This document shows, piece by piece, positions 1 through 64,000 of a stretch of 64,000 nucleotides of DNA. The DNA is from Candidatus Saccharimonadota bacterium (GTDB lineage Bacteria; Patescibacteriota; Saccharimonadia; CAILAD01; BJGX01): contig JACPPH010000002.1 of assembly GCA_016191105.1 (NCBI GenBank), positions 67,268 through 131,267 on the forward strand. The letters run 5' to 3'. A program made the position numbers and the translations under genes. Below the pieces are notes generated by a model. It was given only the letters and a program-made list of their open reading frames with translations. It made no database searches and had not been told where the DNA came from. How positions within the stretch are numbered: position 1 is the stretch's first letter; each line of letters opens with the position of its first letter.

Positions 1-435
1 CTTCAAGGCCAGCTAGAGAAGGCCGGCGTCGACAAGCCCAAAGCAACCGCCCCTGCCGATGCTGCAGGTGGTAAGGTTATTGAGGGTCGATTTGATGGAC
101 AAAATATGATTGGTCCTGGGGATAAGGTTTACCCTGTACCAGCTAATTATGCTAGTAAGTCCAAGTTAGTTGAAGGCGATACCCTTAAACTTACCATTGC
201 TCAAGACGGTAGTTTTATCTATAAGCAGATAGGCCCAATAGAACGCAAAAAACTCATTGCCACAGTTGGTCTAGAAAACGGCCAGTATGTTGCTATCGCT
301 GGCGATAACCACTACCGAGTACTATATGCCAGCGTAACTTACTTTAAGGCTCAACCTGGCGACGAGGTAACGATTGTGATCCCTGCCCATGGCCAGGCTA
401 ATTGGGCGGCGATTGAAGCTGTAATTGGTAGCTAG
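1..435 (+). CDS. hypothetical protein (3' part; ORF open from the window edge)
   Basis: Frame 1 has no stop from nt 1 to the TAG at 433-435. I recognised no domain signature. Confidence 0.45.
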   Translation, partial: LQGQLEKAGVDKPKATAPADAAGGKVIEGRFDGQNMIGPGDKVYPVPANYASKSKLVEGDTLKLTIAQDGSFIYKQIGPIERKKLIATVGLENGQYVAIAGDNHYRVLYASVTYFKAQPGDEVTIVIPAHGQANWAAIEAVIGS

Positions 436-1008
436 TCAAATTTGTTTGTAGAACAAGACGGCCTGATAATTTCTTAGCCCGAATAAATCTATTGGTGGGT
501 GAGTACATGCCCTAGTAAAACCATTTTTGGTGTGCCAAATAATCGAGGCACAATTTGTTAGTGGCGCAGTGGCCACAATTGAGAATAAATGACTATATCC
601 TTCTTCTTTCAAGCTTTCAACGGCGTCCGTAAGCAGTTTCGTGGCTATGCCCCTACTCTACCTTTCAGAAGCAATATGATGAAGTGTTAATGCTGTGTCG
701 TCATTATAGTAGATGTTTTTTAGATCTTTACTAAACCACTCGATGTTATCGGCATCTTCTGGAAAATATTCTTCTTTGCTAATATCAATGTAGCCCACAA
801 CATCGCCGTCTTCTTCGGCGACTCTTAGCAACTTAGAGATTTTCATCCGATCACCAGCTGAAGCCTCCTCTGCACTGACAGTGAAACCTCTTTGCTGAAC
901 CTCAGCACCGTATGCAGGATCCCCACTCTTAGTCACGTCTAGGACATACTTATCGTGGAGCGCCTGTATATGATCAACGTCGTGAGCTTCTGCTGGTCGA
1001 ATAATCAT
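436..1008 (-). pseudogene. GNAT family N-acetyltransferase interrupted by an in-frame TAG (658-660)
   Basis: The 116-aa ORF 658..1008 has a GNAT N-terminal half. The same frame continues past the TAG to the TGA at 436-438 and encodes '...SRGIATKLLTDAVESLKEEGYSHLFSIVATAPLTNCASIIWHTKNGF', which matches GNAT motif A/B. The stop sits inside the Q/R-x-x-G-x-G/A region. Confidence 0.6.
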
Positions 1009-1100
1009 TCTTATATGTTATCACAGCCAATGTACTGTAAAATATGGCCGTAGTATAATGGATTTATGAGAGGGGGATTTTTTAGATTTCGCGCTTAGCA

Positions 1101-2528
1101 TTGTATCGCAAATATCGCCCAGCCGAGTTTAACGAGGTGGTTGGCCAGGAACACGTTACCAAAACCCTGCAGGCCGCTATTAAAAAGGGAGTGGTTTCGC
1201 ATGCCTATTTATTTGCTGGCCCGCGCGGTACCGGCAAGACTACTGTGGCTCGCAATCTGGCCCGCGGCGTAAACAAGCTCATGGGCGACCAAGAGCTAAG
1301 TAGCTATCTAGACGTAATAGAAATCGATGCTGCTAGTAACCGGGGAATTGACGAAATTCGAGCTCTGCGCGACACCATAGCAACCGCCCCCGCCCAACTT
1401 GATTACAAAGTTTATATAATCGACGAGGCACACATGCTAACTCGCGAGGCCTTTAACGCCCTACTTAAAACGCTAGAAGAGCCACCCAGCCATGTAATAT
1501 TTATATTGGCTACCACCGAGGCCCATAAGCTACCCGAGACCATTGTGTCGCGCACCCAGCGCTATGACTTTCGGCCAATCGGCCAAGCTGGCATGCTAAC
1601 TAGGCTTCGAGAAATTGCTCAAGCCGAGAGCATTAAAATTAGCCAGGACGGTCTAGAGGCGATCGCGGCTTTTAGCCACGGCGGCTTTCGCGATGCCATT
1701 GGTTTGCTCGACCAGTTGTCGGTTATGGATGAGGAGATTACGGCTGAACAGGTGGGGCAGTTTTTGGGTCGTGTTACTGAGGCTGATTTGAAGAAGTTAT
1801 TACTAAGTCTACAAGCTGGTGACGCCAATGGCGGCCTGGAACAGCTAAAGGCTATTTTAGCAGGTGGCTACGATGGCCTGGTGGTTACCCAGCAACTGCT
1901 AGATTTATTAAGGCTTCAGCTTTTGCAGGCCAGCCAGCAAGACAACAAAGTCAACCTGGCCTTTACAAGAACGGCTATAGAGGCCCTGGCCCAAGCCCTG
2001 GTCGGTTTTAAAATAACAACGCACCCGAGCCTACCGTTGGAACTGGCAATAGTGGAAATAGCTCTGGGGCCACTAGAGGCTAGACCCGTAGACGACCAAG
2101 CTCAGTCTGCGAATACCTCCCAAGCTACCACCAAAAGCTCAAGTCCAGCTACTGACCCTCAAAAATCAAAGCCGTCAGCTCCAACTAAAAACAATCCCGA
2201 GGCTGAGCGGCTTTGCACCAAGGCTCTTAGCCTTATTAAGCAGCACAACAACTCACTCTACGCTGTCTTGCGTTCGGCCAAGTACCATATGGATGGTGAT
2301 AATTTTGTAGTAACTTGTAGATTTAGCTTTCACAAAGAGCGCATAGAGGAACCTCGTAATAAGGCGCTAATAGAAAAAGCTATGACCAAAGCATTTGGGC
2401 GACCAATTGAATTGCAGTGTAAACTTGAGGATACTAGTATGTCTAATGTCGAACCCGACAGCAAAGACAGCGAGCTCATAAGTTCAGCCATGGCCATACT
2501 TGGAGGGGAGTTGGTTGATGGCGAATAA
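1101..2528 (+). CDS. dnaX: DNA polymerase III subunit gamma/tau
   Basis: N-terminus 'YRPAEFNEVVGQEHV..', Walker A 'GPRGTGKTT', 'IIDEAHML'. TTG start. Confidence 0.9.
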   Translation: MYRKYRPAEFNEVVGQEHVTKTLQAAIKKGVVSHAYLFAGPRGTGKTTVARNLARGVNKLMGDQELSSYLDVIEIDAASNRGIDEIRALRDTIATAPAQLDYKVYIIDEAHMLTREAFNALLKTLEEPPSHVIFILATTEAHKLPETIVSRTQRYDFRPIGQAGMLTRLREIAQAESIKISQDGLEAIAAFSHGGFRDAIGLLDQLSVMDEEITAEQVGQFLGRVTEADLKKLLLSLQAGDANGGLEQLKAILAGGYDGLVVTQQLLDLLRLQLLQASQQDNKVNLAFTRTAIEALAQALVGFKITTHPSLPLELAIVEIALGPLEARPVDDQAQSANTSQATTKSSSPATDPQKSKPSAPTKNNPEAERLCTKALSLIKQHNNSLYAVLRSAKYHMDGDNFVVTCRFSFHKERIEEPRNKALIEKAMTKAFGRPIELQCKLEDTSMSNVEPDSKDSELISSAMAILGGELVDGE

Positions 2529-3861
2529 ACCAGATAGCATGAGAATGCCGCCCCAAAACATTCAGGCCGAGTCGAGCCTGCTGGGCTCCTTACTGCTTGA
2601 CCGAGACGCTATTATCAAGGTGGCCGATCTAGTGGCGACCGATGATTTTTATGTCGAAAAAAACGGCATGATTTTTGCCGCTGTACTGTCTCTATACGAA
2701 AAACGTCAACCAGTCGATGTGGTAACGCTGTCCAGCTTCTTAGAAGACAAAAAGCAACTCGATACAGTGGGCGGGGCCACTTATCTGACAGAGCTTGTAA
2801 ACTCGGTGCCGTCGGCGGCGCATGTACAACAATACGCCCAAATTGTTGCTCAAAAGGCCACATTAAGGCGCTTGATAGTGGCTTCTAGCGAAATTAACAA
2901 ACTGGCCTACGACGAATCTGCGGTTCTGGAATCGGTGCTCGATACCGCCGAGCAAACACTGTTTAATGTTAGCCAAAAGCATCTCAAGCAGAACTTTACA
3001 CCCATAAAGGATGTGTTGGTTGAGAGTTTTGACCGCCTGGATAGTCTTCACAAAGACAAAAATAAACTACGTGGTGTGCCCACGGGCTTTAAAAGCTTAG
3101 ATAATTTGCTAGCCGGCCTGCAAAAGTCTGATCTGATAATCTTGGCAGCTAGACCAAGTTTAGGAAAGACCTCGCTGGCGCTTAACATGGCTCAGCATAT
3201 TGCTACAAAAGAGGGCGTGCCGGTTGGAATCTTCAGTCTCGAGATGAGCAAAGAGCAGTTGATTGACCGCTTGTTAGCAGCTGAGGCCGGCATAGACAGC
3301 TGGAAGCTGCGTACCGGGAACTTAGAGGATAGTGATTTTGAGCGAATTAATAAAGCCATGGGGATATTATCTGAGGCGCCAGTATATATTGACGACTCAG
3401 CCATGGCCAATGTTCTAGAAATGCGCACTAAAGCCAGGCGGCTTCAGGCCGAGCACGACTTGGGCCTGATAATCATTGACTATTTACAGCTTATGAGTGG
3501 CCGCCAAGCTTATGGTGAAAACCGAGTTCAGGAAATATCAGAAATTTCACGCGGGCTAAAAGGGCTAGCCCGCGAGCTCGATGTGCCGGTAATTGCCCTA
3601 AGTCAGCTTAGTCGGTCGGTCGAGATGCGCTCGCCCAAGATACCACAGCTGTCTGACCTGCGTGAATCAGGCAGTATTGAGCAAGACGCCGACGTGGTGA
3701 TGTTTATATATCGCGAGGATTATTATGAAACCGACACGGAGCGCAAAAACATTGCCGACATTTTGGTTAAAAAGCATCGCAATGGCCCAACTGGCGATAT
3801 CGAACTGTTCTTCAACAAAGAACAGATGCTGTTCAGAAGCTTAGATCGTACTCACAAGTAA
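2518..3861 (+). CDS. dnaB: replicative DNA helicase DnaB
   Basis: 'NIQAESSLLGSLL', Walker A 'ARPSLGKTSLALNMA', 'IIIDYLQLM'. The ATG at 2518 is preferred over the TTG at 2500. Confidence 0.9.
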   Translation: MANKPDSMRMPPQNIQAESSLLGSLLLDRDAIIKVADLVATDDFYVEKNGMIFAAVLSLYEKRQPVDVVTLSSFLEDKKQLDTVGGATYLTELVNSVPSAAHVQQYAQIVAQKATLRRLIVASSEINKLAYDESAVLESVLDTAEQTLFNVSQKHLKQNFTPIKDVLVESFDRLDSLHKDKNKLRGVPTGFKSLDNLLAGLQKSDLIILAARPSLGKTSLALNMAQHIATKEGVPVGIFSLEMSKEQLIDRLLAAEAGIDSWKLRTGNLEDSDFERINKAMGILSEAPVYIDDSAMANVLEMRTKARRLQAEHDLGLIIIDYLQLMSGRQAYGENRVQEISEISRGLKGLARELDVPVIALSQLSRSVEMRSPKIPQLSDLRESGSIEQDADVVMFIYREDYYETDTERKNIADILVKKHRNGPTGDIELFFNKEQMLFRSLDRTHK

Positions 3862-3909
3862 ATTTTTTGGCTATCGTCACAAAAGTCGTTATAATAAACA
3901 TTAATTCTT

Positions 3910-4446
3910 ATGCCTAAAAAGAAATCATCTAGTGAAGTAGCTCAATTAATTAGGTTCGTAGCGGTGGGCGTGGTTAACACGCTGGTTGATTTTGTGGTTC
4001 TAAATGTGCTGGTAGTCACGCTACTGCCCAAAACAGCTAGCTTTGGTAACCTTGTGGTATCTGGCCAAATGATTAGCTTGAATGGAGTGGTCGTGGCTGG
4101 TGTTATATCTGGCACTGTGGCCATGATTGTTAGTTTTTTGCTAAACTCTCGCTTTACTTTTCGTATTCGTCATGTGGCTCGCAAGAGGATAGTTTACTTT
4201 TTTACTATTACTGCTTTCGGGCTTTACATTATTAGACCGGCTATCTTAAAAATAATGACCGGTGCCTGGGTATGGCCATCGACAGTGGTTTATAAGATTA
4301 CAAGCTTTTTGCGCTTGCCATTTAGCCAAAGCTTTGATGAACGAAATACTGCCCTAGCAGCAGCTATTTTAATAGTACTGAGCTATAATTACCTAATGTA
4401 TAAATACTTTGTGTTTGTAGATGAAAAGCAAGTCAAACAAGCTTGA
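3910..4446 (+). CDS. GtrA-family polysaccharide-synthesis membrane protein (flippase-like)
   Basis: N-terminus 'VAVGVVNTLVDFVVLNVLV' is typical of GtrA. Four TM helices. Confidence 0.7.
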   Translation: MPKKKSSSEVAQLIRFVAVGVVNTLVDFVVLNVLVVTLLPKTASFGNLVVSGQMISLNGVVVAGVISGTVAMIVSFLLNSRFTFRIRHVARKRIVYFFTITAFGLYIIRPAILKIMTGAWVWPSTVVYKITSFLRLPFSQSFDERNTALAAAILIVLSYNYLMYKYFVFVDEKQVKQA

Positions 4447-5992
4447 GACCTTTAAGAAATATCTGCCGCTAATCCTGCTGCTGTTAGTTATTGGTTTGGC
4501 AGTGTTCTTTAGGTTCTGGCAGTTGTGGAAATTGCCGCCCGGGCTTCATCCCGACGAAGCTGCGAATGGCCTAGATATTTTCAAGATGTTCGATCGTTAT
4601 GACTTTCGGATTATTTATAACACCAATGGTCCTAGAGAAGCCCTGTTTTTTTATTTGCAAGCAATTTTTGTAGCCTTTATGGGCAGCACAACACTAGCCT
4701 TGCGAATGGCGCCGGCTCTTGGCGGAGTGGCAGCGGTGGTGGTTGTTTATTTCTTGGCCAAAGATTGGTTTGGTCGCCGTGCGGGCTTATTGGCGGCCTT
4801 TATTATGGCTGTAAACCCATGGGCCGTGATAATCACTAGAGATGGTTTTAGAGCCAGCCTGGTGCCTTTGTTTGTGGCTCTAACTGCGTTGCTGGCAGGC
4901 AAAGCCTACAAAACCTCGCGGATTGTGTATTTTGTGTTGGCCGGAGCTGTTTTTGGGCTTGGTTTTTATAGCTATACAGCCTTCTCGTTGTTTTCCCTGG
5001 TGCCTGCGGCTGGGTTGATTTATATGCTGCTTTTCAGGCGCCTCTGGCTAAGGGCAAATTTAAAAAAGCTTGGCATAGCCCTACTTACAACCTTGATAGT
5101 TCTAACACCACTTGTTGTTACAATTGTTCGGAATCCTGGCGATTCAGTTGCCCGGGCTGGCGGTACCAGCGTGCTTAATAGTCAGCTCAATGGTGGCCGG
5201 CCGCTGCAAGCGTTTGCTAGCGGTGTTGGTAAGACGTTGCTCCAATACAATCTGTTTGGCGATGAAAATCCGCGCCACAATGTACCGGGCGAACCACTGC
5301 TGAATACGTTTGTAGGTATTATGATGATTCTGGGCTTAGGCGTTTGTTTTTTACGTTTCAAGCGCATTGCTTACGCGGCCACTATAGCCCTGTTCTTTGT
5401 TATGATGTTGCCGGCGGTTTTAACGGCCGAAAGCCTGCCCCATGCCTTGCGCAGCGTTGGCACCGAAGTTGGAGCCTTTCTGCTAGCCGCCATTGGCATT
5501 AACTATTTACTTCAAAAGTGGTATAAAACATTTCCGGTTAATGCACCGGCTCGCAATTTGGGCCTGGTCTTGATTTGCGGCCTGCTGGTGTTGACCGCAG
5601 TTCAGGGCTACCGGGCCTATTTTGTGGCTTGGGCTCAGGACCCCGAAACATATTCTGCTTATTCAGAAAACATGACTTCAATCGCCAACTACCTTAACAG
5701 TTCTAAAGGCAGTGACCGCAAATATTTGGTAGCAGACGAATACAGCGCCAAACCTGTCGAATATCTAACTCACTATAAATCGTCTTATGATCTTTTAGAT
5801 CAAGCTTCTTTGCGCAGCCTACCGCTTACCAACGGCCAGAAATTGTTTATTATTCCGGCTGGTGACCAATCCAGCTCCGAAATCGATTTAATAAAAAGTA
5901 AATTTCCTGGTGGCACAATAACACCGCGCTATTCTGATTTTAGCGGAAAGGCTCTATTCTACACCTACGAGGTGAACTACAGTGGCAGTTGA
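4421..5992 (+). CDS. ArnT/PMT-like (GT39/GT83) membrane glycosyltransferase
   Basis: Multi-TM protein. 'HPDEAANG' resembles the aminoarabinose/mannosyltransferase DE motif in the first periplasmic loop. Confidence 0.7.
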   Translation: MKSKSNKLETFKKYLPLILLLLVIGLAVFFRFWQLWKLPPGLHPDEAANGLDIFKMFDRYDFRIIYNTNGPREALFFYLQAIFVAFMGSTTLALRMAPALGGVAAVVVVYFLAKDWFGRRAGLLAAFIMAVNPWAVIITRDGFRASLVPLFVALTALLAGKAYKTSRIVYFVLAGAVFGLGFYSYTAFSLFSLVPAAGLIYMLLFRRLWLRANLKKLGIALLTTLIVLTPLVVTIVRNPGDSVARAGGTSVLNSQLNGGRPLQAFASGVGKTLLQYNLFGDENPRHNVPGEPLLNTFVGIMMILGLGVCFLRFKRIAYAATIALFFVMMLPAVLTAESLPHALRSVGTEVGAFLLAAIGINYLLQKWYKTFPVNAPARNLGLVLICGLLVLTAVQGYRAYFVAWAQDPETYSAYSENMTSIANYLNSSKGSDRKYLVADEYSAKPVEYLTHYKSSYDLLDQASLRSLPLTNGQKLFIIPAGDQSSSEIDLIKSKFPGGTITPRYSDFSGKALFYTYEVNYSGS

Positions 5993-6752
5993 TTTAAGTA
6001 TAGTTATACCGACCTTAAACGAAGCCAAGCGAATAGACTCAGCTCTTAGGGAGTTGTCAGCTTATTTGCGCAAGCAAAAGCAATCAGTTGAGGTAATAAT
6101 TGTGGATCTACATAGCCCTGACGGCACGGCCGAGCTTGCCAAAAAACAGGCCAAGGCATTTGAGAGTCTAAAAGTTATTGATGCTGGGCCTAGGCCAAAG
6201 GGTAAGTTCCTTAAGGGCAAGCAGGTTAAATTGGGGGTAATGGCTGCCAAGGGTCGCTACATTATGTTTATGGATGCCGACCTGGCGACTCCACTCAAGT
6301 ATATCGACAATGTATTTGCGCTTATGAAAGAAGAGAAACCGATAGCCATTTGTGTGCGTGACTTGCAAAGTAGCCATACCGGACTGCGTAAGTTTATCTC
6401 TGGGGTAGGCAACTTTTTGGTTCAACTAATCCTGCTGCCGGGGATAAAAGACACCCAGTGTGGCTTTAAGGTTTTTGAGGCAGAGGCCGCTCGCCAAATA
6501 TTTAAACGACAACGGGTTGTTAGTTGGGGGTTCGACATGGAAGCTTTGGCTATTGCCCGCCGGCTGGGCTATAGAATAGATACTATCAGTGTGCCCGATT
6601 GGCACGATGTGGCCGGCGGTTCATTTGGCGGCAAGGCCATTAAATCTACCCTACAGACATTTTTTGATCTGGTAAGGATAAAGTGGTGGCTGATAACAGG
6701 TCGCTACAACAAGGCACGGGGCCATGGTGCAGAATCAGCCGAAATCGCTTAA
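5982..6752 (+). CDS. GT2 glycosyltransferase (polyprenol-phosphate sugar synthase-like)
   Basis: 'LSIVIPTLNEAKRI' and the 'FMDADL' DxD motif. Confidence 0.8.
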   Translation: MAVDLSIVIPTLNEAKRIDSALRELSAYLRKQKQSVEVIIVDLHSPDGTAELAKKQAKAFESLKVIDAGPRPKGKFLKGKQVKLGVMAAKGRYIMFMDADLATPLKYIDNVFALMKEEKPIAICVRDLQSSHTGLRKFISGVGNFLVQLILLPGIKDTQCGFKVFEAEAARQIFKRQRVVSWGFDMEALAIARRLGYRIDTISVPDWHDVAGGSFGGKAIKSTLQTFFDLVRIKWWLITGRYNKARGHGAESAEIA

Positions 6753-8214
6753 GCGGCCAATAATTAGACATTCGGCTATTGTGGTCGGTTTACTAACCCT
6801 GCTCGGCGTGGCTATAAGGTTTAGTTTTATTGCCAAGGCTAGCATTTGGCACGATGAGGCTTTCAGTATAATGCTGGCGAGCCGCAACCCGTTTAGTATT
6901 TGGGCATTGACGGCTCGCGATGTTCACCCGCCGCTTTATTATGAGCTGCTCCATCTATGGATTAATTTGTTTGGTCGCAGCGAGCTGGCAGTCCGCAGCT
7001 TGAGCGCTGTTGCTGGCGCGGCCGTAATCCCGATTGGTTATGTAGTGGCCAAAAAAGCTGCTGGTAGGAGAGCCGGCTATTTTGCACTAGTTTTTCTGGC
7101 TTTGGCGCCATTCCTGATTCGTTACTCGCAAGAGGCGCGCATGTATGGCTTGCTTGGTCTCGAACTGCTGCTAGCACTCTGGGCGGTTATGAATATTGTC
7201 AATAAACCAAGACAGTTTTGGGCTTATGCGGCCTTTGCCACAACCATCACCGCTGGTCTGTACACCCATTATTTTACGGTTTTGGCTGTTTTTAGCCTCT
7301 GGGCTTACCTGATTCTGTTACAGCCATTTAAGCAGTGGAGGCTCGAAAAAACCATTTGGCTAAGCTGGCGGTGGTGGGCGGCAAACATTGTAGCCTTAGT
7401 TTTGTTTCTACCTTGGCTGCCCAGTATGTTGGCGCAGCTCAAGCGCGGCCAAGGCCTAAGCTGGTTGCAACCAACCAGCACTAGAACCGCATTTGACACG
7501 GTGTGGCAATTTCTAACCTTTACCGATGGCCGCTTAACAAATATAGCTTATTGGCTAGTTGGCTTGGTCGTGGTCGCGATGATGGTATGGCTTTGGCAGG
7601 GCGATAAAACCAAACAACGGTTTACTCGCTTAGTAGTGCTGTACACGGCTCTGCCAATTACGATTGGCATTGTGGTGTCGTTGTTTAAGCCAGTGTTCCA
7701 TGAGCGTTATTTTGCCTTTGCAGCGATCGGCTTTTATATTTTACTGGCTTTAATGGTGGACAGGATTTACCGGCTCAATCTCTGGCTGGCCATAGTGGCG
7801 GGGCTGCTGATTTGTGCTGTTGAAGTTGTCGGCATTCGTAACGTTTATGCACAGAGCAATCACCAAATGCGAGCTGAAATGGCGGTGCTAAACGATGGCT
7901 TTCGACCGGGCGATATTATTGTTTCGGGCGAGCTCTACACTTATTTTGATAGTACCTACTACAACTCTACTGGCCAGCGTTTATTGCTTTATACGGGAGT
8001 TGCCGGCAGACCCAATGGCTATGGCGAGTCGAGTCTTATATACGATCAAAACGTCTATCTGGATAGTTATACAGAAATCCCAGTTGGTTCAAGGGTGTGG
8101 CTGGTGGGCAAAACCGGCGATCGCAGCTATTACAGCCAGGTGCCGGCCAGCTGGCAGCTGCAACAGCAGTCTGAGTCGGGCTATAGCGAAGTCCGACACT
8201 ACCTGGTAAAATAA
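6724..8214 (+). CDS. ArnT/PMT-like (GT39-type) membrane glycosyltransferase, second copy
   Basis: Multi-TM protein with 'WHDEAFS' and 'VHPPLYY' motifs. Confidence 0.65.
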   Translation: MVQNQPKSLKRPIIRHSAIVVGLLTLLGVAIRFSFIAKASIWHDEAFSIMLASRNPFSIWALTARDVHPPLYYELLHLWINLFGRSELAVRSLSAVAGAAVIPIGYVVAKKAAGRRAGYFALVFLALAPFLIRYSQEARMYGLLGLELLLALWAVMNIVNKPRQFWAYAAFATTITAGLYTHYFTVLAVFSLWAYLILLQPFKQWRLEKTIWLSWRWWAANIVALVLFLPWLPSMLAQLKRGQGLSWLQPTSTRTAFDTVWQFLTFTDGRLTNIAYWLVGLVVVAMMVWLWQGDKTKQRFTRLVVLYTALPITIGIVVSLFKPVFHERYFAFAAIGFYILLALMVDRIYRLNLWLAIVAGLLICAVEVVGIRNVYAQSNHQMRAEMAVLNDGFRPGDIIVSGELYTYFDSTYYNSTGQRLLLYTGVAGRPNGYGESSLIYDQNVYLDSYTEIPVGSRVWLVGKTGDRSYYSQVPASWQLQQQSESGYSEVRHYLVK

Positions 8215-8238
8215 CTAATTGTTTTAAGGAGACCCTAG

Positions 8239-8547
8239 ATGAGTATGATGGATAAGGCCAAAATGGCCCAAAAAGCTCTTAAACTGCAAAAAGAACTCAA
8301 GCGCCTAAGCATAGAAACCGAAGCTGGCGACGGCTTGGTGCACGTCACGGCCGGCATTGCTATTAGCTCCAGCAGTATGAATGTTGAGATTCGCGATATC
8401 AAGATCGATGAAAGCGCAACCGAAGACCTAGATAGATTGCAAGATCTGCTGGCTAGTGCTATCAACAAGGCCAACAAAGAGATTATGGCCGAAGCTACCG
8501 AGAAGATGCAGGCTATAGCTGGTGGGCTCGGCTTGCCTGGCATGTAG
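8239..8547 (+). CDS. ybaB: YbaB/EbfC nucleoid-associated protein
   Basis: 102 aa with a C-terminal 'GGLGLPGM'. SD 'AAGGAG'. Classical ybaB-recR linkage. Confidence 0.85.
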   Translation: MSMMDKAKMAQKALKLQKELKRLSIETEAGDGLVHVTAGIAISSSSMNVEIRDIKIDESATEDLDRLQDLLASAINKANKEIMAEATEKMQAIAGGLGLPGM

Positions 8548-8742
8548 CTGTCGGCTGTAAGCTGGAACGAATAGCTGCGTCTAATTTTTGACTTTCACTC
8601 ATCGTACCTTTTGTGCGATTCATTTCGAGTCTCAAATTATCCTTGCACTTCATTCCAATTTTTGAGCCTTAACATTTTCACTAAATCTGAAATACAATCG
8701 AGCTTATGGTATTATAAACAGAAGCTTTAAAAAGGTGGGTTT

Positions 8743-9336
8743 TTGGATATTTTGCCAGAGGGGGTAACCCAATTAATTGAAGAGTTTTCCAAATTACCAT
8801 CGGTTGGCCCGAAAACGGCCGAGCGGCTGGTTTTTTATTTGCTCAAAAGTGATGACTACGAGGGTTTGGGTCGGGCTGTGCTCGAGCTCAAACAGGGCCT
8901 ACAAAACTGCGAGGTCTGTCGTAACTTTGCCACCTCGAGCCGGTGCTCCATTTGCGCCAATCATAGCCGCGATCAAAAGTTGATATGTGTGGTGTCGCAG
9001 CCACTCGATATTGTGGCTATCGAAAAAACTAGCCTATACAAAGGCACCTACCATGTTTTACATGGCGTAATCAGTCCGGTAGAGGGTATTGGCCCCGACG
9101 ATTTAGAGCTTGAGAGCTTATTCGAGCGAGTGCGCAAGCTAAATCCAGAAGAAATTATTTTGGCCACCAACCCTAACCTAGAAGGCGAGACTACGGCGCT
9201 GTATATCTCTAAAAAACTTAATGATTTTGATGGTAAGATTACCAAGCTGGCTCATGGCTTACCGATCGGGGCTGATCTAGAGTACGCCGACCAAATGACG
9301 CTTGGCCGAGCGCTCAACAATCGATTGAGCTTTTAA
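8743..9336 (+). CDS. recR: recombination protein RecR
   Basis: HhH 'LPSVGPKTAERL', C4 zinc finger 'CEVCRN..CSIC', Toprim domain. Confidence 0.9.
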   Translation: MDILPEGVTQLIEEFSKLPSVGPKTAERLVFYLLKSDDYEGLGRAVLELKQGLQNCEVCRNFATSSRCSICANHSRDQKLICVVSQPLDIVAIEKTSLYKGTYHVLHGVISPVEGIGPDDLELESLFERVRKLNPEEIILATNPNLEGETTALYISKKLNDFDGKITKLAHGLPIGADLEYADQMTLGRALNNRLSF

Positions 9337-9413
9337 ATGCTAGATTTTCAGGTACTAATATGCTATTATAGTGTCCGAATCAATCCGCACCACCAAGAAA
9401 GTAGGTAAGAGTC

Positions 9414-9896
9414 ATGCTCCGAGGAATCCATCCGCTTCTGACGGGTGAGCTGTTGCATTGCATTAGCGACATGGGTCACGGTGACACCATAGTGATTGGC
9501 GATGGCAACTTCAGCTCCGATGCCGATGCCCGTGCGGGCAACTGTTTCACGGTCGAGCTGTGGGGCTACAACACACTCGAGATTGTACGCCAGATCCTTG
9601 GATACATGCCGCTCGACGACAAAGACGGGCCTAGCGTCCACTTCATTGCCGAGACAGGGGATGAGCCATGGGAAGCGCACGCCGTCTGGATCCGTGCCAA
9701 CTCCAACCTGGCCCACTGGGCCAGGCAGATGGGCAAGGAGCTCACAGACGTCGTGTCGATGCTGCCACGAGCCGAGTTCCACGAGCTAGCTCGCCGGGCT
9801 TACGCCATCGTGCTTACCAACGATCCGACCCACTACGCCTACTTTGCCCTACGCAAGGGTGCTCTGCCTGAGCCAGAACAGGTGAGCGTGGGTTGA
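9414..9896 (+). CDS. RbsD/FucU-family sugar mutarotase (high-GC islet)
   Basis: 'MLRGIHPLLTGELLHCISDMGHGDTIVIGD' aligns with the N-terminus of E. coli FucU, and the C-terminal 'RAYAIVLTND..YAYFALRKG' also matches. GC is about 60% against roughly 47% in the flanks. Confidence 0.75.
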   Translation: MLRGIHPLLTGELLHCISDMGHGDTIVIGDGNFSSDADARAGNCFTVELWGYNTLEIVRQILGYMPLDDKDGPSVHFIAETGDEPWEAHAVWIRANSNLAHWARQMGKELTDVVSMLPRAEFHELARRAYAIVLTNDPTHYAYFALRKGALPEPEQVSVG

Positions 9897-9973
9897 CCCC
9901 CACACAGTCCTTCACGCTGCGCGTCCTGCCCAGTATGGAGGACGCGTTGCATTAAAGGCACCCTCTCTTTACC

Positions 9974-9998
9974 AACCTAAGGGTACGACCCTTAGGTT
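9974..9998. repeat. perfect 10-bp inverted repeat AACCTAAGGG-tacga-CCCTTAGGTT
   Basis: Seen directly. It follows a second hairpin at 9920..9946 at the right edge of the high-GC islet. Confidence 0.8.
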
Positions 9999-10039
9999 AA
10001 GGTAGCATCATGTGCAGGAGATGCTCTATACTTATATGC

Positions 10040-10588
10040 ATGAAAGGTTTTGCCAAAGACATACTGTTGATGGACTTTGAATCGACCGGCATAGACCCGG
10101 TTGTTCACGAGCCAACTCAATTAGGCGCAATATTGCTCGATAAAGAGACTCTGCAAGAAAAAGATTCTTATCTTACATTTATCGGCGCAGACTTAAGCAA
10201 GGCCAGTAAAGAAGCGCTGGAGATTTCCGGAATTTCTCAAAAAGACCTAGAGGATGCCCCAGCCCAAGAAGAAGTAGCTAAAGAGTTCTTACAAAAATTT
10301 GGCACAGACGTGTTCTTGTCATCGTGGAATTCAATACTAGATAGAGGGTTGCTCGATAAAATGCTACGCATAATTGGCAAAACTATATTTGAATATGATT
10401 ATCACTACTTAGATGTATGGCCAATTTGCTATATGTACTTATGTCGCACCGGTCAAGGCGATAAACTCCGTGGTGATGCAACATTCAAAGCCTTAGGTCT
10501 ACCACAGCGCCAAAACCACGATGCGCTCGAAGATTGTCGGTACGCCGCCGAAGCACTCAAGGCCGTTTACGAAGGAAAAGAATACTAA
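10040..10588 (+). CDS. DnaQ-like (DEDDh) 3'-5' exonuclease
   Basis: 'LLMDFESTG' (Exo I) and 'HDALEDCRYAAEAL' (Exo III). The leaderless start at 10040 is supported by a TATACT -10 box 7 nt upstream. Confidence 0.75.
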   Translation: MKGFAKDILLMDFESTGIDPVVHEPTQLGAILLDKETLQEKDSYLTFIGADLSKASKEALEISGISQKDLEDAPAQEEVAKEFLQKFGTDVFLSSWNSILDRGLLDKMLRIIGKTIFEYDYHYLDVWPICYMYLCRTGQGDKLRGDATFKALGLPQRQNHDALEDCRYAAEALKAVYEGKEY

Positions 10589-11961
10589 TGCTAAAACTTT
10601 ATAATTCACTAACCAAGAAAAAAGAAGAATTTAAGCCCATTCACGCTGGTCATGCCAATATATATAGCTGCGGGCCAACGGTTTACGACCATGTGCACAT
10701 CGGCAACTTGCGTGCTTTTTTGTTGCCAGATCTGCTGCAGCGGGTTCTGCGCTACGTCGAACACCTCGATGTCACCTGGGTTATGAACATTACCGATGTC
10801 GACGACAAGATTATTGCTCGAGCCGCTCGAGACAACAAAAGTGATGAGCCAATTACTGCCCTAGGAAAGCTAGCCGATCGTTACACAGATGTGTTTATAA
10901 ATGATATTGAGAAGGTTGGAATTGACCGGGCCGACATAAGCCGTTTACCTCGAGCCACCGATAACATTGCCGAAATTCAGGAGCTAATTCGACATTTAGT
11001 AGCCAAACAAATTGCCTACATTAGCGATGGCAGTGTGTACTTTAGCCTAGAGCATTACAAAAAAGCCGGCCACAAATACGGTGTGCTAGCAAATGTGCAG
11101 TTCAATGCTCAAGCCAGAGTAATAGACGATCAAGATCAAAAAGAGGGAGTGGGTGATTTTGCGCTTTGGAAGGCTCAAAAAAGCGATGAGCCGGCATGGG
11201 ATTTCGAGATTGAAGGCCAAAACTTGCGTGGCCGGCCTGGCTGGCACATTGAGTGCTCAGTTATGAGCACCAAATACTTAGGCCAGCCCTTTGATATTCA
11301 TACTGGCGGCGTGGATCTTAAATTCCCGCATCACGAAAATGAGATTGCTCAGTGCGGCGGCGACCAAGCCCATTATTATTTGCACAATGAATTTGTTAAT
11401 GTCGAGAATAGTAAGATGGCCAAATCGGTCGGTAACTTCTTGACCATCGAAGATGTCAAAGACCCTATAGCTTTTCGATACCTGTGCCTGCAAGCCCACT
11501 ATCGTAGTGAAATGAACTACAGCAGTGAAGTTCTGGCGGCTGCCGGTGAAAGGCTAAAAAACTTGCGCAAGTACGCCGACCAACTAACTCTGGTAAAAGA
11601 GGATCAGCTGGCCGAAGATGACAAAAGTGGTAAGGTTGCTGAGTTCATGGAAAAGTTCAACCAGTCGCTACAAGATGATCTGAACAGTCCTGAAGCCTTA
11701 GCGGCTCTTAGCTTGCTTGAAGGTAAGGCTTACAATCAGCAGGCCAAAAAAGCCATGCAGTGGGCCGATTCGGTTTTGGGCCTAAGACTAGTAAATGATG
11801 AGCCTATAGCCAAGCCGGCTCAGGAGCTTATTAGCAACTACGAACGAGCTCGTGAGCGCAAAGACTATGAAGCCTCGGACAAACTGCGCGAAGAACTCGA
11901 AAAAGAATTTGGCCTCGGTGTGTCCGACACCGAGATAGGCACACTAATACATAGGCTATAA
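10588..11961 (+). CDS. cysS: cysteine--tRNA ligase
   Basis: HIGH motif 'HIGNLRAF', 'KMAKSVGN' (KMSKS), Zn ligands 'CGPT' and 'HIEC'. Confidence 0.92.
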   Translation: MLKLYNSLTKKKEEFKPIHAGHANIYSCGPTVYDHVHIGNLRAFLLPDLLQRVLRYVEHLDVTWVMNITDVDDKIIARAARDNKSDEPITALGKLADRYTDVFINDIEKVGIDRADISRLPRATDNIAEIQELIRHLVAKQIAYISDGSVYFSLEHYKKAGHKYGVLANVQFNAQARVIDDQDQKEGVGDFALWKAQKSDEPAWDFEIEGQNLRGRPGWHIECSVMSTKYLGQPFDIHTGGVDLKFPHHENEIAQCGGDQAHYYLHNEFVNVENSKMAKSVGNFLTIEDVKDPIAFRYLCLQAHYRSEMNYSSEVLAAAGERLKNLRKYADQLTLVKEDQLAEDDKSGKVAEFMEKFNQSLQDDLNSPEALAALSLLEGKAYNQQAKKAMQWADSVLGLRLVNDEPIAKPAQELISNYERARERKDYEASDKLREELEKEFGLGVSDTEIGTLIHRL

Positions 11962-11971
11962 ATGCGGTAGG

Positions 11972-11992
11972 GCGGGGGCTTTTGACCCCCGC
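11972..11992. terminator. bidirectional rho-independent terminator GCGGGGG-cttttga-CCCCCGC
   Basis: 7-bp GC stem immediately after the cysS stop, between convergent genes. Confidence 0.7.
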
Positions 11993-12009
11993 TTGTTCCT
12001 ACAGATTGC

Positions 12010-12675
12010 TTACAGGAATTCGACCTCTTTGCGGGCTTGATCGAGCGCGTTTTGGGCACGCACGCGTCCGGCCACAAAGTGCTTGGGCACCTTGCCGCCA
12101 GCCCAGAAGAAGTTCCAGGCGTACTCGCTGGGGTTGACCCACAGCAGCCGCACTGCGTGGCAGTGCTTGCCGTAAGCCACGCCACGATTGTAGTCGACGC
12201 CGGTTTTGACGTAGCCGACACCACAGAGAGCACGGTGACTGCCCTGGTTGACTAGGTCGGCACCGCTGTCGATGGCCACCAGGCCGAGCACGTCGACCGC
12301 ATAGAGGCAACGAGCACGGTGGATGGCACTGGCAATGCCCTTGCCCCACATGCCGCTGTCCCACAGCACGACGCCGCTGATGCCACGGTAGCTGCTGATG
12401 TTCTCGATGCCACTGGCGCCGATGAGGCGACCGCGACTGTCGGATCCGGGCTTGAACTCATAGATGCCCCAGCCCTGAGAATCAGGATCATCGTAGCGAG
12501 CCTTGAGCCAATCCAGCTCTTGCTGGTGGTTTTGAGCACCGCGCAAACTGAGATGGGCGCAGACTTCGTAGCGAGCCAACGGTTCGGGCACGGCTGCCAT
12601 TTCGCTTTCCAAGATGGGCTGCATGCGGATCACCAGCCCATCGGTGGTTTTGGTTTGCATAGGGAAGCCAAACAT
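12010..12675 (-). CDS. GNAT family N-acetyltransferase (RimJ/RimL-like), high-GC
   Basis: Motif A-like 'VNQGSHRALCGVGY'. About 62% GC. The frame was chosen among several overlapping shadow ORFs by the GNAT motifs. Confidence 0.6.
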   Translation of the reverse strand: MFGFPMQTKTTDGLVIRMQPILESEMAAVPEPLARYEVCAHLSLRGAQNHQQELDWLKARYDDPDSQGWGIYEFKPGSDSRGRLIGASGIENISSYRGISGVVLWDSGMWGKGIASAIHRARCLYAVDVLGLVAIDSGADLVNQGSHRALCGVGYVKTGVDYNRGVAYGKHCHAVRLLWVNPSEYAWNFFWAGGKVPKHFVAGRVRAQNALDQARKEVEFL

Positions 12676-13111
12676 GGCCTTTCCTTTCTGTAGGGAACGA
12701 ACCTCGACAACATTGTCGAGGGAGCCTTGATAATTCCAAGACTACTGTTGAGCGGATTTTGGGATTTCCAAAATCCGATAAGCCTCCAAGAATGGGTTAC
12801 AACCAGATTGTAAATTTAGCGTTTTAACCAAAAAGCCTCCATTTCGGAGGCTCATCGCATCTGAGAAATTAGTTCAATTTATGAGTTCAGTACACGATAA
12901 GCCATAGCGACACAAAGCTCGCCTTTATAATCCATAAAGGTGGGAGCGGAAATATTTGTGGTTGTATGACTATATCGGTTCATAGCGAAAGTAATAATAA
13001 CACCAACGCTTATGCTTTGTCAACAAAAATTGACAATAAAATGCAGGCGAGCCCCTCAACTCCAGCGTTAACTGGTGTCGAGGGGCTCTGGATGCGGCGG
13101 TTTGGGCAGTG

Positions 13112-13363
13112 CTAGTGAGGGCGGCGCTCTCCCTTGCCGCCTTCAAGGCACTTCCTGCAGACCTGGATCTTCTTGTTGCCAGGCTTGTACACCCATGTGG
13201 TGTAGCGGTGCTCGCTCTCGCGGCAAAGCGGCAACTTGGAGTTGTTGAGGATTTCAGCTGCAGCCAAGGTGGCTCCTTGGGGTAGGGCGCTCGAGTTGGC
13301 GCCAATGGGTGGGTGCGACAAGCGAAAACCAGGGGTCTTCGCAAGATCGCAGCCAGTATACAA
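13112..13363 (-). CDS. hypothetical small Cys/His-containing protein (high-GC)
   Basis: 83 aa with 'LCRESEHRYTTWVYKPGNKKIQVCRKCLEGG'. A long hairpin (13049..13088) lies downstream. Confidence 0.35.
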   Translation of the reverse strand: MYTGCDLAKTPGFRLSHPPIGANSSALPQGATLAAAEILNNSKLPLCRESEHRYTTWVYKPGNKKIQVCRKCLEGGKGERRPH

Positions 13364-13426
13364 TTTTAACCAAATTATATCAATAAGATTTTGCGTAAAC
13401 CCCTTAAGTTTCGGTACAATATGGTT

Positions 13427-14659
13427 ATGCTACAAGTAACCGAGTTCGATAACCACCAACTAGCTGATTACGAGGCCGACACCGACCCGATTGAGATAGA
13501 TAGGCTCAAGAGCATTGCCAAAACCCTAGAGGGTAAGAAGATTTATGAGATCAATGCCACCGCTATTGGCGGCGGGGTGGCTGAACTTTTGCATAGCCAG
13601 ATACCATTGTTTAGAGATCTCGGCTTATATGCCGACTGGCTAGTTCTACCTAGCAATAATCACTTCTTTACTATTACCAAAAACCTCCATAATTGTTTGC
13701 AAGGACACTGTGCGTTGCCAAACCAGTTCGAACTCGAGCATTACAGCAAGTATCTGCAAGAGGCAGCTGTCGATATTCCGCAAGACGGGGATCTGTATAT
13801 ACTGCATGATCCCCAGACACTCGGGCTGGCTCCGTATCTTAAAAACCACAAGCTAATCTGGCGCTGCCATATTGACCTAACCATGGCTGACCCCCATGTT
13901 CTTGCCTGGGTCCAAGACTACTACCAGTATTTTAGTAAGGTTGTATTTTCGCTCGAGGCATATGTATCGGGTTTGGAGCGCAAAAAAGTGGCCATTGTAC
14001 ACCCAGCAATCGACCCTTTGAGCGACAAAAACCGCCAGCTCAGTCAACGCGAAATAGATACCTACCTAGGCAAATATGAACTCGATATTACCAAGCCGTA
14101 CTTATTGCAGGTTTCGCGCTTCGACAGGTTTAAAAATCCTATTGGTGCTATAGAGATTTTCGCTGAGACCCGCAAATTAATTCCTAGCCTGCAGTGTGTG
14201 TTAATGGGTGATTACGCCACCGACGACCCAGAGGGGAAGCCGTACTTCGAAGAGGTACGCCAAATTGCTCGCGAGGCTGATCACGGCAACATCCATATAA
14301 TTACCCAAAAAGACGATCTGGCGGTCAATGCTCTGCAGCGCGGAGCAGCTGCGGTGTTGCAAAACTCTACCCAGGAGGGTTTTGGGCTAAGCGTAACCGA
14401 GGCTTTGTGGAAAGGCAAGTTTGTGTTTGCCAGACCAGTGGGGGGCATAGCCTTGCAAGTTATAAACGGCAAAACCGGCTTTTACCTAGCCGACAATAAC
14501 CATGATTCGGCCGAGAGTATCGCCAAGGTACTCAAAAACTCGCGCGACTACTTGCATGTCGAAGCCGATGCCAAAGAACAAGTTCGCCGCAAATTCTTGC
14601 TGCCCAAAATGGCCAATGACTATCTGCATGTCTATGCCGAAGCGCTCAAGCAGACTTAA
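13427..14659 (+). CDS. trehalose synthase TreT-like GT4 glycosyltransferase
   Basis: 'EINATAIGGGVAELLHSQIPLFRDLGLYADW' matches the TreT N-terminus, with a GT4 C-terminal domain. Leaderless: TACAAT at 13415-13420, then 6 nt, then the ATG at 13427. Confidence 0.7.
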   Translation: MLQVTEFDNHQLADYEADTDPIEIDRLKSIAKTLEGKKIYEINATAIGGGVAELLHSQIPLFRDLGLYADWLVLPSNNHFFTITKNLHNCLQGHCALPNQFELEHYSKYLQEAAVDIPQDGDLYILHDPQTLGLAPYLKNHKLIWRCHIDLTMADPHVLAWVQDYYQYFSKVVFSLEAYVSGLERKKVAIVHPAIDPLSDKNRQLSQREIDTYLGKYELDITKPYLLQVSRFDRFKNPIGAIEIFAETRKLIPSLQCVLMGDYATDDPEGKPYFEEVRQIAREADHGNIHIITQKDDLAVNALQRGAAAVLQNSTQEGFGLSVTEALWKGKFVFARPVGGIALQVINGKTGFYLADNNHDSAESIAKVLKNSRDYLHVEADAKEQVRRKFLLPKMANDYLHVYAEALKQT

Positions 14660-15096
14660 ATATTTTCAACTCGGTTGTGTTTGCGAAGTTTAATCAGCTC
14701 TTGTTCGACCTGTCGCAAGTTCGGTGGTTGCTCCTTTAGCGCCTCGAGATTTGGGCCTTTTTTGGATAAACTGATTATATGCATGCCCACCGGGGCGCCA
14801 AAGGTTAACCAAAACCACGAGAATATAAAGTTGTGGCGGTAAACCCGACCCAAGCGTGAGGCCACTGCGAACGAGTATATGCTGCCGGCATAGGGTATAA
14901 GCGCCATAAAGAACCAGCGCTTGGGCAAGTTTAGCGTCTTGATGAGGTAGTAGTAGTTATAGATCGGTACAAAGGCTCTCCAGCCGCGGGCCTGTAGCTG
15001 CCCGAGCACCCTCGATAGTCCCACCATGTAAACCAGATAAAGCACAACTAGCACTACGATAACCACGTAGCCCAAACTTAAGACGGCTTGAATCAT
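14656..15096 (-). CDS. DUF5684-like small membrane protein
   Basis: Signature 'GWRAFVPIYNYYYLIK' plus three TM helices. Confidence 0.5.
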   Translation of the reverse strand: MIQAVLSLGYVVIVVLVVLYLVYMVGLSRVLGQLQARGWRAFVPIYNYYYLIKTLNLPKRWFFMALIPYAGSIYSFAVASRLGRVYRHNFIFSWFWLTFGAPVGMHIISLSKKGPNLEALKEQPPNLRQVEQELIKLRKHNRVENI

Positions 15097-15193
15097 ATAG
15101 CTATGATAGCACGGTGAGGCTTTTACATTCTTAAGAAAGTCATAAGGTGTTAAACCGGGCAGGCCGACCGCAAAAAAACTTTCTAAAATTGTA

Positions 15194-15222
15194 TTGACAA
15201 TATCCAGTACCTGTGGTATAAT
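15194..15222 (+). promoter_or_regulatory. consensus sigma-70 promoter TTGACA-N17-TGgTATAAT
   Basis: Perfect -35 box, 17-nt spacer, and an extended perfect -10 box. The next + strand CDS is 565 nt downstream. Confidence 0.65.
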
Positions 15223-15673
15223 TCAACTATCATTATTTTTGAGCTACTGGACTCCCAAATAGTGCTCAAGCTACAACTAAATACACCGCCACCCCGACAC
15301 AAGGGTCCGAACTGTTAACTAATAGCCGGCAAGACATATGAGCTTACCGCTATCACTTTCGCGAGGTTATCGCTTTAAAACAACAAAACCGGGCCTTTAT
15401 GTGGGGATGGTGTTTTGCCTATAAATGAAGCCAAAGATCTAGTAACTTTTTCGTCATTTATAAGCAAAATAGCTTTTTTTGAAAAAAGTTGGCCAAATGT
15501 TGTTGACATCAGTTATGCTTATGTTATTATCAGAAGCACTATGTTAATCAACACAGTCAAGTTAATTACTCGCACTCGAGCAAAAACAGCGCCCACTTTT
15601 GGCGCGCTTAGCGCTACCCGTGTGCCCGGACTGAGTCGTTTTATTTCATAAACTTTAGAGAAATCATTCGCTA

Positions 15674-15702
15674 GAAGCTCGGGACCACACTCTCGAGCTT
15701 CT
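15674..15702 (+). terminator. hairpin AGAAGCTCG-N11-CGAGCTTCT followed by TTAGTT (attenuator or terminator) in the ABC-exporter leader
   Basis: 9-bp perfect stem, seen directly. Confidence 0.5.
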
Positions 15703-15786
15703 TTAGTTACGGCAACCCGTAGCTAGAAGCACCAATCACATCACGATCTTTCACAACCAAACCTACGACCCCTATAAGGAGGAAGA

Positions 15787-17568
15787 ATGGGAGTCAAAAT
15801 GATGCTGCAGATGTATCGTCTGCTGCTGGCTAAGCCAGAAGTACGAGCCAAATATCGTGCTATGCGCCAAAGCATTGTCAAGGCGCTAGCACTGGTGTTT
15901 GTGGTCGAGGCGCTGTCGGTGGCCGAGGTGTATCCGCTGCGGGGTATTTTTGACGGCATGTCTGTTAAGGCTCCTGCCAGCACCCTGGTGATCTGGGTGA
16001 TTGCCATGTTTGGCATTCGCCAGGTTCACACCGTGCTCGACCAGCACAAGGAGTATCACCAGATGACAACCGACTGGCAAAACCTGGGCAACATTCTTGG
16101 TCATGGTCACGAGCACCAGCTCAGCCAGGATCAAAAGTACCAGATCGATCATTCCACCGGAGAGAAGGAGTCCACGCTTTCAAAGAACATTTGGAAGATG
16201 GAAAACCTCATCGACGTAGTGATCTACCAGGTTACGCCCATGATCATCATGATCGGGTTCATCCTGGCGGCGCTGTCGATATTCGACTGGCGCTACAGTG
16301 CTATCACCGTCGTGACCATCGCCATCTACTGCCTGGTTACCAGGCACTTCGAGAAGGTGTTTGCTCCCAAGCGCATAGAAGAGCATGAGGAATGGAAGGC
16401 AATTGAACGGATGGCCAGCGAGCAGGTTAAGGGCTGGCGGACAATCAAGTCCAATGGCCTGGAGCTACAAAAGGCTCGCGAGCTCCAGTGTGCAATCGAG
16501 AAGTTCATGCAGGCCAACGCCAAACGCCGACGGATTCGCATTCGCCACTGGGTGGTACAGAACTCGGTGTTGAGCGTTTCGATCCTGTTTATCTGGGGGT
16601 TTTCCCTCTGGCTGTACAGCATCGACGCCATGAGTACCGGCGTGTTGGTGATCATCAATGGCTGGATAGCCAAGCTTTACAGCCACATGTTCCGCTATGC
16701 CAACTTTCAACGCGAGGCCTACGAAGGCGTGGCCAGTCTCAACGACATGGTTGAGTTGCTCTCTAGTAGCTCGGCTATCGACGGTATGCCGAATGCACTA
16801 CAACTGCCCGCCTCTGGCCTTGGCTGCGAGGTTGTGCTCGACGGTGTGGGCTTTCGCTACCACGACGACGGTGAGTACGCGCTACGCGACATAACCGCCA
16901 AGCTGCCAGCAGGCAGCACGGTGGCGATTATGGCGCCATCGGGTGGAGGCAAATCAACTCTGGCCGATCTGTTGATAAGGGCATACGACACCTGCGAGGG
17001 ATCCATTTACCTCGACGGTGTTGACCTGCGCGACATAGACCGCCAACACCTCATGCAGGTGGTTGCGGCCACAGTGCTGCAAGATGCCAATCTCTTCGAC
17101 GGCACCATTGCCAGCAACATCGGCTTTGGCTGCTTGCGCGAACTGAGCCAAGCAGAGGTAGAGGTAGCCGCAAAGCAGGCCTACGCCCACCAGTTCATCA
17201 TGGAGTTTCCTGAGGGATACGACACGATGGTGGGTGAGGACGGCGTGCGGCTCAGCGGCGGGGAAAGGCAAAGGATCGCCATTGCGCGAGCCCTTGCCAA
17301 GCAACCGCAGCTGCTGATCATGGACGAGGCCACTAGTGCTCTCGATGAACCGAGCCAACGCATGGTGAACCTCTCTATCCAGGCTAAGTCAGCTGAGCGG
17401 AGCTGCACCATTGTGCTGATAGCCCATCGGTTTAGTACGGTCGAACACGCCGACTTAGTGTTGGTGCTCGACCATGGCAAGCTGGTGGACTTGGGTACCA
17501 TTGCTGAGCTTGGTGAGCGCTGCGAGCTGTTTCGACGGCTCAGGAGCGGCGAGATCAGCATGGAGTAG
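15787..17568 (+). CDS. ABC exporter, fused permease/ATP-binding protein (type I, MsbA-like), moderately high-GC
   Basis: N-terminal TM domain. Walker A 'APSGGGKSTL', signature 'LSGGERQRIAIARAL', Walker B 'LLIMDEATSALD'. RBS AGGAGG. Confidence 0.88.
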   Translation: MGVKMMLQMYRLLLAKPEVRAKYRAMRQSIVKALALVFVVEALSVAEVYPLRGIFDGMSVKAPASTLVIWVIAMFGIRQVHTVLDQHKEYHQMTTDWQNLGNILGHGHEHQLSQDQKYQIDHSTGEKESTLSKNIWKMENLIDVVIYQVTPMIIMIGFILAALSIFDWRYSAITVVTIAIYCLVTRHFEKVFAPKRIEEHEEWKAIERMASEQVKGWRTIKSNGLELQKARELQCAIEKFMQANAKRRRIRIRHWVVQNSVLSVSILFIWGFSLWLYSIDAMSTGVLVIINGWIAKLYSHMFRYANFQREAYEGVASLNDMVELLSSSSAIDGMPNALQLPASGLGCEVVLDGVGFRYHDDGEYALRDITAKLPAGSTVAIMAPSGGGKSTLADLLIRAYDTCEGSIYLDGVDLRDIDRQHLMQVVAATVLQDANLFDGTIASNIGFGCLRELSQAEVEVAAKQAYAHQFIMEFPEGYDTMVGEDGVRLSGGERQRIAIARALAKQPQLLIMDEATSALDEPSQRMVNLSIQAKSAERSCTIVLIAHRFSTVEHADLVLVLDHGKLVDLGTIAELGERCELFRRLRSGEISME

Positions 17569-17585
17569 GCAAGTGAGTGATGTGA

Positions 17586-17624
17586 GACCCCGGCAATTCG
17601 CGAAAGCGGATCCGGGGTTTTCAC
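17586..17624 (+). terminator. rho-independent terminator CCCCGG..CCGGGG-TTTTCACTTT
   Basis: GC stem plus a T-tract just after the ABC exporter stop. Confidence 0.75.
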
Positions 17625-17746
17625 TTTGTAAAAAAACTTTTCTGGCAGTTGCTACCTGCAGAATCTTGAAAAATGCAGCGTTTTCGGCTATGATTATCAG
17701 GTTAAATTGCGTAACTGCAGCTTAAAACCCAGTTTTAGCTCGACGA

Positions 17747-17821
17747 TGGGGCGTAGCCAAGTGGTAAGGCACCGGTTTTTGGTACCGGCATTCGCAGGTT
17801 CGATCCCTGCCGCCCCAGCCA
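17747..17821 (+). tRNA. tRNA-Gln (anticodon UUG)
   Basis: Cloverleaf with a 7-bp acceptor stem UGGGGCG/CGCCCCA and a U1:A72 pair typical of bacterial tRNA-Gln. D-loop 'AGTGGTAA', anticodon loop 'tt-TTG-gt', T-arm 'GGTTCGATCC', encoded CCA. Very similar to E. coli tRNA-Gln. Confidence 0.9.
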
Positions 17822-17859
17822 GCGAAAAGTGCCCGAGCTTGTCTCGGGTGTTTTTCGCT
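17821..17859 (+). terminator. nested hairpin AGCGAAAA/TTTTCGCT around CCCGAG/CTCGGG with a T-tract
   Basis: Seen directly, immediately after the tRNA. Confidence 0.7.
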
Positions 17860-17967
17860 GGCGTGTGTGATATCGAACCGTAGAGCGTAGCGGAAGGTTC
17901 GGCGTAGCGAAATCCACGCACAGAAATATATTTCGAGCATGAATGAGTGAAGAAGGCGAGAGCCGCC

Positions 17968-17985
17968 TCCCTGCCGCCCCAGCCA
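17968..17985 (+). repeat. 18-bp perfect direct repeat of the tRNA-Gln 3' end (TCCCTGCCGCCCCAGCCA), att-like
   Basis: Identical to 17804..17821, 164 bp downstream, and followed by an A-tract/GACCC..GGGTC/T-tract hairpin. Confidence 0.8.
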
Positions 17986-18179
17986 TAGTGCCTATGCTCA
18001 AAATGACCCATTTGGGTCTTTTTTGATATTTACTCGCCAGGTGTGGCGATAGGCAGATCGGCAAATGGGCTAGAAACCAAGCAGAGTTACTAAGCAATCG
18101 CCCACGACAAGTCGAAATTAAGGCTTAAGAAAACTGGCTAGCTCCAGCAAAAATTAATCTTATATGTTACAATCTGACT

Positions 18180-18518
18180 ATGATTTCCGGGGTAAAAAGT
18201 AAGTTATTTACAACCTTGGTTACCATAGCGTTGCTGCTTGGTGGTTTAGCGATATTAAATTTCTACTCAATGTCAATGCAGCCCACCAGCGAACATTTCG
18301 ACTACAACACAACCTGTAAAATTGCTTGCTTTGGCCAGGCTATTGGTAATCTTGGTGCCGCTCCTACTAATCCTGAAAGTTTGGTACTAGTTTTATCGTT
18401 TGCAGGGCTGGTGGCTGGGTTTGCTGTCGGTACAACTAACACCGGGGTCTTTAACAAGGCCTTTCGTTATAGCCTAGGGCCGCCGCTCTACAAACGCTTT
18501 GAGTCTTATCGTGATTAA
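18180..18518 (+). CDS. hypothetical small membrane protein
   Basis: Two TM helices. Leaderless: TGtTACAAT at 18165-18173, then 6 nt, then the ATG. Confidence 0.4.
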   Translation: MISGVKSKLFTTLVTIALLLGGLAILNFYSMSMQPTSEHFDYNTTCKIACFGQAIGNLGAAPTNPESLVLVLSFAGLVAGFAVGTTNTGVFNKAFRYSLGPPLYKRFESYRD

Positions 18519-18564
18519 AAAAATCTCTTGTAGTAGAAAGTACTTTACAAATTAAGGAGATAAT

Positions 18565-19101
18565 ATGAAATCTAAAATATGGCCTGTAGTGATAGGCTTA
18601 AGCGTGCTCGCGGTTGCGCTGTTTATCGGATTCGCTATTACTCGCCCCGATGTACCGCCAGGGCAGGCAAAGACCTCAAACACCACAAATAAATCAACTG
18701 ACTCCAATATAGTCTCGAACAGTGAGATCCATTGGCACCCAAAATTAGCGGTATATATTAACGGACAAAAACAAGAGATTCCAGCCGAAACAGGAATTGG
18801 TCAGCAGTATGCCAAAAGCCGTTGGTATGATTCTATGATGCAAATGGCGAACATACATACTCACGACAATAGTGGTCAATTGCATTGGGAAGTAATGGAG
18901 GGCCCGGTTCGAAAAGACCAAGTTCGTTTGAGTGCGTTTTTTGACGTTTGGGACAAGAAGTTCAGCAAAATCCAGGTGTTCGACAAGACCGACCCTAAAG
19001 GGTCAAAAATCACCATGACTGTTAATGGCCAGCCTAACAGTGAATTCGAAAACTACATGGTGGCCGACAATGATCAGATTGAAATAAAGTATCAAGATTA
19101 A
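18565..19101 (+). CDS. membrane-anchored secreted protein with His motifs (HWH, HTHD)
   Basis: N-terminal TM/signal region, RBS AAGGAG, His-rich motifs. It sits at the head of the metal-homeostasis cluster. Confidence 0.45.
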   Translation: MKSKIWPVVIGLSVLAVALFIGFAITRPDVPPGQAKTSNTTNKSTDSNIVSNSEIHWHPKLAVYINGQKQEIPAETGIGQQYAKSRWYDSMMQMANIHTHDNSGQLHWEVMEGPVRKDQVRLSAFFDVWDKKFSKIQVFDKTDPKGSKITMTVNGQPNSEFENYMVADNDQIEIKYQD

Positions 19102-19111
19102 CAGGGAGATA

Positions 19112-19546
19112 ATGATGAAGCAGGAATCAATACTATATGGTGTGATTGGCTTACTAGTGGGTGTACTGTTGGCTATGTTTGTGTCAGCCATTGTTGCTAA
19201 TTCACAAAACCAAACAATGATGCGAGCGATGTGCATGAACACGGGCAACGGAATGAATGGCTCGTCGATGAGCATGGAGAATATGACGAACCAGCTCAAA
19301 GCCAAGTCTGGTAGTGAGTTTGAGAGGGCCTTCTTAGAACAAATGACTGTACACCACCAAGGGGCTATTGGTATGGCTAACCTGGTCTTACAAAAGTCCA
19401 CAAGACCGGAGTTGCGCAAACTTGCCGAAGACATCGTTGCTGCTCAGACCAAAGAAATCAACCAAATGAAAGAGTGGCAAACACAGTGGAGCTATGCAAC
19501 TAGTTCTAGCTCAAATAGTAGTAATATGGGTGGAATGGCTAATTAA
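19112..19546 (+). CDS. DUF305 family protein (often associated with metal resistance)
   Basis: 'VHHQGAIGMA..LRKLAEDIVAAQTKEINQM' is the DUF305 signature. N-terminal TM helix. Confidence 0.65.
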   Translation: MMKQESILYGVIGLLVGVLLAMFVSAIVANSQNQTMMRAMCMNTGNGMNGSSMSMENMTNQLKAKSGSEFERAFLEQMTVHHQGAIGMANLVLQKSTRPELRKLAEDIVAAQTKEINQMKEWQTQWSYATSSSSNSSNMGGMAN

Positions 19547-19637
19547 GTAAAAGTTTGCAGCTTTGTTGCCAACACAACTGAGCACTAACAGGTTAGCTGC
19601 TAGTTATAACGCCGATGCACAAGGCGGGGCTTGATTA

Positions 19638-19654
19638 ATACCCCTCAGGGGTAT
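19638..19654. promoter_or_regulatory. candidate CsoR/RcnR-type operator ATACCCC-tca-GGGGTAT overlapping the -10 region of the repressor gene
   Basis: Perfect 7-bp-arm palindrome with C/G tracts directly abutting the TACAAT -10 box (19654-19659). The ATG is at 19669. Confidence 0.6.
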
Positions 19655-19668
19655 ACAATAAAATCAAT

Positions 19669-19953
19669 ATGAATGCTGATATAAAAAAGCGCTATGTCCA
19701 TCGCACGAGGATTATCGAGGGTCAAATCCAAGGCCTACAAAAAATGATAGACAGTGAAGCCTATTGTATGGATGTATTGACGCAGAGCTTGGCTATTCAA
19801 CGGTCGCTCGCATCATTAAACAAGCTAGTGCTCGAGAACCATTTACGCACTCACATTACAGATATGTTTGGGGCCGGCGATAGCAAAGCCCAAAAAAAAG
19901 CGGTTGCTGAGCTGCTAAGCCTATACGAACTTAACAACATTCGGGGTAAGTAA
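19669..19953 (+). CDS. CsoR/RcnR/FrmR-family metal-sensing transcriptional repressor
   Basis: 94 aa. X-Y-Z residues C33, H58 and H62 with RcnR-like 25/4 spacing. Confidence 0.8.
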   Translation: MNADIKKRYVHRTRIIEGQIQGLQKMIDSEAYCMDVLTQSLAIQRSLASLNKLVLENHLRTHITDMFGAGDSKAQKKAVAELLSLYELNNIRGK

Positions 19954-20231
19954 TGTTAGGCAAGCGTTTGCGGGAGTTTATGCGGTGTCATCAGGGCAAA
20001 GTTAACCTATTGCTACATGTTGTTGGTTATTCTCTGGTTGGTGTTGGTATTTGGCAGAAGAGTTTCTGGTATGTGATTGCGGGTGCGATAGTTCAAGAGC
20101 TTGGTCATTTTTATCAGTACGTCAAGACCAAAAACTACAAAGACAGCCCACTTTATTGTCTAAGATCGCAGGTATTATTTGCGCTGCCGGCTTTAAGCTT
20201 AATACTTATTTACATTTGGATAGCACGGTAA
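19953..20231 (+). CDS. hypothetical small membrane protein co-encoded with the repressor
   Basis: 92 aa with 2-3 TM helices. Its start overlaps the repressor stop. Confidence 0.4.
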   Translation: MLGKRLREFMRCHQGKVNLLLHVVGYSLVGVGIWQKSFWYVIAGAIVQELGHFYQYVKTKNYKDSPLYCLRSQVLFALPALSLILIYIWIAR

Positions 20232-20376
20232 GTTGCCAAAAATGACTATAGCCAACCCCGTTCATCACGGCAGCCAACAAGATAGCGCTAAACATGCTGG
20301 CCGCCTAATAGCTATGTTTAGCAATAAGTTTTAGGAAGGTATTAACCAACAATTTAAGTCACAAAGATTAACAATA

Positions 20377-22533
20377 ATGGAGTCAAAAATGTCTAAACAT
20401 CAAATCAATTCTAATAACGAAGCCATGCAAGGCATGACAGAATCAGAACATCATATGCATCACATGTCTGAGGGAAACATGACACGGTGGCAGAAATTTA
20501 AAATGAGTATGACTATGACCATGGGTATGGATCATAGCGGACTGGCCGGCCGCGAAATGGCCAAAATGATGGAAATAGACATTCGCAATAAATTCTTTTT
20601 TGCTCTAATACTATCTGTGCCGATCATTGCTTATTCGCCACTCGGAACTAGCATTCTAAAGTTGAGCTTGCCCCAGCCGATCCCGGCAGCTTGGATACTG
20701 TTGATTCTTACGACACCGGTATTCTTCTATGCCGGCTGGATATTTTTGTACTCTAGCTATCATGCGCTAAAAGCCAGGACACTCAATATGGCTGTTTTGA
20801 TTGCGGTTGGTATATCGGCGGCGTATTTTGCAAGTATTTTGCTGACCTTGGTAGGCAGTTCGGAATCGTATTATGAGGCTGCTGCTCTGTTGATTACTTT
20901 CGTGTTGTTTGGTCACTGGATGGAAATGAAGTCTCGGCGCGGAACAACCGATGCCTTACAGGCTCTGTTTGATCTGGTGCCACCTCAGGCCCGGCTAATA
21001 CGGGGCAATAAAGAGGTTATGGTATCGACCAGCGAGGTGCGAGTTGGCGACATCTTGGTATTAAAACCGGGCGACAAAGTTCCGGTTGACGGCGAAGTGA
21101 TAAGTGGTCAAACGTCTATCGATGAAGCCCTTGTAACGGGCGAGTCGCTACCTGTTAGTAAACAAAAGGGTGACCCCGTAACCGGCGGATCTATCAATCA
21201 ATCTGGAACCGTCCGAATCAAGGCTACCAAGGTAGGATCAGATACGGTTTTGGCTCAAATTGTTAAAATGGTTGAAAACGCCCAAAACTCCAAGGCGCCT
21301 GGCCAGCGCCTGGCCGATAAATTTGCCGGCTATTTAGTAATCTTGGCCATATCGGCTGGGTTGCTAACCTTTGCGGCTTGGGCTGTGTTTTCTAATCAGG
21401 GTTGGCTATTTGCACTAACCCTAGCAATATCGGCTGTGGTAATAGCCTGCCCCGATGCACTTGGCCTAGCCACGCCCACCGCCGTAGCCGTGGGCACTGG
21501 TTTGGGTGCCAAACATAACATTCTTATAAAAGATGCTGCTACGCTTGAGCAAACTGCCAAGATCCAAGCCGTTGTACTCGACAAAACTGGCACTCTCACC
21601 GAAGGCAATCCCCAGGTTACCGATGTAGTAAGCGTGGCTGGTTTCAAAAAAGACCATCTTATAGAATTGGTTGCCGCCGCCGAGGCTGGCTCTAGCCACC
21701 CCTTGGCGCAAACCATCATCAACGAAGCTCATAAGCGCCGCCTTAAGTTGGTGGCCGTCAAGCGGTTTAATAATATTGCTGGGCTTGGTGTGGAAGCGGT
21801 GGTAGAAGGTAAGCGAGTACTGGTAGGAACCGAGCGGCTTATGAAAAATCGCAAGCTCTCAACTAAAGCCATTCAGGCCGACATCGACAGGTTGCTAGCA
21901 GAGGGCAAGACCCTCATGATTATTGCCATTAACGACAAGGTATCTGGTGTTATAGCGGCCTCGGACAAGATTAAGCCGACCGCCCAAAATGCCATTACCG
22001 CTATGCAGCAACTTGGTTTAGAGATTGTTATGATTACTGGTGATAATCAGAAGACCGCAGACATCGTTGCTAAGCAACTAGGTATTAAGCGTTATTTTGC
22101 CGAGGTCTTGCCTGCCCAAAAAGAAAGTTATGTAAAAAAACTTCAAAGCGAAGGCCGGTTTACGGCTATGGTTGGAGATGGGGTTAACGATGCGCCGGCG
22201 TTAGCCCAAGCCGATATTGGTATTGCTATCGGGGCGGGTACAGATGTGGCTATAGCAACAGCAAAAATTGTTTTAATGAAGTCTGATCCGACCGATATCA
22301 TAAGGGCTATTCGTTTGAGCAAAGCCACTATTCGTAAAATGAAGCAAAATTTAGGCTGGGCGAGTGTCTATAACATTGCTGCCATTCCTATTGCTGCCGG
22401 AGTATTATATCCAGCTTATGGCGTTTATCTTAGACCAGAGTTCGCGGCGCTTCTAATGTCGGTTTCGTCAATTTTTGTGGCCGTGAATGCGGTTATGCTA
22501 AAACGGGCCGAAAAGCAGCTGTTAACGGTGTAG
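20377..22533 (+). CDS. heavy-metal-translocating P1B-type ATPase (CopB-like) with an atypical CPD TM6 motif
   Basis: 'DKTGTLT', 'GDGVNDAPAL', TM7 'YN....P', TM8 'MSVSS.....N'. Met/His-rich N-terminus (HHMHHM, MSMTMTMGM) with no CxxC HMA domain. TM6 reads 'CPDALGLATPTA' (tgc ccc gat). Confidence 0.88.
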   Translation: MESKMSKHQINSNNEAMQGMTESEHHMHHMSEGNMTRWQKFKMSMTMTMGMDHSGLAGREMAKMMEIDIRNKFFFALILSVPIIAYSPLGTSILKLSLPQPIPAAWILLILTTPVFFYAGWIFLYSSYHALKARTLNMAVLIAVGISAAYFASILLTLVGSSESYYEAAALLITFVLFGHWMEMKSRRGTTDALQALFDLVPPQARLIRGNKEVMVSTSEVRVGDILVLKPGDKVPVDGEVISGQTSIDEALVTGESLPVSKQKGDPVTGGSINQSGTVRIKATKVGSDTVLAQIVKMVENAQNSKAPGQRLADKFAGYLVILAISAGLLTFAAWAVFSNQGWLFALTLAISAVVIACPDALGLATPTAVAVGTGLGAKHNILIKDAATLEQTAKIQAVVLDKTGTLTEGNPQVTDVVSVAGFKKDHLIELVAAAEAGSSHPLAQTIINEAHKRRLKLVAVKRFNNIAGLGVEAVVEGKRVLVGTERLMKNRKLSTKAIQADIDRLLAEGKTLMIIAINDKVSGVIAASDKIKPTAQNAITAMQQLGLEIVMITGDNQKTADIVAKQLGIKRYFAEVLPAQKESYVKKLQSEGRFTAMVGDGVNDAPALAQADIGIAIGAGTDVAIATAKIVLMKSDPTDIIRAIRLSKATIRKMKQNLGWASVYNIAAIPIAAGVLYPAYGVYLRPEFAALLMSVSSIFVAVNAVMLKRAEKQLLTV

Positions 22534-22675
22534 ATCGACTATTGGTAAGCGCCCTAGCTTAAGTAGTGTATCGCAACTTACGGCCAGATTTTTAGAGGAG
22601 TGCTTACCGATAGCTAACGATTGTGGTAGTAGCCAATGCCTAGGTGTTTTGTAAAACTAAGTTATAATTGTGGTT

Positions 22676-23551
22676 ATGCATAGCCACGACCGCCAGGCCT
22701 CAAGGTCTTTTAAGTTTGTAATTGGATTTATATTAAACACTGGCTTTACGGTGTTGGAGTTTGTTGTCGGCATAATGGCTGGCAGTTTGGCTCTTGTTTC
22801 AGATGCCTCGCACAATTTAACCGACTCGCTGAGTATAGCCATTGCCTTTGGTGGCGAGCGAGTGTCTAGTCGTCAGGCCAATGATAGCAAGAGTTATGGC
22901 TTTGGCCGGGTTTCGATTGTCACAGCTCTTATAAATGGCGTATTGCTATTCGCGGTGGCTGCCTATATTTTTTACGAAGCTTATTTACGAATCTTGAACC
23001 CCGAACCGGTCAAAGGGGGTTTAGTTGCAATTGTGGCCTTGGCTGGCATTCTTATAAATGGTGTAGTGGCTTTGCTGTTTTACAAAGACAAAGACGACCT
23101 CAATGTTAAAAGTACCTTCTTAAATATGGCCTTTGATACGCTTAGCTCGGTCGGCGCAATGATTGCTGGTCTTATTATACTCGTAACCGGCAATACGCTG
23201 GTCGATCCAATAATTGGCATCCTAATTGGCTGTATGCTTGTTTTTAGTGCCTATGGCGTGGTTCGGGATGCTTTACACATATTGTTAGAGGGTACCCCCA
23301 AAGATATCGATAGTTCTGAAATTGCTAATTTTATCTTGTCGTTCCCGCATGTCAAAGGAGTAGACGATCTACATATATGGTCGATCTCGTCGCATTATCT
23401 AGCTATGAGTTGCCATATTGTTATTGAAGAGGAAAATTTGCAGAGTAGCGTTGACCAAGTTAAGGCTATTAAAAAACAACTGCTAGGCAAATATCAAATC
23501 CAGCACGCCACGATTGAGACCGAGCTTAAGCATTGCGAGCCAAAGCACTAG
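22676..23551 (+). CDS. cation diffusion facilitator (CDF) family transporter
   Basis: TM1-2 'SLALVSDASHNLTDS' and the C-terminal cytoplasmic domain. Leaderless: TATAAT at 22663-22668, then 7 nt, then the ATG at 22676. Confidence 0.85.
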   Translation: MHSHDRQASRSFKFVIGFILNTGFTVLEFVVGIMAGSLALVSDASHNLTDSLSIAIAFGGERVSSRQANDSKSYGFGRVSIVTALINGVLLFAVAAYIFYEAYLRILNPEPVKGGLVAIVALAGILINGVVALLFYKDKDDLNVKSTFLNMAFDTLSSVGAMIAGLIILVTGNTLVDPIIGILIGCMLVFSAYGVVRDALHILLEGTPKDIDSSEIANFILSFPHVKGVDDLHIWSISSHYLAMSCHIVIEEENLQSSVDQVKAIKKQLLGKYQIQHATIETELKHCEPKH

Positions 23552-23647
23552 TTGGTCTGTTGGGGTAGCTATACGCCGAACCGGGGCTTGGGCGTATGGC
23601 TAATAAGTTATGGTCTAGCTCACAACGCTCAGCCGGTATACTTATAT

Positions 23648-23677
23648 CAAAAAAAGACCCAAGCAGGTCTTTTTTTG
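23648..23677. terminator. bidirectional terminator A7-AGACC-caagca-GGTCT-T7
   Basis: Seen directly between convergent genes. Confidence 0.75.
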
Positions 23678-23689
23678 AGTAATTTGAAC

Positions 23690-24307
23690 TTACTTATTTT
23701 TGCGTAGAGAACGGAGTTTGAGTGTAAGCCCTGTTAGGGCGCCGCCAGCCAACGCCACCGAAAGAGTGTCGGCTCCTCCGCCGGTGGTAGGTAGAGCAGG
23801 TGTGCTAAGAGCTACCGTGGGAGTTACGGGTGCTGGGGGTGGAGTTGGTTTGCATTCTGCGCCGCCATGGCTCGAAGACACAAACTGACCTGCAGTGTAG
23901 TCGTTGGTATTGCCACTTGGCCCAAATGGGCTTAAGCCGCGCAGCAAATCGATCTGGTAAAAGCACTGGGGCTTTTTGACTGTTAGACTACTAAAACCAG
24001 CTGGAAATGTTCCGCTTTTGGAATCTACAAACTTTTGCTGATCAAATGGCTTGCCGTCAACGCCATTGGGCGCGTCCCAGGCGGCTACAGTCACATCTTT
24101 AGTGCAAGCAGTGCTGTCGACTGTATTCTTTACCTCGAAGGTAGCGGTAACAGTATCGGCACCAACCGAATAGCTTCTGGCAAAAACTTCACATTTGTTA
24201 TTTGGTTGATCTGCAGCTTTGGCTACATTACCTGCATGAAAGCCAACCCCAACAACTGCGGCTGCAATTGTCAGGACTCCATAATTAACTATTTTACGAA
24301 CATTCAT
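23690..24307 (-). CDS. LPxTG-anchored cell-surface protein (sortase substrate)
   Basis: N-terminal signal peptide. C-terminal 'LPTTG', then a hydrophobic stretch, then 'KLRSLRKNK'. Pro/Ala/Thr-rich stalk. Confidence 0.75.
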   Translation of the reverse strand: MNVRKIVNYGVLTIAAAVVGVGFHAGNVAKAADQPNNKCEVFARSYSVGADTVTATFEVKNTVDSTACTKDVTVAAWDAPNGVDGKPFDQQKFVDSKSGTFPAGFSSLTVKKPQCFYQIDLLRGLSPFGPSGNTNDYTAGQFVSSSHGGAECKPTPPPAPVTPTVALSTPALPTTGGGADTLSVALAGGALTGLTLKLRSLRKNK

Positions 24308-24485
24308 ATAAGCTGTCCTTTCTTGTGCTAGCTGTATAATGTTGAGTGGAGTCTATCATATATTAATACAGATGTCAATAGCAATTTGCTTATGTTTATC
24401 TGGGCAGACCCAATTGGTGTATAATTAGGGCAGTTCTAACCTGGAACAACGCCCAACTAATTATAATTTCAATTAAGGAGAGAAC

Positions 24486-24986
24486 ATGTCGGAACTTCCA
24501 ATACGGCCAGAATCGACTCCGCCGAAGGCAGAGACTGGGCGGAAAGATGTAATAGTTAAACACTTATCTGGAAATGAAGATTTGACACAAGCTTTTGATG
24601 TTCGACGCACAGTTTTTCACGATGAACAGGGGATCTCTGAAGAAGACGATTTTGATGGCCTAGATATACAGGCAGACCACTTTATTGCTTTCGATGGAGA
24701 TAAGCCTGTTGGAACGGCACGTGTAAGATATATAGACGGGAAAGCGAAAGTTGAACGGGTTGCCGTTCTAAAGCCGTCTAGGGGTAAAGGTGTTGGCGAG
24801 GAGATGATGCGTGATATTTTGGATTTCATTGCCAAAAATGGAATAAATGAAGTTTACCTAGATTCGCAGACAAGTGCATCTCGCCTATATGAGAAAGTAG
24901 GGTTTGTTAAAGAGGGCGAAGAATTCGAAGAGGTTGGCATTCCGCATGTCAAAATGGTAGCTAAGCTTGATGAAAAAAGTAGTTAA
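24486..24986 (+). CDS. GNAT family N-acetyltransferase
   Basis: Motif A 'RGKGVGEEMM'. RBS AAGGAG. Confidence 0.8.
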   Translation: MSELPIRPESTPPKAETGRKDVIVKHLSGNEDLTQAFDVRRTVFHDEQGISEEDDFDGLDIQADHFIAFDGDKPVGTARVRYIDGKAKVERVAVLKPSRGKGVGEEMMRDILDFIAKNGINEVYLDSQTSASRLYEKVGFVKEGEEFEEVGIPHVKMVAKLDEKSS

Positions 24987-25407
24987 AACTGCCTCGGTAA
25001 TGATTTTAAATAACCACAAGATCCTACTCCTTTTAAGAGATGATAGGCCCGATTTGGTTAATCCCAACACCTGGTGTCTAATTGGGGGCTATGTAGAGAA
25101 CAAGGAAAGCGAAAAGGCTGCCGCACACCGTGAGGCCAAAGAAGAAACAGGACTGAGCTTAGATCGGCTCGACTATATAGGTACTCACGAATATACGAAA
25201 GGCTATACTACGGCCACCTTTTTATCAGTTGTTAGTGATTTACTGGCTAAAGAAGCGAAGCTCGGAGATGAGGGTCAAGAAATCCGCTTTTTCAGCTTTG
25301 ACGAGTTGTCTAAGGTCCCTTTGAGCGGCTCTATAAGAAAGTATTATAATGACTATCAAGAGGAGCTTAAGAGTTTAATGGAGACTGAAGAACCAAAACG
25401 GTTCTAA
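24967..25407 (+). CDS. NUDIX hydrolase
   Basis: Nudix box 'GGYVENKESEKAAAHREAKEETGL'. Confidence 0.85.
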   Translation: MMKKVVKTASVMILNNHKILLLLRDDRPDLVNPNTWCLIGGYVENKESEKAAAHREAKEETGLSLDRLDYIGTHEYTKGYTTATFLSVVSDLLAKEAKLGDEGQEIRFFSFDELSKVPLSGSIRKYYNDYQEELKSLMETEEPKRF

Positions 25408-25439
25408 CCCAGGGTGCAACGCCCAGCCAGGAAATTATT

Positions 25440-26030
25440 ATGAACACCGAGATAGAAGCAACATTTCTTGAAATAGATCATGACAAAATCAGACGTAAAC
25501 TCAAAGATCTAAACGCAAAGTTGATTAGTCCAGAGGTACTCACGCGGCGTACAATCTACGACTATGATGATTTGCGACTTGATAAAAAAGCAGCATGGAT
25601 TCGTATTCGGGACAACGGCGAGAAGATCACCATGGGCTTTAAGCAGAGGCAGACAGAAACAATAGAGGGAATGAAAGAAGTCGAGTTTGAGGTGTCTAGC
25701 TACGACGCTGCAAGAAAGTTTATGGAGTCGATTGGGCTGACCGTAAAAGCCGTGCAGGAATCTAAGCGAGAAATTTGGCAGTATGGTGATTGCGAAATTA
25801 TGCTAGATACTTGGCCATGGATTCCTCCATATGTGGAGGTAGAAGGCCCAAGTGAAGAAGCTGTTAAAGATTGCTCTAAGGATCTAGGCCTAAATTGGAA
25901 CCAAGCTATGTTCGATAGCACAGATGCTATTTACATGAAGTACTACAATGTTACAAGAACCGAGATTTCAACTATTCCAATAAAGTTTGGTGATTTGCCT
26001 AAGAGTATGAGGGCCAAAGAAATTTCTTAA
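25440..26030 (+). CDS. CYTH-domain protein (CyaB-like class IV adenylyl cyclase / triphosphate tunnel metalloenzyme)
   Basis: N-terminal 'TEIEATFLEIDHDKI' is the ExExK-type motif. Confidence 0.65.
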   Translation: MNTEIEATFLEIDHDKIRRKLKDLNAKLISPEVLTRRTIYDYDDLRLDKKAAWIRIRDNGEKITMGFKQRQTETIEGMKEVEFEVSSYDAARKFMESIGLTVKAVQESKREIWQYGDCEIMLDTWPWIPPYVEVEGPSEEAVKDCSKDLGLNWNQAMFDSTDAIYMKYYNVTRTEISTIPIKFGDLPKSMRAKEIS

Positions 26031-26044
26031 ACAATAATAAATTG

Positions 26045-26938
26045 ATGAAAAAAACAGTCAATCACAAAGCGCCGTTTGATCTGCGCAATCAAAACAGCTT
26101 TTTTGGCAGCTGGCCTGTAATTGACGACACAGATCAAAACTACGCTATTGCAATTGCTTTTCCAGTCGAGGGCTGGCAGGAGTCGGCTTGTGTCGTTGTG
26201 TCTCAAAACCAAGTTGGTGAACTGACCGCTGAAGCCAATGTCGTAAAAGATTCAAAACGAGCAATCGACCAAGCCCTAGCCACACTGTCGTTAGATGTTG
26301 ACGATACAGGTTGGGAGGGGGTCGGGCAGGCAGACAGAGTAATTGGTGAGCTGCAACACAAGTACAGCTATTTACGACCGGTGCTGTTTCACTCGCCATA
26401 CGAGGCTGCAGCTGGGTTTGTAATCGGGCAACGAATATCCGTTAAGCAGCGCCAAGCAATTCAGCAAAGGTTAGCCGAAGAGCTAGGCGATGAAATCGAA
26501 GTTGAGGGTAAGAAATACCACGCGTTTCCGCAACCACAGAAGTTATTGGAGGTAACTGAACACAAGGGTCTAAACGAAACTAAGCTAGAGCGTCTAAAAG
26601 GTGTTGCCCAGGCAGCGCTCGATGGTACGTTAACACGCGAACACTTGTTGGGCGTGAGCCCAGAGAAGGTACTCGAAAAGCTACAGGCCTTGCCTGGCAT
26701 TGGTCCATTTTATGCCAGCGGGATACTTTATCGTGGTGCCGGGGTTGTCGATGATATAACCGACGACAAGTTGACCAAGTATGTTATTAAAAAGGCCTAC
26801 AGGCTCGATAGCGAACCAAACCAAAAAGAGGCTTTGCAAATTGCCGAAAAGTGGAAGCCATATAGAATGTGGTGCGAAGTTTTATTGCATGTATGGTTGC
26901 GCCGCGAAGTTGGCATGCCTAAAATGGGGGAACGATGA
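26045..26938 (+). CDS. HhH-GPD DNA glycosylase (AlkA-like DNA-3-methyladenine glycosylase II)
   Basis: HhH 'LPGIGPFYASGI' followed by the catalytic 'GAGVVDD'. Confidence 0.7.
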   Translation: MKKTVNHKAPFDLRNQNSFFGSWPVIDDTDQNYAIAIAFPVEGWQESACVVVSQNQVGELTAEANVVKDSKRAIDQALATLSLDVDDTGWEGVGQADRVIGELQHKYSYLRPVLFHSPYEAAAGFVIGQRISVKQRQAIQQRLAEELGDEIEVEGKKYHAFPQPQKLLEVTEHKGLNETKLERLKGVAQAALDGTLTREHLLGVSPEKVLEKLQALPGIGPFYASGILYRGAGVVDDITDDKLTKYVIKKAYRLDSEPNQKEALQIAEKWKPYRMWCEVLLHVWLRREVGMPKMGER

Positions 26939-27357
26939 AAGTTTCGAATGATTTTAAAATGGTGATTGTGCTCGACGACGATTTGTCGTTGGGGCTTAAA
27001 ACCAACACAGCGGCAGTACTATCGCTCACCTTGGGCAGCAAGGTCGAGGGTTTAATTGGGCACGACCTGCACGACAAAGCTGGCAATAAACACACCAGCC
27101 TCACCAGGATTCCAGTGCCAATTCTAAGGTGTAGCCCAGAACAGCTAAAACAAACTTACGATCAGGCCTACGAACTAGATGGCGAGCTGCTGTTGGTTGA
27201 TATTACCGATGCTGCTCAAACCACCACAAATTACCAAGACTACCAGCAAAAACTAGAATTAACTGAGCCGAAAGATCTTAAATTGTTAGGAATTGCATTG
27301 GCAGGCTCCAAGAGTCTAGTAAACAAGCTGACCGGCAACATGGGCCTGGTTCGCTAG
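26935..27357 (+). CDS. hypothetical protein (possibly DUF2000-like)
   Basis: 140 aa, translationally coupled between the glycosylase and the ATL gene. Confidence 0.35.
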   Translation: MKVSNDFKMVIVLDDDLSLGLKTNTAAVLSLTLGSKVEGLIGHDLHDKAGNKHTSLTRIPVPILRCSPEQLKQTYDQAYELDGELLLVDITDAAQTTTNYQDYQQKLELTEPKDLKLLGIALAGSKSLVNKLTGNMGLVR

Positions 27358-27743
27358 TGACCGAATTTCAGCAAGCGGTTTTAAGTGTTACTAGAGTTAT
27401 CCCAAGCGGCAAGGTGGTTAGTTATGGGCAGGTGGCGGCCTATGTTGGCAGCCCAGGTGCGGCCCGGCAGGTTGGTTGGGTTTTGCGTAGCCTGGAGGGG
27501 GTCGATGATTTTCCGTGGTGGCGAGTGGTTAATAATACGGGTCGTATTACCATAAAGGGCAATCGCCTTAATACCCGCGAAATCCAGCGCGAACTGCTGC
27601 TAAGTGAAGGGGTTGAGGTGGGCGAAGATATGACGCTAGATATTGAGCACTACCGCTACTATGCTAAACCAGATCAACTCCGGGGCTTTGAGTTAAAGCC
27701 CGAACACATCGAGCAGCTCATGAGCCGCTACCAGCCAAACTAG
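27357..27743 (+). CDS. alkyltransferase-like protein (MGMT DNA-binding domain; active-site Cys replaced, 'PWWRVV')
   Basis: 'VIPSGKVVSYGQVAAYVG' and 'PWWRVV' in place of PCHRV. Confidence 0.75.
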   Translation: MTEFQQAVLSVTRVIPSGKVVSYGQVAAYVGSPGAARQVGWVLRSLEGVDDFPWWRVVNNTGRITIKGNRLNTREIQRELLLSEGVEVGEDMTLDIEHYRYYAKPDQLRGFELKPEHIEQLMSRYQPN

Positions 27744-27783
27744 GATCTGGGCGGAGCCAATCTGATATAATGTTTAAGTTACC

Positions 27784-28794
27784 ATGTTGGTGGAAAAAGC
27801 TCTCCAAGATATCGCGAATTACAATGGCAAGTTAGGGGAGACTTTTTATTTACGTGATATCAGGCTACCCAAAGTTGAAGTTAGCTCTAAGCTCAAACAA
27901 GAAGCAGGTAGGCGTCGATTTTTAACAAACCCAACCACCAAGCAGCGATTTGAGGCTAGGTTTTTGAACTGGCCCGACAAAGATAGCAGAGACATCGTGC
28001 CGGTTATAAACATCCTGCCCTGGGCGGCTTATTTTGCCTACCCGGCTATTCAGTATACTATGCGAGTAAGCGGCGCGTTTTACCCCATGCCCGTAGTCTT
28101 GATTGCCTCGCTTGGCGCTAGCCGATCTTCCAAACTAAAACAACACCAGCATAGCAAGATAAAATCTGATCGCAGCTTCCATATTCTGGCAGATCTTATG
28201 CTCGAATCGCTAAAAGCCGAGGGGTTTAAGAAGATTCATTTGTCGGGCTACTCAATGGGTGGCGGGGTGGCTGCGGCGCTGGCGGCCAGAGCGCATGAGT
28301 ATGGCATTGAGGTTGGGCTGGTTATGCTACCCGAACCAACCGGTCTACAAAACTTAACTCGAGCCGATTTGTGGCATGTGCTAACGGGTGGTGACCGCGA
28401 CGACATGTATGGCTACATCGACAAGGCTGGCGAACTGCGGTTTACACAAAACAAGTTTCGACAAATTGGCATTAAACTTTATAACAATGGCTACCTTATA
28501 AGGCGGGCTAAGGCTCATCTCTCCACCTATCCGGCAGCCATAGCAAACCAGAACATCGACAAAGACTTGTTTAATGCATTAGATCACCAGCCACATATGA
28601 GGGCGGTCGTTCTGCTGGCGCGCGAAAGCTCAGTCTCGCCTTATTCGGTTAGTCTAGAGTTGCGTGATCAGATTAAATTGAAGGGTTATAGTAAACGTTG
28701 CAAGGTAGTCGAAATTGTCGATGCTCACCATGCCGTAAAAGAAAACAACGCCAAATTCTGCTGGCTGTTGCCATACTATATGGTGAACTTGTAA
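27784..28794 (+). CDS. alpha/beta-hydrolase fold protein
   Basis: Nucleophile elbow 'GYSMGG', and a C-terminal 'DAHHA' candidate catalytic His. Confidence 0.55.
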   Translation: MLVEKALQDIANYNGKLGETFYLRDIRLPKVEVSSKLKQEAGRRRFLTNPTTKQRFEARFLNWPDKDSRDIVPVINILPWAAYFAYPAIQYTMRVSGAFYPMPVVLIASLGASRSSKLKQHQHSKIKSDRSFHILADLMLESLKAEGFKKIHLSGYSMGGGVAAALAARAHEYGIEVGLVMLPEPTGLQNLTRADLWHVLTGGDRDDMYGYIDKAGELRFTQNKFRQIGIKLYNNGYLIRRAKAHLSTYPAAIANQNIDKDLFNALDHQPHMRAVVLLARESSVSPYSVSLELRDQIKLKGYSKRCKVVEIVDAHHAVKENNAKFCWLLPYYMVNL

Positions 28795-28834
28795 TTCTTT
28801 AGCGCTCCTAAATCTTAGAATGTTCTAAAACTTG

Positions 28835-28877
28835 GGAACGCGCTGCAGGGTTGAAACCCTGCAGCGTTGCACGTTCC
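28835..28877. terminator. bidirectional hairpin CGCTGCAGGG-ttgaaa-CCCTGCAGCG with an outer GGAACG/CGTTCC
   Basis: Perfect 10-bp stem between convergent genes. Confidence 0.7.
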
Positions 28878-28880
28878 TTG

Positions 28881-29696
28881 TCAGTCAACGCTGTAGCAGC
28901 CGTTGATCGGGTTGCGAGGGCGGTACTCGTGCAGCATCCACGATGGCAGCATGGCCTCCATGAGGTCGAGCACCAACGGTTCGATCGCCTCGATCGGCGT
29001 GGACCGGCCGTACTGGTCGCGCCTGACATATGGCTGGCTGTAGACCGAATAGCTGGTCTCGCCACCCACCCGTGGATAGTGCTCCACGTAGTAGGCGCAA
29101 CCGGCGTTGACGGCAGCGGTGCTGAACACCATCTTGGTGACCTCGAGCTCGTTGTTCTGGAGGATGTTCAGCCCCTGGTGCGCGATGTTGCCACCGGAGT
29201 TGCTGTTGTGCCACCAGAACGTCAGCTCATTGCGGGTGCCGTAGCGTCCGAAGGCCTCCATGCTCCAGATGTCTCGCCTCCAGAAGCACCTGATGTCGCG
29301 CCAGGGCTGCATCGGACACAGGGAGTTGAGCACGCAGTTGTAGCACTGCATGTCTGCCCCCAGGTAGCACGCCCTGAATGACTTGCCGCAGCTCGAGCAG
29401 TGCTGCTTGGGCATGTCGATCGGCAGGCTGTCCGGGTTGCCAGGGAAGTAGGCAGTGCCGGCACCTGTACGCTCGACCACGCCCAGCTGTCGCTCGAACT
29501 CCGCATGTTGCTCGGGCGTGTAGGCGCCCGAGAGCAGACGCGCGGTGTTGCGATCGGCTTGCTCGACTTGAACCCGGCCTGGCTTGCCCAACTTGATGTT
29601 GGTGGGCTTGCTCCAGCCGTCGCTTCCTTCGCCCCAAGCCTTCTCGGGGTCGGCCACGAAGTTCAGAAGGGTCTTGAGTAGGGTATCCAGTTGCAT
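28881..29696 (-). CDS. hypothetical Cys-rich protein (high-GC islet)
   Basis: About 62% GC. The frame is supported by the RBS AAGGAGG 8 nt before the ATG and by the downstream terminator. Cys cluster 'CSSCGKSFRACYLGADMQCYNCVLNSLCP'. Confidence 0.5.
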   Translation of the reverse strand: MQLDTLLKTLLNFVADPEKAWGEGSDGWSKPTNIKLGKPGRVQVEQADRNTARLLSGAYTPEQHAEFERQLGVVERTGAGTAYFPGNPDSLPIDMPKQHCSSCGKSFRACYLGADMQCYNCVLNSLCPMQPWRDIRCFWRRDIWSMEAFGRYGTRNELTFWWHNSNSGGNIAHQGLNILQNNELEVTKMVFSTAAVNAGCAYYVEHYPRVGGETSYSVYSQPYVRRDQYGRSTPIEAIEPLVLDLMEAMLPSWMLHEYRPRNPINGCYSVD

Positions 29697-29921
29697 ATCT
29701 GGCTCCTCCTTGAGGGTGGTTGATTGCGTTGGACTTGCTAATCAGATAAGCTATCTGGCAAAAAACCCAACACAATCATGAGGAAATATTGACAAGGAAC
29801 GATAGGTGTCATACTAGCATAAAAGCTATTAAAAGTCAATAGCTATGGAGATCTTTCGTCTTTTCTGTTTACAGAAGCGTTCAAGATGACAAAGGTGGAG
29901 CGAAATGATAAAGTATAAGGC

Positions 29922-30644
29922 ATGCAAGCAAAACGACTAGTATTCGATATCGAGATGACAGGTGAGGACTTTGATAGTTTTGATGAGATTACTCAAAAAG
30001 ACCTAGCCAAAAAACTACCAGATAAAAAACTTGAACCAGCTAAATACAAGCAAGCTTTAGAAGATCTTAAGACCAATCTAGTTTTTAGCCCCCTAACAGG
30101 TAAGATAGTAGCAATTGGGGTGTACGACATCGATGCCGAAAAAGGTGCTATTTACTACGATACCGATGGCAATAAGGCCGAAGAGTCTGAAGACGAGACT
30201 TTTAAATACGTGCCTATGAGCGAGGCTGAGATGCTGGTTAAATTCTGGGCATTGGCCGAAGTTACCGACGAGTTTATAAGCTTTTTTGGCCGCCGCGCCG
30301 ATGTGCCCTATATGATGATCCGCTCAGCCATAAACGGCATTCGGCCTACGCGCGATCTGGTAAGCAATCGCTATAATTCAACCGGCATTCGTAGCGCTAA
30401 ACATGTTGACTTGTTTGATAGCCTAACCTTTTACGGCGGGGCGATGTACAAGGGTAGCCTGCACCGTTGGTGCCGAGCCTTTGGTATTGACAGCCCTAAG
30501 GGCAATGGCATGAGTGGCGCCGATGTAGAACCAGCCTATCGAGCCGGCAAATACCTAGATATCGCCAAATACAACAGCCAAGATTTAATAGCTACCGCCA
30601 AGCTTTATCACCATTGGGATCAATATTTACGTGAAAGGAACTAA
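29922..30644 (+). CDS. RNase H-like 3'-5' exonuclease (PolB-exonuclease-like, COG3298 type)
   Basis: 'LVFDIEMTG', 'ISFFGRRADVPYM', 'YNSQDLIAT'. Confidence 0.65.
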   Translation: MQAKRLVFDIEMTGEDFDSFDEITQKDLAKKLPDKKLEPAKYKQALEDLKTNLVFSPLTGKIVAIGVYDIDAEKGAIYYDTDGNKAEESEDETFKYVPMSEAEMLVKFWALAEVTDEFISFFGRRADVPYMMIRSAINGIRPTRDLVSNRYNSTGIRSAKHVDLFDSLTFYGGAMYKGSLHRWCRAFGIDSPKGNGMSGADVEPAYRAGKYLDIAKYNSQDLIATAKLYHHWDQYLRERN

Positions 30645-31115
30645 ATGAGCATAGAAGCCGGCAAAAAGGCGCCAGATTTTAACTTGCCTGACCAAGACGG
30701 TAAAAACCACAAGCTGAGCGATCTAAAAGGCAACATAACCTTAATTTACTTCTACCCCAAAGATGAAACACCCGGCTGTACCATCCAAGCTTGCAGCTTG
30801 CGAGATAATTTTGAACTCCTGCAAAAAGACGGTGTAAATGTGGTTGGTGTAAGTAAAGACGACGTAGCCAGCCACGCCAAGTTTTCGAAGCATCACAAGC
30901 TGCCGTTTCCAATATTGGCTGATCCAGATAAAAAAATGATTGAGGCTTACGAGGCCTGGGGCGAGCGCAATTTGTATGGCCGCAAATTTATGGGCACAGT
31001 GCGTTCGGCTGTGCTAGTGGGGCCAAAACTAACTGTATTAAGGCATTGGCCCAAGATTTCGCCGCTTAAGACTGTACCCGAAGTTCGAAAGTGGCTTAAA
31101 CAGCAAACCACATAG
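30645..31115 (+). CDS. bcp: thiol peroxidase Bcp (peroxiredoxin Q/BCP)
   Basis: 'YFYPKDETPGCTIQACSLRD'. Confidence 0.88.
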   Translation: MSIEAGKKAPDFNLPDQDGKNHKLSDLKGNITLIYFYPKDETPGCTIQACSLRDNFELLQKDGVNVVGVSKDDVASHAKFSKHHKLPFPILADPDKKMIEAYEAWGERNLYGRKFMGTVRSAVLVGPKLTVLRHWPKISPLKTVPEVRKWLKQQTT

Positions 31116-31248
31116 CTCACGAATTTCTTTGTTAAAACCTGCAGCCCTCGCCCAACCTAGACTGACTGTGCCTTGTTTCCGGGCTTTGGTTTTGCCTTGA
31201 GCTTCATCGATCTATGATGTTCTCGATAACTAGGTTACAATTAAAAGC

Positions 31249-31764
31249 ATGTTGCAAGCATTTAGCGCCTTACTTGTAGCTGTTGTGGCCGCAGTGCTGA
31301 TGGCGGTAATAGCCTGTTTTGGCTTGATTTTTGTTTTCTGGCGCGGCGCGCCTTATTTGCCAACTTTTCAAACCGAGATCGATAGGCTGTTTAAAAGCAT
31401 CAAACTGCCCAAAAGGGCTTTAGTGGTTGATTTGGGCAGTGGCGACGGGCGATTGTTAAAAACCGCCGCCGAGAATGGCTTCGCGGCAGTTGGCTATGAG
31501 ATCAATCCAGTGTTGTGGTTGCTCTCAAGTTGGCGGCTGCGTAAGCTCAAAAATGTAAAGGTTAGGTTCCGGAGCCTGTGGAAAGCCGATTTGGCAGAGG
31601 CCGATATGGTATTCATATTTGGTATTACCCGCATTATGTCTAAGCTCGAGGTCAAGTTAGATTGCGAGTTAAAGTCTGGTGCGACTTTAGTTTGTAATAC
31701 CTTTGAGCTAAAAAAAGCCAAGCAAACGAGGCATTTGGGTACTCTGCATTTGTATAAATTTTGA
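31249..31764 (+). CDS. small class I SAM-dependent methyltransferase-like protein
   Basis: Motif I 'VVDLGSGDGRL'. Leaderless: TACAAT at 31236-31241, then 7 nt, then the ATG. Confidence 0.55.
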   Translation: MLQAFSALLVAVVAAVLMAVIACFGLIFVFWRGAPYLPTFQTEIDRLFKSIKLPKRALVVDLGSGDGRLLKTAAENGFAAVGYEINPVLWLLSSWRLRKLKNVKVRFRSLWKADLAEADMVFIFGITRIMSKLEVKLDCELKSGATLVCNTFELKKAKQTRHLGTLHLYKF

Positions 31765-31820
31765 CTGCAAGGTAGCTAATTGATTACAATAATAGTTAAG
31801 CAAAAAGGAGATCGGCACTA

Positions 31821-32414
31821 ATGAGCTTAGAAGCAACCCCCCTAAAATATAAGTCTTTACCTGGCTTAAGCGAAAAACAACTAAGCGAGCACCACGATGT
31901 GCTGTACGCCGGCTATGTTAAAAAATACAATGAGATTGTCGAAAAGCTTCAAACAGTTGATTTGGATAGTACCAATGGCACATATTCTAATATTCGAGAA
32001 CTACAGCTCGAAAAGAGCTTTGCCTTAAACGGCATAAAACTGCACGAGTATTACTTCGACAACATGACAGATAAGCCGAACCAGTGTAGTGGCAAAGTTA
32101 AAGAGTTAATCGAAAAACAATGGGGTAGCGTCGATAAGTGGGCGGCTGAATTTTCGGCCATGGGTATTGCCTCGCGCGGTTGGGTGGTGCTTGGTTGGAA
32201 CTACGATACTGAAAAACTCGAAAACTACCTTTGCGACATGCACAACCAGGGTGGGGTTTGGAACACTCAAACCTTACTAGTTATGGATGTCTATGAGCAC
32301 GCCTATTTTCTGGACTACGCAACAGCTCGCAAGGATTATGTAGCGGCCTTTATGAAGTTAATTGATTGGGACGAGGTGAACACCCGAGCCACAATCAATC
32401 ATATCGGTCAATAA
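31821..32414 (+). CDS. Fe/Mn-family superoxide dismutase (divergent)
   Basis: 'LHEYYFDNM', 'SRGWVVLGW', 'DVYEHAYFLDY'. Metal ligands are conserved. Confidence 0.75.
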   Translation: MSLEATPLKYKSLPGLSEKQLSEHHDVLYAGYVKKYNEIVEKLQTVDLDSTNGTYSNIRELQLEKSFALNGIKLHEYYFDNMTDKPNQCSGKVKELIEKQWGSVDKWAAEFSAMGIASRGWVVLGWNYDTEKLENYLCDMHNQGGVWNTQTLLVMDVYEHAYFLDYATARKDYVAAFMKLIDWDEVNTRATINHIGQ

Positions 32415-32429
32415 TAGAAAGGAATAAAT

Positions 32430-32960
32430 ATGTTAAAACTTAATCAACCAGCACCAGACTTTACACAGCCGGCCTACGAAAAAGGCCTAAAGGAAGATTA
32501 TAAAGAGATAAGCCTCAAGGACTATCGGGGTAAGTGGGTGGTGCTGTTCTTTTACCCACGCGACTTTACTTTTGTGTGCCCTACCGAGATTCAAGGCTTT
32601 GCCAAGCACGAAGCCGAGTTCAAAAAAGCCAACACTGTGGTTTTAGCGGCCAGCACTGATAGTGTATACAGCCATAAGGCGTGGTTTGAGCGTGATTTAG
32701 CTGACGTTGGGTTTTCGGTTTTGGCCGATGCCTCACATACACTGGCTCGTGACTACGAAGTTTTGAATGAACTTAACGGTGAGGCTGAGCGTGGCACCTT
32801 TGTGATCGACCCAGATGGCAATCTGCGTTATGTGGTGCTCTCTGATAGCAACGTTGGTCGTAGCGTCGAAGAGACTCTGCGTGTAGTCAAGGCTCTACAG
32901 ACCGGGGGTTTATGCCCCATGGACTGGAGGCCAGGCGACCCAAATCTTAAAAAAGATTAA
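32430..32960 (+). CDS. peroxiredoxin (AhpC/Prx1 family)
   Basis: 'FFYPRDFTFVCPTEI'. Confidence 0.88.
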   Translation: MLKLNQPAPDFTQPAYEKGLKEDYKEISLKDYRGKWVVLFFYPRDFTFVCPTEIQGFAKHEAEFKKANTVVLAASTDSVYSHKAWFERDLADVGFSVLADASHTLARDYEVLNELNGEAERGTFVIDPDGNLRYVVLSDSNVGRSVEETLRVVKALQTGGLCPMDWRPGDPNLKKD

Positions 32961-32964
32961 CCGA

Positions 32965-33717
32965 GTGGAATCAGGAGGGAACTTGCAAAACGAATCACCG
33001 GCCCCACTGCCAAATAGTGAAGCTCCAGAGTCAGAAAAGCACACAGATTTGTCAGTAAATTCGCCAAAAAGCAGTCAGGCCAAATACAAACGCATGCGTC
33101 TTGTCGCAATGGTACTAGGGGGGGTGTGCTTTGTTTTGCTTATTTTGGTGGCGGTGTTTGCTACCCGCGCCAGCGTAAACGATGCCACCATCCAGGCTGC
33201 AGTCAAAAAAGGGGAGGCTCAAGGTCGCGATGCTCAAAAGGCCGAAGACGACAAGAATTATGCCTTGCAACAAAACAAAGACACGCGGGTGTATAAGGCT
33301 CCAGATGCCTATGGTGCTTATGAGTTAAGTCTGCCAAAATACTTTAGCCTTTCACTGACTCCAGGCACAAACGGCGCTCTCAGTTCACTGGCCGATCCAG
33401 ATGTGGTAGATGTCAAGGCTGCTCAGCATGCCCTGCGCATGGATATTCAAACCACAACATATGATCAAGTCAAAAAGAATTACGATAGCCTGGTCAAAGA
33501 TAAGCGCAATGGCATTACAGCAGAGGAGGTAACCGTTTCTGGCATTAAAGGTATTAAATACACGGGTATAATCGATAAAAGCAACAATAACAGCGTTGCT
33601 GGTACTGTCGTTTTACTGCCGGTACGTGACAAAACATATATCTTGCGAACCGATAACAACGAAAAATACCAGGCCGTGTATCAGCAGATACTAGATCAGA
33701 TCAAAATTAACCCATAA
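32965..33717 (+). CDS. hypothetical membrane-anchored extracytoplasmic protein
   Basis: A single TM helix around residue 45. No domain recognised. Confidence 0.4.
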   Translation: MESGGNLQNESPAPLPNSEAPESEKHTDLSVNSPKSSQAKYKRMRLVAMVLGGVCFVLLILVAVFATRASVNDATIQAAVKKGEAQGRDAQKAEDDKNYALQQNKDTRVYKAPDAYGAYELSLPKYFSLSLTPGTNGALSSLADPDVVDVKAAQHALRMDIQTTTYDQVKKNYDSLVKDKRNGITAEEVTVSGIKGIKYTGIIDKSNNNSVAGTVVLLPVRDKTYILRTDNNEKYQAVYQQILDQIKINP

Positions 33718-33989
33718 CTCTTTAACTGGCATTCGAAAATCAGAAAGCCAGCAAGGCTAAGTACTTCTATCCGAGCATCCGCCAGCCGGCGAACCGTCTC
33801 TGCCGCAGGATAGAAAACGAGGCCCAAGCTGGCGCTTCTAGATTTGAGCACATGTCGGAAGCTTTGATAATTCTTGGCTGCAAAGAAGTGCTGGCCGCAG
33901 GCCATAGTTTAAAGGGTTTCACCAGAGCAACTCAATAACAAAGATGCTTATGGTTGTATGCCACAGGCAGTCTCTAGTAGTCTAGAGGG

Positions 33990-34625
33990 GTGGGTGAGTT
34001 TAACAGCAGTTTTAATTTAACATTTGCCAGCGCCGATATTATTTTGCTCAAGGCGATAGTGAATAATCTAGCTCAAACCAATTTGGCAATTGGCGGCTAT
34101 GTTCAGCTAATCGAGGAGGACTCGGGCAAACAATCTCGAGAGCTGAATAGGCAGCTAGCGAGAGCCACGAAGCTTCAGCTTAAGTGTTTGCAGCAAGCCA
34201 AGTTGCTTATAAGGATAATCGAAAACTTAAAGCACGAAGATTGTGCTGGCATTGACTTGGCTGCCATTATATCCGAAAAGTGCTCATTTACCCGAAGTTA
34301 CCGATTGCCCGAAGTTGTTGCCTGTCCCGAGCTTATGCAATTATCCTTTGAACTAATCGCTGGCCTTTCGCTTGGCAAACCAAAGCTCAACTTTCGCCGC
34401 CGGCCGGGCTATATTGTAATAAGATTTGCTGGCCCGCGTGGCTGGTTGAACAAACTAAAAACAAGTAGTGTGGTCCGCTACTCCGATGATCTTAACCAAC
34501 TAACATTGTTTTTTTTGCAAAAAGTAGCATCGAAGTGTGGCGGCCGCTTGCACATTGCTGGCAACCCAGCCAAGCTGTATTTGCGCTTACGCCTTAGCAC
34601 TCAGCTTACAATTGATATACAATAG
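33990..34625 (+). CDS. hypothetical protein, possibly a degenerate histidine-kinase-like (HATPase-like) partner of the adjacent receiver
   Basis: Coiled-coil N-terminus without an H-box. C-terminal 'GGRLHIAGNPAKLYLRLRL' resembles a G2 box. Its stop abuts the RR gene. Confidence 0.3.
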   Translation: MGEFNSSFNLTFASADIILLKAIVNNLAQTNLAIGGYVQLIEEDSGKQSRELNRQLARATKLQLKCLQQAKLLIRIIENLKHEDCAGIDLAAIISEKCSFTRSYRLPEVVACPELMQLSFELIAGLSLGKPKLNFRRRPGYIVIRFAGPRGWLNKLKTSSVVRYSDDLNQLTLFFLQKVASKCGGRLHIAGNPAKLYLRLRLSTQLTIDIQ

Positions 34626-34629
34626 CAAT

Positions 34630-35031
34630 ATGAGTGCTAAAACCCAAAAAACCATATTTTTGATCGAAGACGACAACCTATTGGCCACCATGTACAAGAC
34701 AAAGTTTGAGATGATGGGCTACGGGGTGCAAACCTGTGAAAATGCCGAAATGTGCCTGCTAGATCTCAAAAAAGGTGCTAAGCCAGATATCTTCTTGGTA
34801 GATATTTTGTTGCCCGGTATGAATGGGTTGCAACTAATCAAAGAAATTCGCAAGCAACCACAGTACAACGAAGTGCCGATCGTGATTTTAACTAATCTCC
34901 ATCCGGCCGAGGTCGATCTTAAACATGAGTTGTCGCAGAGTCTGGGTATTGTTGGCTTTTATGTTAAATCGCAAATTTCGCCTCGTGAGTTGGTCGGCCA
35001 GGTTACGGCAATTCTTGAAGAACCGAAGTGA
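34630..35031 (+). CDS. stand-alone response regulator receiver (CheY-like)
   Basis: 'IFLIEDD', phospho-acceptor 'FLVDILLPGMNG', 'KEIR', 'PIVILT'. Confidence 0.85.
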   Translation: MSAKTQKTIFLIEDDNLLATMYKTKFEMMGYGVQTCENAEMCLLDLKKGAKPDIFLVDILLPGMNGLQLIKEIRKQPQYNEVPIVILTNLHPAEVDLKHELSQSLGIVGFYVKSQISPRELVGQVTAILEEPK

Positions 35032-35735
35032 GGGATTTCTTAGCAACCGGTTTTGTGCTGCGTCGCTACAACCAAGCCGAAACTAACCGCATACTAATCT
35101 TTTTTAGCCAACAGCAGGGCAAGCTTAAACTTATGGCCAAGGGGGTGCGCAAAGTTGGCAGCCGACGAGCTGGGCATTTGGAGCCATTTGTACTAACACG
35201 CCTCCATCTGCACCGAGGTCGAACTTTCGATATTGTAACCACCGCCGAAGCTCAAAAGGTTTACGATTTAGACTTTAGCAACCTCGAGCAAATCAGCTTG
35301 GGCTATCTGTTTTTAGAGATGGTCGACAAAACTGCCGTTGAACACCAAAAGAACCAAGCTATTTTTGAGTTGTTACAGGAAAGTTTTGGCTGGTTGTCGA
35401 GCCGAGACGATAGCAAGCTGCTACGAATCTACTTTTGTGTTAAACTTTTGCAGGCCCTGGGCAACCAGCCCAATCTAGATGTTCAACAGGGCCAAAAACA
35501 CTATCTGTCGTACGACGATGGCCGGGTGTTGGCCACCAAGCCCGCTGGTCCGGCTGGCGAGATATCAATCGAGGTCATTAAGCTGTGGCGACTGGTGTAT
35601 AGCCATAACTTTTCGGTGGTTAAACGAGTGAGCGTGGACTCGAAGCAACTGGACTTGGCCCAGAATCTGCTCGACAAGTACTTTCAGTATCACTTTGGGC
35701 TCAGTTTTCGCTCTAGCTCGATCTTAAAACAATAA
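35028..35735 (+). CDS. recO: DNA repair protein RecO
   Basis: N-terminal OB fold 'GFVLRRYNQAETNRILIFFSQQQGKLKLMAKGVRK'. Confidence 0.8.
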   Translation: MRDFLATGFVLRRYNQAETNRILIFFSQQQGKLKLMAKGVRKVGSRRAGHLEPFVLTRLHLHRGRTFDIVTTAEAQKVYDLDFSNLEQISLGYLFLEMVDKTAVEHQKNQAIFELLQESFGWLSSRDDSKLLRIYFCVKLLQALGNQPNLDVQQGQKHYLSYDDGRVLATKPAGPAGEISIEVIKLWRLVYSHNFSVVKRVSVDSKQLDLAQNLLDKYFQYHFGLSFRSSSILKQ

Positions 35736-35831
35736 GCTTGCTTATTGTCCTGAGCGAAGCGAAGGATCTGGGAGATTCCTCACAAAGTTCAGAATGACAA
35801 CTACAGGTTTAGTACGGTATAATATAGCATT

Positions 35832-37187
35832 ATGGCCACAGAGAAAAACAAAATCACTATGGAGGAGCTGGTAAGTTACTGCAAGCGCCGTGGCTTTGTG
35901 TTTCAGGCTAGTGAGATCTATGGTGGCGTGGCTGGTATGTACGACTTTGGCCCATACGGGGTTGAGCTCAAAAACAATCTCAAGCGAGCTTGGTGGACTG
36001 AAATGGTCTACAAAAACCCAAACATCTATGGTTTAGACAGTGCGATTATTCAACACCCCAAAGTCTGGGAGGCTTCTGGGCACACGGAGCGCTTTAATGA
36101 TCCTATGGTTGATTGTCGCAACTGTAAGCACCGTTACCGAGCCGACAAGCTGGCCGAGGTCGATGATGTTACCAACGAAGAGCTTGTTGAGCTGTTAGCA
36201 AACATCAAATGCCCTAATTGCGGTAAGATCGACTGGACAGAACCTAAAGCCTTCAACTTGTTGGTTGAAGCACACATGGGTTCAATTGAGGGGGAAAAGA
36301 ACATTGTGTATCTGCGGGGTGAAACCTGCCAGGGGATTTACACCGACTACAATAGCGTGCGCGAAACTATGCGGGCCAAGATTCCGTTCGGCATTGCGCA
36401 AATCGGCAAGGCCTTTCGTAACGAGATTACCCCAGGAGATTTCCTGTTCCGGCAACGTGAGTTTGAGCAGGCCGAGTTGCAAGTATTTGTGCATCCCGAT
36501 ATGGCCAATGAAGTGTTTGCGCACTGGAAAGAAGCACGCATGGCTTGGCACCAGAAGTTCTTAACCAAAGACAACTTACGTTTTCGAGAGCATGGCGAAA
36601 AAGAACGAGCTCACTATGCCAAGGCAGCCTGGGACATTGAATACAAATTCCCATTTGGCTTTAAAGAAATGGAAGGTATTCATAACCGGGGTGATTGGGA
36701 CCTTAGTCGACATAGCAAATATAGTGGCAGTGATCTACAATACTTCGACGAAGAATCGGGCAAAAAATACATACCCTGGATTGTGGAAACCTCGGTTGGA
36801 GTGGACCGAATGTTCCTAGCCACACTAATAGATGCTTATACCGAAGAAGAAGTAAAAGGTGAAGCACGCGTGGTATTAAAACTACCAAAAGAGCTAGCGC
36901 CGGTCAAAGTTGCCGTACTACCGCTGAGTAAGAAGCCCGAACTTAACAAGGTTGCTACAGAAGTATTTAGCTCAATCGCTGGTGAATATAATGTAGAATA
37001 CGACGAAACTCAAAGCATTGGTAAGCGCTACCGCCGCCAAGATGAGATCGGCACACCATACTGCGTAACCGTCGACTTCGAAAGCCTAGACGATCAGGCT
37101 GTAACCGTTCGCGAACGCGATAGCATGAAACAAGAGCGCGTGAAGATTGAAGAACTCAAGGGCTATCTCGAGGACAAACTCAAGTGA
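35832..37187 (+). CDS. glyQS: glycine--tRNA ligase (dimeric class II type)
   Basis: 'RRGFVFQASEIYGG', motif 2 'FRNEI', Zn knuckle 'CRNCKHRYRAD..CPNC'. Leaderless: TATAAT at 35818-35823, then 8 nt, then the ATG. Confidence 0.9.
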   Translation: MATEKNKITMEELVSYCKRRGFVFQASEIYGGVAGMYDFGPYGVELKNNLKRAWWTEMVYKNPNIYGLDSAIIQHPKVWEASGHTERFNDPMVDCRNCKHRYRADKLAEVDDVTNEELVELLANIKCPNCGKIDWTEPKAFNLLVEAHMGSIEGEKNIVYLRGETCQGIYTDYNSVRETMRAKIPFGIAQIGKAFRNEITPGDFLFRQREFEQAELQVFVHPDMANEVFAHWKEARMAWHQKFLTKDNLRFREHGEKERAHYAKAAWDIEYKFPFGFKEMEGIHNRGDWDLSRHSKYSGSDLQYFDEESGKKYIPWIVETSVGVDRMFLATLIDAYTEEEVKGEARVVLKLPKELAPVKVAVLPLSKKPELNKVATEVFSSIAGEYNVEYDETQSIGKRYRRQDEIGTPYCVTVDFESLDDQAVTVRERDSMKQERVKIEELKGYLEDKLK

Positions 37188-37561
37188 AAAAACAAGTTAA
37201 AACCGACAAGGCGCCAAAAGCTGATCATATTTTGTCCCAGGCCCTCATAAGCGGCAGTACTATTTATGTAGCTGGCCAGGTACATGTTAAGCCTGATAAT
37301 TCCTTGGTTGAAGGCTCAACGGCCGATAAGATGAAGCAGATTATGAATAACATCGAAGAAATTCTAAAGGCTGCGGGTTCAAGTTTGAACGATGTAGCGA
37401 AAGTTGTTATTTATGTTACCGATATGGCGACCATGCCAGAACTAAACGAAGTTTATCCAAGCTACTTTAGTGAGCCATACCCGGTCCGCGAAGCCGTGTG
37501 TGTGAGTTCATTGCCACTCGGTGCTAGCATTGAAATTAGTGTAATTGCGGAGGCTAAATGA
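37184..37561 (+). CDS. ridA: RidA/YjgF family protein
   Basis: 'APKADHILSQALISGSTIYVAGQV'. Confidence 0.85.
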   Translation: MKKQVKTDKAPKADHILSQALISGSTIYVAGQVHVKPDNSLVEGSTADKMKQIMNNIEEILKAAGSSLNDVAKVVIYVTDMATMPELNEVYPSYFSEPYPVREAVCVSSLPLGASIEISVIAEAK

Positions 37562-38280
37562 AAAGAGCATTTGTAACAGGCGCGTCAAAAGGAATTGGGC
37601 TGGCCATTATAGATAAACTAGCATTAGGGGGGGGCTGCGAGGTTGTTGGCACTTATAATTCGACCAAGCCAAAAGAGCAGGATAATATAAAGTACGTCAA
37701 AGTTGATCTTTCCAATCGAACAGAGTTACTTGAAGCCCTAGAGAGCCTAAAACCAGAAAAATTTGATTATATTGTAAATTGTGCCGGACTGTTCGGGTAA
37801 GAAAGCGTGGAACTATTTGATCTTAATAAATGGGATCGATCACTAGAGGTTATGCTAACGGCTCCATATATTGTGGTTGAAGCTCTTAACCACAATATGC
37901 CATGGGGCAGTGCGGTAGTTAACATTGTTAGTAATGACGCAGCGACAGGTGCTTTTGTTGGCTTTGCTTACTCTGCCGCAAAGTCAGGGCTAATCAGCCT
38001 GACCAAAAGTCTAGGTAATGTACTGGGCTATAAAGGAATACGCGTAAATGCTATCGCGCCAGGCTGGATTGATACTGACATGGGGCCTGAGAACGATGTT
38101 ATTAAGAAAGCTGCTGAAGAAGTCACTCCTCTTGGTAGGATTGGCAGACCCGAAGAGATTGCAGAGACTGCGACATTTCTTTTGTCTGACAAGGCCTCTT
38201 TTATAAATGGAGCAGTTATTTTTGAGGATGGCGGGCAGAGCAACGTTGACTACACTCTTTATAAAGAATGGAAAAGCTAG
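37558..38280 (+). pseudogene. SDR-family oxidoreductase interrupted by an in-frame TAA (37798-37800)
   Basis: ORFs 37558..37800 and 37807..38280 are in the same frame. Together they read as a continuous SDR: 'TGASKGIGLAI', '..NCAGLFG*ESVELFDLNKWDRS..', 'YSAAKSG', 'IRVNAIAPGWIDTDM'. Confidence 0.65.
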
Positions 38281-39020
38281 TACAGTCTACTGTAATATCT
38301 CAGCTGTTCGTAGTAGCGGTCACCAATCTTAGTTTCATCAACATATTCTTGCACGTGTTCAGATTCGATAACGCTAGGGCAGCAGTTGAGAGCCTCGGCC
38401 TTTTTATCGACATAATCTGTAACATCAAAGTAAACCCGACAAGGGTGCTCGTATGAGTCGGCGTAGAGCACCTCTGTAACGGTGTGAGGCTCAAGCTTTT
38501 GGAGTTGGTCTGGAAAGAAGGCTCGGTCGCGAGAGTAGGGGTAGATGGCATCGGTTGTAACTAGGGCAGTGTCTCGGTGATCGCGATGGTTAACCCAGCG
38601 CACGCCGTCTTTGCTCGAGAAAGTGTTAATAACCTCGTCTGGATTGTGGGTGATTACAATATCTGGTTTAAATTCGCGTATATGCCAAGCAATTTTCTCG
38701 ATGTTATTTAGGCTATTCTCGAATTCGCCATCGGGTACATCCAAATTAAAGTTTTCGCCCACAGGAATTCCTAGCACGGCGGCAGCTTTTTGCTGTTCTT
38801 GCTTGCGGCCTTCGCCAAAAGCTGTGGGATCGGTTTTAGAGGCGCCAACGCCTTTCTCGCCATTGGTTGTAACCACTAAGCGGACTTTTTTACCGTCAGT
38901 GGTTAATCTAGCTACCAAACCACCACAAATAACCTCGTTATCATCGGGGTGGGCGGCTACAACCAAAATTCGCTTTTTATGTTTGAACACATCATTGTAG
39001 GAATCTTTAATCTCGCTCAT
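38277..39020 (-). CDS. PIG-L/LmbE family deacetylase
   Basis: 'ILVVAAHPDDNEVICGG' and 'HRDHRDT'. Confidence 0.8.
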   Translation of the reverse strand: MSEIKDSYNDVFKHKKRILVVAAHPDDNEVICGGLVARLTTDGKKVRLVVTTNGEKGVGASKTDPTAFGEGRKQEQQKAAAVLGIPVGENFNLDVPDGEFENSLNNIEKIAWHIREFKPDIVITHNPDEVINTFSSKDGVRWVNHRDHRDTALVTTDAIYPYSRDRAFFPDQLQKLEPHTVTEVLYADSYEHPCRVYFDVTDYVDKKAEALNCCPSVIESEHVQEYVDETKIGDRYYEQLRYYSRLY

Positions 39021-39022
39021 AG

Positions 39023-39514
39023 CTATACCTTAAATACTATCCCGGCGATGATGCCCACTGCGGCCGAAAGTCCACCAATAACTATAACCTCTAGGCTAGC
39101 GCGCAGGGCACTCTTGTGGGTAATCACGCCTTTGTAAACGCCAAGCAAGGCAAGGGCAACAAGCGCCAGGCCAACACTGGCATAAATAGCGTGCGGATGC
39201 GGCAAAAAAAGATAGGGCAGCAGTGGCAAAAAACCAGCCACAACATATGCTATAGCGATTACTAGGGCGCTTAGGTAGGGGTTGGCCGGATGTTTGGAGT
39301 GTTCAATATCGTCGTCAATTTGGGCGCTAATAAACTCGCTGGCACTTCCCGAAATACTCTGGACAGCTATTACTACGACGGCGCTCAAAAGCAAGGCTGC
39401 CTTATCTGACGTACCAACAGCCATGCCAGCCAGCACCCCGGTTGTGCTTACCAAGCTATCTTCGAATCCGAAGAAGCTGCTACGTACGTATTCGCCCGAT
39501 ACGATCGTCTTCAT
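39023..39514 (-). CDS. VIT1/CCC1-family membrane protein (putative Fe/Mn transporter)
   Basis: 'GFEDSLVSTTGVLAGMAVG' and 'SGSASEFISAQ'. Confidence 0.6.
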   Translation of the reverse strand: MKTIVSGEYVRSSFFGFEDSLVSTTGVLAGMAVGTSDKAALLLSAVVVIAVQSISGSASEFISAQIDDDIEHSKHPANPYLSALVIAIAYVVAGFLPLLPYLFLPHPHAIYASVGLALVALALLGVYKGVITHKSALRASLEVIVIGGLSAAVGIIAGIVFKV

Positions 39515-39744
39515 ACATTCTAAGTATACGTGAACACTAGTTTGTCGTCATCCTCGAATCGATACGAAGTATTCGATGTCGGAGATCCAGAACGATATTA
39601 GCTAGATCTTCGCCTACAGGGGAATGATGGGGTGTTGAATAAATAAAATGCATTCGTGTTTTGTCCGGTAAATAGATATTATGCTTATATTAAAGCAAAA
39701 GTAAGCATAAGAAAATACTAAAAAAGTAGTGAAAAAGGGTTTAC

Positions 39745-39796
39745 AGTGGGTAAGTGCGGGTAGTATACTGGATGTAGTGGGTAACAGTGGGTAAGG
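39745..39796 (+). promoter_or_regulatory. phased direct repeats AGTGGGTAA (x3, plus degenerate copies, period about 12 bp) upstream of mraZ: candidate MraZ operator
   Basis: Copies at 39745, 39775 and 39787, with a GCGGGTAG variant at 39757. E. coli MraZ binds GTGGG direct repeats. Confidence 0.5.
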
Positions 39797-39811
39797 AAAA
39801 CACAGCAACAG

Positions 39812-40180
39812 ATGGACTACTTCGAACGCAAACTTGACGACAAAAATAGGTTGACCATCCCCAAAGAAATTCGCCTAGAGCTAGGCGAGAAAATTGTAGT
39901 TACCCGGGGATTTGGAAAATACCTGCACCTTTACTCTGAACGGGTCTGGAACACCGAAATGGAAAATGCCTTAAAAGGCGACATATTAGATGAGCGCACA
40001 GCTGATCTGAACGTTCGCTTCCGAATGGGCAAGTCCGAACCGGTAATGGATCAAAAGCAAGGGAGAATCACCCTAGAAGCTCATCAACTGGCCTACGCAG
40101 GCATCGCTCGCGATGTTGTAGCCGTGCGAGTTGGCAACTACTGGCGCTTAACAGCCGCCGAAACCGCCGCTCAAGTCTAG
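39812..40180 (+). CDS. mraZ: transcriptional regulator MraZ
   Basis: Two DxxxR motifs: 'KLDDKNRLTIPKEIR' and 'DQKQGRITL'. Confidence 0.8.
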   Translation: MDYFERKLDDKNRLTIPKEIRLELGEKIVVTRGFGKYLHLYSERVWNTEMENALKGDILDERTADLNVRFRMGKSEPVMDQKQGRITLEAHQLAYAGIARDVVAVRVGNYWRLTAAETAAQV

Positions 40181-40486
40181 TTGATGAGGTTTTAGGCAAA
40201 AGCTTAAAACAGTACTTTCAAAACCAAAACAAAAATTCAAAACCAAAAATCAAAGTTAGCTATTTGGCAGTCAGTGAGCGTTCCACGGAGGGTGACGCTT
40301 GATATAAAATACTCCTAGAACCTATGACCAAACACAAAACTCCACCTCACAAACTCTATAAGGACTTATTTACAAGTCCTTGCCACAAAATGCTAGTGCC
40401 AATCGGACTTTTTGGCTCTAGCGCTTTAAATTACCAAAAAACAAACACAAAAACCAACAACTGGCTGCTAAATAGGTAACCTTGAC

Positions 40487-41386
40487 ATGAAAAAGATGCA
40501 ACACATACCGGTGTTATTAGGTGAAGTCTTAGAAGTTTTGAAGCCAAAAGCAGGTAACAGATTTGCAGATTTTACGGCTGGATATGGTGGGCACAGCACC
40601 AAGCTACTAAAAGCCGTTGGCAAACATGGCTTTGGCTATCTGTTCGATCAAGACCCGGCCGCAATCCAGCACTTGGCGCAGCAGCTTAAAGACCATCAGA
40701 ATGTGGTGATCAAGCAAGCCAACTTTGGCGATCTAGATTGGGTGAACGATCTGCCAACCGTCGATATAATGCTAGTTGATCTGGGCGTAAGTTCGCCTCA
40801 GCTCGATACGCCGCGGCGCGGCTTTAGCTTTCGGCAAGACGGCCCGCTCGATATGAGAATGGACACTCAACAAAGCTTAACCGCAGCCGAGATTGTAAAC
40901 ACTTATCGCGAAAGGGAACTAGCTGATCTGATTTATTGCTATGGCGAGGAGCGCCGATCACGACAAATTGCCAAGGCAGTTGTCGAGGCACGGACCGAAG
41001 CACCAATTGAGACTACTCTACAGCTAGCCGACATTGTTCATGCGGTAATGCCGAAGGGCAAGATCGATTCAGCCACCCGAACCTTTCAGGCCTTGCGAAT
41101 AGCCGTAAACGACGAAATCGGCGCTTTAGAAAGTTTTTTGCAGAACTTCCCGGCCAAATTAGCACCCGGTGGTAGAATTGCGATCGTAAGTTTTCATAGC
41201 CTAGAAGATAGGCTAGTAAAACAAACTTTTAAAATTCTAAGCACACCAACCCAGGATCAATTCGGACAAGTTGCATCAAAACCCCAGTTTAAGCTGGTTA
41301 CCAAGAAGCCAATAGTGGTCAATGAATATGATTTGAACCCACGAGCTCGCTCTGGCAAGTTGCGAGCCGTCGAAAAGATTAATTAA
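40487..41386 (+). CDS. rsmH: 16S rRNA (cytosine1402-N4)-methyltransferase RsmH
   Basis: 'HIPVLLGEVLE', 'DFTAGYGGHS', 'DLGVSSPQLD'. Confidence 0.9.
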   Translation: MKKMQHIPVLLGEVLEVLKPKAGNRFADFTAGYGGHSTKLLKAVGKHGFGYLFDQDPAAIQHLAQQLKDHQNVVIKQANFGDLDWVNDLPTVDIMLVDLGVSSPQLDTPRRGFSFRQDGPLDMRMDTQQSLTAAEIVNTYRERELADLIYCYGEERRSRQIAKAVVEARTEAPIETTLQLADIVHAVMPKGKIDSATRTFQALRIAVNDEIGALESFLQNFPAKLAPGGRIAIVSFHSLEDRLVKQTFKILSTPTQDQFGQVASKPQFKLVTKKPIVVNEYDLNPRARSGKLRAVEKIN

Positions 41387-41643
41387 ACAAAAACAAAAGG
41401 AGGGCATATGACCTTAGTCATCAAAAACCGCACCCCACACGCACGCAAAGTCAAAGTGCGCGTAAAGTAACTCTTAGTTAAGAATTAAACGCTAGACGAT
41501 AGGGAAGAGAAGAGTATGACAGGACTTAAAACTTGAGATTGTCATTAAAGAAAGACCGAAAGATTAGACGCAACAGACCTGAATCACAACAGCCAAAAAT
41601 AAAAACAAACACAAAATTTTAAAAAACAAAAAAGGAGAACCAA

Positions 41644-41979
41644 GTGAGCACAGCAACAGCAACGCTTAGGCGCAATCAAAATCTAACCCGCACCAGTACC
41701 CAATTACAGTCTGGACCAGTAACTACCACGCTTCTTCTAATTGGACTTATCATTGTTTTGGCGCTACTATATCTAAATCAGGTAACCAAGACGTCGACTT
41801 TTAATTATCGGATTTCGAACTTAACTCAGAAGCAGCAACAATTGCAGGGTGAAAAAGAAAACTTACAAATCCAAGCCGCGAGATTGCAGTCAATTTCCGA
41901 AGCTAAGGCTTCGGCCGTGGCCAGCAAGCTCACACCAACCGATACCAAGGCTGTTAGCTTCGCCGACACTAGTCGTTAG
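41644..41979 (+). CDS. ftsL: cell division protein FtsL-like (single TM plus coiled coil)
   Basis: Positioned between rsmH and ftsI. TM helix and a Leu/Gln-rich coiled coil. RBS AAGGAG, GTG start. Confidence 0.6.
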   Translation: MSTATATLRRNQNLTRTSTQLQSGPVTTTLLLIGLIIVLALLYLNQVTKTSTFNYRISNLTQKQQQLQGEKENLQIQAARLQSISEAKASAVASKLTPTDTKAVSFADTSR

Positions 41980-41993
41980 GGAGCGAGGGGGCG

Positions 41994-43739
41994 TTGAGCG
42001 TTAGCGTCTCCGTCCAAACAAACCGCCGCATAATAGTGCTGGCGGCTTTGTTTGTATTATTGGGTCTGCTAATTATTGGTAAGCTAATTTACATACAGGC
42101 TTTTCTAAATCGCAAATATTTAACCCAAGCCAATCAGCAACAATCGCGCAAGTTCGAAATCCCAACCAACCGGGGAGAAATATTTGTACGAGATAGCAAT
42201 GGCTTATACCCAGTGGCGCTCAATCAACGTTTACAAGTTGTAGCGGTTGACCCCAAATTTGTTAAAGACGCTGGTGAAGTGGCCAGTAAATTAGCCCCCA
42301 TACTGGGCCTAAATAGCAACGACATATACGCTAAAATTCGCAATGCAGATAGTCGTTATGTTGAAGTTAAGCAGAGGGTTTCAGATTCTGATGCCAGTAA
42401 AATTCGAGACCTGAATATAGCCGGCGTAATATTGGCTACCAAGGCTTACCGCTATTACCCTGAAGCCAACCTGTTTTCGCATGTACTTGGTTATGTTAAT
42501 GCCGATGGCGAGGGTCAATATGGGTTGGAGCAATATATCAACGAGGACTTAAGTGGTCAAGTTGGGCAGCTTAAGGCCGTAACTGACAGCTTGGGGGTAC
42601 CAATTTCCAGCACTGAAAACACTGCTGTCCAGCCGATTGATGGTACCAGCTATGTACTAACCCTTGACCGCAATATTCAAAATGTGGCTCGCGATGCTTT
42701 AGTCAAAGCGGTCACCGATAACAGGGCTGAATCGGGTAGCATTATAGTTATGGATCCTAAGACTGGCGCTATTAAAGCCATGGTAAGCTACCCCGACTAC
42801 GACCCCAATAACTTTAGCACTGTCGGTGACTATAAGACCTTTGTAAACACGGCCATAACCAGTCTCTACGAACCTGGTTCGGGGTTTAAGATATTCACCA
42901 TGTCGGCCGGGATCAATACCGGCAAGGTTAAGCCAGACACGACATACAATGACACGGGCGAAGTTAAGCTCGGCGACAAGGTGATACGCAATGCCGAAAA
43001 TGGTAAGTTTGGTGTTCAGACTATGGCCGATGTAATCCAGCGCTCACTTAATACTGGTGTGGTGTTTGTATTGCGCCAGCTCGGCGGCGATCCCGATAAG
43101 ATAACCTTAAAGGCTAAACAAACATTAGCCGAATACTTTAAAAAGTTCGGCTTTGGTGAACGCACTGGCATAGAGCTTGCCGACGAGGCTAACTCACCAA
43201 TTAAGCGACCCGAAAAAAGCGCCGATATTGATTATGCTAACATGGCCTTCGGGCAGGGTATTTCGGTCACCAGCATTCAGATGATTACAGCGGCAGCCGC
43301 GATTGCAAATGGTGGCAAGCTCTACCAGCCGCAGATAATTGCCGAATCAATCGCGCCCAACGGCACTATCAAGAAGACTCAACCTAAGCTGATCGACAGT
43401 AACGTCGTTAGTCCTCAAACAGCAGCCCAGGTAGCCCAAATGATGACCCGAGTGGTGCAAAACGGTTCAGGCTGGATGGCTCGCACGACCGGCTACAGTA
43501 TAGCCGGTAAAACAGGGACGGCTCAGGTGCCAAAAGCCGATGGCAGTGGCTACGAAGAAAGCAAAAACATCGGCAGCTTTGTAGGTTTTGCGCCGGTTGA
43601 TGATCCTAAGTTCGTAATGTTGGTTAGAATCGATTACCCGAAAGTTTCGGGATTTGCCGAAACCACAGCTGTGCCGGCCTTTGCGGCTATCGAGCGCACC
43701 CTGTTTGATTATTACAACATCCCGCCAAGGGCGAATTAA
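41994..43739 (+). CDS. ftsI: penicillin-binding protein (FtsI/PBP2-class D,D-transpeptidase)
   Basis: N-terminal TM helix. 'SGFK' (SxxK), 'SLN', 'KTGT'. Confidence 0.85.
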   Translation: MSVSVSVQTNRRIIVLAALFVLLGLLIIGKLIYIQAFLNRKYLTQANQQQSRKFEIPTNRGEIFVRDSNGLYPVALNQRLQVVAVDPKFVKDAGEVASKLAPILGLNSNDIYAKIRNADSRYVEVKQRVSDSDASKIRDLNIAGVILATKAYRYYPEANLFSHVLGYVNADGEGQYGLEQYINEDLSGQVGQLKAVTDSLGVPISSTENTAVQPIDGTSYVLTLDRNIQNVARDALVKAVTDNRAESGSIIVMDPKTGAIKAMVSYPDYDPNNFSTVGDYKTFVNTAITSLYEPGSGFKIFTMSAGINTGKVKPDTTYNDTGEVKLGDKVIRNAENGKFGVQTMADVIQRSLNTGVVFVLRQLGGDPDKITLKAKQTLAEYFKKFGFGERTGIELADEANSPIKRPEKSADIDYANMAFGQGISVTSIQMITAAAAIANGGKLYQPQIIAESIAPNGTIKKTQPKLIDSNVVSPQTAAQVAQMMTRVVQNGSGWMARTTGYSIAGKTGTAQVPKADGSGYEESKNIGSFVGFAPVDDPKFVMLVRIDYPKVSGFAETTAVPAFAAIERTLFDYYNIPPRAN

Positions 43740-43769
43740 AGTAAGTTTTTTGTTAAAATAAGGAAAGAT

Positions 43770-44798
43770 ATGTTTGATAAAGCCCTAGCTATAAGCAGCC
43801 TAACATTTGTACTCACCCAAGCCTTCGTGGCTTTTGTAGTTGCTATGGCATTTACACCGCTTTACACTCACTTTGCTTATAAGTACAAACTCTGGAAGCA
43901 GATCCGCGAAACGGCCGTAACTGGTGAGAAAGCTCCGGTTTTTCACGCCCTGCATGCTGCCAAGCACAAAAAGCCATTTCCAACCATGGCTGGCATCATA
44001 ATGGTTTTAGCTATCACCTTGGTGACAGTAACCCTCAACTGGAGCCGGTCTCAAACCTACTTGCTGGTGTTTGGGTTGGTAGCAGCCGGCAGCGTGGGTT
44101 TGCTCGACGACATTATCAACATTCGCGGCCGTGGTGGTGGGGTGGCCGGCTTGCGTTCGGTAATTAAGTTTTTGTTGATCTTGGGGGTAGCCGCTGTAGG
44201 TGCGTTATATTTCTTCTTTAAGCTCGGCTTTAGCCATATTCATGTACCCGCTGTTGGCAATTTCGACATCGGCTGGCTATATATTCCGCTATTTATTGTG
44301 GTGATAGTAGCAACCTCAAACGCCGTTAATATTACCGATGGGCTCGATGGCCTTTCGGGAGGCCTTCTGTCGCTGGCATTCTTGGCTTATGGCGGGATTG
44401 CCTTCGTTCAGGGCAATATAGGCATAGCTGGTTTTTGCTTGGCAACTGTTGGTGCTGTGTTGGCATACACCTGGTTTAATATCTTTCCGGCCCGCTTTAT
44501 GATGGGCGATGTTGGCTCCTTTGCACTTGGCACAGCGCTTGGCATTGTGGCTATGCTGACCAACTCAGTCTTTGTATTGCCTATAATAGGTGGTGTATTC
44601 GTGCTCGAGGCTGGCTCGAGTTTATTACAAATTTCTTCCAAGAAGTTATTTAGGCGTAAAATCTTTCGCTCTGCGCCGATTCATCATCATCTGGAAGCTC
44701 TAGGCTGGCCAGAAACAAAAGTCACTATGCGGCTTTGGATTGTTGGTGCAGTTTTGGCGTCGCTTGGGCTAGTAATAGGCTTAATTGCGCGTGGCTAA
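43770..44798 (+). CDS. mraY: phospho-N-acetylmuramoyl-pentapeptide transferase
   Basis: 'NAVNITDGLDGL', 'FMMGDVGS', 'PIHHHLE'. Confidence 0.9.
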   Translation: MFDKALAISSLTFVLTQAFVAFVVAMAFTPLYTHFAYKYKLWKQIRETAVTGEKAPVFHALHAAKHKKPFPTMAGIIMVLAITLVTVTLNWSRSQTYLLVFGLVAAGSVGLLDDIINIRGRGGGVAGLRSVIKFLLILGVAAVGALYFFFKLGFSHIHVPAVGNFDIGWLYIPLFIVVIVATSNAVNITDGLDGLSGGLLSLAFLAYGGIAFVQGNIGIAGFCLATVGAVLAYTWFNIFPARFMMGDVGSFALGTALGIVAMLTNSVFVLPIIGGVFVLEAGSSLLQISSKKLFRRKIFRSAPIHHHLEALGWPETKVTMRLWIVGAVLASLGLVIGLIARG

Positions 44799-44808
44799 AT
44801 TTGACACT

Positions 44809-46062
44809 ATGTTTAGCAAGCGGCCGATCAGTGCTAGCCACCACAGCCGCTCGCCGGTTCAGCTAGCTCACCGGCCCGACTATGTAATAAGTGTGCTGGT
44901 TTTGTGCTTAATTGCCATTGGCATGGTTATGATTTACTCTACGGGCTGGATCGCAATTCTAAAACAGACTGGTGGCAGCAACGACACCAACAGCCTGTTT
45001 TATACTCAGCTGGTAACCTTTGCTATCGGTATTTTGCTTTGGTATTCAGCTAGCAAGGTTCACTATAGTGTTTGGCAAAAATACGCCGCTTATATTTTTT
45101 ATGGTTCAGCCGTCCTAATGTTTCTGGTGCTAATACCAGGTATCGGTGTTCAGGTAAATGGGGCATCACGCTGGGTGCGTTTTGGGCCGCTCAACTTTCA
45201 ACCGGTAGAGTTTTTTAAGCTCGGCATAGTACTATATATGGCGGCTTGGGTCGAAAAGAATCGTGGTCATTTGAGCAGCTTATTTGAGGGGTTAGTGCCA
45301 TTTTTGGTTATTATTAGCCTAACAGCCTTTTTGGTGGTTTTGCTGCAAAAAGACATGGGCAGCGCCATGGTGATAGTGGCGGCATGTTTAAGCATATACT
45401 TCGTGTCGGGCGTTAGGCTGCCGATTTTTGCGGCTGGTGTTGGCATTTTGACAAGCTTGAGCGGGCTGCTCATAGTGTTCTTTCCATATCGTTTAAGCCG
45501 ATTTTTAACCTTTTTAAACCAAGCCAACGATACCTCGGGCTCGGCCTATCATATCAACCAGGCTCTTATAGCCCTAGGTTCTGGCGGAATTTTTGGCCGG
45601 GGCTTGGGTAAAAGCTTACAAGCTTATGGTTATTTGCCTGAGTCGACTAACGATTCAATTTTTGCAATCATTGGCGAAGAATTCGGCTTGTTAGGCTGTC
45701 TGGTGGTTGTGTCTTTGTATGGTGGGCTATTGTATAGGGGCTATCGCGTGAGTCGATCTGCGCCCGACAACTTTGCTAAGCTGGTAGCCGTGGGCATTAC
45801 TGCCTGGATTGGTTTTCAGGCCGTATTTAACGTGAGCGCAATGATTGGTTTGATTCCGCTAACGGGCATTACTTTACCATTTGTAAGCTATGGCGGCACT
45901 AGCTTAATTGCCTTGTTGATCGGCATTGGAATCTTGCAAAATATTTCTAAATTTACTCACAAGGAGGTTCGAAGTGAAGATCGTAGTGTCGGGCGGGGGG
46001 ACAGGCGGACATATCGCGCCGATTTTGGCGGTTCTCGAGCAACTGCAAAAACTCGAACCTAA
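44809..46062 (+). CDS. ftsW: SEDS-family peptidoglycan glycosyltransferase FtsW/RodA
   Basis: 10-TM protein with 'GASRW', 'QPVEFFK' and 'IPLTGITLPFVSYGGTS'. The ATG at 44809 is preferred over the TTG at 44785. Confidence 0.85.
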   Translation: MFSKRPISASHHSRSPVQLAHRPDYVISVLVLCLIAIGMVMIYSTGWIAILKQTGGSNDTNSLFYTQLVTFAIGILLWYSASKVHYSVWQKYAAYIFYGSAVLMFLVLIPGIGVQVNGASRWVRFGPLNFQPVEFFKLGIVLYMAAWVEKNRGHLSSLFEGLVPFLVIISLTAFLVVLLQKDMGSAMVIVAACLSIYFVSGVRLPIFAAGVGILTSLSGLLIVFFPYRLSRFLTFLNQANDTSGSAYHINQALIALGSGGIFGRGLGKSLQAYGYLPESTNDSIFAIIGEEFGLLGCLVVVSLYGGLLYRGYRVSRSAPDNFAKLVAVGITAWIGFQAVFNVSAMIGLIPLTGITLPFVSYGGTSLIALLIGIGILQNISKFTHKEVRSEDRSVGRGDRRTYRADFGGSRATAKTRT

Positions 46063-47131
46063 TCTCAAAGTATTATTCGTTGGTTCGGGCAATGAGCTCG
46101 AGAAGAAGATTCTACAAAGCAGTGGCTTTGAATATGTTGCTATTCCGTCGGGTAAGTTTCGGCGCTATGGTCGGGGGTTGGTGCGAGAGGTTTTAGATAT
46201 TAAAACAACTAGTCAAAATATTAAAGATGCCACTCGAGTGGTGCGTGGAATTCGGCAAGCTCGCAAAATATTGAATGGCTTTAAGCCCGATGTGGTATTC
46301 ACCAAGGGCGGCTATGTTGGGTTACCAGTCGGTTTGGCGGCCGCCAAACTGGGCTATCCACTGGTTATTCATGAATCAGATTCGATTTTCGGCAAAGCCA
46401 ATCAAGTTTTGGCTACCAAGGCCACAAAAATAGCCGTAAGTTTTCCGGTCGAAACCTACCAGCTACCAGACAGAGTTGATCGATCTAAACTGATCTACAC
46501 CGGCAATCCAATACGTGGTTCAATATTAAGCGCCTCGCCCGCAGCTGCAGAAAAATTTTTCCCGTTCGACAAAAATAAACCAGTAGTTTTGATTACCGGG
46601 TCTTCACAAGGCGCCCAAGCTATCAACCAGGTAATATTTTCATCGCTAGAAAACCTTTGTAAACATTACAACATTATTCATCTAACGGGTGAGCGCGATA
46701 TTGAGCGAGCCCGCTTTATGCATCACAAACTGCCGGCCGGGCTCAAAACTAGCTATCTACCATTTGGTTTTTTGCAATCAGAAATGGGGCTGGCTTACCA
46801 AAGAGCAGAGGTAGTTGTTGCAAGAGGCAGCATGTCAACACTAACCGAGGTTGCAGCAGTTGGCCGCCCAGCTATCATAATACCACTACCAAGTTCAGCA
46901 GATCAGCCATCTAATGCACGTATATTGGCCAGGTTTGGAGCTATCCGCCTGCTAGAACAAGCCGATCTAACCGAGCTTCGGTTGCGCTCAGAAATTGATC
47001 AGATACTCGAGCACCCCGAAGCAACAAACTACTTGATAAAAACATTTCACAAGTTCTACAAAGCCTATGCTTCAGAACATGTCGCTACGATTCTGCATAA
47101 ATGCGCAACAAAAACTGGAGTAGAAAACTAA
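45974..47131 (+). CDS. murG: undecaprenyldiphospho-muramoylpentapeptide beta-N-acetylglucosaminyltransferase
   Basis: 'KIVVSGGGTGGHIAP'. RBS AAGGAGG, GTG start at 45974. Confidence 0.88.
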   Translation: MKIVVSGGGTGGHIAPILAVLEQLQKLEPNLKVLFVGSGNELEKKILQSSGFEYVAIPSGKFRRYGRGLVREVLDIKTTSQNIKDATRVVRGIRQARKILNGFKPDVVFTKGGYVGLPVGLAAAKLGYPLVIHESDSIFGKANQVLATKATKIAVSFPVETYQLPDRVDRSKLIYTGNPIRGSILSASPAAAEKFFPFDKNKPVVLITGSSQGAQAINQVIFSSLENLCKHYNIIHLTGERDIERARFMHHKLPAGLKTSYLPFGFLQSEMGLAYQRAEVVVARGSMSTLTEVAAVGRPAIIIPLPSSADQPSNARILARFGAIRLLEQADLTELRLRSEIDQILEHPEATNYLIKTFHKFYKAYASEHVATILHKCATKTGVEN

Positions 47132-47941
47132 GTGTCCAAAGATACTCGACGACTCGGCCGGACTCGGCGCGTGGTTTATCAGCCACATTATGAAACGCCA
47201 AAAACTAAGCGCCAATGGCGTGTTTCGGCTTTTGTTCGGCCACTGATTTACATTCTTTTATTTCTAGGTGCTGCCTATGTGGTTATCATTTCACCACTGT
47301 TTCAGATTCGCAAAATAACTATTAGGGGAAACAGCGTAGTGGTGGCAGGGGAAGTTCAAAAAGCCGTAGAACAGGCACTGAGCGAGACACCGCTAAGCCG
47401 TAATATTATATTCCTCAATACGACCCAAATAAGCGACTTAATAAAGAGCCAAAATCAGCAGGTGGCTAGTGTTCGGGTGGATCGCAGCCTGCCAAATGGG
47501 ATCGTGGTGATCATTCGCGAGCAAGACCCGGCGCTGCTTTGGCGTAGCGCCACCAAAGCCTATGTCGTTAGTAACGACGGCTATGCCTACAGTCAAACCA
47601 CAAATAATATTAACAATCTAATCACTGTGATCGATACCTCGAATCTGCCAGTTCGGCTGGGTCAGCCTATAGTGCCAGCATCGTTTGTAAGTTTCGTGAA
47701 AGACTTGCAGACAAAGCTGCCGAGCCTTGGTATTAAACTAGCACAGTTGAATGTCGGCGAGACGACCTCTGAGATAGTCGTGGCTACCAACTCTGGTTAT
47801 AGCATACGACTCGATACTACCAGGAGTTCAGACGATCAGCTCAATGACCTAAAATCGACTCTCGATGCCCTTAAAAAGCAAAATAAGAAAATTACTGAAT
47901 ATGTAGATTTGAGAGTACCGGGCAAAGCCTTTTATAAATAG
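47132..47941 (+). CDS. ftsQ: cell division protein FtsQ/DivIB-like (POTRA)
   Basis: TM helix followed by 'IRKITIRGNSVV' (POTRA). Confidence 0.65.
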   Translation: MSKDTRRLGRTRRVVYQPHYETPKTKRQWRVSAFVRPLIYILLFLGAAYVVIISPLFQIRKITIRGNSVVVAGEVQKAVEQALSETPLSRNIIFLNTTQISDLIKSQNQQVASVRVDRSLPNGIVVIIREQDPALLWRSATKAYVVSNDGYAYSQTTNNINNLITVIDTSNLPVRLGQPIVPASFVSFVKDLQTKLPSLGIKLAQLNVGETTSEIVVATNSGYSIRLDTTRSSDDQLNDLKSTLDALKKQNKKITEYVDLRVPGKAFYK

Positions 47942-48588
47942 CATTCGTTTTTTGTTCATATGACAAAGCTAAGTTAGCCAGGAAATTCCAGAAGTCTAGA
48001 AGGTAGCAGATTTTTACGGTCGGGTCACAAAAAATAGAATAGTACAAAGTCAAATAAAGTAGTGCTTAAAGGCCGAGAAGAGTCGAAGCAGGCGAAAAGC
48101 AGTTATTAATTGGCGCTTCAGCTAAGCTATTTAGCTTTGAGCAAGATATCATTTCACGACTAGTTTCACAATAATATTACTTGCAGGTAGAATTTGGTCT
48201 TCTGTTCTATGTTCGGTTTCTATTCACCCTTAACTCACGCCTATGATTGCCCAGAAGTGGCTGTACTTTTACGTATAGATTTCGCGTTTACACTATTAAA
48301 AAGTTAAGAAATAGCCAAAAAATATAAAAATCGTTAAATTACGCTTATACTCAATAGTCATAGATGCATGACGCAAAAGGTATATTGTGCGACATATGAC
48401 ATTAGTACTTGTAGGCGTATTAACCAGCATCTTTTGAGGTACGGATTGCGGCAGCACGGCCACATTTCTTCGCTGCAAGTAGCTATATACTAACATACCT
48501 TAGATCATCGCCTGTGAGATTTATTTATAACAACTAATTACCACGGCGCAGCTGCTTTTTATATGGCTAGCTAGCCACCAGCCAAGAC

Positions 48589-51240
48589 CTATCTGTTACT
48601 CTTGCTACGGCGCTTGCGCGAACGTGAACTAGAACCAGATCCGCCGTGCTCTCTTCGGGATTTTAGCTGCTCGCTATATTTCTTAGGCTCAATCCCGGCT
48701 AAGTTCGGTTTGTGTTCATAGACGGGGATTTGAGGCTGCTTAGGCTTTTCGGAGTTTTCGCTCCCCCGGCTTTCGGTCTCGTCTTTTTTGCCAAAACCAC
48801 TCCACTTGGCGATATCGGTCTCAACCTCAGCTTTAGATTTACTATAATGCGCCCTGGACTGCTCAATAATGGTCCGGGTAAAGTCGTGTGGCGGCTTGGG
48901 GCCATTAAGGGTTCGGGCACTAAATGGTAGCGAAGTTTCGCCGTCGATACTCATGGTTACATAGACGTTCTGAATGCCCAAATTTACCAGATCGGCTGGT
49001 TCAAAGACTGGCTCAAAGTATTTAGCCAAATAAGTGGCGTCGTCGGCTCCGACTCTGAAGGTTATCATACTGCCAACGTTGCCAAACACGGCATCTTTGA
49101 CCTCATCGGGCATTTGAGCAATGTACTGGTTGGCCATGGTTAAATACAGCCCATATTTGCGGGCTTCAGACAGAATTACAGCAAAACTCTCGGTGGCAAA
49201 GTTCTGGAACTCATCGACATATAAATAGAATGGTCGGCGCTCTTCAATATCGGCAATGTCAGCCCGACTCATAGCCTCAAGCTGGATTTTGGTGATCATC
49301 AAGGCGCCCAATATTCCCGCATTGTCCTCACCAATTTTACCGCGGCTTAAATCGACCACCAGTATCTTACCTTCGTCCATCATTTTTCGTATATTAAAAC
49401 TTGAGCTGCTCTGACCAAGCACGTTACGCACCAGCGGGTTGGCGGTAAAGGCACCAACCTTGTTTAGCACCGGTGCAACTGCCTCCGAGGCGAACTTGTC
49501 GTTCCAGCTAGCAAATTCATTGACCCAAAAGGCCTTAACCACTGGATCCTTCACGTTGTCAACCACCTGTTTGCGATAAGCTTTATCGGTCAGCATGCGG
49601 GTTATACCGAGCATGGTGGAGTCGGGCGATTCTAGTAGCGCCAACAGCGTAAAGCGCAAAATGTGCTCGAGCCTCGGGCCCCAGCTGTCACCAAACATTT
49701 TTTTGAGTACACCCACTATTTCGCTGGCCACACTGTTGCGCTTGTTTTCGTCGTGTACCTCCATCGGGTTAAACCCGATCGGGAATTCGGTGTCAGCTGG
49801 ATTAAAGTAAACTACATCGCCAATCCGGCTTTCGGGTATAAACTTCATAATGTTCTGAGCAAAATCACCGTGCGGGTCGACGACCGCAAAGCCCTGATTT
49901 TGATATAAATCCGACAAGGTTAGCAATTCTAGCAAATAAGACTTGCCCACGCCCGATTTACCAACTATGTAGAGGTGGCGCTTACGATCGTCACGCTTGA
50001 TGCCAAACTTAACGTGAGCCTGACGAAACGTGGTGCTACCTATTAGGCTTAGATTGTCGGCACTAGTGTTTTGTAGGGTTGGCAGATTAGCAGGCGGCTC
50101 CCCCACCTTGGTGGATGTATAGACTACGCCTGGTGTCTCAACTGAAACATGTGGTAAGTGGTACAGGCTGGCTAGCTCCTCGATGTTTAAGACATAACCA
50201 CTGCCCTCAAATAGCCTAGCTTGGTAGGCTTTAAGACCATCCTCCCCGGCCCGTATGCCATTGTTGGTAAAGCCATTTAGGTTTATGGTGTTAAACTGTT
50301 TAAAACCGCCAATTAAAGCCTGCATACGTGATTTGGCAGCAGCATCATTATCGCCTAGATAGCAGATACGGATCTTCACACCATAGCCTAATTTTTGAGC
50401 CTTGGTTTCAACAGCCGTATTAATGGTAGTCTGGCCAGGGCTAAGCTCTTTTTTGTCTTTTTTCTCTTCCTTTTTGCTCTCGGCTGGCGGTTTGAAGGCA
50501 GCGTTAAATAGTGCGCCTACAAATGCAAATGGTGCACTCAAGGCCTTTTGTTGCCAGTTATCAAAAAACTTAGCTGCCTTGCCATTGCGTATCTCGTCGA
50601 CATAGGCAATTGAGCGAGCGTGCCAGCCGTCATCAATTGGCTTTAGCAAGAACTGGACCCACATTTCTTCGGTTTCACTCAAGGAGGCCAAGACGGTTGT
50701 TAGGCCGGCCAGTGGATCTACCTCGAAGGTTAGAAAGGTGCGAATTGGAAAAATGTCGTCTTTGGTAAGTACAGCCTCTGTGGTATAGGCAGTTCGTTCT
50801 CTCACGTCGGCTCGCGAGTAGTCGGCGTCCATAGTAAAGATTTGAACGGTTGGGTATTGAGCGTAGATTTGGCTCTCGACATAATCCTTCAGCTGTTTGG
50901 GCACCCAAACATAGAAGTGAATCATATTGCCTTGGCTGGCAAACTCAAAGCTAATGTGGTCTTGGATGGTGTTCTCTTTGTTAATCTCGGCAGAGGGGCG
51001 CAATATGCCGTGCAAACTAGCAAACATTTGCTCGGCCGAGAGTTCCTTTTTCTCGTTGTTTTTCGGCACTATTATCTGCAGCACAACGTGCTCGGTATTG
51101 ATAATGTTTTCGGCTTTGCGATTATTGCGCCAAATCAAATACATCAGGAAGGCTGCTATCAGAGTCCAGCCCCAGTATGTAAATAAGACGGCGCCAATTA
51201 CACCGAAAATATTAGAGATGATGGTTGTAATGGCTGACAT
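48589..51240 (-). CDS. membrane-anchored P-loop ATPase of the TraD/VirD4 (type IV coupling protein)-like, FtsK/HerA superfamily
   Basis: Two N-terminal TM helices. Walker A 'VGKSGVGKS', Walker B 'YLYVDEFQNF'. Basic C-terminal tail 'SRSRKRRSKSNR'. Confidence 0.6.
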   Translation of the reverse strand: MSAITTIISNIFGVIGAVLFTYWGWTLIAAFLMYLIWRNNRKAENIINTEHVVLQIIVPKNNEKKELSAEQMFASLHGILRPSAEINKENTIQDHISFEFASQGNMIHFYVWVPKQLKDYVESQIYAQYPTVQIFTMDADYSRADVRERTAYTTEAVLTKDDIFPIRTFLTFEVDPLAGLTTVLASLSETEEMWVQFLLKPIDDGWHARSIAYVDEIRNGKAAKFFDNWQQKALSAPFAFVGALFNAAFKPPAESKKEEKKDKKELSPGQTTINTAVETKAQKLGYGVKIRICYLGDNDAAAKSRMQALIGGFKQFNTINLNGFTNNGIRAGEDGLKAYQARLFEGSGYVLNIEELASLYHLPHVSVETPGVVYTSTKVGEPPANLPTLQNTSADNLSLIGSTTFRQAHVKFGIKRDDRKRHLYIVGKSGVGKSYLLELLTLSDLYQNQGFAVVDPHGDFAQNIMKFIPESRIGDVVYFNPADTEFPIGFNPMEVHDENKRNSVASEIVGVLKKMFGDSWGPRLEHILRFTLLALLESPDSTMLGITRMLTDKAYRKQVVDNVKDPVVKAFWVNEFASWNDKFASEAVAPVLNKVGAFTANPLVRNVLGQSSSSFNIRKMMDEGKILVVDLSRGKIGEDNAGILGALMITKIQLEAMSRADIADIEERRPFYLYVDEFQNFATESFAVILSEARKYGLYLTMANQYIAQMPDEVKDAVFGNVGSMITFRVGADDATYLAKYFEPVFEPADLVNLGIQNVYVTMSIDGETSLPFSARTLNGPKPPHDFTRTIIEQSRAHYSKSKAEVETDIAKWSGFGKKDETESRGSENSEKPKQPQIPVYEHKPNLAGIEPKKYSEQLKSRREHGGSGSSSRSRKRRSKSNR

Positions 51241-51291
51241 AAGAATTTTGGGTGATCAAACGGCCCCCTAGCAGCCTATAGCTATTAAGCT

Positions 51292-52314
51292 TTAAGCTGA
51301 TTTTTTGAGACCGTAAATGCCCTTACCGACACGCTCGAACTGCGGTTTTTCCTGCAGGTTGAGCACAATGGTGCTGGGCTTAACCTGGCGACGGGCCAAA
51401 ACCCGCTCAATGATTTGGTCTTTTGGTAATGGCGACTCAGCCTTCAATACCTCTTCTATGATATCAGCAACAGTGCCGGCTTTGTAGCCCCACTCTGAGA
51501 GCGCATAAATGCCTCGACCAATCAGTACGAATCGGCTATCTTTAATTAGCTCGTTGTGTACAGCCTGGGTTGTAACAGATTTAGGGTTGGCCTTGAGCTT
51601 GCCGATAGAATGAGCGATCTCGGTGAAGTGCATAGGTCGACTGGCCTTTTTGAGCACCAGATATATCTTGTCGCGGATACTACGAGGATTTACCTCGGGC
51701 CACTGGCTCAGGCCCCACAGGTCATCTAGGTTGGAAATGTTGTGAGCTGTTAAAGCTAATTGCTGCATAGCTTCAGATTTATGTGGGCCATCAATTCGAG
51801 CCATCACCTTGTCGAACTTAACTGGCTTACCTAGATCGGTTACGACATCTACTAATTGACTATACAGCTTTGCCAAGTCACGTTCTGAATAGATTGAGGC
51901 GTCGAGCACCAGATGAATATGATGATCAGTTTTGTCAACAAAGTAAAACCCCGGGTTCAAACGGATTAAGAAACTGACACGTGGGGCTGATCCACTGGCA
52001 GCTTGGAGTTGGTTTAGTAAGACGTCAAAACTGATTATGCCACCGTAGTTAGCCATAATCTGTTGGAGCCGGGCTGTTAGCTCGTGATCATGCTGACCCT
52101 GCTCGCGAATTCGCATGAGAGCAGCCTTCTCTATCTGGCGGACGCGCTCACGAGTAATACCCAGATCCTGACCAATTTCTTCAAGAGTTTGAATTCGACC
52201 GCCAGTAATACCAAACCGACGCCGCAAAATCTCTCGATCGCGATCCTTCTTGAGTGCTTTAAGTGACTGTTCAATTAAGGCGTTAAGCTGTTCGGGCTGA
52301 ATACGATTGTTCAT
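51292..52314 (-). CDS. sigma-70 region-4-like HTH fused to tandem HARE-HTH-like domains (unusual architecture)
   Basis: N-terminal 'DREILRRRFGITGGRIQTLEEIGQDLGITRERVRQIEKAAL' is region 4.2-like. 'DSRFVLIGRGIYALSEWGY' and 'FERVGKGIYGL' resemble the RFxxxGxGxWxL signature of the HARE-HTH / RNAP delta N-domain. Confidence 0.5.
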   Translation of the reverse strand: MNNRIQPEQLNALIEQSLKALKKDRDREILRRRFGITGGRIQTLEEIGQDLGITRERVRQIEKAALMRIREQGQHDHELTARLQQIMANYGGIISFDVLLNQLQAASGSAPRVSFLIRLNPGFYFVDKTDHHIHLVLDASIYSERDLAKLYSQLVDVVTDLGKPVKFDKVMARIDGPHKSEAMQQLALTAHNISNLDDLWGLSQWPEVNPRSIRDKIYLVLKKASRPMHFTEIAHSIGKLKANPKSVTTQAVHNELIKDSRFVLIGRGIYALSEWGYKAGTVADIIEEVLKAESPLPKDQIIERVLARRQVKPSTIVLNLQEKPQFERVGKGIYGLKKSA

Positions 52315-52428
52315 AGTTGTATCACTCTAAATTATGAATGTCGGCCAAAACTTGTAGCAGACAAAAACTTAAGACAGTTAAGATTATAACATCTAAAGCG
52401 CTTTTGGTCAATGATTTTTATAATGTTT

Positions 52429-54714
52429 TTACTTTTTTCCAAATCGTTTAGGTTTGGTCTTGGCTTCGGCAACCAGTTTTTGGCATTCCTTAAGGCTAAG
52501 TTTTTTAGGGTCTTTGTCTTTTGGTACCTTGGCATTGGTATTGCTATCGGTTACATATGGCCCATAACGGCCGTTCAACACCTGCAAGCCTTCGTCAGCG
52601 AAATCCTGGATAATTCGCTCGCGCTCCTGTTTTTGCTTGGCGGCAATAAGCTTGCGGGCCGTAGTCTCATCTATTTGAAACGGATCTTCACCTTTAATCG
52701 ACACAAACATCTCACCAACCTTTACGTAGGGTCCAAAACGGCCAATATTGGCAGTAATCTCTTCGCCCTTGGCAGTTGCACCGACTTTTCTGGGCAACTT
52801 AAACATTTCTAAGGCTTCTTTTAGGCTTACCTCGTCGATTTTTTTACCTTCTGGCATTGGCGCAAACTTAGGCTTTTCGTCGTCTTCGGCTTGGCCTATC
52901 TGGATCATGGCGCCATAGCGGCCCATTCTGGCAATTACTGGCTTGCCAGTTTTGGGGTCATTGCCAAGCTTTCGACCCTGGTTGGCCTCGTGTCGGCTGA
53001 TATCTTCAGATTGCTTGATTAATTTGTGAAACGGCTTATAAAAGTCCGCGATCATCTTGTTCCACTGTTCTTGGCCTGTGGCAATTTCGTCGAACTCCTT
53101 CTCGACCTTGGCGGTAAAGCCATAATCGACAACTTCTGGGAAAAATTTAACCAAAAAGTCGGTTACTACCAACCCGGTATCTGTTGGCACCAACTTATTT
53201 TTGTCGGCACCATAAGTTTCTTCGACTTGTGTTCGGTTTATATTCTTGGCCTTGAGCTCCAGTTCCACTACCTCGCGAATTTTACCCTCTATTTCGCCCT
53301 TTAGCACGTATTCACGAGCTTGAATGGTTGAGATGGTTGGTGCATAGGTGCTAGGTCGGCCTATGCCCTCCTCCTCGAGTTTTTTAACCAGGCTAGCTTC
53401 GGTATAGCGAGCGGCTGGCCGTTCAAAGCTCTGGCGCCCCACAATCCTTATTAGTTTTAGGGTTGCGCCTTCTTTGAGTGGCGGTAGTAATTTATCTTCT
53501 TTTTTATCGCCATAAACTTTCAGAAAACCATCAAACAGCACGATCTCCCCTTTGGCCACAAAGCTTTTATCGGTTTTGTCGGTAGTGATAGTTACAATAG
53601 TGCGTTCCAGCTTGGCATCGGCCATCTGAGTAGCTAGGGCTCGAGCCCGGATAAGCTTGTATAGCTTGGTTTGGCGCTCATCAGCTCCAGCCGTCTCTAA
53701 GCTCATATCGGTTGGGCGAATGGCCTCGTGGGCTTCTTGAGCGCCAGCTGACTTAGTTTTGAAAGCCCGCTGCTCTACGTAATCCTTGCCATATTTCTTT
53801 TCTATATAACCGGCAGCCTGCTTAACCGCAATAGCCGAAAGATTGACCGAGTCGGTACGCATGTAGGTAATGTGGCCAGCCTCATACAATCGCTGCGCTA
53901 AGGTCATGGTTTGGCGCACCGAAAAGCCTAGGCGGGTGCTGGCAGTTTGCTGCAACGTTGAGGTGGTAAATGGCGCGCTGGGTGATTTTTTACCAGGCTT
54001 TTGCTCGAGTCCAGATATCTTCCAGCTGGCATCTTTTACCGACTCCAGAAACTTTTGAGTAGCCTTTTCATCTGGCAGCTTTTCGCTGAGTTCGGCTTGC
54101 AGCACGCCATCTTTACCTAGATCGAACTCAGCTGTAACCTTAAAAAAGTCCTTGCTCTCGAACTTCTCGATCTCGCGTTCGCGCTCGACTATTAAGCGCA
54201 CCGCGACCGATTGCACTCTACCGGCGCTTAAGCCCGGTCGGATCTTCTTCCACAGTACGGGGCTGAGCTCGTAACCTACCAGTCTATCTAATACTCTACG
54301 GGCCTGCTGTGCGTCTACCAGGTGTAGATCAACCTTGCGGGGGTTTTTTATGGCCTCTTCAATAGCTGGTTTAGTAATTTCATGAAATACAATCCGTTTG
54401 GTGGTCTTTTCGCTCAAGCCCAAGGCTTTGCACAAATGCCAAGCTATAGCCTCACCTTCGCGGTCTTCGTCGGTGGCCAGCCAGGCGGTAGTGTTTTTAT
54501 CAATAGCCTTTTTAAGTTTGGCTACCACCTCGGCTTTATCTTCTGGCACCACATAGGTTGGCTCGAAATCTTTTTCGACATCGATCTCTAACCCACTTTT
54601 GGGCAGATCGCGTATGTGGCCGTAGCTCGAAAGCACCTGGTAATCTTTACCTAGGTACTTCTCGATGGTTTTGGCTTTGGCGGGACTCTCTACTATTACA
54701 ACGTTTTTTGGCAT
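52429..54714 (-). CDS. topA: DNA topoisomerase I
   Basis: Toprim 'VVIVESPAKAKTIEKYLG', the active-site Tyr region, and C-terminal Zn-ribbon-less repeats. Confidence 0.92.
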   Translation of the reverse strand: MPKNVVIVESPAKAKTIEKYLGKDYQVLSSYGHIRDLPKSGLEIDVEKDFEPTYVVPEDKAEVVAKLKKAIDKNTTAWLATDEDREGEAIAWHLCKALGLSEKTTKRIVFHEITKPAIEEAIKNPRKVDLHLVDAQQARRVLDRLVGYELSPVLWKKIRPGLSAGRVQSVAVRLIVEREREIEKFESKDFFKVTAEFDLGKDGVLQAELSEKLPDEKATQKFLESVKDASWKISGLEQKPGKKSPSAPFTTSTLQQTASTRLGFSVRQTMTLAQRLYEAGHITYMRTDSVNLSAIAVKQAAGYIEKKYGKDYVEQRAFKTKSAGAQEAHEAIRPTDMSLETAGADERQTKLYKLIRARALATQMADAKLERTIVTITTDKTDKSFVAKGEIVLFDGFLKVYGDKKEDKLLPPLKEGATLKLIRIVGRQSFERPAARYTEASLVKKLEEEGIGRPSTYAPTISTIQAREYVLKGEIEGKIREVVELELKAKNINRTQVEETYGADKNKLVPTDTGLVVTDFLVKFFPEVVDYGFTAKVEKEFDEIATGQEQWNKMIADFYKPFHKLIKQSEDISRHEANQGRKLGNDPKTGKPVIARMGRYGAMIQIGQAEDDEKPKFAPMPEGKKIDEVSLKEALEMFKLPRKVGATAKGEEITANIGRFGPYVKVGEMFVSIKGEDPFQIDETTARKLIAAKQKQERERIIQDFADEGLQVLNGRYGPYVTDSNTNAKVPKDKDPKKLSLKECQKLVAEAKTKPKRFGKK

Positions 54715-54971
54715 ACTATTCGATAATGCTAATGGTTAATTAAAAATTATGCAAGCACTTGAGGGCATACAAGCCTGTCCCGCATACGATGCTGCTGTAA
54801 TAACAGGATGGAATTCGTTTTACAGCAAATTGATGTGCGGCGATACAGCACTATATATGAATGTGTATATTTTTGTCAAATTAATGGCCTAAAATGCGAA
54901 CACCCCACAACGGGGCGGGATGTCCGCAGGTCGTGGGGCGTATGTTGGTGCGGCACGGTGTCGCGTGCTGG

Positions 54972-55523
54972 CTACTCGCCGGCTAGCTTGAGGCCTCGGC
55001 CCCCCAAGACGTAGACGATGGTGTCGATGTCTTCGTTGAGGAAGCCAAGGTTCAGCATGTCCTCGGAGGTGTGAGCTCGCAACTGATCGATGCTGCCGAT
55101 GCAGTTGTGGTGTAGCCGACGATGGACGACCCTGAGGGAGCTGTCCGGCACGCTTGGGTTGTCCTCGGCGCTGAACAGCTCGTCGATCTCGGCGAAGGCT
55201 TCGACGTAGACCACGGCGTTCAGGAAGTCGGCGTAGCGCTTAGCGATTGGTAGGCAGTCCGTGCCGGCCTGGAGTACGACCTCGGGGTCCTCGTGCTGGA
55301 CTCGAACCTCGAACCAGTCCAGTTGTACCTGGGCGAGACTGAAGCCTTCGATGTCGGCCAGTTCGTCGCGCAAGGCCTTGACCTTGTCGTTGAGCCGCGC
55401 CGTCTGACGCTCAGGGTCTTGGTAGATCCATGGCCGCCCAGAGTGAAGGCCGGGCTTGGTTTCGCTCAGCAGGCGCCAGAACGGGCCCGGGACCTGAAGC
55501 TTTGCTTCACTTTCTGTGTCCAT
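54972..55523 (-). CDS. hypothetical protein (high-GC islet between topA and dprA)
   Basis: About 62% GC, 183 aa, no recognised domain. Confidence 0.4.
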   Translation of the reverse strand: MDTESEAKLQVPGPFWRLLSETKPGLHSGRPWIYQDPERQTARLNDKVKALRDELADIEGFSLAQVQLDWFEVRVQHEDPEVVLQAGTDCLPIAKRYADFLNAVVYVEAFAEIDELFSAEDNPSVPDSSLRVVHRRLHHNCIGSIDQLRAHTSEDMLNLGFLNEDIDTIVYVLGGRGLKLAGE

Positions 55524-55689
55524 TCGCGGTCTCTCTTTCTTTGAGTAGTTGGTTTGATGGCGCGAATCTTGTACAGCGTACCATATAAGCGTTAAAAAGT
55601 CAATAGTTTGTCATCCTGAACTGTCTCAGAATTTCTAGATTCCGGATCCTGAGCATAGATTTCCGGTCCGGAATGACGCTATGGGCTAG

Positions 55690-56541
55690 CTACACAGCCA
55701 GCCACTGACCGGCACCCATGGAGCGGATTTTGCCGGTGATCTCCATAAGGCTTAGTATTGTGGCGACTTGGGCGGCCTCTAGCCCTGTAGTGTCTATAAG
55801 TTCAGCTGTGCTGCAGCTATGTTCGGCTAGAATATCGAGTATTTGAGCTTCCTCTTTGCTATCAGCTTTGACGGTCGGTTTTTTGAGCAAGCCACTTTGT
55901 AGGCCCAAAAGGTCTAGTACATCGGTAGCGTCGGTAATGGCATGGGCACCGTGCTTTATTAGATTATTAGGTCCGGCCGAACGTGGACTGGTAATGTTGC
56001 CGGGCACAGCAAACACATAGCGATTGTTGGTTAAAGCAAAATTAGCGGTTATGAGGGTGCCCGATTTGGCATCGGCCTCGGTAATAATTACCCCAAGAGA
56101 TATGCCTGCTAGTATGCGATTGCGAGCTGGAAAGTTAAACTTTTGGGTGGCTAATCCTGGCTCATATTCCGAGATAATGGCTCCGCCCTGCTCTAATATC
56201 TGCTCGCCAAGCTTTTGATTGCCAGCCGGATAAATACTATCAATGCTGTTGCCAAGCACGGCAATGGTCTTGCCCTTGGCATCGAGCGCAGCTTTGTGGG
56301 CTACGGCGTCGAGGCCATAAGCCAGACCACTAACAATGCAAAAGCCGGCCTTGGCTAGATCATGAGCAATTCTATAGGTTTGCTGGCGACCGTAATCACT
56401 GGGCTTGCGGGTGCCCACCACCGTAATCATTGGCAGTTCAGGGATTTGCCCACGTACATAGAGTTTTTTGGGCACGCTTGCAATATCACGCAAAAGTGGC
56501 GGAAAGTACTTGCTTTTATAATCTACTTCTTGTATATTCAT
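55690..56541 (-). CDS. dprA: DNA-processing protein DprA (Smf)
   Basis: 'ITVVGTRKPSDYGRQ', 'IVSGLAYGLDAVAHKAAL'. Confidence 0.85.
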   Translation of the reverse strand: MNIQEVDYKSKYFPPLLRDIASVPKKLYVRGQIPELPMITVVGTRKPSDYGRQQTYRIAHDLAKAGFCIVSGLAYGLDAVAHKAALDAKGKTIAVLGNSIDSIYPAGNQKLGEQILEQGGAIISEYEPGLATQKFNFPARNRILAGISLGVIITEADAKSGTLITANFALTNNRYVFAVPGNITSPRSAGPNNLIKHGAHAITDATDVLDLLGLQSGLLKKPTVKADSKEEAQILDILAEHSCSTAELIDTTGLEAAQVATILSLMEITGKIRSMGAGQWLAV

Positions 56542-56598
56542 ATTCTACCGCTAACCTGCATAGCATAAGCGTCATTAAATTTCTTGTGGTTAGAGCTA

Positions 56599-56627
56599 TT
56601 GACAAAGTAGTGCTTGTGTGATACCAT
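56599..56627 (+). promoter_or_regulatory. promoter TTGACA-N17-TGaTACCAT
   Basis: Consensus -35 box, 17-nt spacer, extended -10 box. Confidence 0.5.
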
Positions 56628-56633
56628 ACTTGC

Positions 56634-56850
56634 GATCTTGAAATCAGATATTTCCTTCGTAAAGGGAGTACTCTGCTACTCGAGAGTCAACCTAAAACTC
56701 ACCCTCCTTTTAGGTTCTCGGTAGCAGATTACTCCCTTTAATTGCCACGGTCTATAGAATAATTTTTGAGGCCGCAAAATCCCATTCGGGGGCATTAAAG
56801 GGTGTGTAAAACAGACTAGTTCGATTCGTACGGCTAGTCTGTTTTATTTT
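56634..56850 (+). ncRNA. candidate structured small RNA (about 215 nt) with an 80-nt nested hairpin and a strong intrinsic terminator
   Basis: The nested hairpin at 56660..56740 has about 32 bp paired: AAAGGGAGTA / CTGCTAC / CGAG / AACCTAAAA arms with a 'CUCACCCUCC' loop. The terminator has a 12-bp stem at 56808..56845 followed by T-rich sequence. No CDS fits. Confidence 0.4.
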
Positions 56851-57241
56851 GTGTTGTTTTTCATTTTTAAAAATACACACATAAATTACTCATGGCTGCA
56901 GATACTGCAGCGCAATATATTTACCATACCCCACTTTGTTAACAACATGCGAGCATGGAGCGTTTTTAAATTTTGATTTTGTTTGCGCCAGCGGCGCCAA
57001 GGTGCTACGATCGCTACATTTTTAGTATAAATTATAGCCGAACAAAAAGCAAACAGTTTATAGCAACAAATTCGAAGGAGCCCACAAAGTGAGTTCCTTC
57101 GTGAGCCAATCGATAGTCGGCTACCAGGGTGAGTTCGAGATCCAGCGACCGGTGGTGAACAAGGTGGTTTGCAAGCTATGGCAGTAGTGATACCATAGCC
57201 CCGAGCGGGCGTGGCTGGGCCGCCACAGCCGGCCGCACCAC

Positions 57242-57571
57242 CTACAAGGGCTGTTCACGCAGCTGGTCGAATCCGACGACGTTGGCGCATGGCTGTCCGT
57301 GGAACTGAACAATGGCTGACTCCTCTCCTGCTTGGGGGTATTCCCCGGCTTGGGTGTAGCGCACCAAGTTGGCGTTAAGGATGCTCTCTCCTAAAGACGG
57401 TTCGAGCTGTAGCTGACAATTGGGCTGCCACATCTTCTGAGTCTCCTCACCCTCGCAGGTTCTTACCTTCACACTGACCAGCACGTGCCCGGGGCTGGTG
57501 AGCATGACTGTGCAGAGCACGCCAGTGGTGAGTGGAAGGCAGTCAACTGCCTCGTGTACGGCCGCTTTCAT
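57242..57571 (-). CDS. hypothetical protein (high-GC islet)
   Basis: About 60% GC, 109 aa. Confidence 0.3.
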   Translation of the reverse strand: MKAAVHEAVDCLPLTTGVLCTVMLTSPGHVLVSVKVRTCEGEETQKMWQPNCQLQLEPSLGESILNANLVRYTQAGEYPQAGEESAIVQFHGQPCANVVGFDQLREQPL

Positions 57572-57680
57572 GAGTGCCTCCTGGTTGTTTGGTACGACTT
57601 CTTAACTAGCATAACTACCAGCAGGTAAAAAAATAAGTAATACGTTTTGACTCAACGCGGTTTGAGTGAAAAATATTTAA

Positions 57681-58238
57681 CTATAGCGAGCTAGAGGTGT
57701 GTTCCACGCCTTCGGCAAAAGCTTTTTTGATTAGCCCTTCGGTTTGGGCAATTACACCTGGTAGCTGTTCCTCTTCGGCCTGGCCAAAGCGTTGCAACAC
57801 ATAGTCGTGAGCGCCAATCTTGGCTAAATTATTGGTCTTAATACCGATTCGAAAACGCACAAAGCTCTCGCCAACTTTGTCGATAATGCTTTTAAGCCCA
57901 TTGTGGCCACCACTGCTGCCACCAATTCTTACCCTGACTTTGCCGAATTCCAGGTCTAGATCGTCAGAAACTACCCAAGTATCGGTATGGGTTAGTTTAT
58001 AAAAATGGCTTAGAGCTTGCACGGCCTGGCCAGAGTCGTTCATAAAGGTTGTTGGTTTAGCTAAAACAACTTTTTCGTCGCCGACTTGAAATTCAGAGAT
58101 TTCGGCCGAAAACTTAGAGCGCTCGTAGAATTCAAGCTCTTTTAGTTTGGCAATATGATCGACCACCATAAATCCCAGGTTGTGGCGAGTTTTGGCGTAT
58201 TCAGTTCCGGGGTTGCCGAGTCCGACGATTAATTTCAC
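57681..58238 (-). CDS. pth: peptidyl-tRNA hydrolase
   Basis: 'LIVGLGNPGTEYAKTRHNLGF'. Confidence 0.9.
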   Translation of the reverse strand: MKLIVGLGNPGTEYAKTRHNLGFMVVDHIAKLKELEFYERSKFSAEISEFQVGDEKVVLAKPTTFMNDSGQAVQALSHFYKLTHTDTWVVSDDLDLEFGKVRVRIGGSSGGHNGLKSIIDKVGESFVRFRIGIKTNNLAKIGAHDYVLQRFGQAEEEQLPGVIAQTEGLIKKAFAEGVEHTSSSL

Positions 58239-59557
58239 TTAGCTTCCTTATACTTACTCTTGTACTCTATTGTAATTGGTACGCCGTTAAGATCATAGCC
58301 AGAGCGCAGGCGATTCTCTAAGAACCTGGTATAGCTCCAGTGCATGAGCTTAGGATGGGTGGCAAAAATTGTAAATATTGGCGGTCTAGTGCCCGTTTGG
58401 GTAATGTAGTTCACCTTGGGCCGCCTGGTTTTTACCGCTACCGGTGGTTGCTTGGCGTTGGCCTCAGCCAAGAATTTATTAAGAGTCGAGGTGGTTAACT
58501 TAAAGTCGAGGCGTTTGTGAATGTCTAATATCATATCTTGCAGCTGATTAAGATTTTGCTTTTCGTGGGCCGAGGTGAAAATAAGTGGTGCCCACCACAC
58601 AAACTGTAGCCGCTTAGCAATTACGCGCGACAGGCGTGCCATGGTGGTGCTGTCTTTGTCTTGCACAGAATCCCACTTGGTTACAACCACAATCAGACCT
58701 TTCTTGGCTTCTTTTACGATGCCTAATATGTGTTGGTCTTGAGCTGTGGCTGGTTCGTTGGCATCTATCAATGCAAGACAGATATCGGCCTGCTCAACGG
58801 CTTTTTTGCTACGCAAACTTGAATAATACTCAATGTCGCGACCAATTTTGCCAGGTTTACGAAGCCCGGCGGTATCGAAATAATGAATTTTTTGACTGTG
58901 ATAAGTTAGCTCAAAGTTATTAACATCGCGAGTGGTACCGGCTGTGCTGCTAGTAATAGCCAGTTTATTGCCGGCTAGCGCGTTCAAAAGACTACTTTTA
59001 CCAACGTTTGGGCGACCCAAGATAGCTACCTGGATAGTTGGCTTTTCGGCCTTTTTAGCTTTGGGTATCTTGCTAGCAATGTAATCAAGCAAGTCCCCCG
59101 TTCCCTGCCCATTTAGGGCTGAAACTTTGAATTCAACATCAAAACCAAGCCTGTTAAATCTGTCTTGACTCACTAACTTTTTATCCGACTCCGCCTTGTT
59201 GATTGCCAAAACCTTCGGTTTACCTGTCTTATGAACTGTTTTAGCCAAGGTTTGATCGGCTTGCCCCGGCTCAACCGTGCCGTCTACCAGTAATAAAACC
59301 AGATCCACCTCGCCCAAGGTTTTCTCCAGTTGTTCCATAGCGGCAATTTTGATTTCACCGTCGGGCTTGGTGTAGCCGGCGGTATCGATTACCTCAAACT
59401 GTTGATTTTGCCATTCTGCCACGCCGCGGTTTAGATCGCGCGTAGTATGGGCCGTATCCGAGATTACCGCTTGATTACTGTGCGTTAAGCGGTTAAATAG
59501 TGTAGATTTGCCAACATTGGGCAGACCCACGATGGCAACTTTTGGCAACGACTTCAT
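58235..59557 (-). CDS. der: ribosome-associated GTPase Der/EngA (tandem GTPase)
   Basis: Two G1 motifs, 'GLPNVGKST' and 'GRPNVGKSS', plus a KH-like C-terminus. Confidence 0.9.
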   Translation of the reverse strand: MKSLPKVAIVGLPNVGKSTLFNRLTHSNQAVISDTAHTTRDLNRGVAEWQNQQFEVIDTAGYTKPDGEIKIAAMEQLEKTLGEVDLVLLLVDGTVEPGQADQTLAKTVHKTGKPKVLAINKAESDKKLVSQDRFNRLGFDVEFKVSALNGQGTGDLLDYIASKIPKAKKAEKPTIQVAILGRPNVGKSSLLNALAGNKLAITSSTAGTTRDVNNFELTYHSQKIHYFDTAGLRKPGKIGRDIEYYSSLRSKKAVEQADICLALIDANEPATAQDQHILGIVKEAKKGLIVVVTKWDSVQDKDSTTMARLSRVIAKRLQFVWWAPLIFTSAHEKQNLNQLQDMILDIHKRLDFKLTTSTLNKFLAEANAKQPPVAVKTRRPKVNYITQTGTRPPIFTIFATHPKLMHWSYTRFLENRLRSGYDLNGVPITIEYKSKYKEAK

Positions 59558-60684
59558 TGTGCAACCCTCCCAGCCGTTGCAAGATCAGCCGTCATTGAGC
59601 TTATTCTGGCATTAAAGCAATCAGCAAGTGAAGATAGCTTTGATACTCGGTGTTCGAGGACTGTTTGAGCCCCGACGGCACCGTCGGGGCGAGTTCCACA
59701 AGAACCCGAAGTTAAAGCCATCTGAATGCTGCTGAATTGTGTCCATGCCGGCAGTTTTGGCTTAACTTTTTGCTGCCAAAAAGTAAGTCGGCCGTTCAGG
59801 CCGAAAGCTGAGTCTTGTCCTGTGCGGACAGCACTTCTTTGTGGCCAAAGAAGCAAAGCCTCCGACATAGGCTCAAAGATCAAACACTGCCCGGCCTTGT
59901 CTGTAAACCCCGTTTTAATACCATATATATAGGGCACGCTCAGGTCTTGATTGGTAGTGGTTAGTTTGTACTGTTTGCCACTCTGAGCGGTGATTGTACT
60001 TTTTTGGGACTTTATAGTATCGCGAAACATCTTGCTATTCAAAAGTATACTGCTTAGCTTTTGCAGATCTTTGGCTGAGGCATAGTGGTTGGGCGTGTCT
60101 AGACCGCTAACGCTATTAAACTGACTATTTTCTAAGTCCCAGGCTTTGGCTGACTGGTTCATTTTGGCCGTAAAACCCTCGATCGAGCCAGCATCCCAGA
60201 CAGCCAAAGCATTGGCGCTGTCGTTGGCTGATTGGATTAGCAGCGCTTGTAACATCTGCTCAACTGTAAACTTCTCGCCCGGCTGAAACCCTAGAGCCTC
60301 ATCAGCCGCGCCCAGAGCTGGTAAGCCGTCTGGAATTGTAACTACATCATCTGGTTTGTGCGATTGCATTATTACCAGTGCGGTCATAAGCTTGGTTAGC
60401 GAAGCCATGGGCAGCTTGGCGTTGTCGTTTTTTTGGTACAGATATTTGCCACTACCTACATCGTAAACAAGGGCGGCCTTGGCGGCAACGGCTGGATCGG
60501 TAGCACTGGCTTTGCGCTCAGGCATGGGCTGGTATTTAGCGGCCTCAAAAACTTGGCTGTAGTTAAGCTTGCCAGCCGAAGACAGCGAGGTCAACCAATC
60601 TTGAGCTTTAGCTATCAGCCCGTTGGGGCTAATTTGAACCTGCACAACTATCAGTAGCAACACCAACCAACTAACAACAAACAC
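59554..60684 (-). CDS. D-alanyl-D-alanine carboxypeptidase (S11 peptidase, PBP5-like)
   Basis: 'ASLTKLMT' (SxxK), 'SGL', 'KTGFT'. Confidence 0.8.
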   Translation of the reverse strand: MFVVSWLVLLLIVVQVQISPNGLIAKAQDWLTSLSSAGKLNYSQVFEAAKYQPMPERKASATDPAVAAKAALVYDVGSGKYLYQKNDNAKLPMASLTKLMTALVIMQSHKPDDVVTIPDGLPALGAADEALGFQPGEKFTVEQMLQALLIQSANDSANALAVWDAGSIEGFTAKMNQSAKAWDLENSQFNSVSGLDTPNHYASAKDLQKLSSILLNSKMFRDTIKSQKSTITAQSGKQYKLTTTNQDLSVPYIYGIKTGFTDKAGQCLIFEPMSEALLLWPQRSAVRTGQDSAFGLNGRLTFWQQKVKPKLPAWTQFSSIQMALTSGSCGTRPDGAVGAQTVLEHRVSKLSSLADCFNARISSMTADLATAGRVAQ

Positions 60685-61394
60685 TACAAAACCTCATTGG
60701 GCTTAATAATTTTGTGTTTCCCTGTGCCCAAATTACTCAAGCTCAACCCCCCCAAAGACACTCGCTCCAGAACCTTTACGGTGTAACCCAGGTCGGCTAA
60801 GGTGCGGCGGATTTGGCGATTACGACCCTCATGCAGGCTAAGCCGCCAGCGCGTAGAGGTGATTTTGCTCAAACTATCAAACTTGCTAATTCCGTCATTG
60901 AGCTTAACACCCATAACTAGCCTTTTTTGGTCACCGGCCGCCAGTGGCTTATCGAGGCCTACTACATATTCCTTGGGCTTTTGGGTTGAGGGGTGGCTAA
61001 GCTTTTGCACCAAGTCTCCATCGGAGCTTAAAATCACCAAGCCAGAGCTATCTTTGTCGAGACGACCGGCGATCTTAAGGTGCGCAAAATTCCGAGGCAG
61101 CAGGCTAAAAATAGTTGGACTATCGCCCTGTTGGGCGTGCGAGCAAATATAACCAACCGGCTTATTGAGAGCCACAACTAAACCACTATCGTGAAACTTG
61201 GCCCCACGGCCAGTTACAGAAACAATATTATTGCTAGTTACGGTGGTGGCTAGGTTATTGATGGTTTTGCCGCCAACTCGAACCTTGCCAGAGCTAATTA
61301 ACTCATCGCCAGCCCGCCGGGAGTTTACAAAACCTAGTTGCACCAAGCGCTTATTAAGTCGAATTTTTTCTGGCTCGCTCAACCTACCCTCCAA
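60684..61394 (-). CDS. pseudouridine synthase (RsuA/RluB family) with an S4 domain
   Basis: S4 'RLNKRLVQLGFVNSRRAGDELI', catalytic 'GRLDKDSSGLVIL'. Confidence 0.85.
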   Translation of the reverse strand: MEGRLSEPEKIRLNKRLVQLGFVNSRRAGDELISSGKVRVGGKTINNLATTVTSNNIVSVTGRGAKFHDSGLVVALNKPVGYICSHAQQGDSPTIFSLLPRNFAHLKIAGRLDKDSSGLVILSSDGDLVQKLSHPSTQKPKEYVVGLDKPLAAGDQKRLVMGVKLNDGISKFDSLSKITSTRWRLSLHEGRNRQIRRTLADLGYTVKVLERVSLGGLSLSNLGTGKHKIIKPNEVL

Positions 61395-61400
61395 TTTTAA

Positions 61401-62738
61401 CTAGGGAGTCAAACGATTAATATCGCGCGGGAACAGGGTGGCTTCTTTGACGTTCTTGAGACCCAGTGTTAACTGGACAAAACGGTCTATGCCAAAACCA
61501 AACCCACCATGCGGTGGCAATCCAAATTCAAATGCGCTCAGATAATGTCTAAACCCAGGATGCTTGGGATCTATGCCAGCAGCCGTGATCTGTTCCACGA
61601 GCTTTTCATGGCGATGTTCTCGCTGTGGTACGGTTGCAATCTCGACACCTCTAAATAGCAGGTCAGAGCTTAGGGCGGTTTTGTCATTTTCGGGATTTTC
61701 CATGTGGTAGAACTTCATAGCCTCTTTTGGCAGATCGGTTACAAATACTGCCTCACAGCCATCGTTCTTTTTGGCATATTCACAGATCCAGCGTTCTTCG
61801 TCTGGGCGCAGATCTTTTTCGCCCACAGTATTTTCGTTGTTGGCCTTGCTGTACATTTCGTGCACCTGCGCTACCGTGTAGCGAGGAAATTCCCTGGTTA
61901 GTTTTAGCTCAGGAGAATTTAACTTTTTGAGAAGTTCGGCCTGTTCTTTGTATAGCTTTTCGAGTGTATCACGAACTAGGTCTTGAGCCAAATCCAGAAC
62001 ATCTTTGTAAGAGTCTATAAACCCAACCTCAACATCTAGCATTGTAACCTCGCTCATATGTCGGGTAGTAGCACTTGGTTCGGCACGATAGGCTTGACCA
62101 ATCTCAAAGACTCGCTCAAACACACCAACCATCATTTGCTTGTAAAGCTGCGGACTTTGAGCCAAAGTAGCCTCCTGGCCAAAGTAGTCTAGCTTAAATA
62201 CCTCGGCGCCACCTTCGGCCGATCCTGCCACTAGCTTGGGTGTTTGGATCTCGACAAAGTCATTGTTGGTCAGGTATTCACGTAAGAGTTGATTGATATG
62301 TGAACGAGCCTTAAAAATAGCCTGTTCTTGTAAGTTGCGTAAGCTCAGTGCCCGGTGTTCAAATAGAGTGTCTAAATGCTCTGGCTTGTGGCTAATGGGC
62401 TTGTCAATTTCAATTAATGGTTCGGCAGTTACCGGAACCAACACTTCGATTCTAGGGTCGTGGATCTCTACACCGCCCTGTGCTCGCTCTTCTTTTACAA
62501 CTTTACCTTCAATTTTCAAAACCGTGCCGATTTGTAGGCTGCGCAGCTTTTCAACTTCGTCTTTTTGTTCGACCACAATCTGAACTAAGCCGCCACGGTC
62601 GCGTAAACTAATAAAATTAAGGCCGCCAAGCAAACGCTTTTTATGCAACCAACCCTCTATCATCACCGACTTGCCAACAGCTTTGGCAAGTTCACTTGTT
62701 AGAGTTCTCATTGCATACATTTTAACAGATAAGGACAT
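61401..62738 (-). CDS. aspS: class IIb aminoacyl-tRNA synthetase, most likely an archaeal/eukaryal-type aspartate--tRNA ligase (AsnRS not excluded)
   Basis: Motif 2 'YRAE', motif 3 'GGFGFGIDRFV', C-terminal 'FPRDINRLTP'. 445 aa. Confidence 0.65.
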   Translation of the reverse strand: MSLSVKMYAMRTLTSELAKAVGKSVMIEGWLHKKRLLGGLNFISLRDRGGLVQIVVEQKDEVEKLRSLQIGTVLKIEGKVVKEERAQGGVEIHDPRIEVLVPVTAEPLIEIDKPISHKPEHLDTLFEHRALSLRNLQEQAIFKARSHINQLLREYLTNNDFVEIQTPKLVAGSAEGGAEVFKLDYFGQEATLAQSPQLYKQMMVGVFERVFEIGQAYRAEPSATTRHMSEVTMLDVEVGFIDSYKDVLDLAQDLVRDTLEKLYKEQAELLKKLNSPELKLTREFPRYTVAQVHEMYSKANNENTVGEKDLRPDEERWICEYAKKNDGCEAVFVTDLPKEAMKFYHMENPENDKTALSSDLLFRGVEIATVPQREHRHEKLVEQITAAGIDPKHPGFRHYLSAFEFGLPPHGGFGFGIDRFVQLTLGLKNVKEATLFPRDINRLTP

Positions 62739-62820
62739 GGTTGATCAAACCAATAATAACGAAGAAGAGCCCGAAGGACTCTCCCTCGAGCTCGGTTGTT
62801 GCACCGATCTTGGATGTTGA

Positions 62821-63516
62821 TCACGCTGGTTCGAGCACTTGGTCTCGCTTGCCGTCGACGGCCTCTTGTTCGAGGCGAGCGACTATCTGCGGTGAGACCA
62901 GTGGTTCGAACATGGGCTCTGCCTCTGGTGCTGCCACCTGTTCCTCTGTGGCGATCACCACTAACGGACAGATGCTGTGCTTCTTGGCAACTGCCGTACG
63001 TCCGATGAGCTGGATTGTGTCGCGGATTGGCCGGTTGTGCTGTTGACCAATGCTCTCACGGCTCAACTTCTTGGCTTTCCTCTTCGTGTCGAGCGCCTCC
63101 ATGGCATAGAAGGTCCCCCATAGGGCCGCAAGACTGGCGGTTGAGATACCGACCATTTCGAGAATGGCGAGGAAGTTGACGATCGCCCCAATCAGTACGG
63201 CGACCGTGCCCATACCGACCCCCCAGATGAAGAAGATTCTGCCGGTCACGCTGAGGCTCTTCTTGTGTCGACGACCCCATTTGCCGCAACGACGACTCAC
63301 ATCGCCGACGAAGCTTCCTACCGCTTCTGCCGCGTCGTTGTTGAAGACCCAGGCGATCGGCACCCAGATAACCACGACCCGCCAGTAGTGGCACAGGTTC
63401 TCGCGGTAGTCCGGTTGGTTCTTGTACTCTCCGTGCTGCTGCCAGTATTGGTAGGCTCGGGCGTGCCAGGCGTTGGGCTGCACTGTCCAGGTACCCCTGT
63501 AACTCTGACTCATGTT
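62821..63516 (-). CDS. hypothetical membrane protein (high-GC islet)
   Basis: High GC with TM helices. The internal ATG at 63516 carries the RBS GGGGAAG. The longer ORF to 63570 extends into low-GC DNA. Confidence 0.4.
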   Translation of the reverse strand, partial: NMSQSYRGTWTVQPNAWHARAYQYWQQHGEYKNQPDYRENLCHYWRVVVIWVPIAWVFNNDAAEAVGSFVGDVSRRCGKWGRRHKKSLSVTGRIFFIWGVGMGTVAVLIGAIVNFLAILEMVGISTASLAALWGTFYAMEALDTKRKAKKLSRESIGQQHNRPIRDTIQLIGRTAVAKKHSICPLVVIATEEQVAAPEAEPMFEPLVSPQIVARLEQEAVDGKRDQVLEPA

Positions 63517-63632
63517 GCTTCCCCTTGTTGGGTCGGTACTTCTACGAATAGATCTAGGCTTATTAAACACCCAAAACCATTAAAGGGCAACAAAAAAGAC
63601 CCTTGCGGGTCTTTTGAACTTTCTAAAACGAT

Positions 63633-64000
63633 TTAGCTAGCCGGTGCGGCGGGCTCTTCGGGCTTCTTTTCGTCTTTACCGCCCACAACTGGCTCGGTCT
63701 TGGTTTGAGTATCGGCTGGGCCCGATAGTATGCGCTTAATGGCGGCTACCACGTCTTCGAGTGTAACTTGAGATTTTACTAAGTATTGATCAACACCCAG
63801 CTTTTCACCACGTTCGCGATCCTCGGGCGAGCTTAAGGCGGTCATCATAATTACTCGGGTGTGGGCAATCTCGGGTGTGGTACGAATAATGTCTAATACA
63901 TCGAAACCAGAAATTCGCGGCATCATAATGTCTAGTAGTACAAGGTCGGGGCGCTCTTTTACGGCTACAGCTAAGGCCTCTTCGCCATTGCTAGCAGTTA
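63633..64000 (-). CDS. response regulator receiver domain protein (5' end beyond the window)
   Basis: The frame stays open upstream to the window edge ('..PDLVLLDIMMPRISGFDVLD', 'VIMMTA'). Lys/Pro/Glu-rich C-terminal tail. Confidence 0.7.
   Translation of the reverse strand, partial: TASNGEEALAVAVKERPDLVLLDIMMPRISGFDVLDIIRTTPEIAHTRVIMMTALSSPEDRERGEKLGVDQYLVKSQVTLEDVVAAIKRILSGPADTQTKTEPVVGGKDEKKPEEPAAPAS

What the first reader, a model, noticed from the sequence alone, without database searches (positions are those of the whole stretch)
20377..22533. P1B ATPase with a non-canonical CPD transmembrane motif and a Met/His-rich N-terminus
TM6 reads CPDALGLATPTA (codons tgc ccc gat) instead of the canonical CPC (Cu+/Zn2+), CPH (CopB) or SPC (Co2+). 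TM7 (YN....P) and TM8 (MSVSS.....N) resemble the CopB-like P1B-3 group. The N-terminus lacks a CxxC HMA domain and instead carries HHMHHM and MSMTMTMGM motifs. The paired repressor has an RcnR-like C-H-H (Ni/Co-type) ligand set rather than the CsoR Cu set. Substrate specificity is therefore unpredictable, and this may be an undescribed P1B subtype.
Basis: partly seen in the sequence, partly recalled or inferred. Interest (0 to 1): 0.6.

Follow-up and report, generated by a model that had tools for sequence, protein, structure and literature searches.

The report
CopB-like copper pump with Cys-Pro-Asp motif
This is a real, intact metal-pumping ATPase from a Saccharibacteria-like genome whose unusual Cys-Pro-Asp membrane motif marks a large, previously noted but never tested branch of the CopB copper-pump lineage, and the evidence points to copper export under a copper-type CsoR repressor.

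Summary
The ORF at 20377-22533 is an intact P1B ATPase with CPD (tgc ccc gat, 21448-21456). It has YN(x)4P and MSVSS(x)5N, a Met/His-rich N-terminus and no HMA/CxxC domain.

CPD is not an error. All 120 closest database proteins and all 80 species-level genome loci carry it, with both Asp codons in use.

It is not an undescribed subtype. A CPD subtype was reported in Rhizobiales in 2017, and I found it on Rhodococcus, Nocardia, Mycolicibacterium, Streptomyces, Pseudarthrobacter, Deinococcus and Bradyrhizobium plasmids. No biochemical study of it turned up in the library I could search.

CPD proteins group with CPH CopB pumps (neighbour-joining bootstrap 0.985). They share 8 signature residues that CPC CopA pumps lack. 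Asp360 is the only position found that is conserved in CPD proteins and absent from both CPH and CPC proteins.

The context points to copper. A perfect CsoR box, ATACCCCTCAGGGGTAT, overlaps the csoR promoter. Related loci recurrently hold CsoR, DUF305, YHS proteins, multicopper oxidases and adjacent CopA genes. The repressor's C-H-H ligand set matches Thermus CsoR-type copper sensors, not RcnR, because the N-terminal His is missing.

The most likely function is CsoR-controlled copper export. The metal and its oxidation state are untested.

The parts
20377..22533 (+). P1B-type ATPase of the CopB lineage with CPD in TM4 (older numbering TM6). The probable true start is ATG 20389 (714 aa).
   Evidence: ORF. 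Pfam E1-E2_ATPase 190 bits and Hydrolase 121 bits. TIGR01525 scores 616 bits and TIGR01511 596 bits, both above their cut-offs. It aligns end to end with A. fulgidus CopA 3J08/7R0G at E 1e-161. GGAG lies 6 nt before ATG 20389, and the 714-aa start is used in an independent assembly.
21448..21456 (+). Codons TGC CCC GAT, giving Cys358-Pro359-Asp360. Asp occupies the position of the second Cys of CPC and of the His of CPH.
   Evidence: Sequence read. It aligns with AfCopA 'vvaCPCafglatpta'. The motif is invariant in 120/120 and 80/80 relatives. Both Asp codons are used.
20449..20529 (+). Cytoplasmic N-terminal His/Met stretch, from HHMHHM (residues 25-30) to MSMTMTMGM (residues 43-51). It continues into the conserved MDHSGLAGREMAKMME segment just before the first membrane helix.
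   Evidence: Positions. M[ST]M[ST]M[ST]MGM[DE]H is present in 107/120 close homologs. S44 M45 M47 M49 G50 M51 H53 G55 G58 R59 M61 are invariant in alignment A1.
19669..19953 (+). CsoR-family repressor (94 aa) with ligand pattern x-C33-H58-H62.
   Evidence: PF02583 at 78.5 bits. The closest solved relatives are copper CsoRs, including the C-H-H T. thermophilus protein. A CsoR-family gene lies within 5 kb of the CPD ATPase in about 30 of 80 related loci, and within about 80 nt in about a dozen of them.
19638..19654 (.). CsoR operator-like perfect palindrome, ATACCCC-TCA-GGGGTAT.
   Evidence: It occurs once in the window and in 0 of 100 shuffles. It lies 14 nt upstream of the csoR ATG. The core TACCCCNNNGGGGTA sits just upstream of csoR in L002, L005, L006, L009, L027 and L056. 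It fits the C. glutamicum CsoR box ATACCCCnnnGGGGTAT quoted in PMC5057107.
19631..19659 (+). Promoter-like site (TTGATT, 17 nt spacer, TACAAT) that the CsoR box overlaps.
   Evidence: Consensus scan, 9 of 12 matches. This is a consensus match only, and the number of sites in the region is not above the shuffle expectation.
19953..20231 (+). Small hydrophobic protein of 92 aa. Its ATG overlaps the csoR stop (TAATG). It lies between csoR and the ATPase and its function is unknown.
   Evidence: ORF and sequence. It has only sub-threshold Pfam hits (DUF6463, Mpo1-like). It is called as a gene in the independent assembly.
19112..19546 (+). DUF305 (CopM-like) protein with an N-terminal membrane or signal segment and a Met-rich stretch. 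It is a probable extracytoplasmic copper-binding protein.
   Evidence: PF03713 at 126 bits. NCBIfam CopM scores 73 bits, below its cut-off of 90. DUF305 genes lie near the CPD ATPase in 17-22 of 80 loci, and also in Deinococcus and Nocardia plasmids.
18565..19101 (+). Membrane-anchored His-motif protein of 178 aa and unknown family. It is a recurrent neighbour of the CPD ATPase.
   Evidence: No Pfam or PDB match. Homologs lie within 4 genes of the ATPase in 16 of the 81 loci examined.
22670..23551 (+). CDF (ZitB/CzcD-like) divalent-cation exporter. It is adjacent here but is not a conserved partner of the pump.
   Evidence: PF01545 plus PF16916. TIGR01297 scores 255 bits. A CDF gene is found in only 3 of 80 related loci.

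Best explanation
The gene encodes a functional copper-exporting P1B ATPase of the CopB lineage. An Asp occupies the position of the His of the CopB CPH motif, which is also the position of the second Cys in the CopA CPC motif. It most likely works like CopB. Cytoplasmic copper is captured by the Met/His-rich N-terminal tail and by the His/Met-rich entry region (LNM138, GHWMEM 179-184, D314). It is then passed to the membrane site formed by C358, D360, Y665/N666 and M694/S697/S698. ATP-driven phosphorylation of D402 drives it outward. Expression is probably controlled by the upstream CsoR-type repressor, which would bind the ATACCCCTCAGGGGTAT box over its own promoter and release it when metal-loaded. 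The DUF305 protein, and possibly the 178-aa His-motif protein, would handle copper outside the membrane. Shown here: the sequence features, their conservation, the lineage, the operator and the gene neighbourhoods. Inferred: copper as the substrate, its oxidation state (Cu+ favoured), co-transcription of csoR with the pump, and the roles of the tail and of the accessory proteins.
For: Lineage: in a 177-sequence neighbour-joining tree (662 columns), CPD plus CPH proteins form one clade with bootstrap 0.985, and CPH is monophyletic at 0.945. Eight non-motif positions (H180, W181, M184, L320, A324, G328, P638, A669) are shared by CPD and CPH proteins. CPD and CPH proteins match 5-8 of the 8, nearly all matching 8/8, whereas all 138 CPC proteins match 2 or fewer. 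D360 is the only position found that is conserved in CPD proteins and absent from both CPH and CPC proteins. D to H needs one base change. Cu-type residues are retained: the first Cys, YN(x)4P and MxxSS(x)5N, plus equivalents of AfCopA M158, E205 and D336 (residue roles from PMC9433437). All catalytic motifs are intact. Context in 80 Patescibacteria loci: CsoR about 30, DUF305 17-22, YHS proteins 14, multicopper oxidase 9. In 13 loci there is an adjacent canonical CopA (CPC, CxxC, YN, MxxSS) on the same strand, the classical copA-copB pairing. Eight of the neighbouring CsoRs are canonical Cu-type C-H-C, and one of these (L027) carries the same operator. The operator in the window is a perfect CsoR-type palindrome. 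The repressor's nearest solved relatives are copper CsoRs. CopB-type pumps are now regarded as Cu+ transporters (PMC10654040).
Against: No CPD pump has been assayed, so the substrate is inferred. A carboxylate is a harder ligand than Cys or His and could shift preference towards Cu2+ or another divalent ion. The C-H-H CsoR of T. thermophilus responds to several metals in vitro (PMC5057107). A Zn/Co-type CDF gene lies next to the pump in this window. On actinobacterial plasmids the neighbourhood is only partly copper-related: phosphoketolase, stress proteins and CbtA/CbtB appear in some. No CsoR box lies directly upstream of the ATPase, and a 145-nt gap separates it from the preceding ORF. The tree is neighbour-joining only and is sampled from the sequences most similar to the query. 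By raw score the best CPC hit (614 bits) exceeds the best CPH hit (575 bits).
Confidence: 0.68

Rival explanations
1. The Asp changes selectivity. The CPD pumps would then export Cu2+ or another borderline or hard divalent ion (Zn2+, Co2+, Ni2+, Fe2+) and form a functionally distinct P1B subgroup. The C-H-H repressor would sense that ion.
For: Asp is an oxygen ligand that favours divalent ions (general coordination chemistry). Asp360 is strictly conserved and never mixes with His or Cys within the clade, so it is under selection. In 13 of 80 loci a canonical CopA sits next to the CPD pump, which fits non-redundant roles. The C-H-H sensor type is reported to be less metal-selective in T. thermophilus. 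A CDF gene is adjacent in this window.
Against: Every other membrane ligand is of the Cu+ type (Cys, YN, Met, SS). The signatures of the Zn class (TM5 Lys, TM6 DxG) and the Co class (SPC, HEGxT) are absent. The Met-rich MxMxMxM tail is a Cu+/Ag+-type feature (general knowledge of Mets motifs). Conserved neighbours are copper genes: multicopper oxidase, DUF305, YHS and Cu-type C-H-C CsoRs. The CDF is present in only 3 of 80 loci. CopA-CopB pairs are also normal for copper.
Confidence: 0.17
2. The pump exports copper, but mainly to load extracytoplasmic copper proteins (multicopper oxidase, cupredoxin-domain proteins) rather than to detoxify. This would resemble the low-rate CopA2/FixI-type pumps.
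For: Multicopper oxidases (9 loci) and HMA-DsbD_2-cupredoxin fusion proteins occur beside CPD pumps, and a separate CopA is present in 13 loci.
Against: Control by a metal-released CsoR repressor is the arrangement of a detoxification system. No multicopper oxidase or cupredoxin gene lies next to the pump in this window. Most loci (67 of 80) show no second pump within 5 kb.
Confidence: 0.12
3. The Asp codon is a sequencing or assembly error, or the gene is decaying.
For: None beyond the rarity of the motif in textbooks.
Against: CPD is present in 120/120 and 80/80 relatives with both Asp codons. The identical protein occurs in an independent assembly. The ORF is full length with all catalytic motifs.
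Confidence: 0.01

Closest known systems
CopB-type (historical P1B-3) copper ATPases with CPH, e.g. Enterococcus hirae, Staphylococcus/Listeria and Archaeoglobus fulgidus CopB
   Same: Same clade (bootstrap 0.985) and the same 8 signature residues, including GHWxEM in M2. No CxxC HMA domain and a His-containing N-terminal tail. YN(x)4P is present. It is CsoR-regulated and paired with CopA in some genomes.
   Different: Asp replaces His in the TM4 motif. TM6 reads MSxSS rather than MSxST. The tail is Met-rich with few His, rather than poly-His. The 107/120-conserved MSMTMTMGMDH..GREM segment is specific to the Patescibacteria branch.
CPD subtype (group VIc) of Rhizobiales Cu-ATPases described by Cubillas et al. 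2017 (PMC5552934), and its relatives on actinobacterial, Deinococcus and Bradyrhizobium plasmids
   Same: CPD in TM6, YN(x)4P, MSxSS and few N-terminal His. The window protein is 47-53% identical to these plasmid proteins.
   Different: Those proteins are about 100 aa longer. They carry an HMA-like N-terminal domain without CxxC, plus a CGYHC motif. The window protein lacks that domain. Whether all CPD proteins form one clade is unresolved (bootstrap 0.08).
CopA-type (P1B-1) Cu+ ATPases, e.g. A. fulgidus CopA (3J08, 7R0G), L. pneumophila CopA (3RFU) and E. coli CopA
   Same: Best solved-structure matches at E 1e-161. TIGR01511 scores above its cut-off. The first Cys, YN and MxxSS motifs and the entry-site Met, Glu and Asp are shared.
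   Different: There is no second Cys and no CxxC HMA domain. At most 2 of the 8 CopB-lineage signature residues occur in any CPC protein examined.
Thermus thermophilus CsoR (PDB 3AAI) and the x-C-H-H cluster of copper sensors (PMC8643695)
   Same: The C-H-H ligand pattern is the same ('HLKDH' against 'HLRTH'). The gene lies next to a copper ATPase gene.
   Different: Sequence similarity is modest (E 7e-8). The window protein scores higher against the C-H-C CsoRs of Streptomyces and Mycobacterium.
E. coli RcnR (Ni/Co sensor, H-C-H-H)
   Same: The X-Y-Z positions are C, H, H.
   Different: There is no His at the N-terminal W position (the sequence starts MNADIKK). NCBIfam RcnR scores 38.5 bits against a cut-off of 138. 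The operator is of the interrupted C4-N3-G4 CsoR type. From memory, not checked here, the RcnR site is TACT-G6-N-AGTA.

Membership tests
P1B-type (heavy-metal) P-type ATPase | Catalytic motifs TGES, DKTGT, TGDN and GDGxNDxP, and an xPx motif in the TM helix before DKTGT | tested here: met
   All motifs located. TIGR01525 scores 616 bits against a cut-off of 346. Full-length alignment to CopA structures.
P1B-type (heavy-metal) P-type ATPase | Eight-helix membrane domain (MA, MB, M1-M6) | tested here: inconclusive
   The helix pattern of the AlphaFold model fits this topology, but membrane-domain pLDDT is below 50. The ungapped alignment to AfCopA supports it.
CopA / P1B-1 | CPC in TM4 | tested here: not met
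   The motif is CPD.
CopA / P1B-1 | YN(x)4P in TM5 and MxxSS(x)5N in TM6 | tested here: met
   YNIAAIP at 665-671 and MSVSSIFVAVN at 694-704.
CopA / P1B-1 | N-terminal HMA domain with CxxC | tested here: not met
   No HMA hit in Pfam, and no Cys in the N-terminal 100 residues.
CopB / P1B-3 | CPH in TM4 | tested here: not met
   Asp stands at the His position. This is invariant across relatives.
CopB / P1B-3 | MSxST in TM6 | tested here: not met
   The motif here is MSVSS. The CPD clade is mostly MSxSS, with a few MSAST (Deinococcus, Ca. Aquicultor).
CopB / P1B-3 | His-rich N-terminal tail without an HMA domain | tested here: inconclusive
   There is no HMA domain. The first 55 residues hold six His (H8, HHMHH at 25-29, H53), and the tail is dominated by Met.
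CopB / P1B-3 | Common descent with characterised CopB proteins | tested here: met
   The CPD plus CPH clade has bootstrap 0.985 and includes NCBI-named Listeria CopB. 8/8 lineage signature residues are shared. The tree is neighbour-joining only.
CopB / P1B-3 | Copper-stimulated ATPase activity or transport | not testable with these tools
   This needs biochemistry.
CPD subtype of Cubillas et al. 2017 | CPD in TM6 with YN(x)4P and MSxSS, and few N-terminal His | tested here: met
   Bradyrhizobium BTAi1 pBBta01 carries ACPDALGLATP and MSGSS.
CPD subtype of Cubillas et al. 2017 | Longer than CopB because of an extra N-terminal domain | tested here: not met
   The window protein is 714-718 aa, against 808-855 aa for the plasmid proteins.
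CPD subtype of Cubillas et al. 2017 | Single clade with the rhizobial CPD proteins | tested here: inconclusive
   CPD monophyly has bootstrap 0.08. CPD lineages and the CPH clade branch from an unresolved base.
CsoR-type copper sensor | PF02583 fold and closest relatives being copper CsoRs | tested here: met
   78.5 bits. PDB ranking is 4ADZ, 2HH7, 4M1P, 3AAI, all ahead of FrmR and InrS.
CsoR-type copper sensor | x-C-H-C ligand set | tested here: not met
   The set here is C33-H58-H62. It matches the x-C-H-H variant cluster of T. thermophilus CsoR.
CsoR-type copper sensor | GC-tract inverted-repeat operator over its promoter | tested here: met
   ATACCCCTCAGGGGTAT at 19638-19654, in 0 of 100 shuffles, and conserved upstream of csoR in 6 related loci.
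RcnR (Ni/Co sensor) | H-C-H-H set including His3 and the N-terminal amine | tested here: not met
   The N-terminus is MNADIKK, with no His at position 3. The RcnR model scores 38.5 bits against a cut-off of 138.

The most novel reading that the evidence does not exclude
The invariant Asp gives the CPD pumps a metal or oxidation-state preference different from both CopA and CopB, for example Cu2+ or another divalent ion. Alternatively it gives a different release mechanism through a protonatable carboxylate. Either way, CPD would mark a functionally distinct P1B subgroup. That subgroup would be the main metal pump of many Patescibacteria, and a natural H-to-D variant for probing the role of the third residue of the CopB motif.
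Probability: 0.17. Interest if true: 0.6.

Novelty: new member of a known kind. Interest (0 to 1): 0.3.

Why it matters
The textbook classification of P1B pumps lists CPC, CPH and SPC, and the CPD form is barely mentioned. Here it proves to be a large, strictly conserved branch of the CopB lineage. It is common in the reduced genomes of Patescibacteria and on actinobacterial plasmids, and no member has been tested. The metal and oxidation state carried by CopB pumps were first reported as Cu2+ and later revised to Cu+. A natural His-to-Asp replacement at the key position would therefore be a useful test of what the third motif residue does. In practice, the result says these genes can be annotated as probable CsoR-controlled copper exporters, and that a C-H-H CsoR next to them should not be read as a nickel/cobalt sensor.

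Tried and rejected
(1) Sequencing error: rejected, because CPD is conserved in 120/120 and 80/80 relatives with both Asp codons.

(2) RcnR-type Ni/Co regulation: rejected, because the W-position His is absent, copper CsoRs are the nearest relatives, and the operator is of the CsoR type.

(3) The CDF gene as part of the module: rejected, because it is present in only 3 of 80 loci.

(4) Structure prediction from 47 close homologs gave a poor model (mean pLDDT 58, membrane domain below 50). I therefore ran no fold search and used no structural argument about ligand geometry.

(5) The key classification papers are not in the held library: Smith et al. 2014 (PMC4119550), Purohit et al. 2018 (PMC5834730) and Meloni et al. 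2014 (PMC3947036). I could not check whether they mention CPD. The Cu+ reassignment of CopB is cited second-hand from PMC10654040.

(6) Literature searches for 'CPD' with P1B, CopB or ATPase terms, and for 'Cys-Pro-Asp', found only the 2017 Rhizobiales paper.

(7) Pfam and PDB searches for the 178-aa, 112-aa and 92-aa neighbours gave nothing significant.

(8) I looked for a second CsoR box upstream of the ATPase or elsewhere in the window and found none, even with up to 2 mismatches.
Full report
**Observation.** The ORF at 20377..22533 (+) encodes 718 aa.
- The codons TGC CCC GAT at 21448-21456 give C358-P359-D360 in 'VVIACPDALGLATPTA'.
- The TM motifs are present: YNIAAIP (665-671) and MSVSS(x)5N (694-704). 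The N-terminal motifs are HHMHHM (25-30) and MSMTMTMGM (43-51).
- All catalytic motifs are present: TGES, DKTGT, TGDN and GDGVND.
- Pfam finds E1-E2_ATPase and Hydrolase but no HMA domain.
- NCBIfam places the protein above the cut-offs of the heavy-metal (TIGR01525, 616 bits) and copper (TIGR01511, 596 bits) P1B models.
- The protein aligns without large gaps to A. fulgidus CopA structures at E 1e-161. Its CPD lies exactly over their CPC.
- The true start is probably ATG 20389. GGAG lies 6 nt upstream, and this start is used for the identical 714-aa protein in an independent assembly with the same gene order.

**Is CPD real?** Yes.
- All 120 best database homologs (72-100% identity) carry CPD.
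- So do all 80 matched genes in species-representative genomes.
- The Asp codon is GAT in 58 and GAC in 23 of these, so the residue is held by selection.
- By record title the genomes are almost all Patescibacteria: Saccharibacteria nearest (up to 82%), then Microgenomates, Parcubacteria, Dojkabacteria and WWE3 lineages at 63-72%. Some records carry clearly unreliable taxonomic labels.

**How far does CPD reach?**
- A filter-free search of 1.84 billion cluster representatives gave CPD proteins as the four best hits. Six CPD proteins were among the 150 listed (664-869 bits for the four best, 555-586 bits for two truncated ones). Two are named: Roseiflexaceae and Candidatus Aquicultor.
- Below them come CPC CopA-like proteins (up to 614 bits) and a few CPH proteins.
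- A translated search of plasmids found 47-53% identical proteins in Rhodococcus, Nocardia, Mycolicibacterium, Streptomyces, Pseudarthrobacter, Deinococcus and Bradyrhizobium BTAi1. The seven I fetched all read CPD with YN(x)4P. Six carry MSGSS and the Deinococcus protein carries MSAST.
- The literature already contains this motif. Cubillas et al. [quoted passage not shown]
- No other paper in the searchable library mentions it, and none characterises it.

**Which lineage?** I aligned 177 proteins. These were the window protein, 22 Patescibacteria CPD proteins, the other CPD proteins, 8 CPH proteins including NCBI-named Listeria CopB, about 135 CPC proteins including E. coli CopA and SilP, and E. 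coli ZntA as outgroup. I then built a neighbour-joining tree on 662 columns.
- CPD plus CPH proteins form one clade that excludes every CPC protein (bootstrap 0.985).
- CPH is monophyletic (0.945).
- The Patescibacteria CPD proteins form a clade (0.93) that joins the Roseiflexaceae protein (1.0).
- The order among CPD lineages and CPH is unresolved (CPD monophyly 0.08).

A column-by-column comparison, which does not depend on the tree, points the same way.
- Eight positions outside the classical motifs are shared by CPD and CPH proteins and rare in CPC proteins: H180, W181, M184, L320, A324, G328, P638 and A669.
- CPD and CPH proteins match 5-8 of the 8, and nearly all match 8. All 138 CPC proteins match 2 or fewer.
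- D360 is the only position found that is conserved in CPD proteins and absent from both CPH and CPC proteins.

So this is a CopB-lineage pump in which the third motif residue is Asp. Asp and His codons differ by one base.

**Residues that matter for copper.** Roles in AfCopA are taken from PMC9433437.
- The entry Met (M158) corresponds to LNM138.
- E205 corresponds to E183, within GHWMEM.
- D336 corresponds to D314.
- The high-affinity set C380, Y682, N683, M711, S714, S715 corresponds to C358, Y665, N666, M694, S697, S698.
- Only C382 is replaced, by D360.
- The signatures of the Zn/Cd and Co classes are absent.
- The N-terminal tail carries an MxMxMxM run. In the Patescibacteria clade it is part of a strongly conserved segment (MSMTMTMGMDH..GLAGREMAKMME; 107 of 120 homologs).
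- Some relatives add a YHS domain or a Cys-rich HMBD-type domain in front of the tail.

**Regulator and operator.**
- It lacks the N-terminal His that completes the RcnR H-C-H-H set.
- Its best solved relatives are copper CsoRs from S. lividans, M. tuberculosis and Geobacillus. T. thermophilus CsoR follows, and it has the same H-x3-H.
- NCBIfam ranks RicR (63 bits) over FrmR (40) and RcnR (38.5).
- A published network analysis defines an x-C-H-H cluster of copper sensors around T. thermophilus CsoR (PMC8643695).
- Fourteen bases upstream of the csoR ATG lies the perfect palindrome ATACCCCTCAGGGGTAT (19638-19654). It sits between a TTGATT and a TACAAT hexamer.
- The palindrome occurs once in the window and in none of 100 shuffles.
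- The same core lies just upstream of csoR in six related loci, including one whose CsoR is canonical C-H-C.
- It fits the C. glutamicum CsoR box as quoted in PMC5057107.
- Among the CsoR-family genes near CPD pumps, 16 are C-H-H, 8 are C-H-C and 5 are other patterns (the tally there also counts the window's own C-H-H gene). About a dozen lie within about 80 nt of the pump gene.

**Neighbourhood.** Clustering the four genes on each side of the pump in 81 loci gave these recurrent families:
- CsoR, in 20 loci (about 30 within 5 kb by tblastn).
- DUF305, in 17 loci.
- Homologs of the window's 178-aa His-motif protein, in 16 loci.
- Small YHS-domain proteins, in 14 loci.
- HMA-containing proteins, including HMA-DsbD_2-cupredoxin fusions and second ATPases, in 13 loci.
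- Multicopper oxidases, in 9 loci.

The 13 second ATPases are all canonical CopA and lie on the same strand: CPC in all 13, YN(x)4P and MxxSS in the 12 that are complete at that end, and CxxC in the 11 that are complete at the N-terminus. This is the familiar copA-copB pairing. The CDF gene downstream in this window is not a conserved partner (3 of 80 loci). On actinobacterial plasmids the context is mixed. DUF305, DUF2933, CsoR, HMA proteins and CopA appear in some. Phosphoketolase, stress proteins and CbtA/CbtB appear in others.

**Interpretation.** The best-supported reading is a CsoR-controlled copper exporter of the CopB lineage (confidence about 0.68).
- Cu+ is favoured because CopB pumps are now regarded as Cu+ transporters (PMC10654040) and because the remaining ligands and the Met-rich tail are of the Cu+ type.
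- The main rival (about 0.17) is that the invariant carboxylate shifts preference to Cu2+ or another divalent ion.
- A variant (about 0.12) is copper export mainly for loading extracytoplasmic cuproproteins.
- Error or decay is excluded.
- None of these can be settled without biochemistry.

**Limits.**
- The tree is neighbour-joining and is sampled from the sequences most similar to the query.
- The structure model was too poor to use.
- The three key classification papers could not be read, so an earlier mention of CPD there cannot be excluded.

**Verdict.** But the subtype has been reported before, the repressor is a copper-type CsoR and not RcnR-like, and the substrate is predictable as copper with moderate confidence. 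Interest is modest. The gene is a new member of a noted but untested subgroup, and the subgroup is worth a biochemical test.

Noticed in passing
window 18565-19101 (+): A 178-aa protein with an N-terminal membrane anchor and HWHP / IHTHD / HWE His motifs. It has no Pfam or PDB match. Homologs recur within 4 genes of the CPD pump in 16 of 81 loci, so it is a candidate uncharacterised extracytoplasmic metal-binding partner.
   Followed up: partly
window 17747-17821 (+) and 18180-23551: A tRNA-Gln gene sits directly upstream of the metal-gene cluster. GC falls from 0.55 to 0.44 across it. The independent Logan contig carrying the identical pump ends about 2.6 kb upstream of the pump gene, which is at about this tRNA. 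This may be an island boundary or a strain-variable junction.
   Followed up: no
loci L001-L080 (matches at about 5001-7150): The CPD pump is 63-82% identical across very distant Patescibacteria lineages (Saccharibacteria, Microgenomates, Parcubacteria, Dojkabacteria). This seems high for such deep divergence and suggests horizontal spread within the group.
   Followed up: no
L034 10171-11994 (+) and similar genes in other loci: Fusion proteins of an HMA domain (CxxC), a DsbD_2 membrane domain and one or two cupredoxin-like domains lie near CPD pumps in several Patescibacteria loci.
   Followed up: partly
L081 5638-8064, L082 5719-8160, L088-L091: CPD pumps on actinobacterial and Bradyrhizobium plasmids carry an N-terminal HMA-like domain whose CxxC is missing, followed by a conserved CG(Y/L)HC motif. 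Patescibacteria relatives instead have no domain, a YHS domain, or a CPxCG-type Cys-rich domain. The N-terminal module has therefore been swapped repeatedly.
   Followed up: partly
L081 1-9188 and L089 7162-10156: In Rhodococcus and Mycolicibacterium plasmids the CPD pump sits beside phosphoketolase. Rhodococcus also has beta-phosphoglucomutase-family and type II GAPDH genes there, and Mycolicibacterium has a general stress protein gene. This context is not obviously metal-related.
   Followed up: no
window 19654-19671: The -10-like TACAAT ends only 9 nt before the csoR ATG, and no Shine-Dalgarno sequence is visible. The csoR message may be leaderless or nearly so.
   Followed up: no
window 23690-24307 (-): A 205-aa secreted protein ends in LPTTG, followed by a hydrophobic stretch and a basic tail (a sortase-type anchor signal). 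It has no family match.
   Followed up: no
window 22670-23551 (+): A ZitB/CzcD-like CDF exporter lies directly downstream of the pump. It is present in the independent assembly as well, but is rare next to CPD pumps elsewhere (3 of 80 loci).
   Followed up: yes

Follow-up and report, generated by a model that had tools for sequence, protein, structure and literature searches.

A Patescibacteria-wide protein combining a sigma-70 region-4 helix-turn-helix with four HARE-type winged helices, a putative DNA-binding factor

The window analysed here, a 64,000-nucleotide stretch of DNA from a Candidatus Saccharimonadota bacterium, carries a gene whose 340-residue product is 100% identical to NCBI HYX70_00845 from a Candidatus Saccharibacteria MAG. 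The original prediction gave no strand for the ORF, which lies on the minus strand (Table 1). It rightly placed topA next to the gene in the same direction, both being on that strand. Since the gap to topA is only 114 bp, the ORF cannot be extended upstream. On the downstream side, 51 bp without a terminator-like site separate the gene from that of a VirD4-like ATPase, and the window neighbours as a whole are pth, dprA, topA, the ATPase gene, ftsQ, and murG. No structured RNA or tRNA was found near the gene. A further ORF of 183 aa (54972-55523) had looked alpha-CTD-like by eye at its C-terminus; this candidate was dropped, as Pfam gives only a weak SAM-like match (E 0.007 to 0.05), and none of the 80 related loci gave a tblastn match to the ORF (E ≤ 1e-5).

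Table 1. Coordinates in the window of the gene, its encoded domains, and the flanking features
Feature	Coordinates	Strand	Evidence
Complete CDS, 340 aa + stop, ATG start; sigma r4 HTH, then four HARE-type winged helices	51292..52314	-	ORF list, Pfam, AF2
Sigma-70 region-4 domain, residues 7-72, recognition helix TRERVRQIE	52099..52296	-	
WH1, residues 78-138, degenerate winged helix, slightly acidic	51901..52083	-	AF2 H-E-H-H-E-E, pLDDT 85-94
Long connecting helix, residues 144-161	51832..51885	-	AF2 model
WH2, residues 163-206, HARE-like, conserved WGLxxW signature at end	51697..51828	-	AF2, hhalign
WH3, residues 213-276, canonical HARE-HTH, basic	51487..51678	-	Pfam E 3.5e-9
WH4, residues 280-337, divergent HARE-HTH, basic	51304..51477	-	Family-level HARE-HTH, hhalign
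Membrane-anchored VirD4/TraD/HerA-FtsK-like P-loop ATPase, 883 aa, downstream, co-directional	48589..51240	-	Pfam, NCBIfam, PADLOC
Promoter-like TTGACC-17 nt-(TG)TATAAT, directly after topA stop, ~70 nt upstream of start codon	52383..52411	-	
topA, 761 aa, upstream co-directional neighbour	52429..54714	-	Pfam Topoisom_bac, Toprim, Toprim_C_rpt

The predicted sigma-70 region 4 at the N-terminus was recovered by Pfam Sigma70_r4 (PF04545; residues 24 to 71, E 1.3e-14, 53.8 bits, cut-off 24.1). Sigma regions 2 and 3 are missing, as had been claimed; Pfam gave no Sigma70_r2 or Sigma70_r3 match in the protein at E ≤ 1. NCBIfam RpoD/RpoS models were matched only over their C-terminal ~70 residues. 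Every full-length sigma model fell far short of its cut-off; the best, RpoS, reached 55.1 of the required 394 bits, and the sigma70-ECF superfamily model 33.5 of 42.9 bits. The second Pfam domain is HARE-HTH (PF05066; residues 213 to 275, E 3.5e-9, 37.4 bits, cut-off 25.9). Two copies of an RFxxxGxGxYxL motif had been taken to mark two HARE-like domains. Both copies were located (RFVLIGRGIYAL at residues 261 to 272 and QFERVGKGIYGL at residues 325 to 336), but four related winged helices follow region 4. The array holds four copies and not two, because the AF2 model (overall pLDDT 82.5) contains two further winged helices, at residues 78 to 138 and about 164 to 202, related to the HARE copies with hhalign probabilities of 89 to 95%. 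In these profile-profile comparisons, WH4 matched WH3 at 95% (E 2.7e-8), WH2 matched WH3 and WH4 at 95% and 93%, respectively, and WH1 matched WH4 at 89%; WH1 and WH2 are tied to the HARE copies by this type of comparison only. WH1 alone had no Pfam match. WH4 alone (residues 279 to 340) stays under the Pfam threshold (E 0.0058, 17.4 bits); the same segment matches HARE-HTH in 25 of 28 diverse family members, with a best E of 8.4e-7. A search of solved structures with the WH4 profile returned nothing significant.

WH3 is the most conserved part of the protein. Its HNELI recognition helix (residues 253 to 257) and the G-R-G turn of the wing (266 to 268) are at least 95% conserved among 158 members, and W200, G201, L202, and W205 of WH2 are invariant in the family alignment. 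Median net charges are -2, 0, +5, and +5 from WH1 to WH4, and AT-hook-like RGRP tails occur at the C-terminus in 32 of 269 family members. Region 4 was aligned to B. subtilis SigA for residue equivalence. The counterparts of the -35-contacting sigma70 residues R584, E585, R586, R588, and Q589 (R55, E56, R57, R59, and Q60) are invariant in 158/158 members, and that of R562 is kept in 157 of them. The activator-contacting positions K593 and R596 vary freely within the family. The sigma70 residue numbers are those of the E. coli protein.

All 120 best database matches are single proteins of 327 to 392 aa, and the 593 cluster representatives are likewise single proteins of ~330 to 400 aa. The gene is thus no fusion artefact of two ORFs. 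These clusters (50% identity; representatives at E ≤ 1e-30) and relatives in at least 462 genomes outline a widespread family. The 80 inspected loci all belong to Patescibacteria (CPR), several classes being represented, in line with the predicted distribution across this group. In the same genome pairs, identity was 63% for the gene, 67% for TopA, and 63% for DprA, which indicates a similar evolutionary rate. Matches to phages were to phage or host sigma genes and of region-4 length only. The architecture had been called undescribed, which is not so: PF04545 and PF05066 are precomputed together for 118 of the 120 best matches, Sigma70_r4 being listed alone in the other 2. At NCBI, these proteins go by the name "sigma factor-like helix-turn-helix DNA-binding protein". 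Full-text literature searches found no paper on the function of the family. Database labels include RpoS, RpoD, hypothetical, and, for several members (JGI), "delta subunit". The sigma and delta names are a widespread mis-annotation and should be corrected.

With the sigma-70 factors RpoD and RpoS, the protein has region 4.1/4.2 in common, including all -35-contacting residues, whereas regions 1.2, 2, and 3 are missing from it by both Pfam and AF2. It could be imagined as an unorthodox sigma factor, or as an anti-sigma-like region-4 decoy rivalling sigma-A at the beta-flap or at -35 elements. We consider this quite improbable. Core binding, -10 recognition, and DNA melting belong to region 2; since that region is absent, the protein alone cannot be a sigma70-family factor. 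Two-subunit sigmas exist, as exemplified by SigO-RsoA of B. subtilis. However, neither a region-2-only partner nor a second region-4 ORF was found in the window (tblastn with region 4 or WH3-4; Pfam on eight neighbours). Besides, essentiality would not be expected of a pure decoy, which should also have no use for four conserved winged helices.

The promoter-like site matches 11 of 12 consensus positions and has an extended -10 element. Of 79 related loci, 50 have a comparable site upstream of the gene, the corresponding shares being 16% for other ORFs and 4.6% for random windows; a strict form was found in 20/79 loci, 8/610 other ORFs, and 1/1600 random windows. On these sequence matches, the gene usually appears to have its own strong promoter. 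The supposed conservation of the topA linkage across CPR did not hold: topA is directly upstream and co-directional in 12 of the 80 loci and two or three ORFs upstream in five more, and these 17 all fall in one Saccharimonadia group. Elsewhere its position is taken by an NTP-transferase gene, secDF, dnaE, or others. Because the linkage is not CPR-wide and an own promoter is usual, the suggested DNA-topology-linked regulator is unlikely. As a topA-linked regulator proper the protein is hardly credible, even though topA is linked to it in the window and in those 17 loci. The neighbourhood survey largely refutes this reading, a strong promoter-like site stands right after the topA stop, and the pairing of dprA with topA is in itself common among bacteria.

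The apparent ortholog in Southlakia epibionticum is SEML1_0294, as judged from length, Pfam coordinates, domain parse, and synteny; it falls in the same length class and shows the same topA...VirD4-like gene order. It is listed with Sigma70_r4, HARE-HTH, and three winged domains (Wang et al. 2023, Table S2) and is flagged there as core, Patescibacteria-enriched, and essential by Tn-seq (ES/ES/ES), with transposon insertions falling from 24 in the input DNA to 1, 1, and 2 (Wang et al. 2023). The text of that paper does not discuss it. The CPR version of the module, i.e., sigma region 4 plus HARE domains, is probably essential. In the same Tn-seq data, the VirD4-like ATPase SEML1_0293 is dispensable (Wang et al. 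2023). The genes of VirB4/PrgI type that we take as the T4SS of S. epibionticum (SEML1_0008-0010) lie far from SEML1_0293/0294. We had also considered the ATPase as an analogue of FtsK; this idea is weakened, as a canonical FtsK that includes the gamma domain is present in S. epibionticum.

Of all neighbours, the ATPase gene recurs most persistently, and it probably shares an operon with the region-4 gene. It is co-directional within the next three ORFs in 30 of the 80 loci, immediately downstream in 29, mostly with gaps of -41 to 114 bp, and the linkage is kept behind at least five different upstream genes in several CPR classes. In three more loci (L049, L059, and L066), an ATPase gene lies on the other strand within ~5 kb. 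The window protein matches TrwB_AAD_bind, DUF87, and T4SS-DNA_transf in Pfam, VirD4-like, TraD, and CedD models in NCBIfam, and mad8, HerA, and DndH (HerA/FtsK domain) in PADLOC.

Outside CPR, apparently rare relatives (7 matches) of 566 to 1017 aa combine an alpha-CTD, sigma region 4, and HARE-HTH. Examples are the Abditibacteriota pIAD-21 "RpoD" BCM94557.1 (BLASTP E 1e-29 over query residues 10 to 338), Pontibrevibacter WP_166195114.1 (E 2e-12 over residues 13 to 274), and P0271-P0275. Aravind and Iyer reportedly mentioned this architecture in 2012; we recovered it independently of that work. Several of these relatives are the first gene of a BREX-like operon that continues with an MmeI/Eco57I-type methylase, DUF4007 (SspB/BrxA-like), an SspC/BrxC-like ATPase, and PglZ, or sit between dndBCDE and PbeA in a phosphorothioation locus. 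Two plasmids are among the four records, and genes for plasmid replication and partition are present on two other contigs. The relatives share with the CPR protein the whole module from sigma region 4 through WH1, WH2, WH3, and WH4, the same recognition helix (S/TRERxRQxE), and the same NCBI name. They differ by an N-terminal extension, which in most holds an alpha-CTD/HhH domain (PF03118); the CPR protein has 6 residues before region 4 and no PF03118 match, so the alpha-CTD extension is missing. In contrast to these relatives from BREX-like and phosphorothioation loci, members of the CPR family are short and chromosomal, belong to the core genes, are probably essential, and have no defence genes nearby, none having turned up among the neighbour clusters annotated across the 80 CPR loci. 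The kinship suggests that a DNA sensor of a conflict system was domesticated into a housekeeping factor.

These loci and the ATPase linkage lend some weight to a possible, if doubtful, alternative in which the protein is the DNA-scanning partner of the membrane ATPase, the pair being a two-gene module from defence or mobile-element "capture" systems. The HTH array would pick or mark DNA, be it self or foreign, modified or unmodified, or host-derived, and pass it on to the translocase, which would import, export, or clear it. Pairs of a sigma-HTH or wHTH array and a HerA/FtsK translocase have been described (PMC10853773; PMC12839542). However, the ATPase is dispensable while the HTH protein is essential in S. 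epibionticum, which means that the essential task can be done without the ATPase. Furthermore, 50 of the 80 loci have no adjacent ATPase and the protein is equally conserved there; its conservation is far above that usual for defence sensors; and no methyltransferase, nuclease, or PglZ gene occurs within five genes of it in the window. A variant, in which the protein is a repressor or antidote holding the ATPase harmless, would fit an essential first gene followed by a dispensable second one.

Other neighbours vary with lineage around one theme. dnaE is found in 21 loci in three different arrangements, uvrA in 8, the order target, unknown gene, recA, and dnaB in 7, and dprA recurs in the dprA-topA pair. 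Leaving the ATPase aside, a replication, recombination, or repair gene lies within four genes in 45 of 80 loci; no transcription genes occur among the annotated neighbour clusters. When the ATPase is counted as well, such replication, recombination, or repair clusters account for 110 of 546 neighbour ORFs, the enrichment estimate being post hoc. The protein might thus be an accessory factor of these processes, for instance a remodeller of origin or fork DNA, a helicase-loading helper in a lineage without an annotated loader of the DciA/DnaC/DnaD type, or else a coordinator of transcription with replication. The essentiality of the apparent ortholog agrees with this, and no DciA, DnaC/DnaI, or DnaD identifiers were found among the rows listed in the S. 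epibionticum supplementary tables. Nonetheless, we regard such a role as distinctly unlikely: synteny is weak evidence in tiny, housekeeping-rich genomes, there is no sequence likeness to known loaders, and the invariant -35-reading residues suggest promoter-type DNA.

The best explanation is that the protein is the Patescibacteria-wide version of a sigma region-4 plus HARE-winged-helix module, i.e., a multi-HTH protein predicted to bind double-stranded DNA; this best reading makes it neither a sigma factor nor a delta subunit nor a regulator specific to topA. We favour, with a probability of roughly 40%, an essential chromosomal DNA-binding factor that acts at -35-like sites and is possibly tied to RNA polymerase. 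The region-4 HTH would read a -35-like hexamer in the manner of sigma-A, and the basic, extremely conserved WH3-WH4 pair would grip the neighbouring DNA, with the AT-hook aiding this grip in some lineages. The neutral-to-acidic WH1-WH2 part may serve as a protein-docking platform. RNA polymerase would be the likeliest partner, because sigma binds the beta-flap through its region 4 and delta is anchored on RNAP by a HARE-HTH; the VirD4/HerA-FtsK-like ATPase encoded just downstream may be a second one in many lineages. The protein would then be a general chromosome-bound factor acting at promoter-like sites, and an RNAP-associated role is plausible. In this picture, the architecture, the distribution, the published essentiality call for the apparent ortholog, the conservation of the DNA-reading residues, and the gene neighbourhoods are observed; DNA binding, the -35-like target, RNAP docking, and the roles given to the single domains are inferred.

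In favour of this preferred reading are the domain architecture, the invariant -35-reading residues, the positive charge of WH3 and WH4, the strong conservation of WH3, the RNAP-related origins of the modules, namely the HARE anchor of delta and the alpha-CTD-like domain of the relatives, and a housekeeping character apparent from the wide spread, the TopA/DprA-like rate, the own promoter, and the essential apparent ortholog. Against it, the recurrent neighbours are replication, recombination, and repair genes and a DNA-translocase-like ATPase, and the closest non-CPR relatives stand in defence loci, where HTH arrays are thought to be DNA scanners and not RNAP binders. The WH3 model is also of only moderate confidence (AF2 pLDDT 58 to 79). 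Since the sigma-A of S. epibionticum has its own region 4, a second flap-binding region 4 would have to rival it or else work away from the polymerase.

A bolder version, which we hold to be rather unlikely, makes the protein a phylum-wide, essential extra part either of the Patescibacteria transcription machinery or of the interface between transcription and replication; it would descend from a defence module that sensed DNA modification and was then domesticated. Here region 4 would dock on -35 DNA and/or the beta-flap, and a winged-helix string like those of TFIIE and RPC62 would work on promoter or fork DNA. If this is true, the protein would be a new general factor of bacteria, one that model organisms lack.

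A large share of bacterial diversity falls in the Patescibacteria, a group whose regulation has been described as virtually unknown (PMC11665869). Few genes are at once core, group-enriched, and essential in the only published Tn-seq, and this gene is among them. An invariant -35-reading helix with four winged helices offers a testable handle on transcription and DNA handling in ultrasmall cells, and such tests are feasible now that genetic tools work in S. epibionticum and N. lyticus.

Among known systems, the delta subunit of RNAP (RpoE, Firmicutes) shares its HARE-HTH winged helix with WH3, whose residues 215 to 275 align with positions 7 to 70 of TIGR04567 (E 2.2e-8; 34.1 bits, below the cut-off of 42). 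In delta, this domain is N-terminal and anchors on the beta' shelf and jaw of RNAP (PMC7749165); in the 340-aa protein, the matching domain is internal. Delta consists of one HARE domain and a polyanionic disordered tail with a net charge of -47, which displaces nucleic acids (PMC7749165), whereas the present protein has four winged helices and a sigma region 4, lacks the acidic tail, and carries C-terminal domains with net charges of +4 to +6. The missing polyanionic tail, source of the activity of delta, speaks against the preferred reading.

A type IV coupling protein and relaxosome pair resembles the locus in the adjacent VirD4/TraD-type ATPase; relaxase, oriT, and mating-pair genes are missing from the window neighbourhood. 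The best whole-chain structural matches, i.e., the SelB C-terminus, Dcc1, UFL1, Pol III RPC62, and TFIIE-beta, are also strings of three or four winged helices. This likeness is at the level of fold only (8 to 13% identity, TM 0.2 to 0.3), with no sign of common descent or function.

RbpA and CarD of Actinobacteria and GrgA of Chlamydia are lineage-specific general RNAP-binding factors. They have no sequence or fold kinship with the CPR protein, but the concept is alike, that of a phylum-restricted, essential or near-essential accessory factor binding both DNA and RNAP, for which the protein described here is a putative further case.

The 340-aa protein is encoded by a real, single and conserved gene, which forms one ORF and is independently transcribed from a predicted promoter. 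At 100% identity, it corresponds to HYX70_00845, a hypothetical protein from a Candidatus Saccharibacteria MAG. Pfam detects Sigma70_r4 at residues 24-71 (E 1.3e-14) and HARE-HTH (PF05066) at residues 213-275 (E 3.5e-9) and gives no match to sigma region 2 or 3. This observation agrees with the original prediction of a sigma-70 region 4 (r4) lacking regions 2 and 3, and both motifs quoted there are present. Against the RpoD/RpoS models of NCBIfam, the protein aligns solely to the final ~70 model positions with ~55 bits, where the cut-offs are several hundred, and its delta-subunit score of 34.1 is under the cut-off of 42.

The AlphaFold2 model (36 homologs as input; mean pLDDT 82.5, pTM 0.58) contains four winged helices, WH1 to WH4, C-terminal to r4. 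Profile-profile comparison of these segments over 158 diverse family members gave similarity probabilities of 95% for WH3-WH4, 95% for WH2-WH3, 93% for WH2-WH4 and 89% for WH1-WH4, and no likeness of any segment to r4. Furthermore, the WH4 segment matches Pfam HARE-HTH in 25 of 28 family members; for WH1 and WH2, Pfam gives no direct match. Considering the fold, the mutual profile similarity and the WH4 matches, the protein is therefore a sigma region 4 followed by four winged helices of the HARE type, of which two are degenerate. The HARE-HTH part of the earlier proposal was real, but its count of two domains was not.

Coordinates of the features discussed
Feature	Position	Strand	Remark
Target ORF, 340 aa	window 51292..52314	minus	
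Region 4	target residues 7-72		AlphaFold2 model
WH1, winged helix	target residues 78-138		AlphaFold2 model
Long helix	target residues 144-161		AlphaFold2 model
WH2	target residues ~164-202		AlphaFold2 model
WH3 (Pfam HARE-HTH)	target residues 213-271		AlphaFold2 model
WH4	target residues 282-336		AlphaFold2 model
VirD4/TraD/CedD/HerA-FtsK-like ATPase, 883 aa	window 48589-51240	minus	
Target promoter-like site	window 52383-52411	minus	TTGACC-17-(TG)TATAAT; directly past topA stop
topA promoter-like site	window 54850-54879	minus	upstream of topA
183-aa ORF	window 54972-55523	minus	between dprA and topA
Pontibrevibacter 1017-aa protein	L082 6582-9635		plasmid NZ_CP049815.1
BREX-like operon	L083 9001-20437		
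BREX-like operon	L084 9001-20883		
BREX-like operon	L085 2126-14008		
BREX-like operon	L081		

The family r4 was aligned to B. subtilis SigA, and its positions carry E. coli sigma70 numbers; in this numbering, R584, E585, R586, R588 and Q589 are the residues that read the -35 hexamer. The equivalents of these five are invariant in 158 family members and that of R562 is kept in 157, while the activator-contact positions K593 and R596 are variable. WH3 is the most conserved part of the family, its HNELI in the third helix and G-R-G wing tip being at least 95% conserved. Median net charges are +4 for r4, -2 for WH1, 0 for WH2 and +5 for both WH3 and WH4. An RGRP-type AT-hook stands at the C-terminus in 32 of 269 members (a PRKRRGRP-type tail at columns 401-418 of the family alignment A1, e.g., in P0077, P0100, P0111, P0114 and P0118) and is missing from the window protein; such tails are consistent with minor-groove binding of AT-rich DNA. 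Together, the conserved -35-reading residues, the charges and the AT-hooks argue for DNA binding by r4 and WH3-WH4, leaving WH1-WH2 as a possible protein-contact part.

Our leading interpretation, to which we give a probability of about 0.4, is that of a general chromosome-bound factor. Here, r4 would read -35-like DNA, WH3-WH4 would hold the adjacent DNA, and WH1-WH2 would dock a protein partner. RNA polymerase would be the likeliest partner, since its subunits are the source of r4, of the delta-type HARE domain and of the alpha-CTD found in the relatives.

The promoter-like sites of topA and the target gene are near-consensus sigma70-type, with 11/12 matches each. Within 160 nt upstream, the loose pattern TTGAnn-N16-18-TAnnnT occurs at 50/79 target-family genes, 96/610 other ORFs in the loci and 73/1600 random windows; the corresponding values for the strict pattern TTGACn-N16-18-TAYAAT are 20/79, 8/610 and 1/1600. 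The strict site is ~20 times commoner at the target family than at neighbouring genes, and the family gene usually carries its own predicted promoter. Since the protein has -35-reading residues and the strict site is frequent, it may bind its own promoter and autoregulate.

An initial search yielded 7,888 proteins with E <= 1e-3, a count that takes in region-4-only matches. At E <= 1e-30, clustering at 50% identity leaves 593 representatives, with few exceptions 330-400 aa long, and relatives are encoded at no fewer than 462 loci in one-genome-per-species contigs. The best 80 of these at least 462 loci belong to Saccharibacteria, Peregrinibacteria/Peribacteria, Gracilibacteria, Abawacabacteria, Doudnabacteria, Nomurabacteria and Minisyncoccales. 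Family members, including the homologs P0021, P0054, P0111 and P0113, carry the JGI label 'DNA-directed RNA polymerase delta subunit'; SEML1_0294 of Southlakia epibionticum bears the name 'RNA polymerase sigma factor RpoS', and 'RpoD' is used for BCM94557.1, a plasmid relative. These labels are a systematic mis-annotation, as no member has the defining features of either family.

On the minus strand of the window, the order is pth, a 109-aa ORF, dprA, the 183-aa ORF, topA, the target gene and the ATPase gene, so that the co-directional adjacency to topA stated earlier holds. Within four genes of the target in the 80 related loci, we found the VirD4-like ATPase in 30, DnaE in 21 (in three different arrangements), TopA in 17, HIT in 16, DprA in 10, UvrA in 8, and RecA and DnaB in 7 each; 61/80 have one or more of these DNA-handling neighbours, and no transcription gene is among the annotated neighbour clusters. 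As all loci with topA belong to one Saccharimonadia group, a linkage conserved across CPR, and with it a conserved topA partnership, was rejected. RecA and DnaB helicase genes co-occur, in that order, behind the target and an intervening gene. In seven Peregrinibacteria loci (L057, L061, L065, L069, L073, L074 and L077), that gene encodes a ~290-330-aa protein with no Pfam match, which may be a further partner. A role in replication, recombination or repair, to which the gene neighbourhoods alone point, appears rather improbable. The 183-aa ORF has only a weak C-terminal SAM-like Pfam match and no tblastn match at E <= 1e-5 in the 80 loci, even where its neighbours are 63% identical; if it is a gene at all, it is lineage-specific and fast-evolving.

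The ATPase has two N-terminal membrane helices, a ~370-aa region without assignment and a P-loop domain, and in PADLOC it matches mad8 (E 7.8e-17), HerA and the DndH C-terminus. It is the next ORF downstream and co-directional in 29/80 loci, behind upstream genes as varied as topA, an NTP-transferase gene and secDF. The persistence of this pair suggests that the target could be a DNA-scanning partner or regulator of the ATPase, and relatives of the target in defence loci point the same way.

Such relatives were sought by tblastn against plasmids. The Abditibacteriota plasmid pIAD-21 encodes a full-module relative annotated 'rpoD' (BLASTP E 1e-29 over residues 10-338), and a second relative of 1017 aa is encoded on a Pontibrevibacter plasmid. 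Homologs of the plasmid relatives (P0271-P0275) combine RNA_pol_A_CTD with Sigma70_r4, two of them also with HARE-HTH. Several alpha-CTD + r4 + HARE-HTH relatives head a conserved, plasmid-borne BREX-like operon that continues with an MmeI/Eco57I-type methylase (PglX/DrmMI-like), DUF4007 (SspB/BrxA-like), a 156-aa protein, a ~1370-aa protein (SspC/BrxC-like in pIAD-21) and PglZ, which follows in L085. The operon contigs bear plasmid replication genes (TrfA/RPA), one also ParA/ParB, and we found no description of the lead gene in two defence-system papers. The Pontibrevibacter protein, a 'sigma factor-like HTH DNA-binding protein', instead lies between dndBCDE with a cysteine desulfurase and the PbeA of a phosphorothioation-dependent restriction system; it has weak alpha-CTD/HhH matches, and PADLOC detects r4 alone, via its MzaA model. 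Aravind and Iyer (2012) reportedly described HARE-HTH from bacterial proteins with traits of both sigma factors and the alpha-subunit of RNA polymerase, an account that the alpha-CTD relatives match. The same laboratory has described HARE-HTH as a modified-DNA reader, and sigma-HTH and wHTH arrays as units that anchor on DNA or scan it and are frequently coupled to HerA/FtsK translocases (PMC10853773, PMC12839542).

Gene order around SEML1_0294 matches the window, and we therefore take it, by synteny, as the target's apparent ortholog. In published Tn-seq data, this 1050-bp gene, annotated there as RpoS, has PF04545 at 27-72 and PF05066 at 225-283, is parsed as 'tri-helical, winged, winged, winged', and is flagged as core and Patescibacteria-enriched (Wang et al. 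2023, Cell, PMC10633639). It is essential at 3/3 time points, insertions falling from 24 in input DNA to 1, 1 and 2; essentiality is thus established for the apparent ortholog. SEML1_0293, the apparent counterpart of the ATPase, is core, Patescibacteria-enriched and non-essential, with read counts declining from 5817 to 1372 across passages; the text of that paper mentions neither gene. That the ATPase is dispensable, and missing from the neighbourhood in 50/80 loci, weakens the reading of the target as its partner or regulator, which is the main rival of the general-factor interpretation and less probable than it. The S1/S2 tables of the same study hold DnaA, DnaB, primase, FtsK and ParAB, and no identifier for DciA (PF05258), DnaC/IstB (PF01695), DnaI or DnaD (PF07261) is among the entries listed; the replicative-helicase loader of S. 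epibionticum may still have to be recognised, a lead rather than a result.

Although its mechanism is inferred, the target family offers a good candidate for a general factor specific to Patescibacteria, and one that lends itself to experiment. The earlier view that its architecture was not described fails, because databases already contain the domain combination, and the literature its alpha-CTD form. The new element is that the short CPR form is recognised to have four HARE-type winged helices and strictly kept -35-reading residues. This form is a core, probably essential gene, independently transcribed from a predicted promoter; its neighbours include genes for DNA handling and for a VirD4-like ATPase, and the relatives closest to it are in BREX-like and phosphorothioation loci. 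Since region 2 is absent, the protein is outside the sigma family. It is likewise outside the delta family, given its score under the cut-off, its lack of an acidic tail and its different architecture.

What the first reader, a model, noticed from the sequence alone, without database searches (positions are those of the whole stretch)
56599..56850. Stand-alone promoter, 80-nt nested hairpin and strong terminator: candidate novel structured sRNA between dprA and pth
TTGACA-N17-TGaTACCAT is followed by an almost perfectly paired hairpin at 56660-56740 (11+7+4+9 bp). Its loop and inner arm (CUCACCCUCCUUUU) mimic the 16S anti-SD sequence, and its outer arm (AAAGGGAG) is SD-like. The unit ends with a 12-bp-stem intrinsic terminator plus T-rich tail at 56808-56850. 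No CDS fits. I found none of the conserved motifs I know for SRP RNA, RNase P RNA or tmRNA, so it may be a 6S-like or uncharacterised regulatory RNA.
Basis: seen in the sequence. Interest (0 to 1): 0.55.

Follow-up and report, generated by a model that had tools for sequence, protein, structure and literature searches.

The report
New conserved small RNA in Saccharibacteria
The flagged interval is a real, previously undescribed gene for a ~215-nt structured RNA that sat between the same two genes in all 43 related Saccharibacteria loci examined and displays an unchanging C-rich loop resembling the ribosome's mRNA-docking sequence; this group has no validated small RNAs.

Summary
Window 56599-56850 (+) holds a near-consensus promoter (TTGACA-17-TGn-TACCAT), a ~79-nt irregular hairpin, a second three-way-junction domain and an intrinsic terminator (fold z = -8).

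It is a conserved RNA gene, not chance. All 18 loci found through DprA homologues alone carry it (DprA 55-71% identical where reported). So do 25 loci found by a DNA pattern. It always lies between pth and dprA, on the strand opposite to both.

The RNA core is more conserved (63-92% nt) than the flanking coding sequences. In the 16 protein-anchored sequences aligned, 31 of 44 base pairs show compensatory changes. G.U pairs outnumber A.C mismatches (51 vs 10), which fixes the RNA strand as window +. The only invariant unpaired run is the loop sequence CACCCUCC, which contains the anti-Shine-Dalgarno core CCUCC.

No Rfam 15 family matches it. It has no conserved ORF and no downstream gene in its own orientation. 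It is not 6S-like.

The most likely mechanism is inferred, not shown: a trans-acting RNA whose C-rich loop pairs with G-rich (SD-like) sequences, as in RsaE/RoxS and 6C/B11. A protein-binding or rRNA-directed role is not excluded. No expression data or targets could be obtained here.

The parts
56599..56627 (+). Promoter of the RNA gene: -35 TTGACA (56599-56604), 17-nt spacer with TG at 56619-56620, -10 TACCAT (56622-56627).
   Evidence: One search gives a 10/12 match with TG. The same TTGACA-17-(TGn)-TAnnAT architecture was found by regex in 28 of the first 31 related loci plus the window and in 7 of the 9 loci examined. The sequences shown for L035, L038, L042 and L043 also carry TTGACA-type promoters. 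The -35 hexamer and several -10 positions are invariant in alignment A1.
56634..56660 (+). Predicted 5' end (transcription start about 56634 +/- 2, inferred from the -10 position) and a variable A/U-rich leader. The leader contains a pyrimidine patch (UCCUUC 56653-56658).
   Evidence: Leader length and sequence vary between homologues. In the minimum-free-energy fold the leader patch pairs with the 3' AAAGGG box. The transcription start is inferred, not measured.
56661..56739 (+). P1: long irregular hairpin. The 5' arm is 56661-56697 and the 3' arm 56708-56739. The basal 5 bp (AAAGG / CCUUU) compete with helix P2.
   Evidence: Folds. Covariation: P1a, P1b and P1c are 91-94% paired, and the UCUGCU/AGCAGA helix covaries to UCGCC/GGCGA in the divergent clade.
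56698..56707 (+). Apical 10-nt loop CUCACCCUCC. The invariant core CACCCUCC is at 56700-56707 and contains CCUCC, the anti-SD core. This is the proposed seed or recognition element.
   Evidence: It is the only invariant unpaired run in the 16-sequence protein-anchored alignment. It is unpaired in every fold. The loop reads UGCACCCUCC in the divergent clade.
56734..56802 (+). Second domain. P2 (CCCUUUAAU-GCC 56734-56746 with GGC-AUUAAAGGG 56791-56802) closes a three-way junction. P3 is CGGUCU 56748-56753 with AGGCCG 56769-56774. P4 is CCC 56781-56783 with GGG 56788-56790.
   Evidence: RNAalifold. Pair counts: P2 99.2% paired with 6 covarying pairs, P3 95.8%, P4 91.7%. P2 is kept in all 16 protein-anchored sequences aligned, but P3/P4 are replaced by a single hairpin in L037 and L038.
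56808..56850 (+). Intrinsic terminator: stem 56808-56819 with 56834-56845, an apical extension, and a U-rich tail. The A-tract before the stem makes it potentially bidirectional, so it may also serve convergent pth transcripts.
   Evidence: Every homologue tested has a hairpin plus U-tract at the same place, with clade-specific stems and U.G wobbles that would be A.C mismatches on the other strand. Sequence conservation stops here.
56562..56567 (-). Putative -10 (TATGCT on the - strand) of the divergent dprA promoter. It sits back-to-back with the RNA promoter. This is an inference.
   Evidence: A CATAAG box is conserved upstream of the RNA -35 in the main clade. In the divergent clade a CATA box lies just downstream of the RNA -10, and the RNA -35 abuts or overlaps the dprA start codon.

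Best explanation
SHOWN. Window 56599-56850 (+) is an independent gene for a ~215-nt structured non-coding RNA (215-250 nt in relatives). It is conserved across Saccharibacteria (records named Saccharimonadales/Saccharimonadia). It always lies between pth and dprA and is transcribed opposite to both. Transcription starts at a near-consensus sigma-70 promoter with an extended -10 and ends at an intrinsic terminator.

The RNA folds into a long hairpin (P1) that presents an invariant C-rich loop sequence, CACCCUCC. A second helix (P2) follows, which in most lineages closes a three-way junction.

INFERRED. It most likely acts in trans as a base-pairing regulatory RNA. The exposed loop would be the seed that pairs with G-rich sequences (GGAGGGUG). 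These include or resemble Shine-Dalgarno sites, so pairing would occlude ribosome binding on a set of mRNAs. The stable hairpin and the P2 domain would give nuclease resistance and/or a protein-binding platform. The promoter sequence suggests high, largely constitutive expression.

In most lineages a 5' AAGGGAG box and a 3' AAAGGG box compete for the same CUCCCUUU strand. This may allow two conformers, but no function can be assigned to it.
For: Real gene.

- The promoter matches 10/12 plus TG. It was found by regex in 28 of the first 31 related loci plus the window and in 7 of 9 later loci. The sequences of the four remaining later loci also show TTGACA-type promoters.

- The terminator is conserved, with clade-specific compensated stems.

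- Fold z = -8.4.

Conservation and synteny.

- All 18 loci fetched only through DprA homology carry the RNA, between pth and dprA and antisense to both.

- The 25 pattern-selected metagenome loci have the same arrangement.

- RNA core identity is 63-92% nt, against 60-71% for dprA and 53-74% for pth.

Structure.

- 94.7% of cells are paired and 20 pairs change on both sides. Slid controls give 38-51% paired, and 0/500 shuffles reach the observed value.

- In the unbiased set 31 of 44 pairs covary.

Strand: 51 G.U cells against 10 A.C cells.

Seed-like loop: CACCCUCC is the only invariant unpaired run, and it sits in a 10-11-nt loop in every fold.

Not cis-regulatory: no gene lies downstream in the RNA's orientation.

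Precedent: unpaired C-rich motifs of RsaE and 6C/B11 pair with target mRNAs and block translation (PMC9266662, PMC12395582).
Against: No expression data were available.

No target was identified. Matches in the window to the loop complement are at chance level (17 found, 12.2 expected). Predicted duplexes with the start regions of neighbouring genes are not conserved across loci.

Many genes in these genomes appear to have very short or no leaders. That would limit SD-directed control.

At ~215 nt, with a conserved three-way junction and near-invariant helix segments, the RNA is more elaborate than typical seed-type sRNAs. This would fit a protein-bound RNA equally well.

The strict linkage to one locus could point to a local (cis) role instead.
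Confidence: 0.42

Rival explanations
1. Protein-binding or ribonucleoprotein RNA. The loop CACCCUCC mimics the single-stranded 3' tail of 16S rRNA (CACCUCC). It would bind or titrate a factor that recognises that tail, such as an Era-type KH protein, bS21/bS1, or a 16S 3'-end maturation or cleavage enzyme. P1 and the junction would be the protein platform.
For: The near-consensus promoter suggests abundant expression, as for housekeeping RNAs. Invariant or near-invariant nucleotides occur inside helices and at the junction (UCUGCU/AGCAGA, GCC-A-CGG, GGGGG), which is typical of protein-contacted RNAs. The neighbours der and pth are translation-related. Similarity to the anti-SD tail is seen directly in the sequence. 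The statement that Era binds GAUCACCUCC comes from my own knowledge.
Against: The supposedly protein-contacted helix sequence UCUGCU/AGCAGA covaries away in the divergent clade. The three-way junction is dispensable in L037 and L038. The loop has an extra C compared with the real 16S tail. No partner protein is linked to the locus.
Confidence: 0.25
2. Local (cis) function at the pth-dprA junction. A strong RNA promoter overlapping or abutting the dprA promoter would throttle dprA by promoter competition. The bidirectional terminator would insulate der-pth from dprA-topA. The RNA could also act as an antisense RNA on read-through pth-to-dprA transcripts.
For: The position and antisense orientation are the same in all 43 loci. 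In the divergent clade the RNA -35 lies 8 nt from, or overlaps, the dprA start codon. A conserved -10-like box for dprA lies at about RNA +5 to +15. The terminator has an A-tract/U-tract symmetry.
Against: Promoter competition or insulation does not need 150 nt of RNA secondary structure kept by compensatory changes, nor an invariant loop. G.U pairs on the + strand would be A.C mismatches in any complementary transcript. The RNA does not overlap either coding sequence. In the window and in L033 a ~800-1200-nt insertion separates it from pth without loss of the RNA.
Confidence: 0.12
3. rRNA-directed RNA. The loop would pair with a complementary conserved rRNA segment (GGAGGGUG, as in E. coli 16S 537-544, recalled from memory) during ribosome assembly or hibernation.
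For: The whole 10-nt loop of the divergent clade (UGCACCCUCC) is complementary to GGAGGGUGCA. I recall this as the E. coli 16S sequence at 537-546. The loop is invariant across deep divergence, which suits an invariant target.
Against: This could not be tested. No rRNA is present in the window or in the fetched loci that were scanned, and the Saccharibacteria 16S sequence at this site is not known to me. An 8-mer match somewhere in about 4.4 kb of rRNA has roughly a 7% chance expectation. That segment is base-paired in mature 16S.
Confidence: 0.07
4. Ligand- or signal-sensing RNA (riboswitch-like). The junction would bind a ligand and shift the competition between the 5' AAGGGAG and 3' AAAGGG boxes. 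That would control terminator read-through into antisense pth/der, or exposure of a box.
For: Two mutually exclusive helices use the same CUCCCUUU strand. The Box2:Box3 helix is 100% pairable and the Box1:Box2 helix 86%. Their ensemble energies differ by 0.7-8 kcal/mol in 22 of 23 sequences; in L004 only the Box2:Box3 pairing can form. Junction nucleotides are conserved.
Against: No gene lies downstream in the RNA's orientation. No conserved antiterminator was found. The resemblance between the terminator arm and P1 occurs in one clade only. The 5' box and the junction are missing in parts of the family. No riboswitch family matches.
Confidence: 0.05
5. 6S-like RNA, or a divergent SRP RNA, RNase P RNA or tmRNA.
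For: The size (~215 nt) and the strong promoter resemble those of housekeeping RNAs.
Against: No RF00013, SRP, RNase P or tmRNA match was found, even at E <= 10 on the region and E <= 5 on 12 homologue loci. ARAGORN finds no tmRNA. The covariation-supported structure is a 5' hairpin plus a junction plus a terminator. It is not a rod in which the 5' and 3' ends pair around a central bubble.
Confidence: 0.02

Closest known systems
RsaE/RoxS (Rfam RF01820) and other Staphylococcus/Bacillus sRNAs with unpaired UCCC / C-rich motifs
   Same: It is an independent sRNA gene with its own promoter and an intrinsic terminator. A conserved unpaired C-rich motif is presented in a loop. [quoted passage not shown]
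   Different: There is no sequence or covariance-model similarity. This RNA is about twice as long. It has one invariant 8-nt loop motif rather than repeated C-rich motifs, and it carries an extra P2/three-way-junction domain. Its targets are unknown.
6C / B11 sRNA of Actinobacteria (Rfam RF01066)
   Same: It is a deeply conserved sRNA of a whole lineage whose C-rich hairpin loops are the target-binding sites. The literature describes 6C target binding as chaperone-independent (PMC12395582 and reference 26 therein). Saccharibacteria, as far as I know, lack Hfq.
   Different: No model match was found. 6C has loops with six or more C's. Here the loop is CACCCUCC, which contains the exact anti-SD core CCUCC. 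The overall architecture and genomic context also differ.
3' tail of 16S rRNA (anti-Shine-Dalgarno, ...GAUCACCUCCUUU)
   Same: The loop CACCCUCC(UUU) differs from CACCUCC(UUU) by one inserted C. It would pair with the same GGAGG-type sequences.
   Different: It is presented in a closed 10-nt hairpin loop of a small RNA rather than as a free 3' end in the 30S subunit. The trailing UUU is base-paired and is not conserved in the divergent clade.
raiA motif RNA (Rfam RF03072)
   Same: It is a ~200-nt, highly structured non-coding RNA of unknown biochemical function. By my recollection it keeps a fixed position next to a competence gene (comFC) in Firmicutes and Actinobacteria.
   Different: No covariance-model match was found even at permissive thresholds. 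The fold, the neighbouring genes (pth/dprA) and the orientation are different.

Membership tests
6S RNA (RF00013) | Match to the family covariance model. | tested here: not met
   No hit at the gathering threshold on the window. No hit at E <= 10 on 56400-57800 or at E <= 5 on 12 homologue loci.
6S RNA (RF00013) | Rod-like fold in which the 5' and 3' ends form a closing stem around a large central bubble. | tested here: not met
   The covariation-supported structure is a 5' hairpin, then P2 with its junction, then a terminator. No end-to-end closing stem is present.
SRP RNA / RNase P RNA / tmRNA | Match to Rfam models, or ARAGORN tmRNA detection. | tested here: not met
   Rfam; ARAGORN found only tRNA-Gln at 17747.
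C-rich-loop trans-acting sRNAs (RsaE/RoxS RF01820; 6C RF01066) | Homology to the family model. | tested here: not met
   No hit. The RNA is therefore not a member of either family. Only a functional analogy is proposed.
C-rich-loop trans-acting sRNAs (functional class) | Conserved unpaired C-rich motif exposed in a hairpin loop. | tested here: met
   CACCCUCC is invariant and unpaired in all 16 protein-anchored sequences aligned and in the individual folds.
C-rich-loop trans-acting sRNAs (functional class) | Base-pairing with G-rich or SD regions of target mRNAs that represses translation. | not testable with these tools
   Only a 64-kb window and short loci were available. Scans gave chance-level or non-conserved sites.
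Stand-alone bacterial sRNA gene | Own promoter and own Rho-independent terminator, no conserved ORF, and conservation confined to the unit. | tested here: met
   Promoter. Terminator. ORFs: plus indels in the alignments. Conservation limits.
Riboswitch / cis-regulatory 5' leader | A regulated gene immediately downstream on the same strand. | tested here: not met
   The RNA converges on the 3' end of pth in every locus. No co-oriented gene follows it.
cis-encoded antisense RNA | Overlap with a transcript from the opposite strand. | tested here: inconclusive
   It does not overlap the pth or dprA coding sequences. Whether pth read-through or dprA 5' UTR transcripts overlap it cannot be decided without RNA data. 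Promoter geometry in the divergent clade suggests at most adjacent transcription starts.
raiA motif RNA (RF03072) | Match to the family covariance model. | tested here: not met
   No hit.

The most novel reading that the evidence does not exclude
A lineage-wide, abundantly expressed anti-Shine-Dalgarno mimic. The RNA's invariant CACCCUCC loop would compete with 30S subunits for SD sequences, or conversely bind the ribosome or pre-rRNA. It would thereby act as a global translation or ribosome-biogenesis modulator in these ultra-small epibionts. Its activity might be gated by the two competing AAGGG boxes. It is also conceivable that it acts on the host bacterium's mRNAs. This would be a kind of global riboregulator not described in any bacterium.
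Probability: 0.1. Interest if true: 0.85.

Novelty: new member of a known kind. Interest (0 to 1): 0.6.

Why it matters
Saccharibacteria and other CPR/Patescibacteria have about 1-Mb genomes and very few recognisable regulators. As late as 2022 TM7x was described as having no validated small RNAs (bioRxiv 10.1101/2022.03.25.485537).

An RNA held at one locus in every related locus examined, with a promoter close to consensus and an invariant loop containing the anti-SD core, is likely to be a central piece of their post-transcriptional or ribosome biology.

It is directly testable. Some Saccharibacteria are now cultivable and genetically tractable by natural transformation (PMC10633639).

It also gives a covariance model that can be used to annotate an RNA gene currently left as an empty intergenic region in many assemblies.

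Tried and rejected
1. Known RNA families. The whole window was scanned at Rfam gathering thresholds, the region at E <= 10, 12 homologue loci at E <= 5, and 15 larger loci at gathering. Only chance hits to miRNA hairpin models appeared. ARAGORN found only tRNA-Gln.

2. Repeated or mobile element. No second copy exists in the 64-kb window by repeat search. The covariance model also finds one copy per locus, plus a weak reverse-strand echo of the near-palindromic hairpin.

3. Small protein. Only 36-42-aa ORFs overlap the unit, and homologues have indels in variable loops.

4. dprA leader or pth 3' UTR on the minus strand. Rejected because of the conserved + strand promoter, the U-tail, and 51 G.U against 10 A.C cells.

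5. Antiterminator. The terminator 5' arm resembles the P1 3' arm (AGCAGAU) in the L001 clade, but not in the window, L005 or L012 clades.

6. Pseudoknot between the loop and the 3' AAAGGG box. Only 4-6 bp are possible. There is no covariation because both partners are invariant. An all-against-all column scan gave only phylogenetic noise.

7. Targets. The loop complement occurs in the window at chance level. Duplex scans of start regions in the window and in the neighbouring genes of 9-30 loci gave no conserved site. The 9-nt perfect complement at 57446-57454 (-) is within chance expectation.

8. rRNA pairing. This could not be tested because no rRNA was found in the sequence scanned.

9. Outer taxonomic limit. 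Protein-anchored sampling only reached DprA proteins at least ~53% identical to one of the queries. All of those had the RNA, so no negative lineage was found.

10. Literature. No paper describing this RNA or any Saccharibacteria sRNA was found.

Full report
**1. What is in the window**

The interval lies in a 1.14-kb gap between dprA (55690-56541, -) and pth (57681-58238, -). topA lies beyond dprA and der/engA beyond pth.

On the + strand there is a promoter-like site, TTGACA (56599-56604)-17 nt-TACCAT (56622-56627), with TG at 56619-56620. It matches 10 of 12 positions.

From the predicted start (~56634) to 56850 the sequence folds at -82.5 kcal/mol. Shuffles give -48.3 +/- 4.1, so z = -8.4.

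The fold contains four parts.
- A long irregular hairpin at 56661-56739, with a 10-nt loop CUCACCCUCC.
- A second domain at 56734-56802.
- A 12-bp terminator stem at 56808-56845.
- A U-rich tail.

The consensus terminator scan missed the terminator, most likely because its apical part is longer than the scan's loop limit.

**2. It is conserved, and only the unit is conserved**

A genome-collection scan with the window's DprA returned six Saccharibacteria/Patescibacteria loci with DprA 59-64% identical. In all six, blastn aligns window 56596-56850 at 75-81% identity, and nothing else in the gap aligns.

A metagenome scan with a DNA pattern taken from the hairpin gave 25 more loci. That pattern fixes part of the sequence, so invariance in those 25 loci is partly circular.

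I therefore built an unbiased sample from DprA homologues only and fetched their contigs. All 18 protein-anchored loci contain the RNA according to a covariance model, at 31-162 bits.

In all 43 loci it lies between pth and dprA, on the strand opposite to both.

The RNA core is more conserved than the neighbouring coding sequences. It is 63-92% identical at the nucleotide level, against 60-71% for dprA and 53-74% for pth.

The promoter architecture TTGACA-17-(TGn)-TAnnAT was found by regex in 28 of the first 31 related loci plus the window and in 7 of the 9 loci examined. The sequences of L035, L038, L042 and L043 also show TTGACA-type promoters. Source names for some of the DprA proteins are Candidatus Saccharimonadales, Saccharimonadia, Saccharimonas and Saccharibacteria.

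**3. Structure, covariation and strand**

On a model-based alignment of 24 distinct sequences, 94.7% of pair cells are standard pairs. Twenty of 44 pairs change on both sides. Sliding the partners by 1-3 columns drops pairing to 38-51%, and none of 500 shuffles reaches the observed values.

In the unbiased 16-sequence set, 31 of 44 pairs covary. This includes the helix UCUGCU/AGCAGA, which had looked invariant but becomes UCGCC/GGCGA or CUGCC/GGCGG in a divergent clade.

G.U/U.G cells (51) far outnumber A.C/C.A cells (10). Terminator stems also contain U.G wobbles. Selection therefore acts on an RNA read from the window + strand. It does not act on DNA or on the complementary transcript.

The supported helices are these.
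- P1 (56661-56739), in three segments.
- P2 (56734-56746 with 56791-56802).
- P3 (56748-56753 with 56769-56774).
- P4 (56781-56783 with 56788-56790).
- The terminator.

P3 and P4 are replaced by a single hairpin in L037 and L038. The universal core is therefore P1 with its loop, then P2, then the terminator.

**4. What is invariant**

In the unbiased alignment the only invariant unpaired run is CACCCUCC (window 56700-56707). The two loop bases before it are CU in the main clade and UG in the divergent clade. The UUU after it belongs to the closing stem and varies.

CACCCUCC contains CCUCC. It differs from the 16S tail CACCUCC by one C; the 16S sequence is from my own knowledge.

The same strand can instead pair with a 3' AAAGGG box (56797-56802).
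- The 3' alternative is pairable in 100% of cells.
- The 5' alternative is pairable in 86% of cells.
- Thermodynamically the 5' pairing is favoured by 0.7-8 kcal/mol in 22 of 23 sequences. In L004 only the 3' pairing can form.
- The 5' box is degenerate or absent in L004, L035 and L037-L041.

I record this as a possible conformational switch without assigned function.

**5. What it is not**

- No Rfam 15 family matches the region or its homologues, even at permissive thresholds. There is no tRNA or tmRNA here.
- It is not repeated in the window.
- It has no conserved ORF.
- It is not a 5' leader, because no co-oriented gene follows it.
- It does not have the 6S architecture.
- A conserved antiterminator or pseudoknot could not be supported.

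**6. Relation to dprA**

In the main clade a conserved CATAAG box (TATGCT on the dprA strand, window 56562-56567) sits just upstream of the RNA -35. It is best read as the dprA -10. The two promoters would then be back-to-back.

In the divergent clade the RNA -35 is 8 nt from the dprA ATG, or overlaps it. A conserved CATA box falls at about RNA +5 to +15. This implies overlapping divergent promoters.

These readings are inferences from sequence. They make promoter competition with dprA plausible as a side effect or a secondary role. They cannot explain the conserved RNA fold.

**7. Mechanism**

The following are shown:
- an independent, conserved, structured RNA gene;
- an invariant exposed C-rich loop.

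The following are inferred. The loop acts as a seed that pairs with G-rich, SD-like sequences (GGAGGGUG) in trans. This is how the unpaired C-rich motifs of RsaE/RoxS and 6C/B11 act (PMC9266662, PMC12395582). The rest of the molecule would provide stability or a protein platform.

I give this about 0.4. I could not find targets. Window matches are at chance level, and there are no conserved sites at neighbouring genes. Many genes here seem to have short leaders or none.

The rivals are these:
- a protein-bound RNA that mimics the 16S 3' tail (0.25);
- a local cis role at the pth-dprA junction (0.12);
- pairing to rRNA (0.07; untestable here because no rRNA was found in the sequence scanned);
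- a ligand-responsive switch (0.05);
- 6S, SRP, RNase P or tmRNA (0.02).

**8. Novelty**

No family in Rfam 15 and no paper in the searchable library describes it. A 2022 TM7x transcriptome study states that the organism has no validated small RNAs.

It is a new RNA family. Its kind, however, is familiar: a stand-alone bacterial small RNA with a conserved C-rich loop. I therefore class it as a new member of a known kind.

A less likely reading is more novel: a lineage-wide anti-SD mimic acting globally on translation or ribosome biogenesis. I give it a probability of about 0.1.

**9. Caveats**

- There are no expression data.
- E-values from the quickly calibrated model are rough, though the bit scores (31-162) and the syntenic position are unambiguous.
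- The 25 pattern-derived loci are not independent evidence for loop invariance.
- The outer taxonomic limit of the family was not reached.
- The sequence of the 16S rRNA segment and the Era-binding site are recalled from memory and were not tested.

Noticed in passing
window 56948-56961 (+): A second conserved box, TGCGAGCATGGAGC, lies ~100 nt downstream of the RNA terminator. The exact pattern TGCKAGCATGKAGC occurs in 19 of 43 related loci. It is always in the RNA's orientation, between the terminator and the pth stop codon. It contains the palindrome TGCTAGCA and a TGn+TAGCAT motif resembling the -10 elements used by topA here. It could be an operator, a promoter or part of the pth 3' UTR.
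   Followed up: partly
window 56990-57650; ORF 57242-57571 (-): A GC-rich (~58-60%) insertion of about 700 nt separates the RNA from pth. Most relatives have no such insertion. It encodes a 109-aa protein with no Pfam match. The protein is 47% identical to a 101-aa ORF at the same position in the closest relative, L033.
   Followed up: partly
window 54850-55600; ORF 54972-55523 (-): A second GC-rich island (~60%) lies between dprA and topA and holds a 183-aa ORF with no Pfam match. In other loci this gap holds between zero and three unrelated small ORFs or other genes, so it looks like a variable insertion slot.
   Followed up: partly
window 54715-54760 (-) and equivalent sites in L001-L041: topA, and several other genes in related loci, have -10-like boxes (TAGCAT or TATAAT) only 7-12 nt upstream of the ATG and no SD. 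This suggests that leaderless or very short-leader mRNAs are common in these genomes.
   Followed up: no
L037 2440-2500, L038 2440-2500, L039-L041 (upstream of dprA): In the divergent clade the RNA's -35 hexamer lies 8 nt from the dprA start codon, and it overlaps the start codon in L038. The dprA promoter must therefore sit inside the 5' end of the RNA gene, giving overlapping divergent promoters.
   Followed up: partly
L037 2309-2428 and L038 2317-2437 (- strand): These homologues lack the P3/P4 three-way junction. P2 is capped by a single GC-rich hairpin, so the junction is not essential to the family.
   Followed up: yes
window 57446-57454 (-): GAGGGUGAG, a perfect 9-nt complement of the RNA loop, lies inside the 109-aa ORF of the adjacent insertion. 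By my estimate about three such 9-mers are expected by chance in the window, so I treat it as coincidence.
   Followed up: yes
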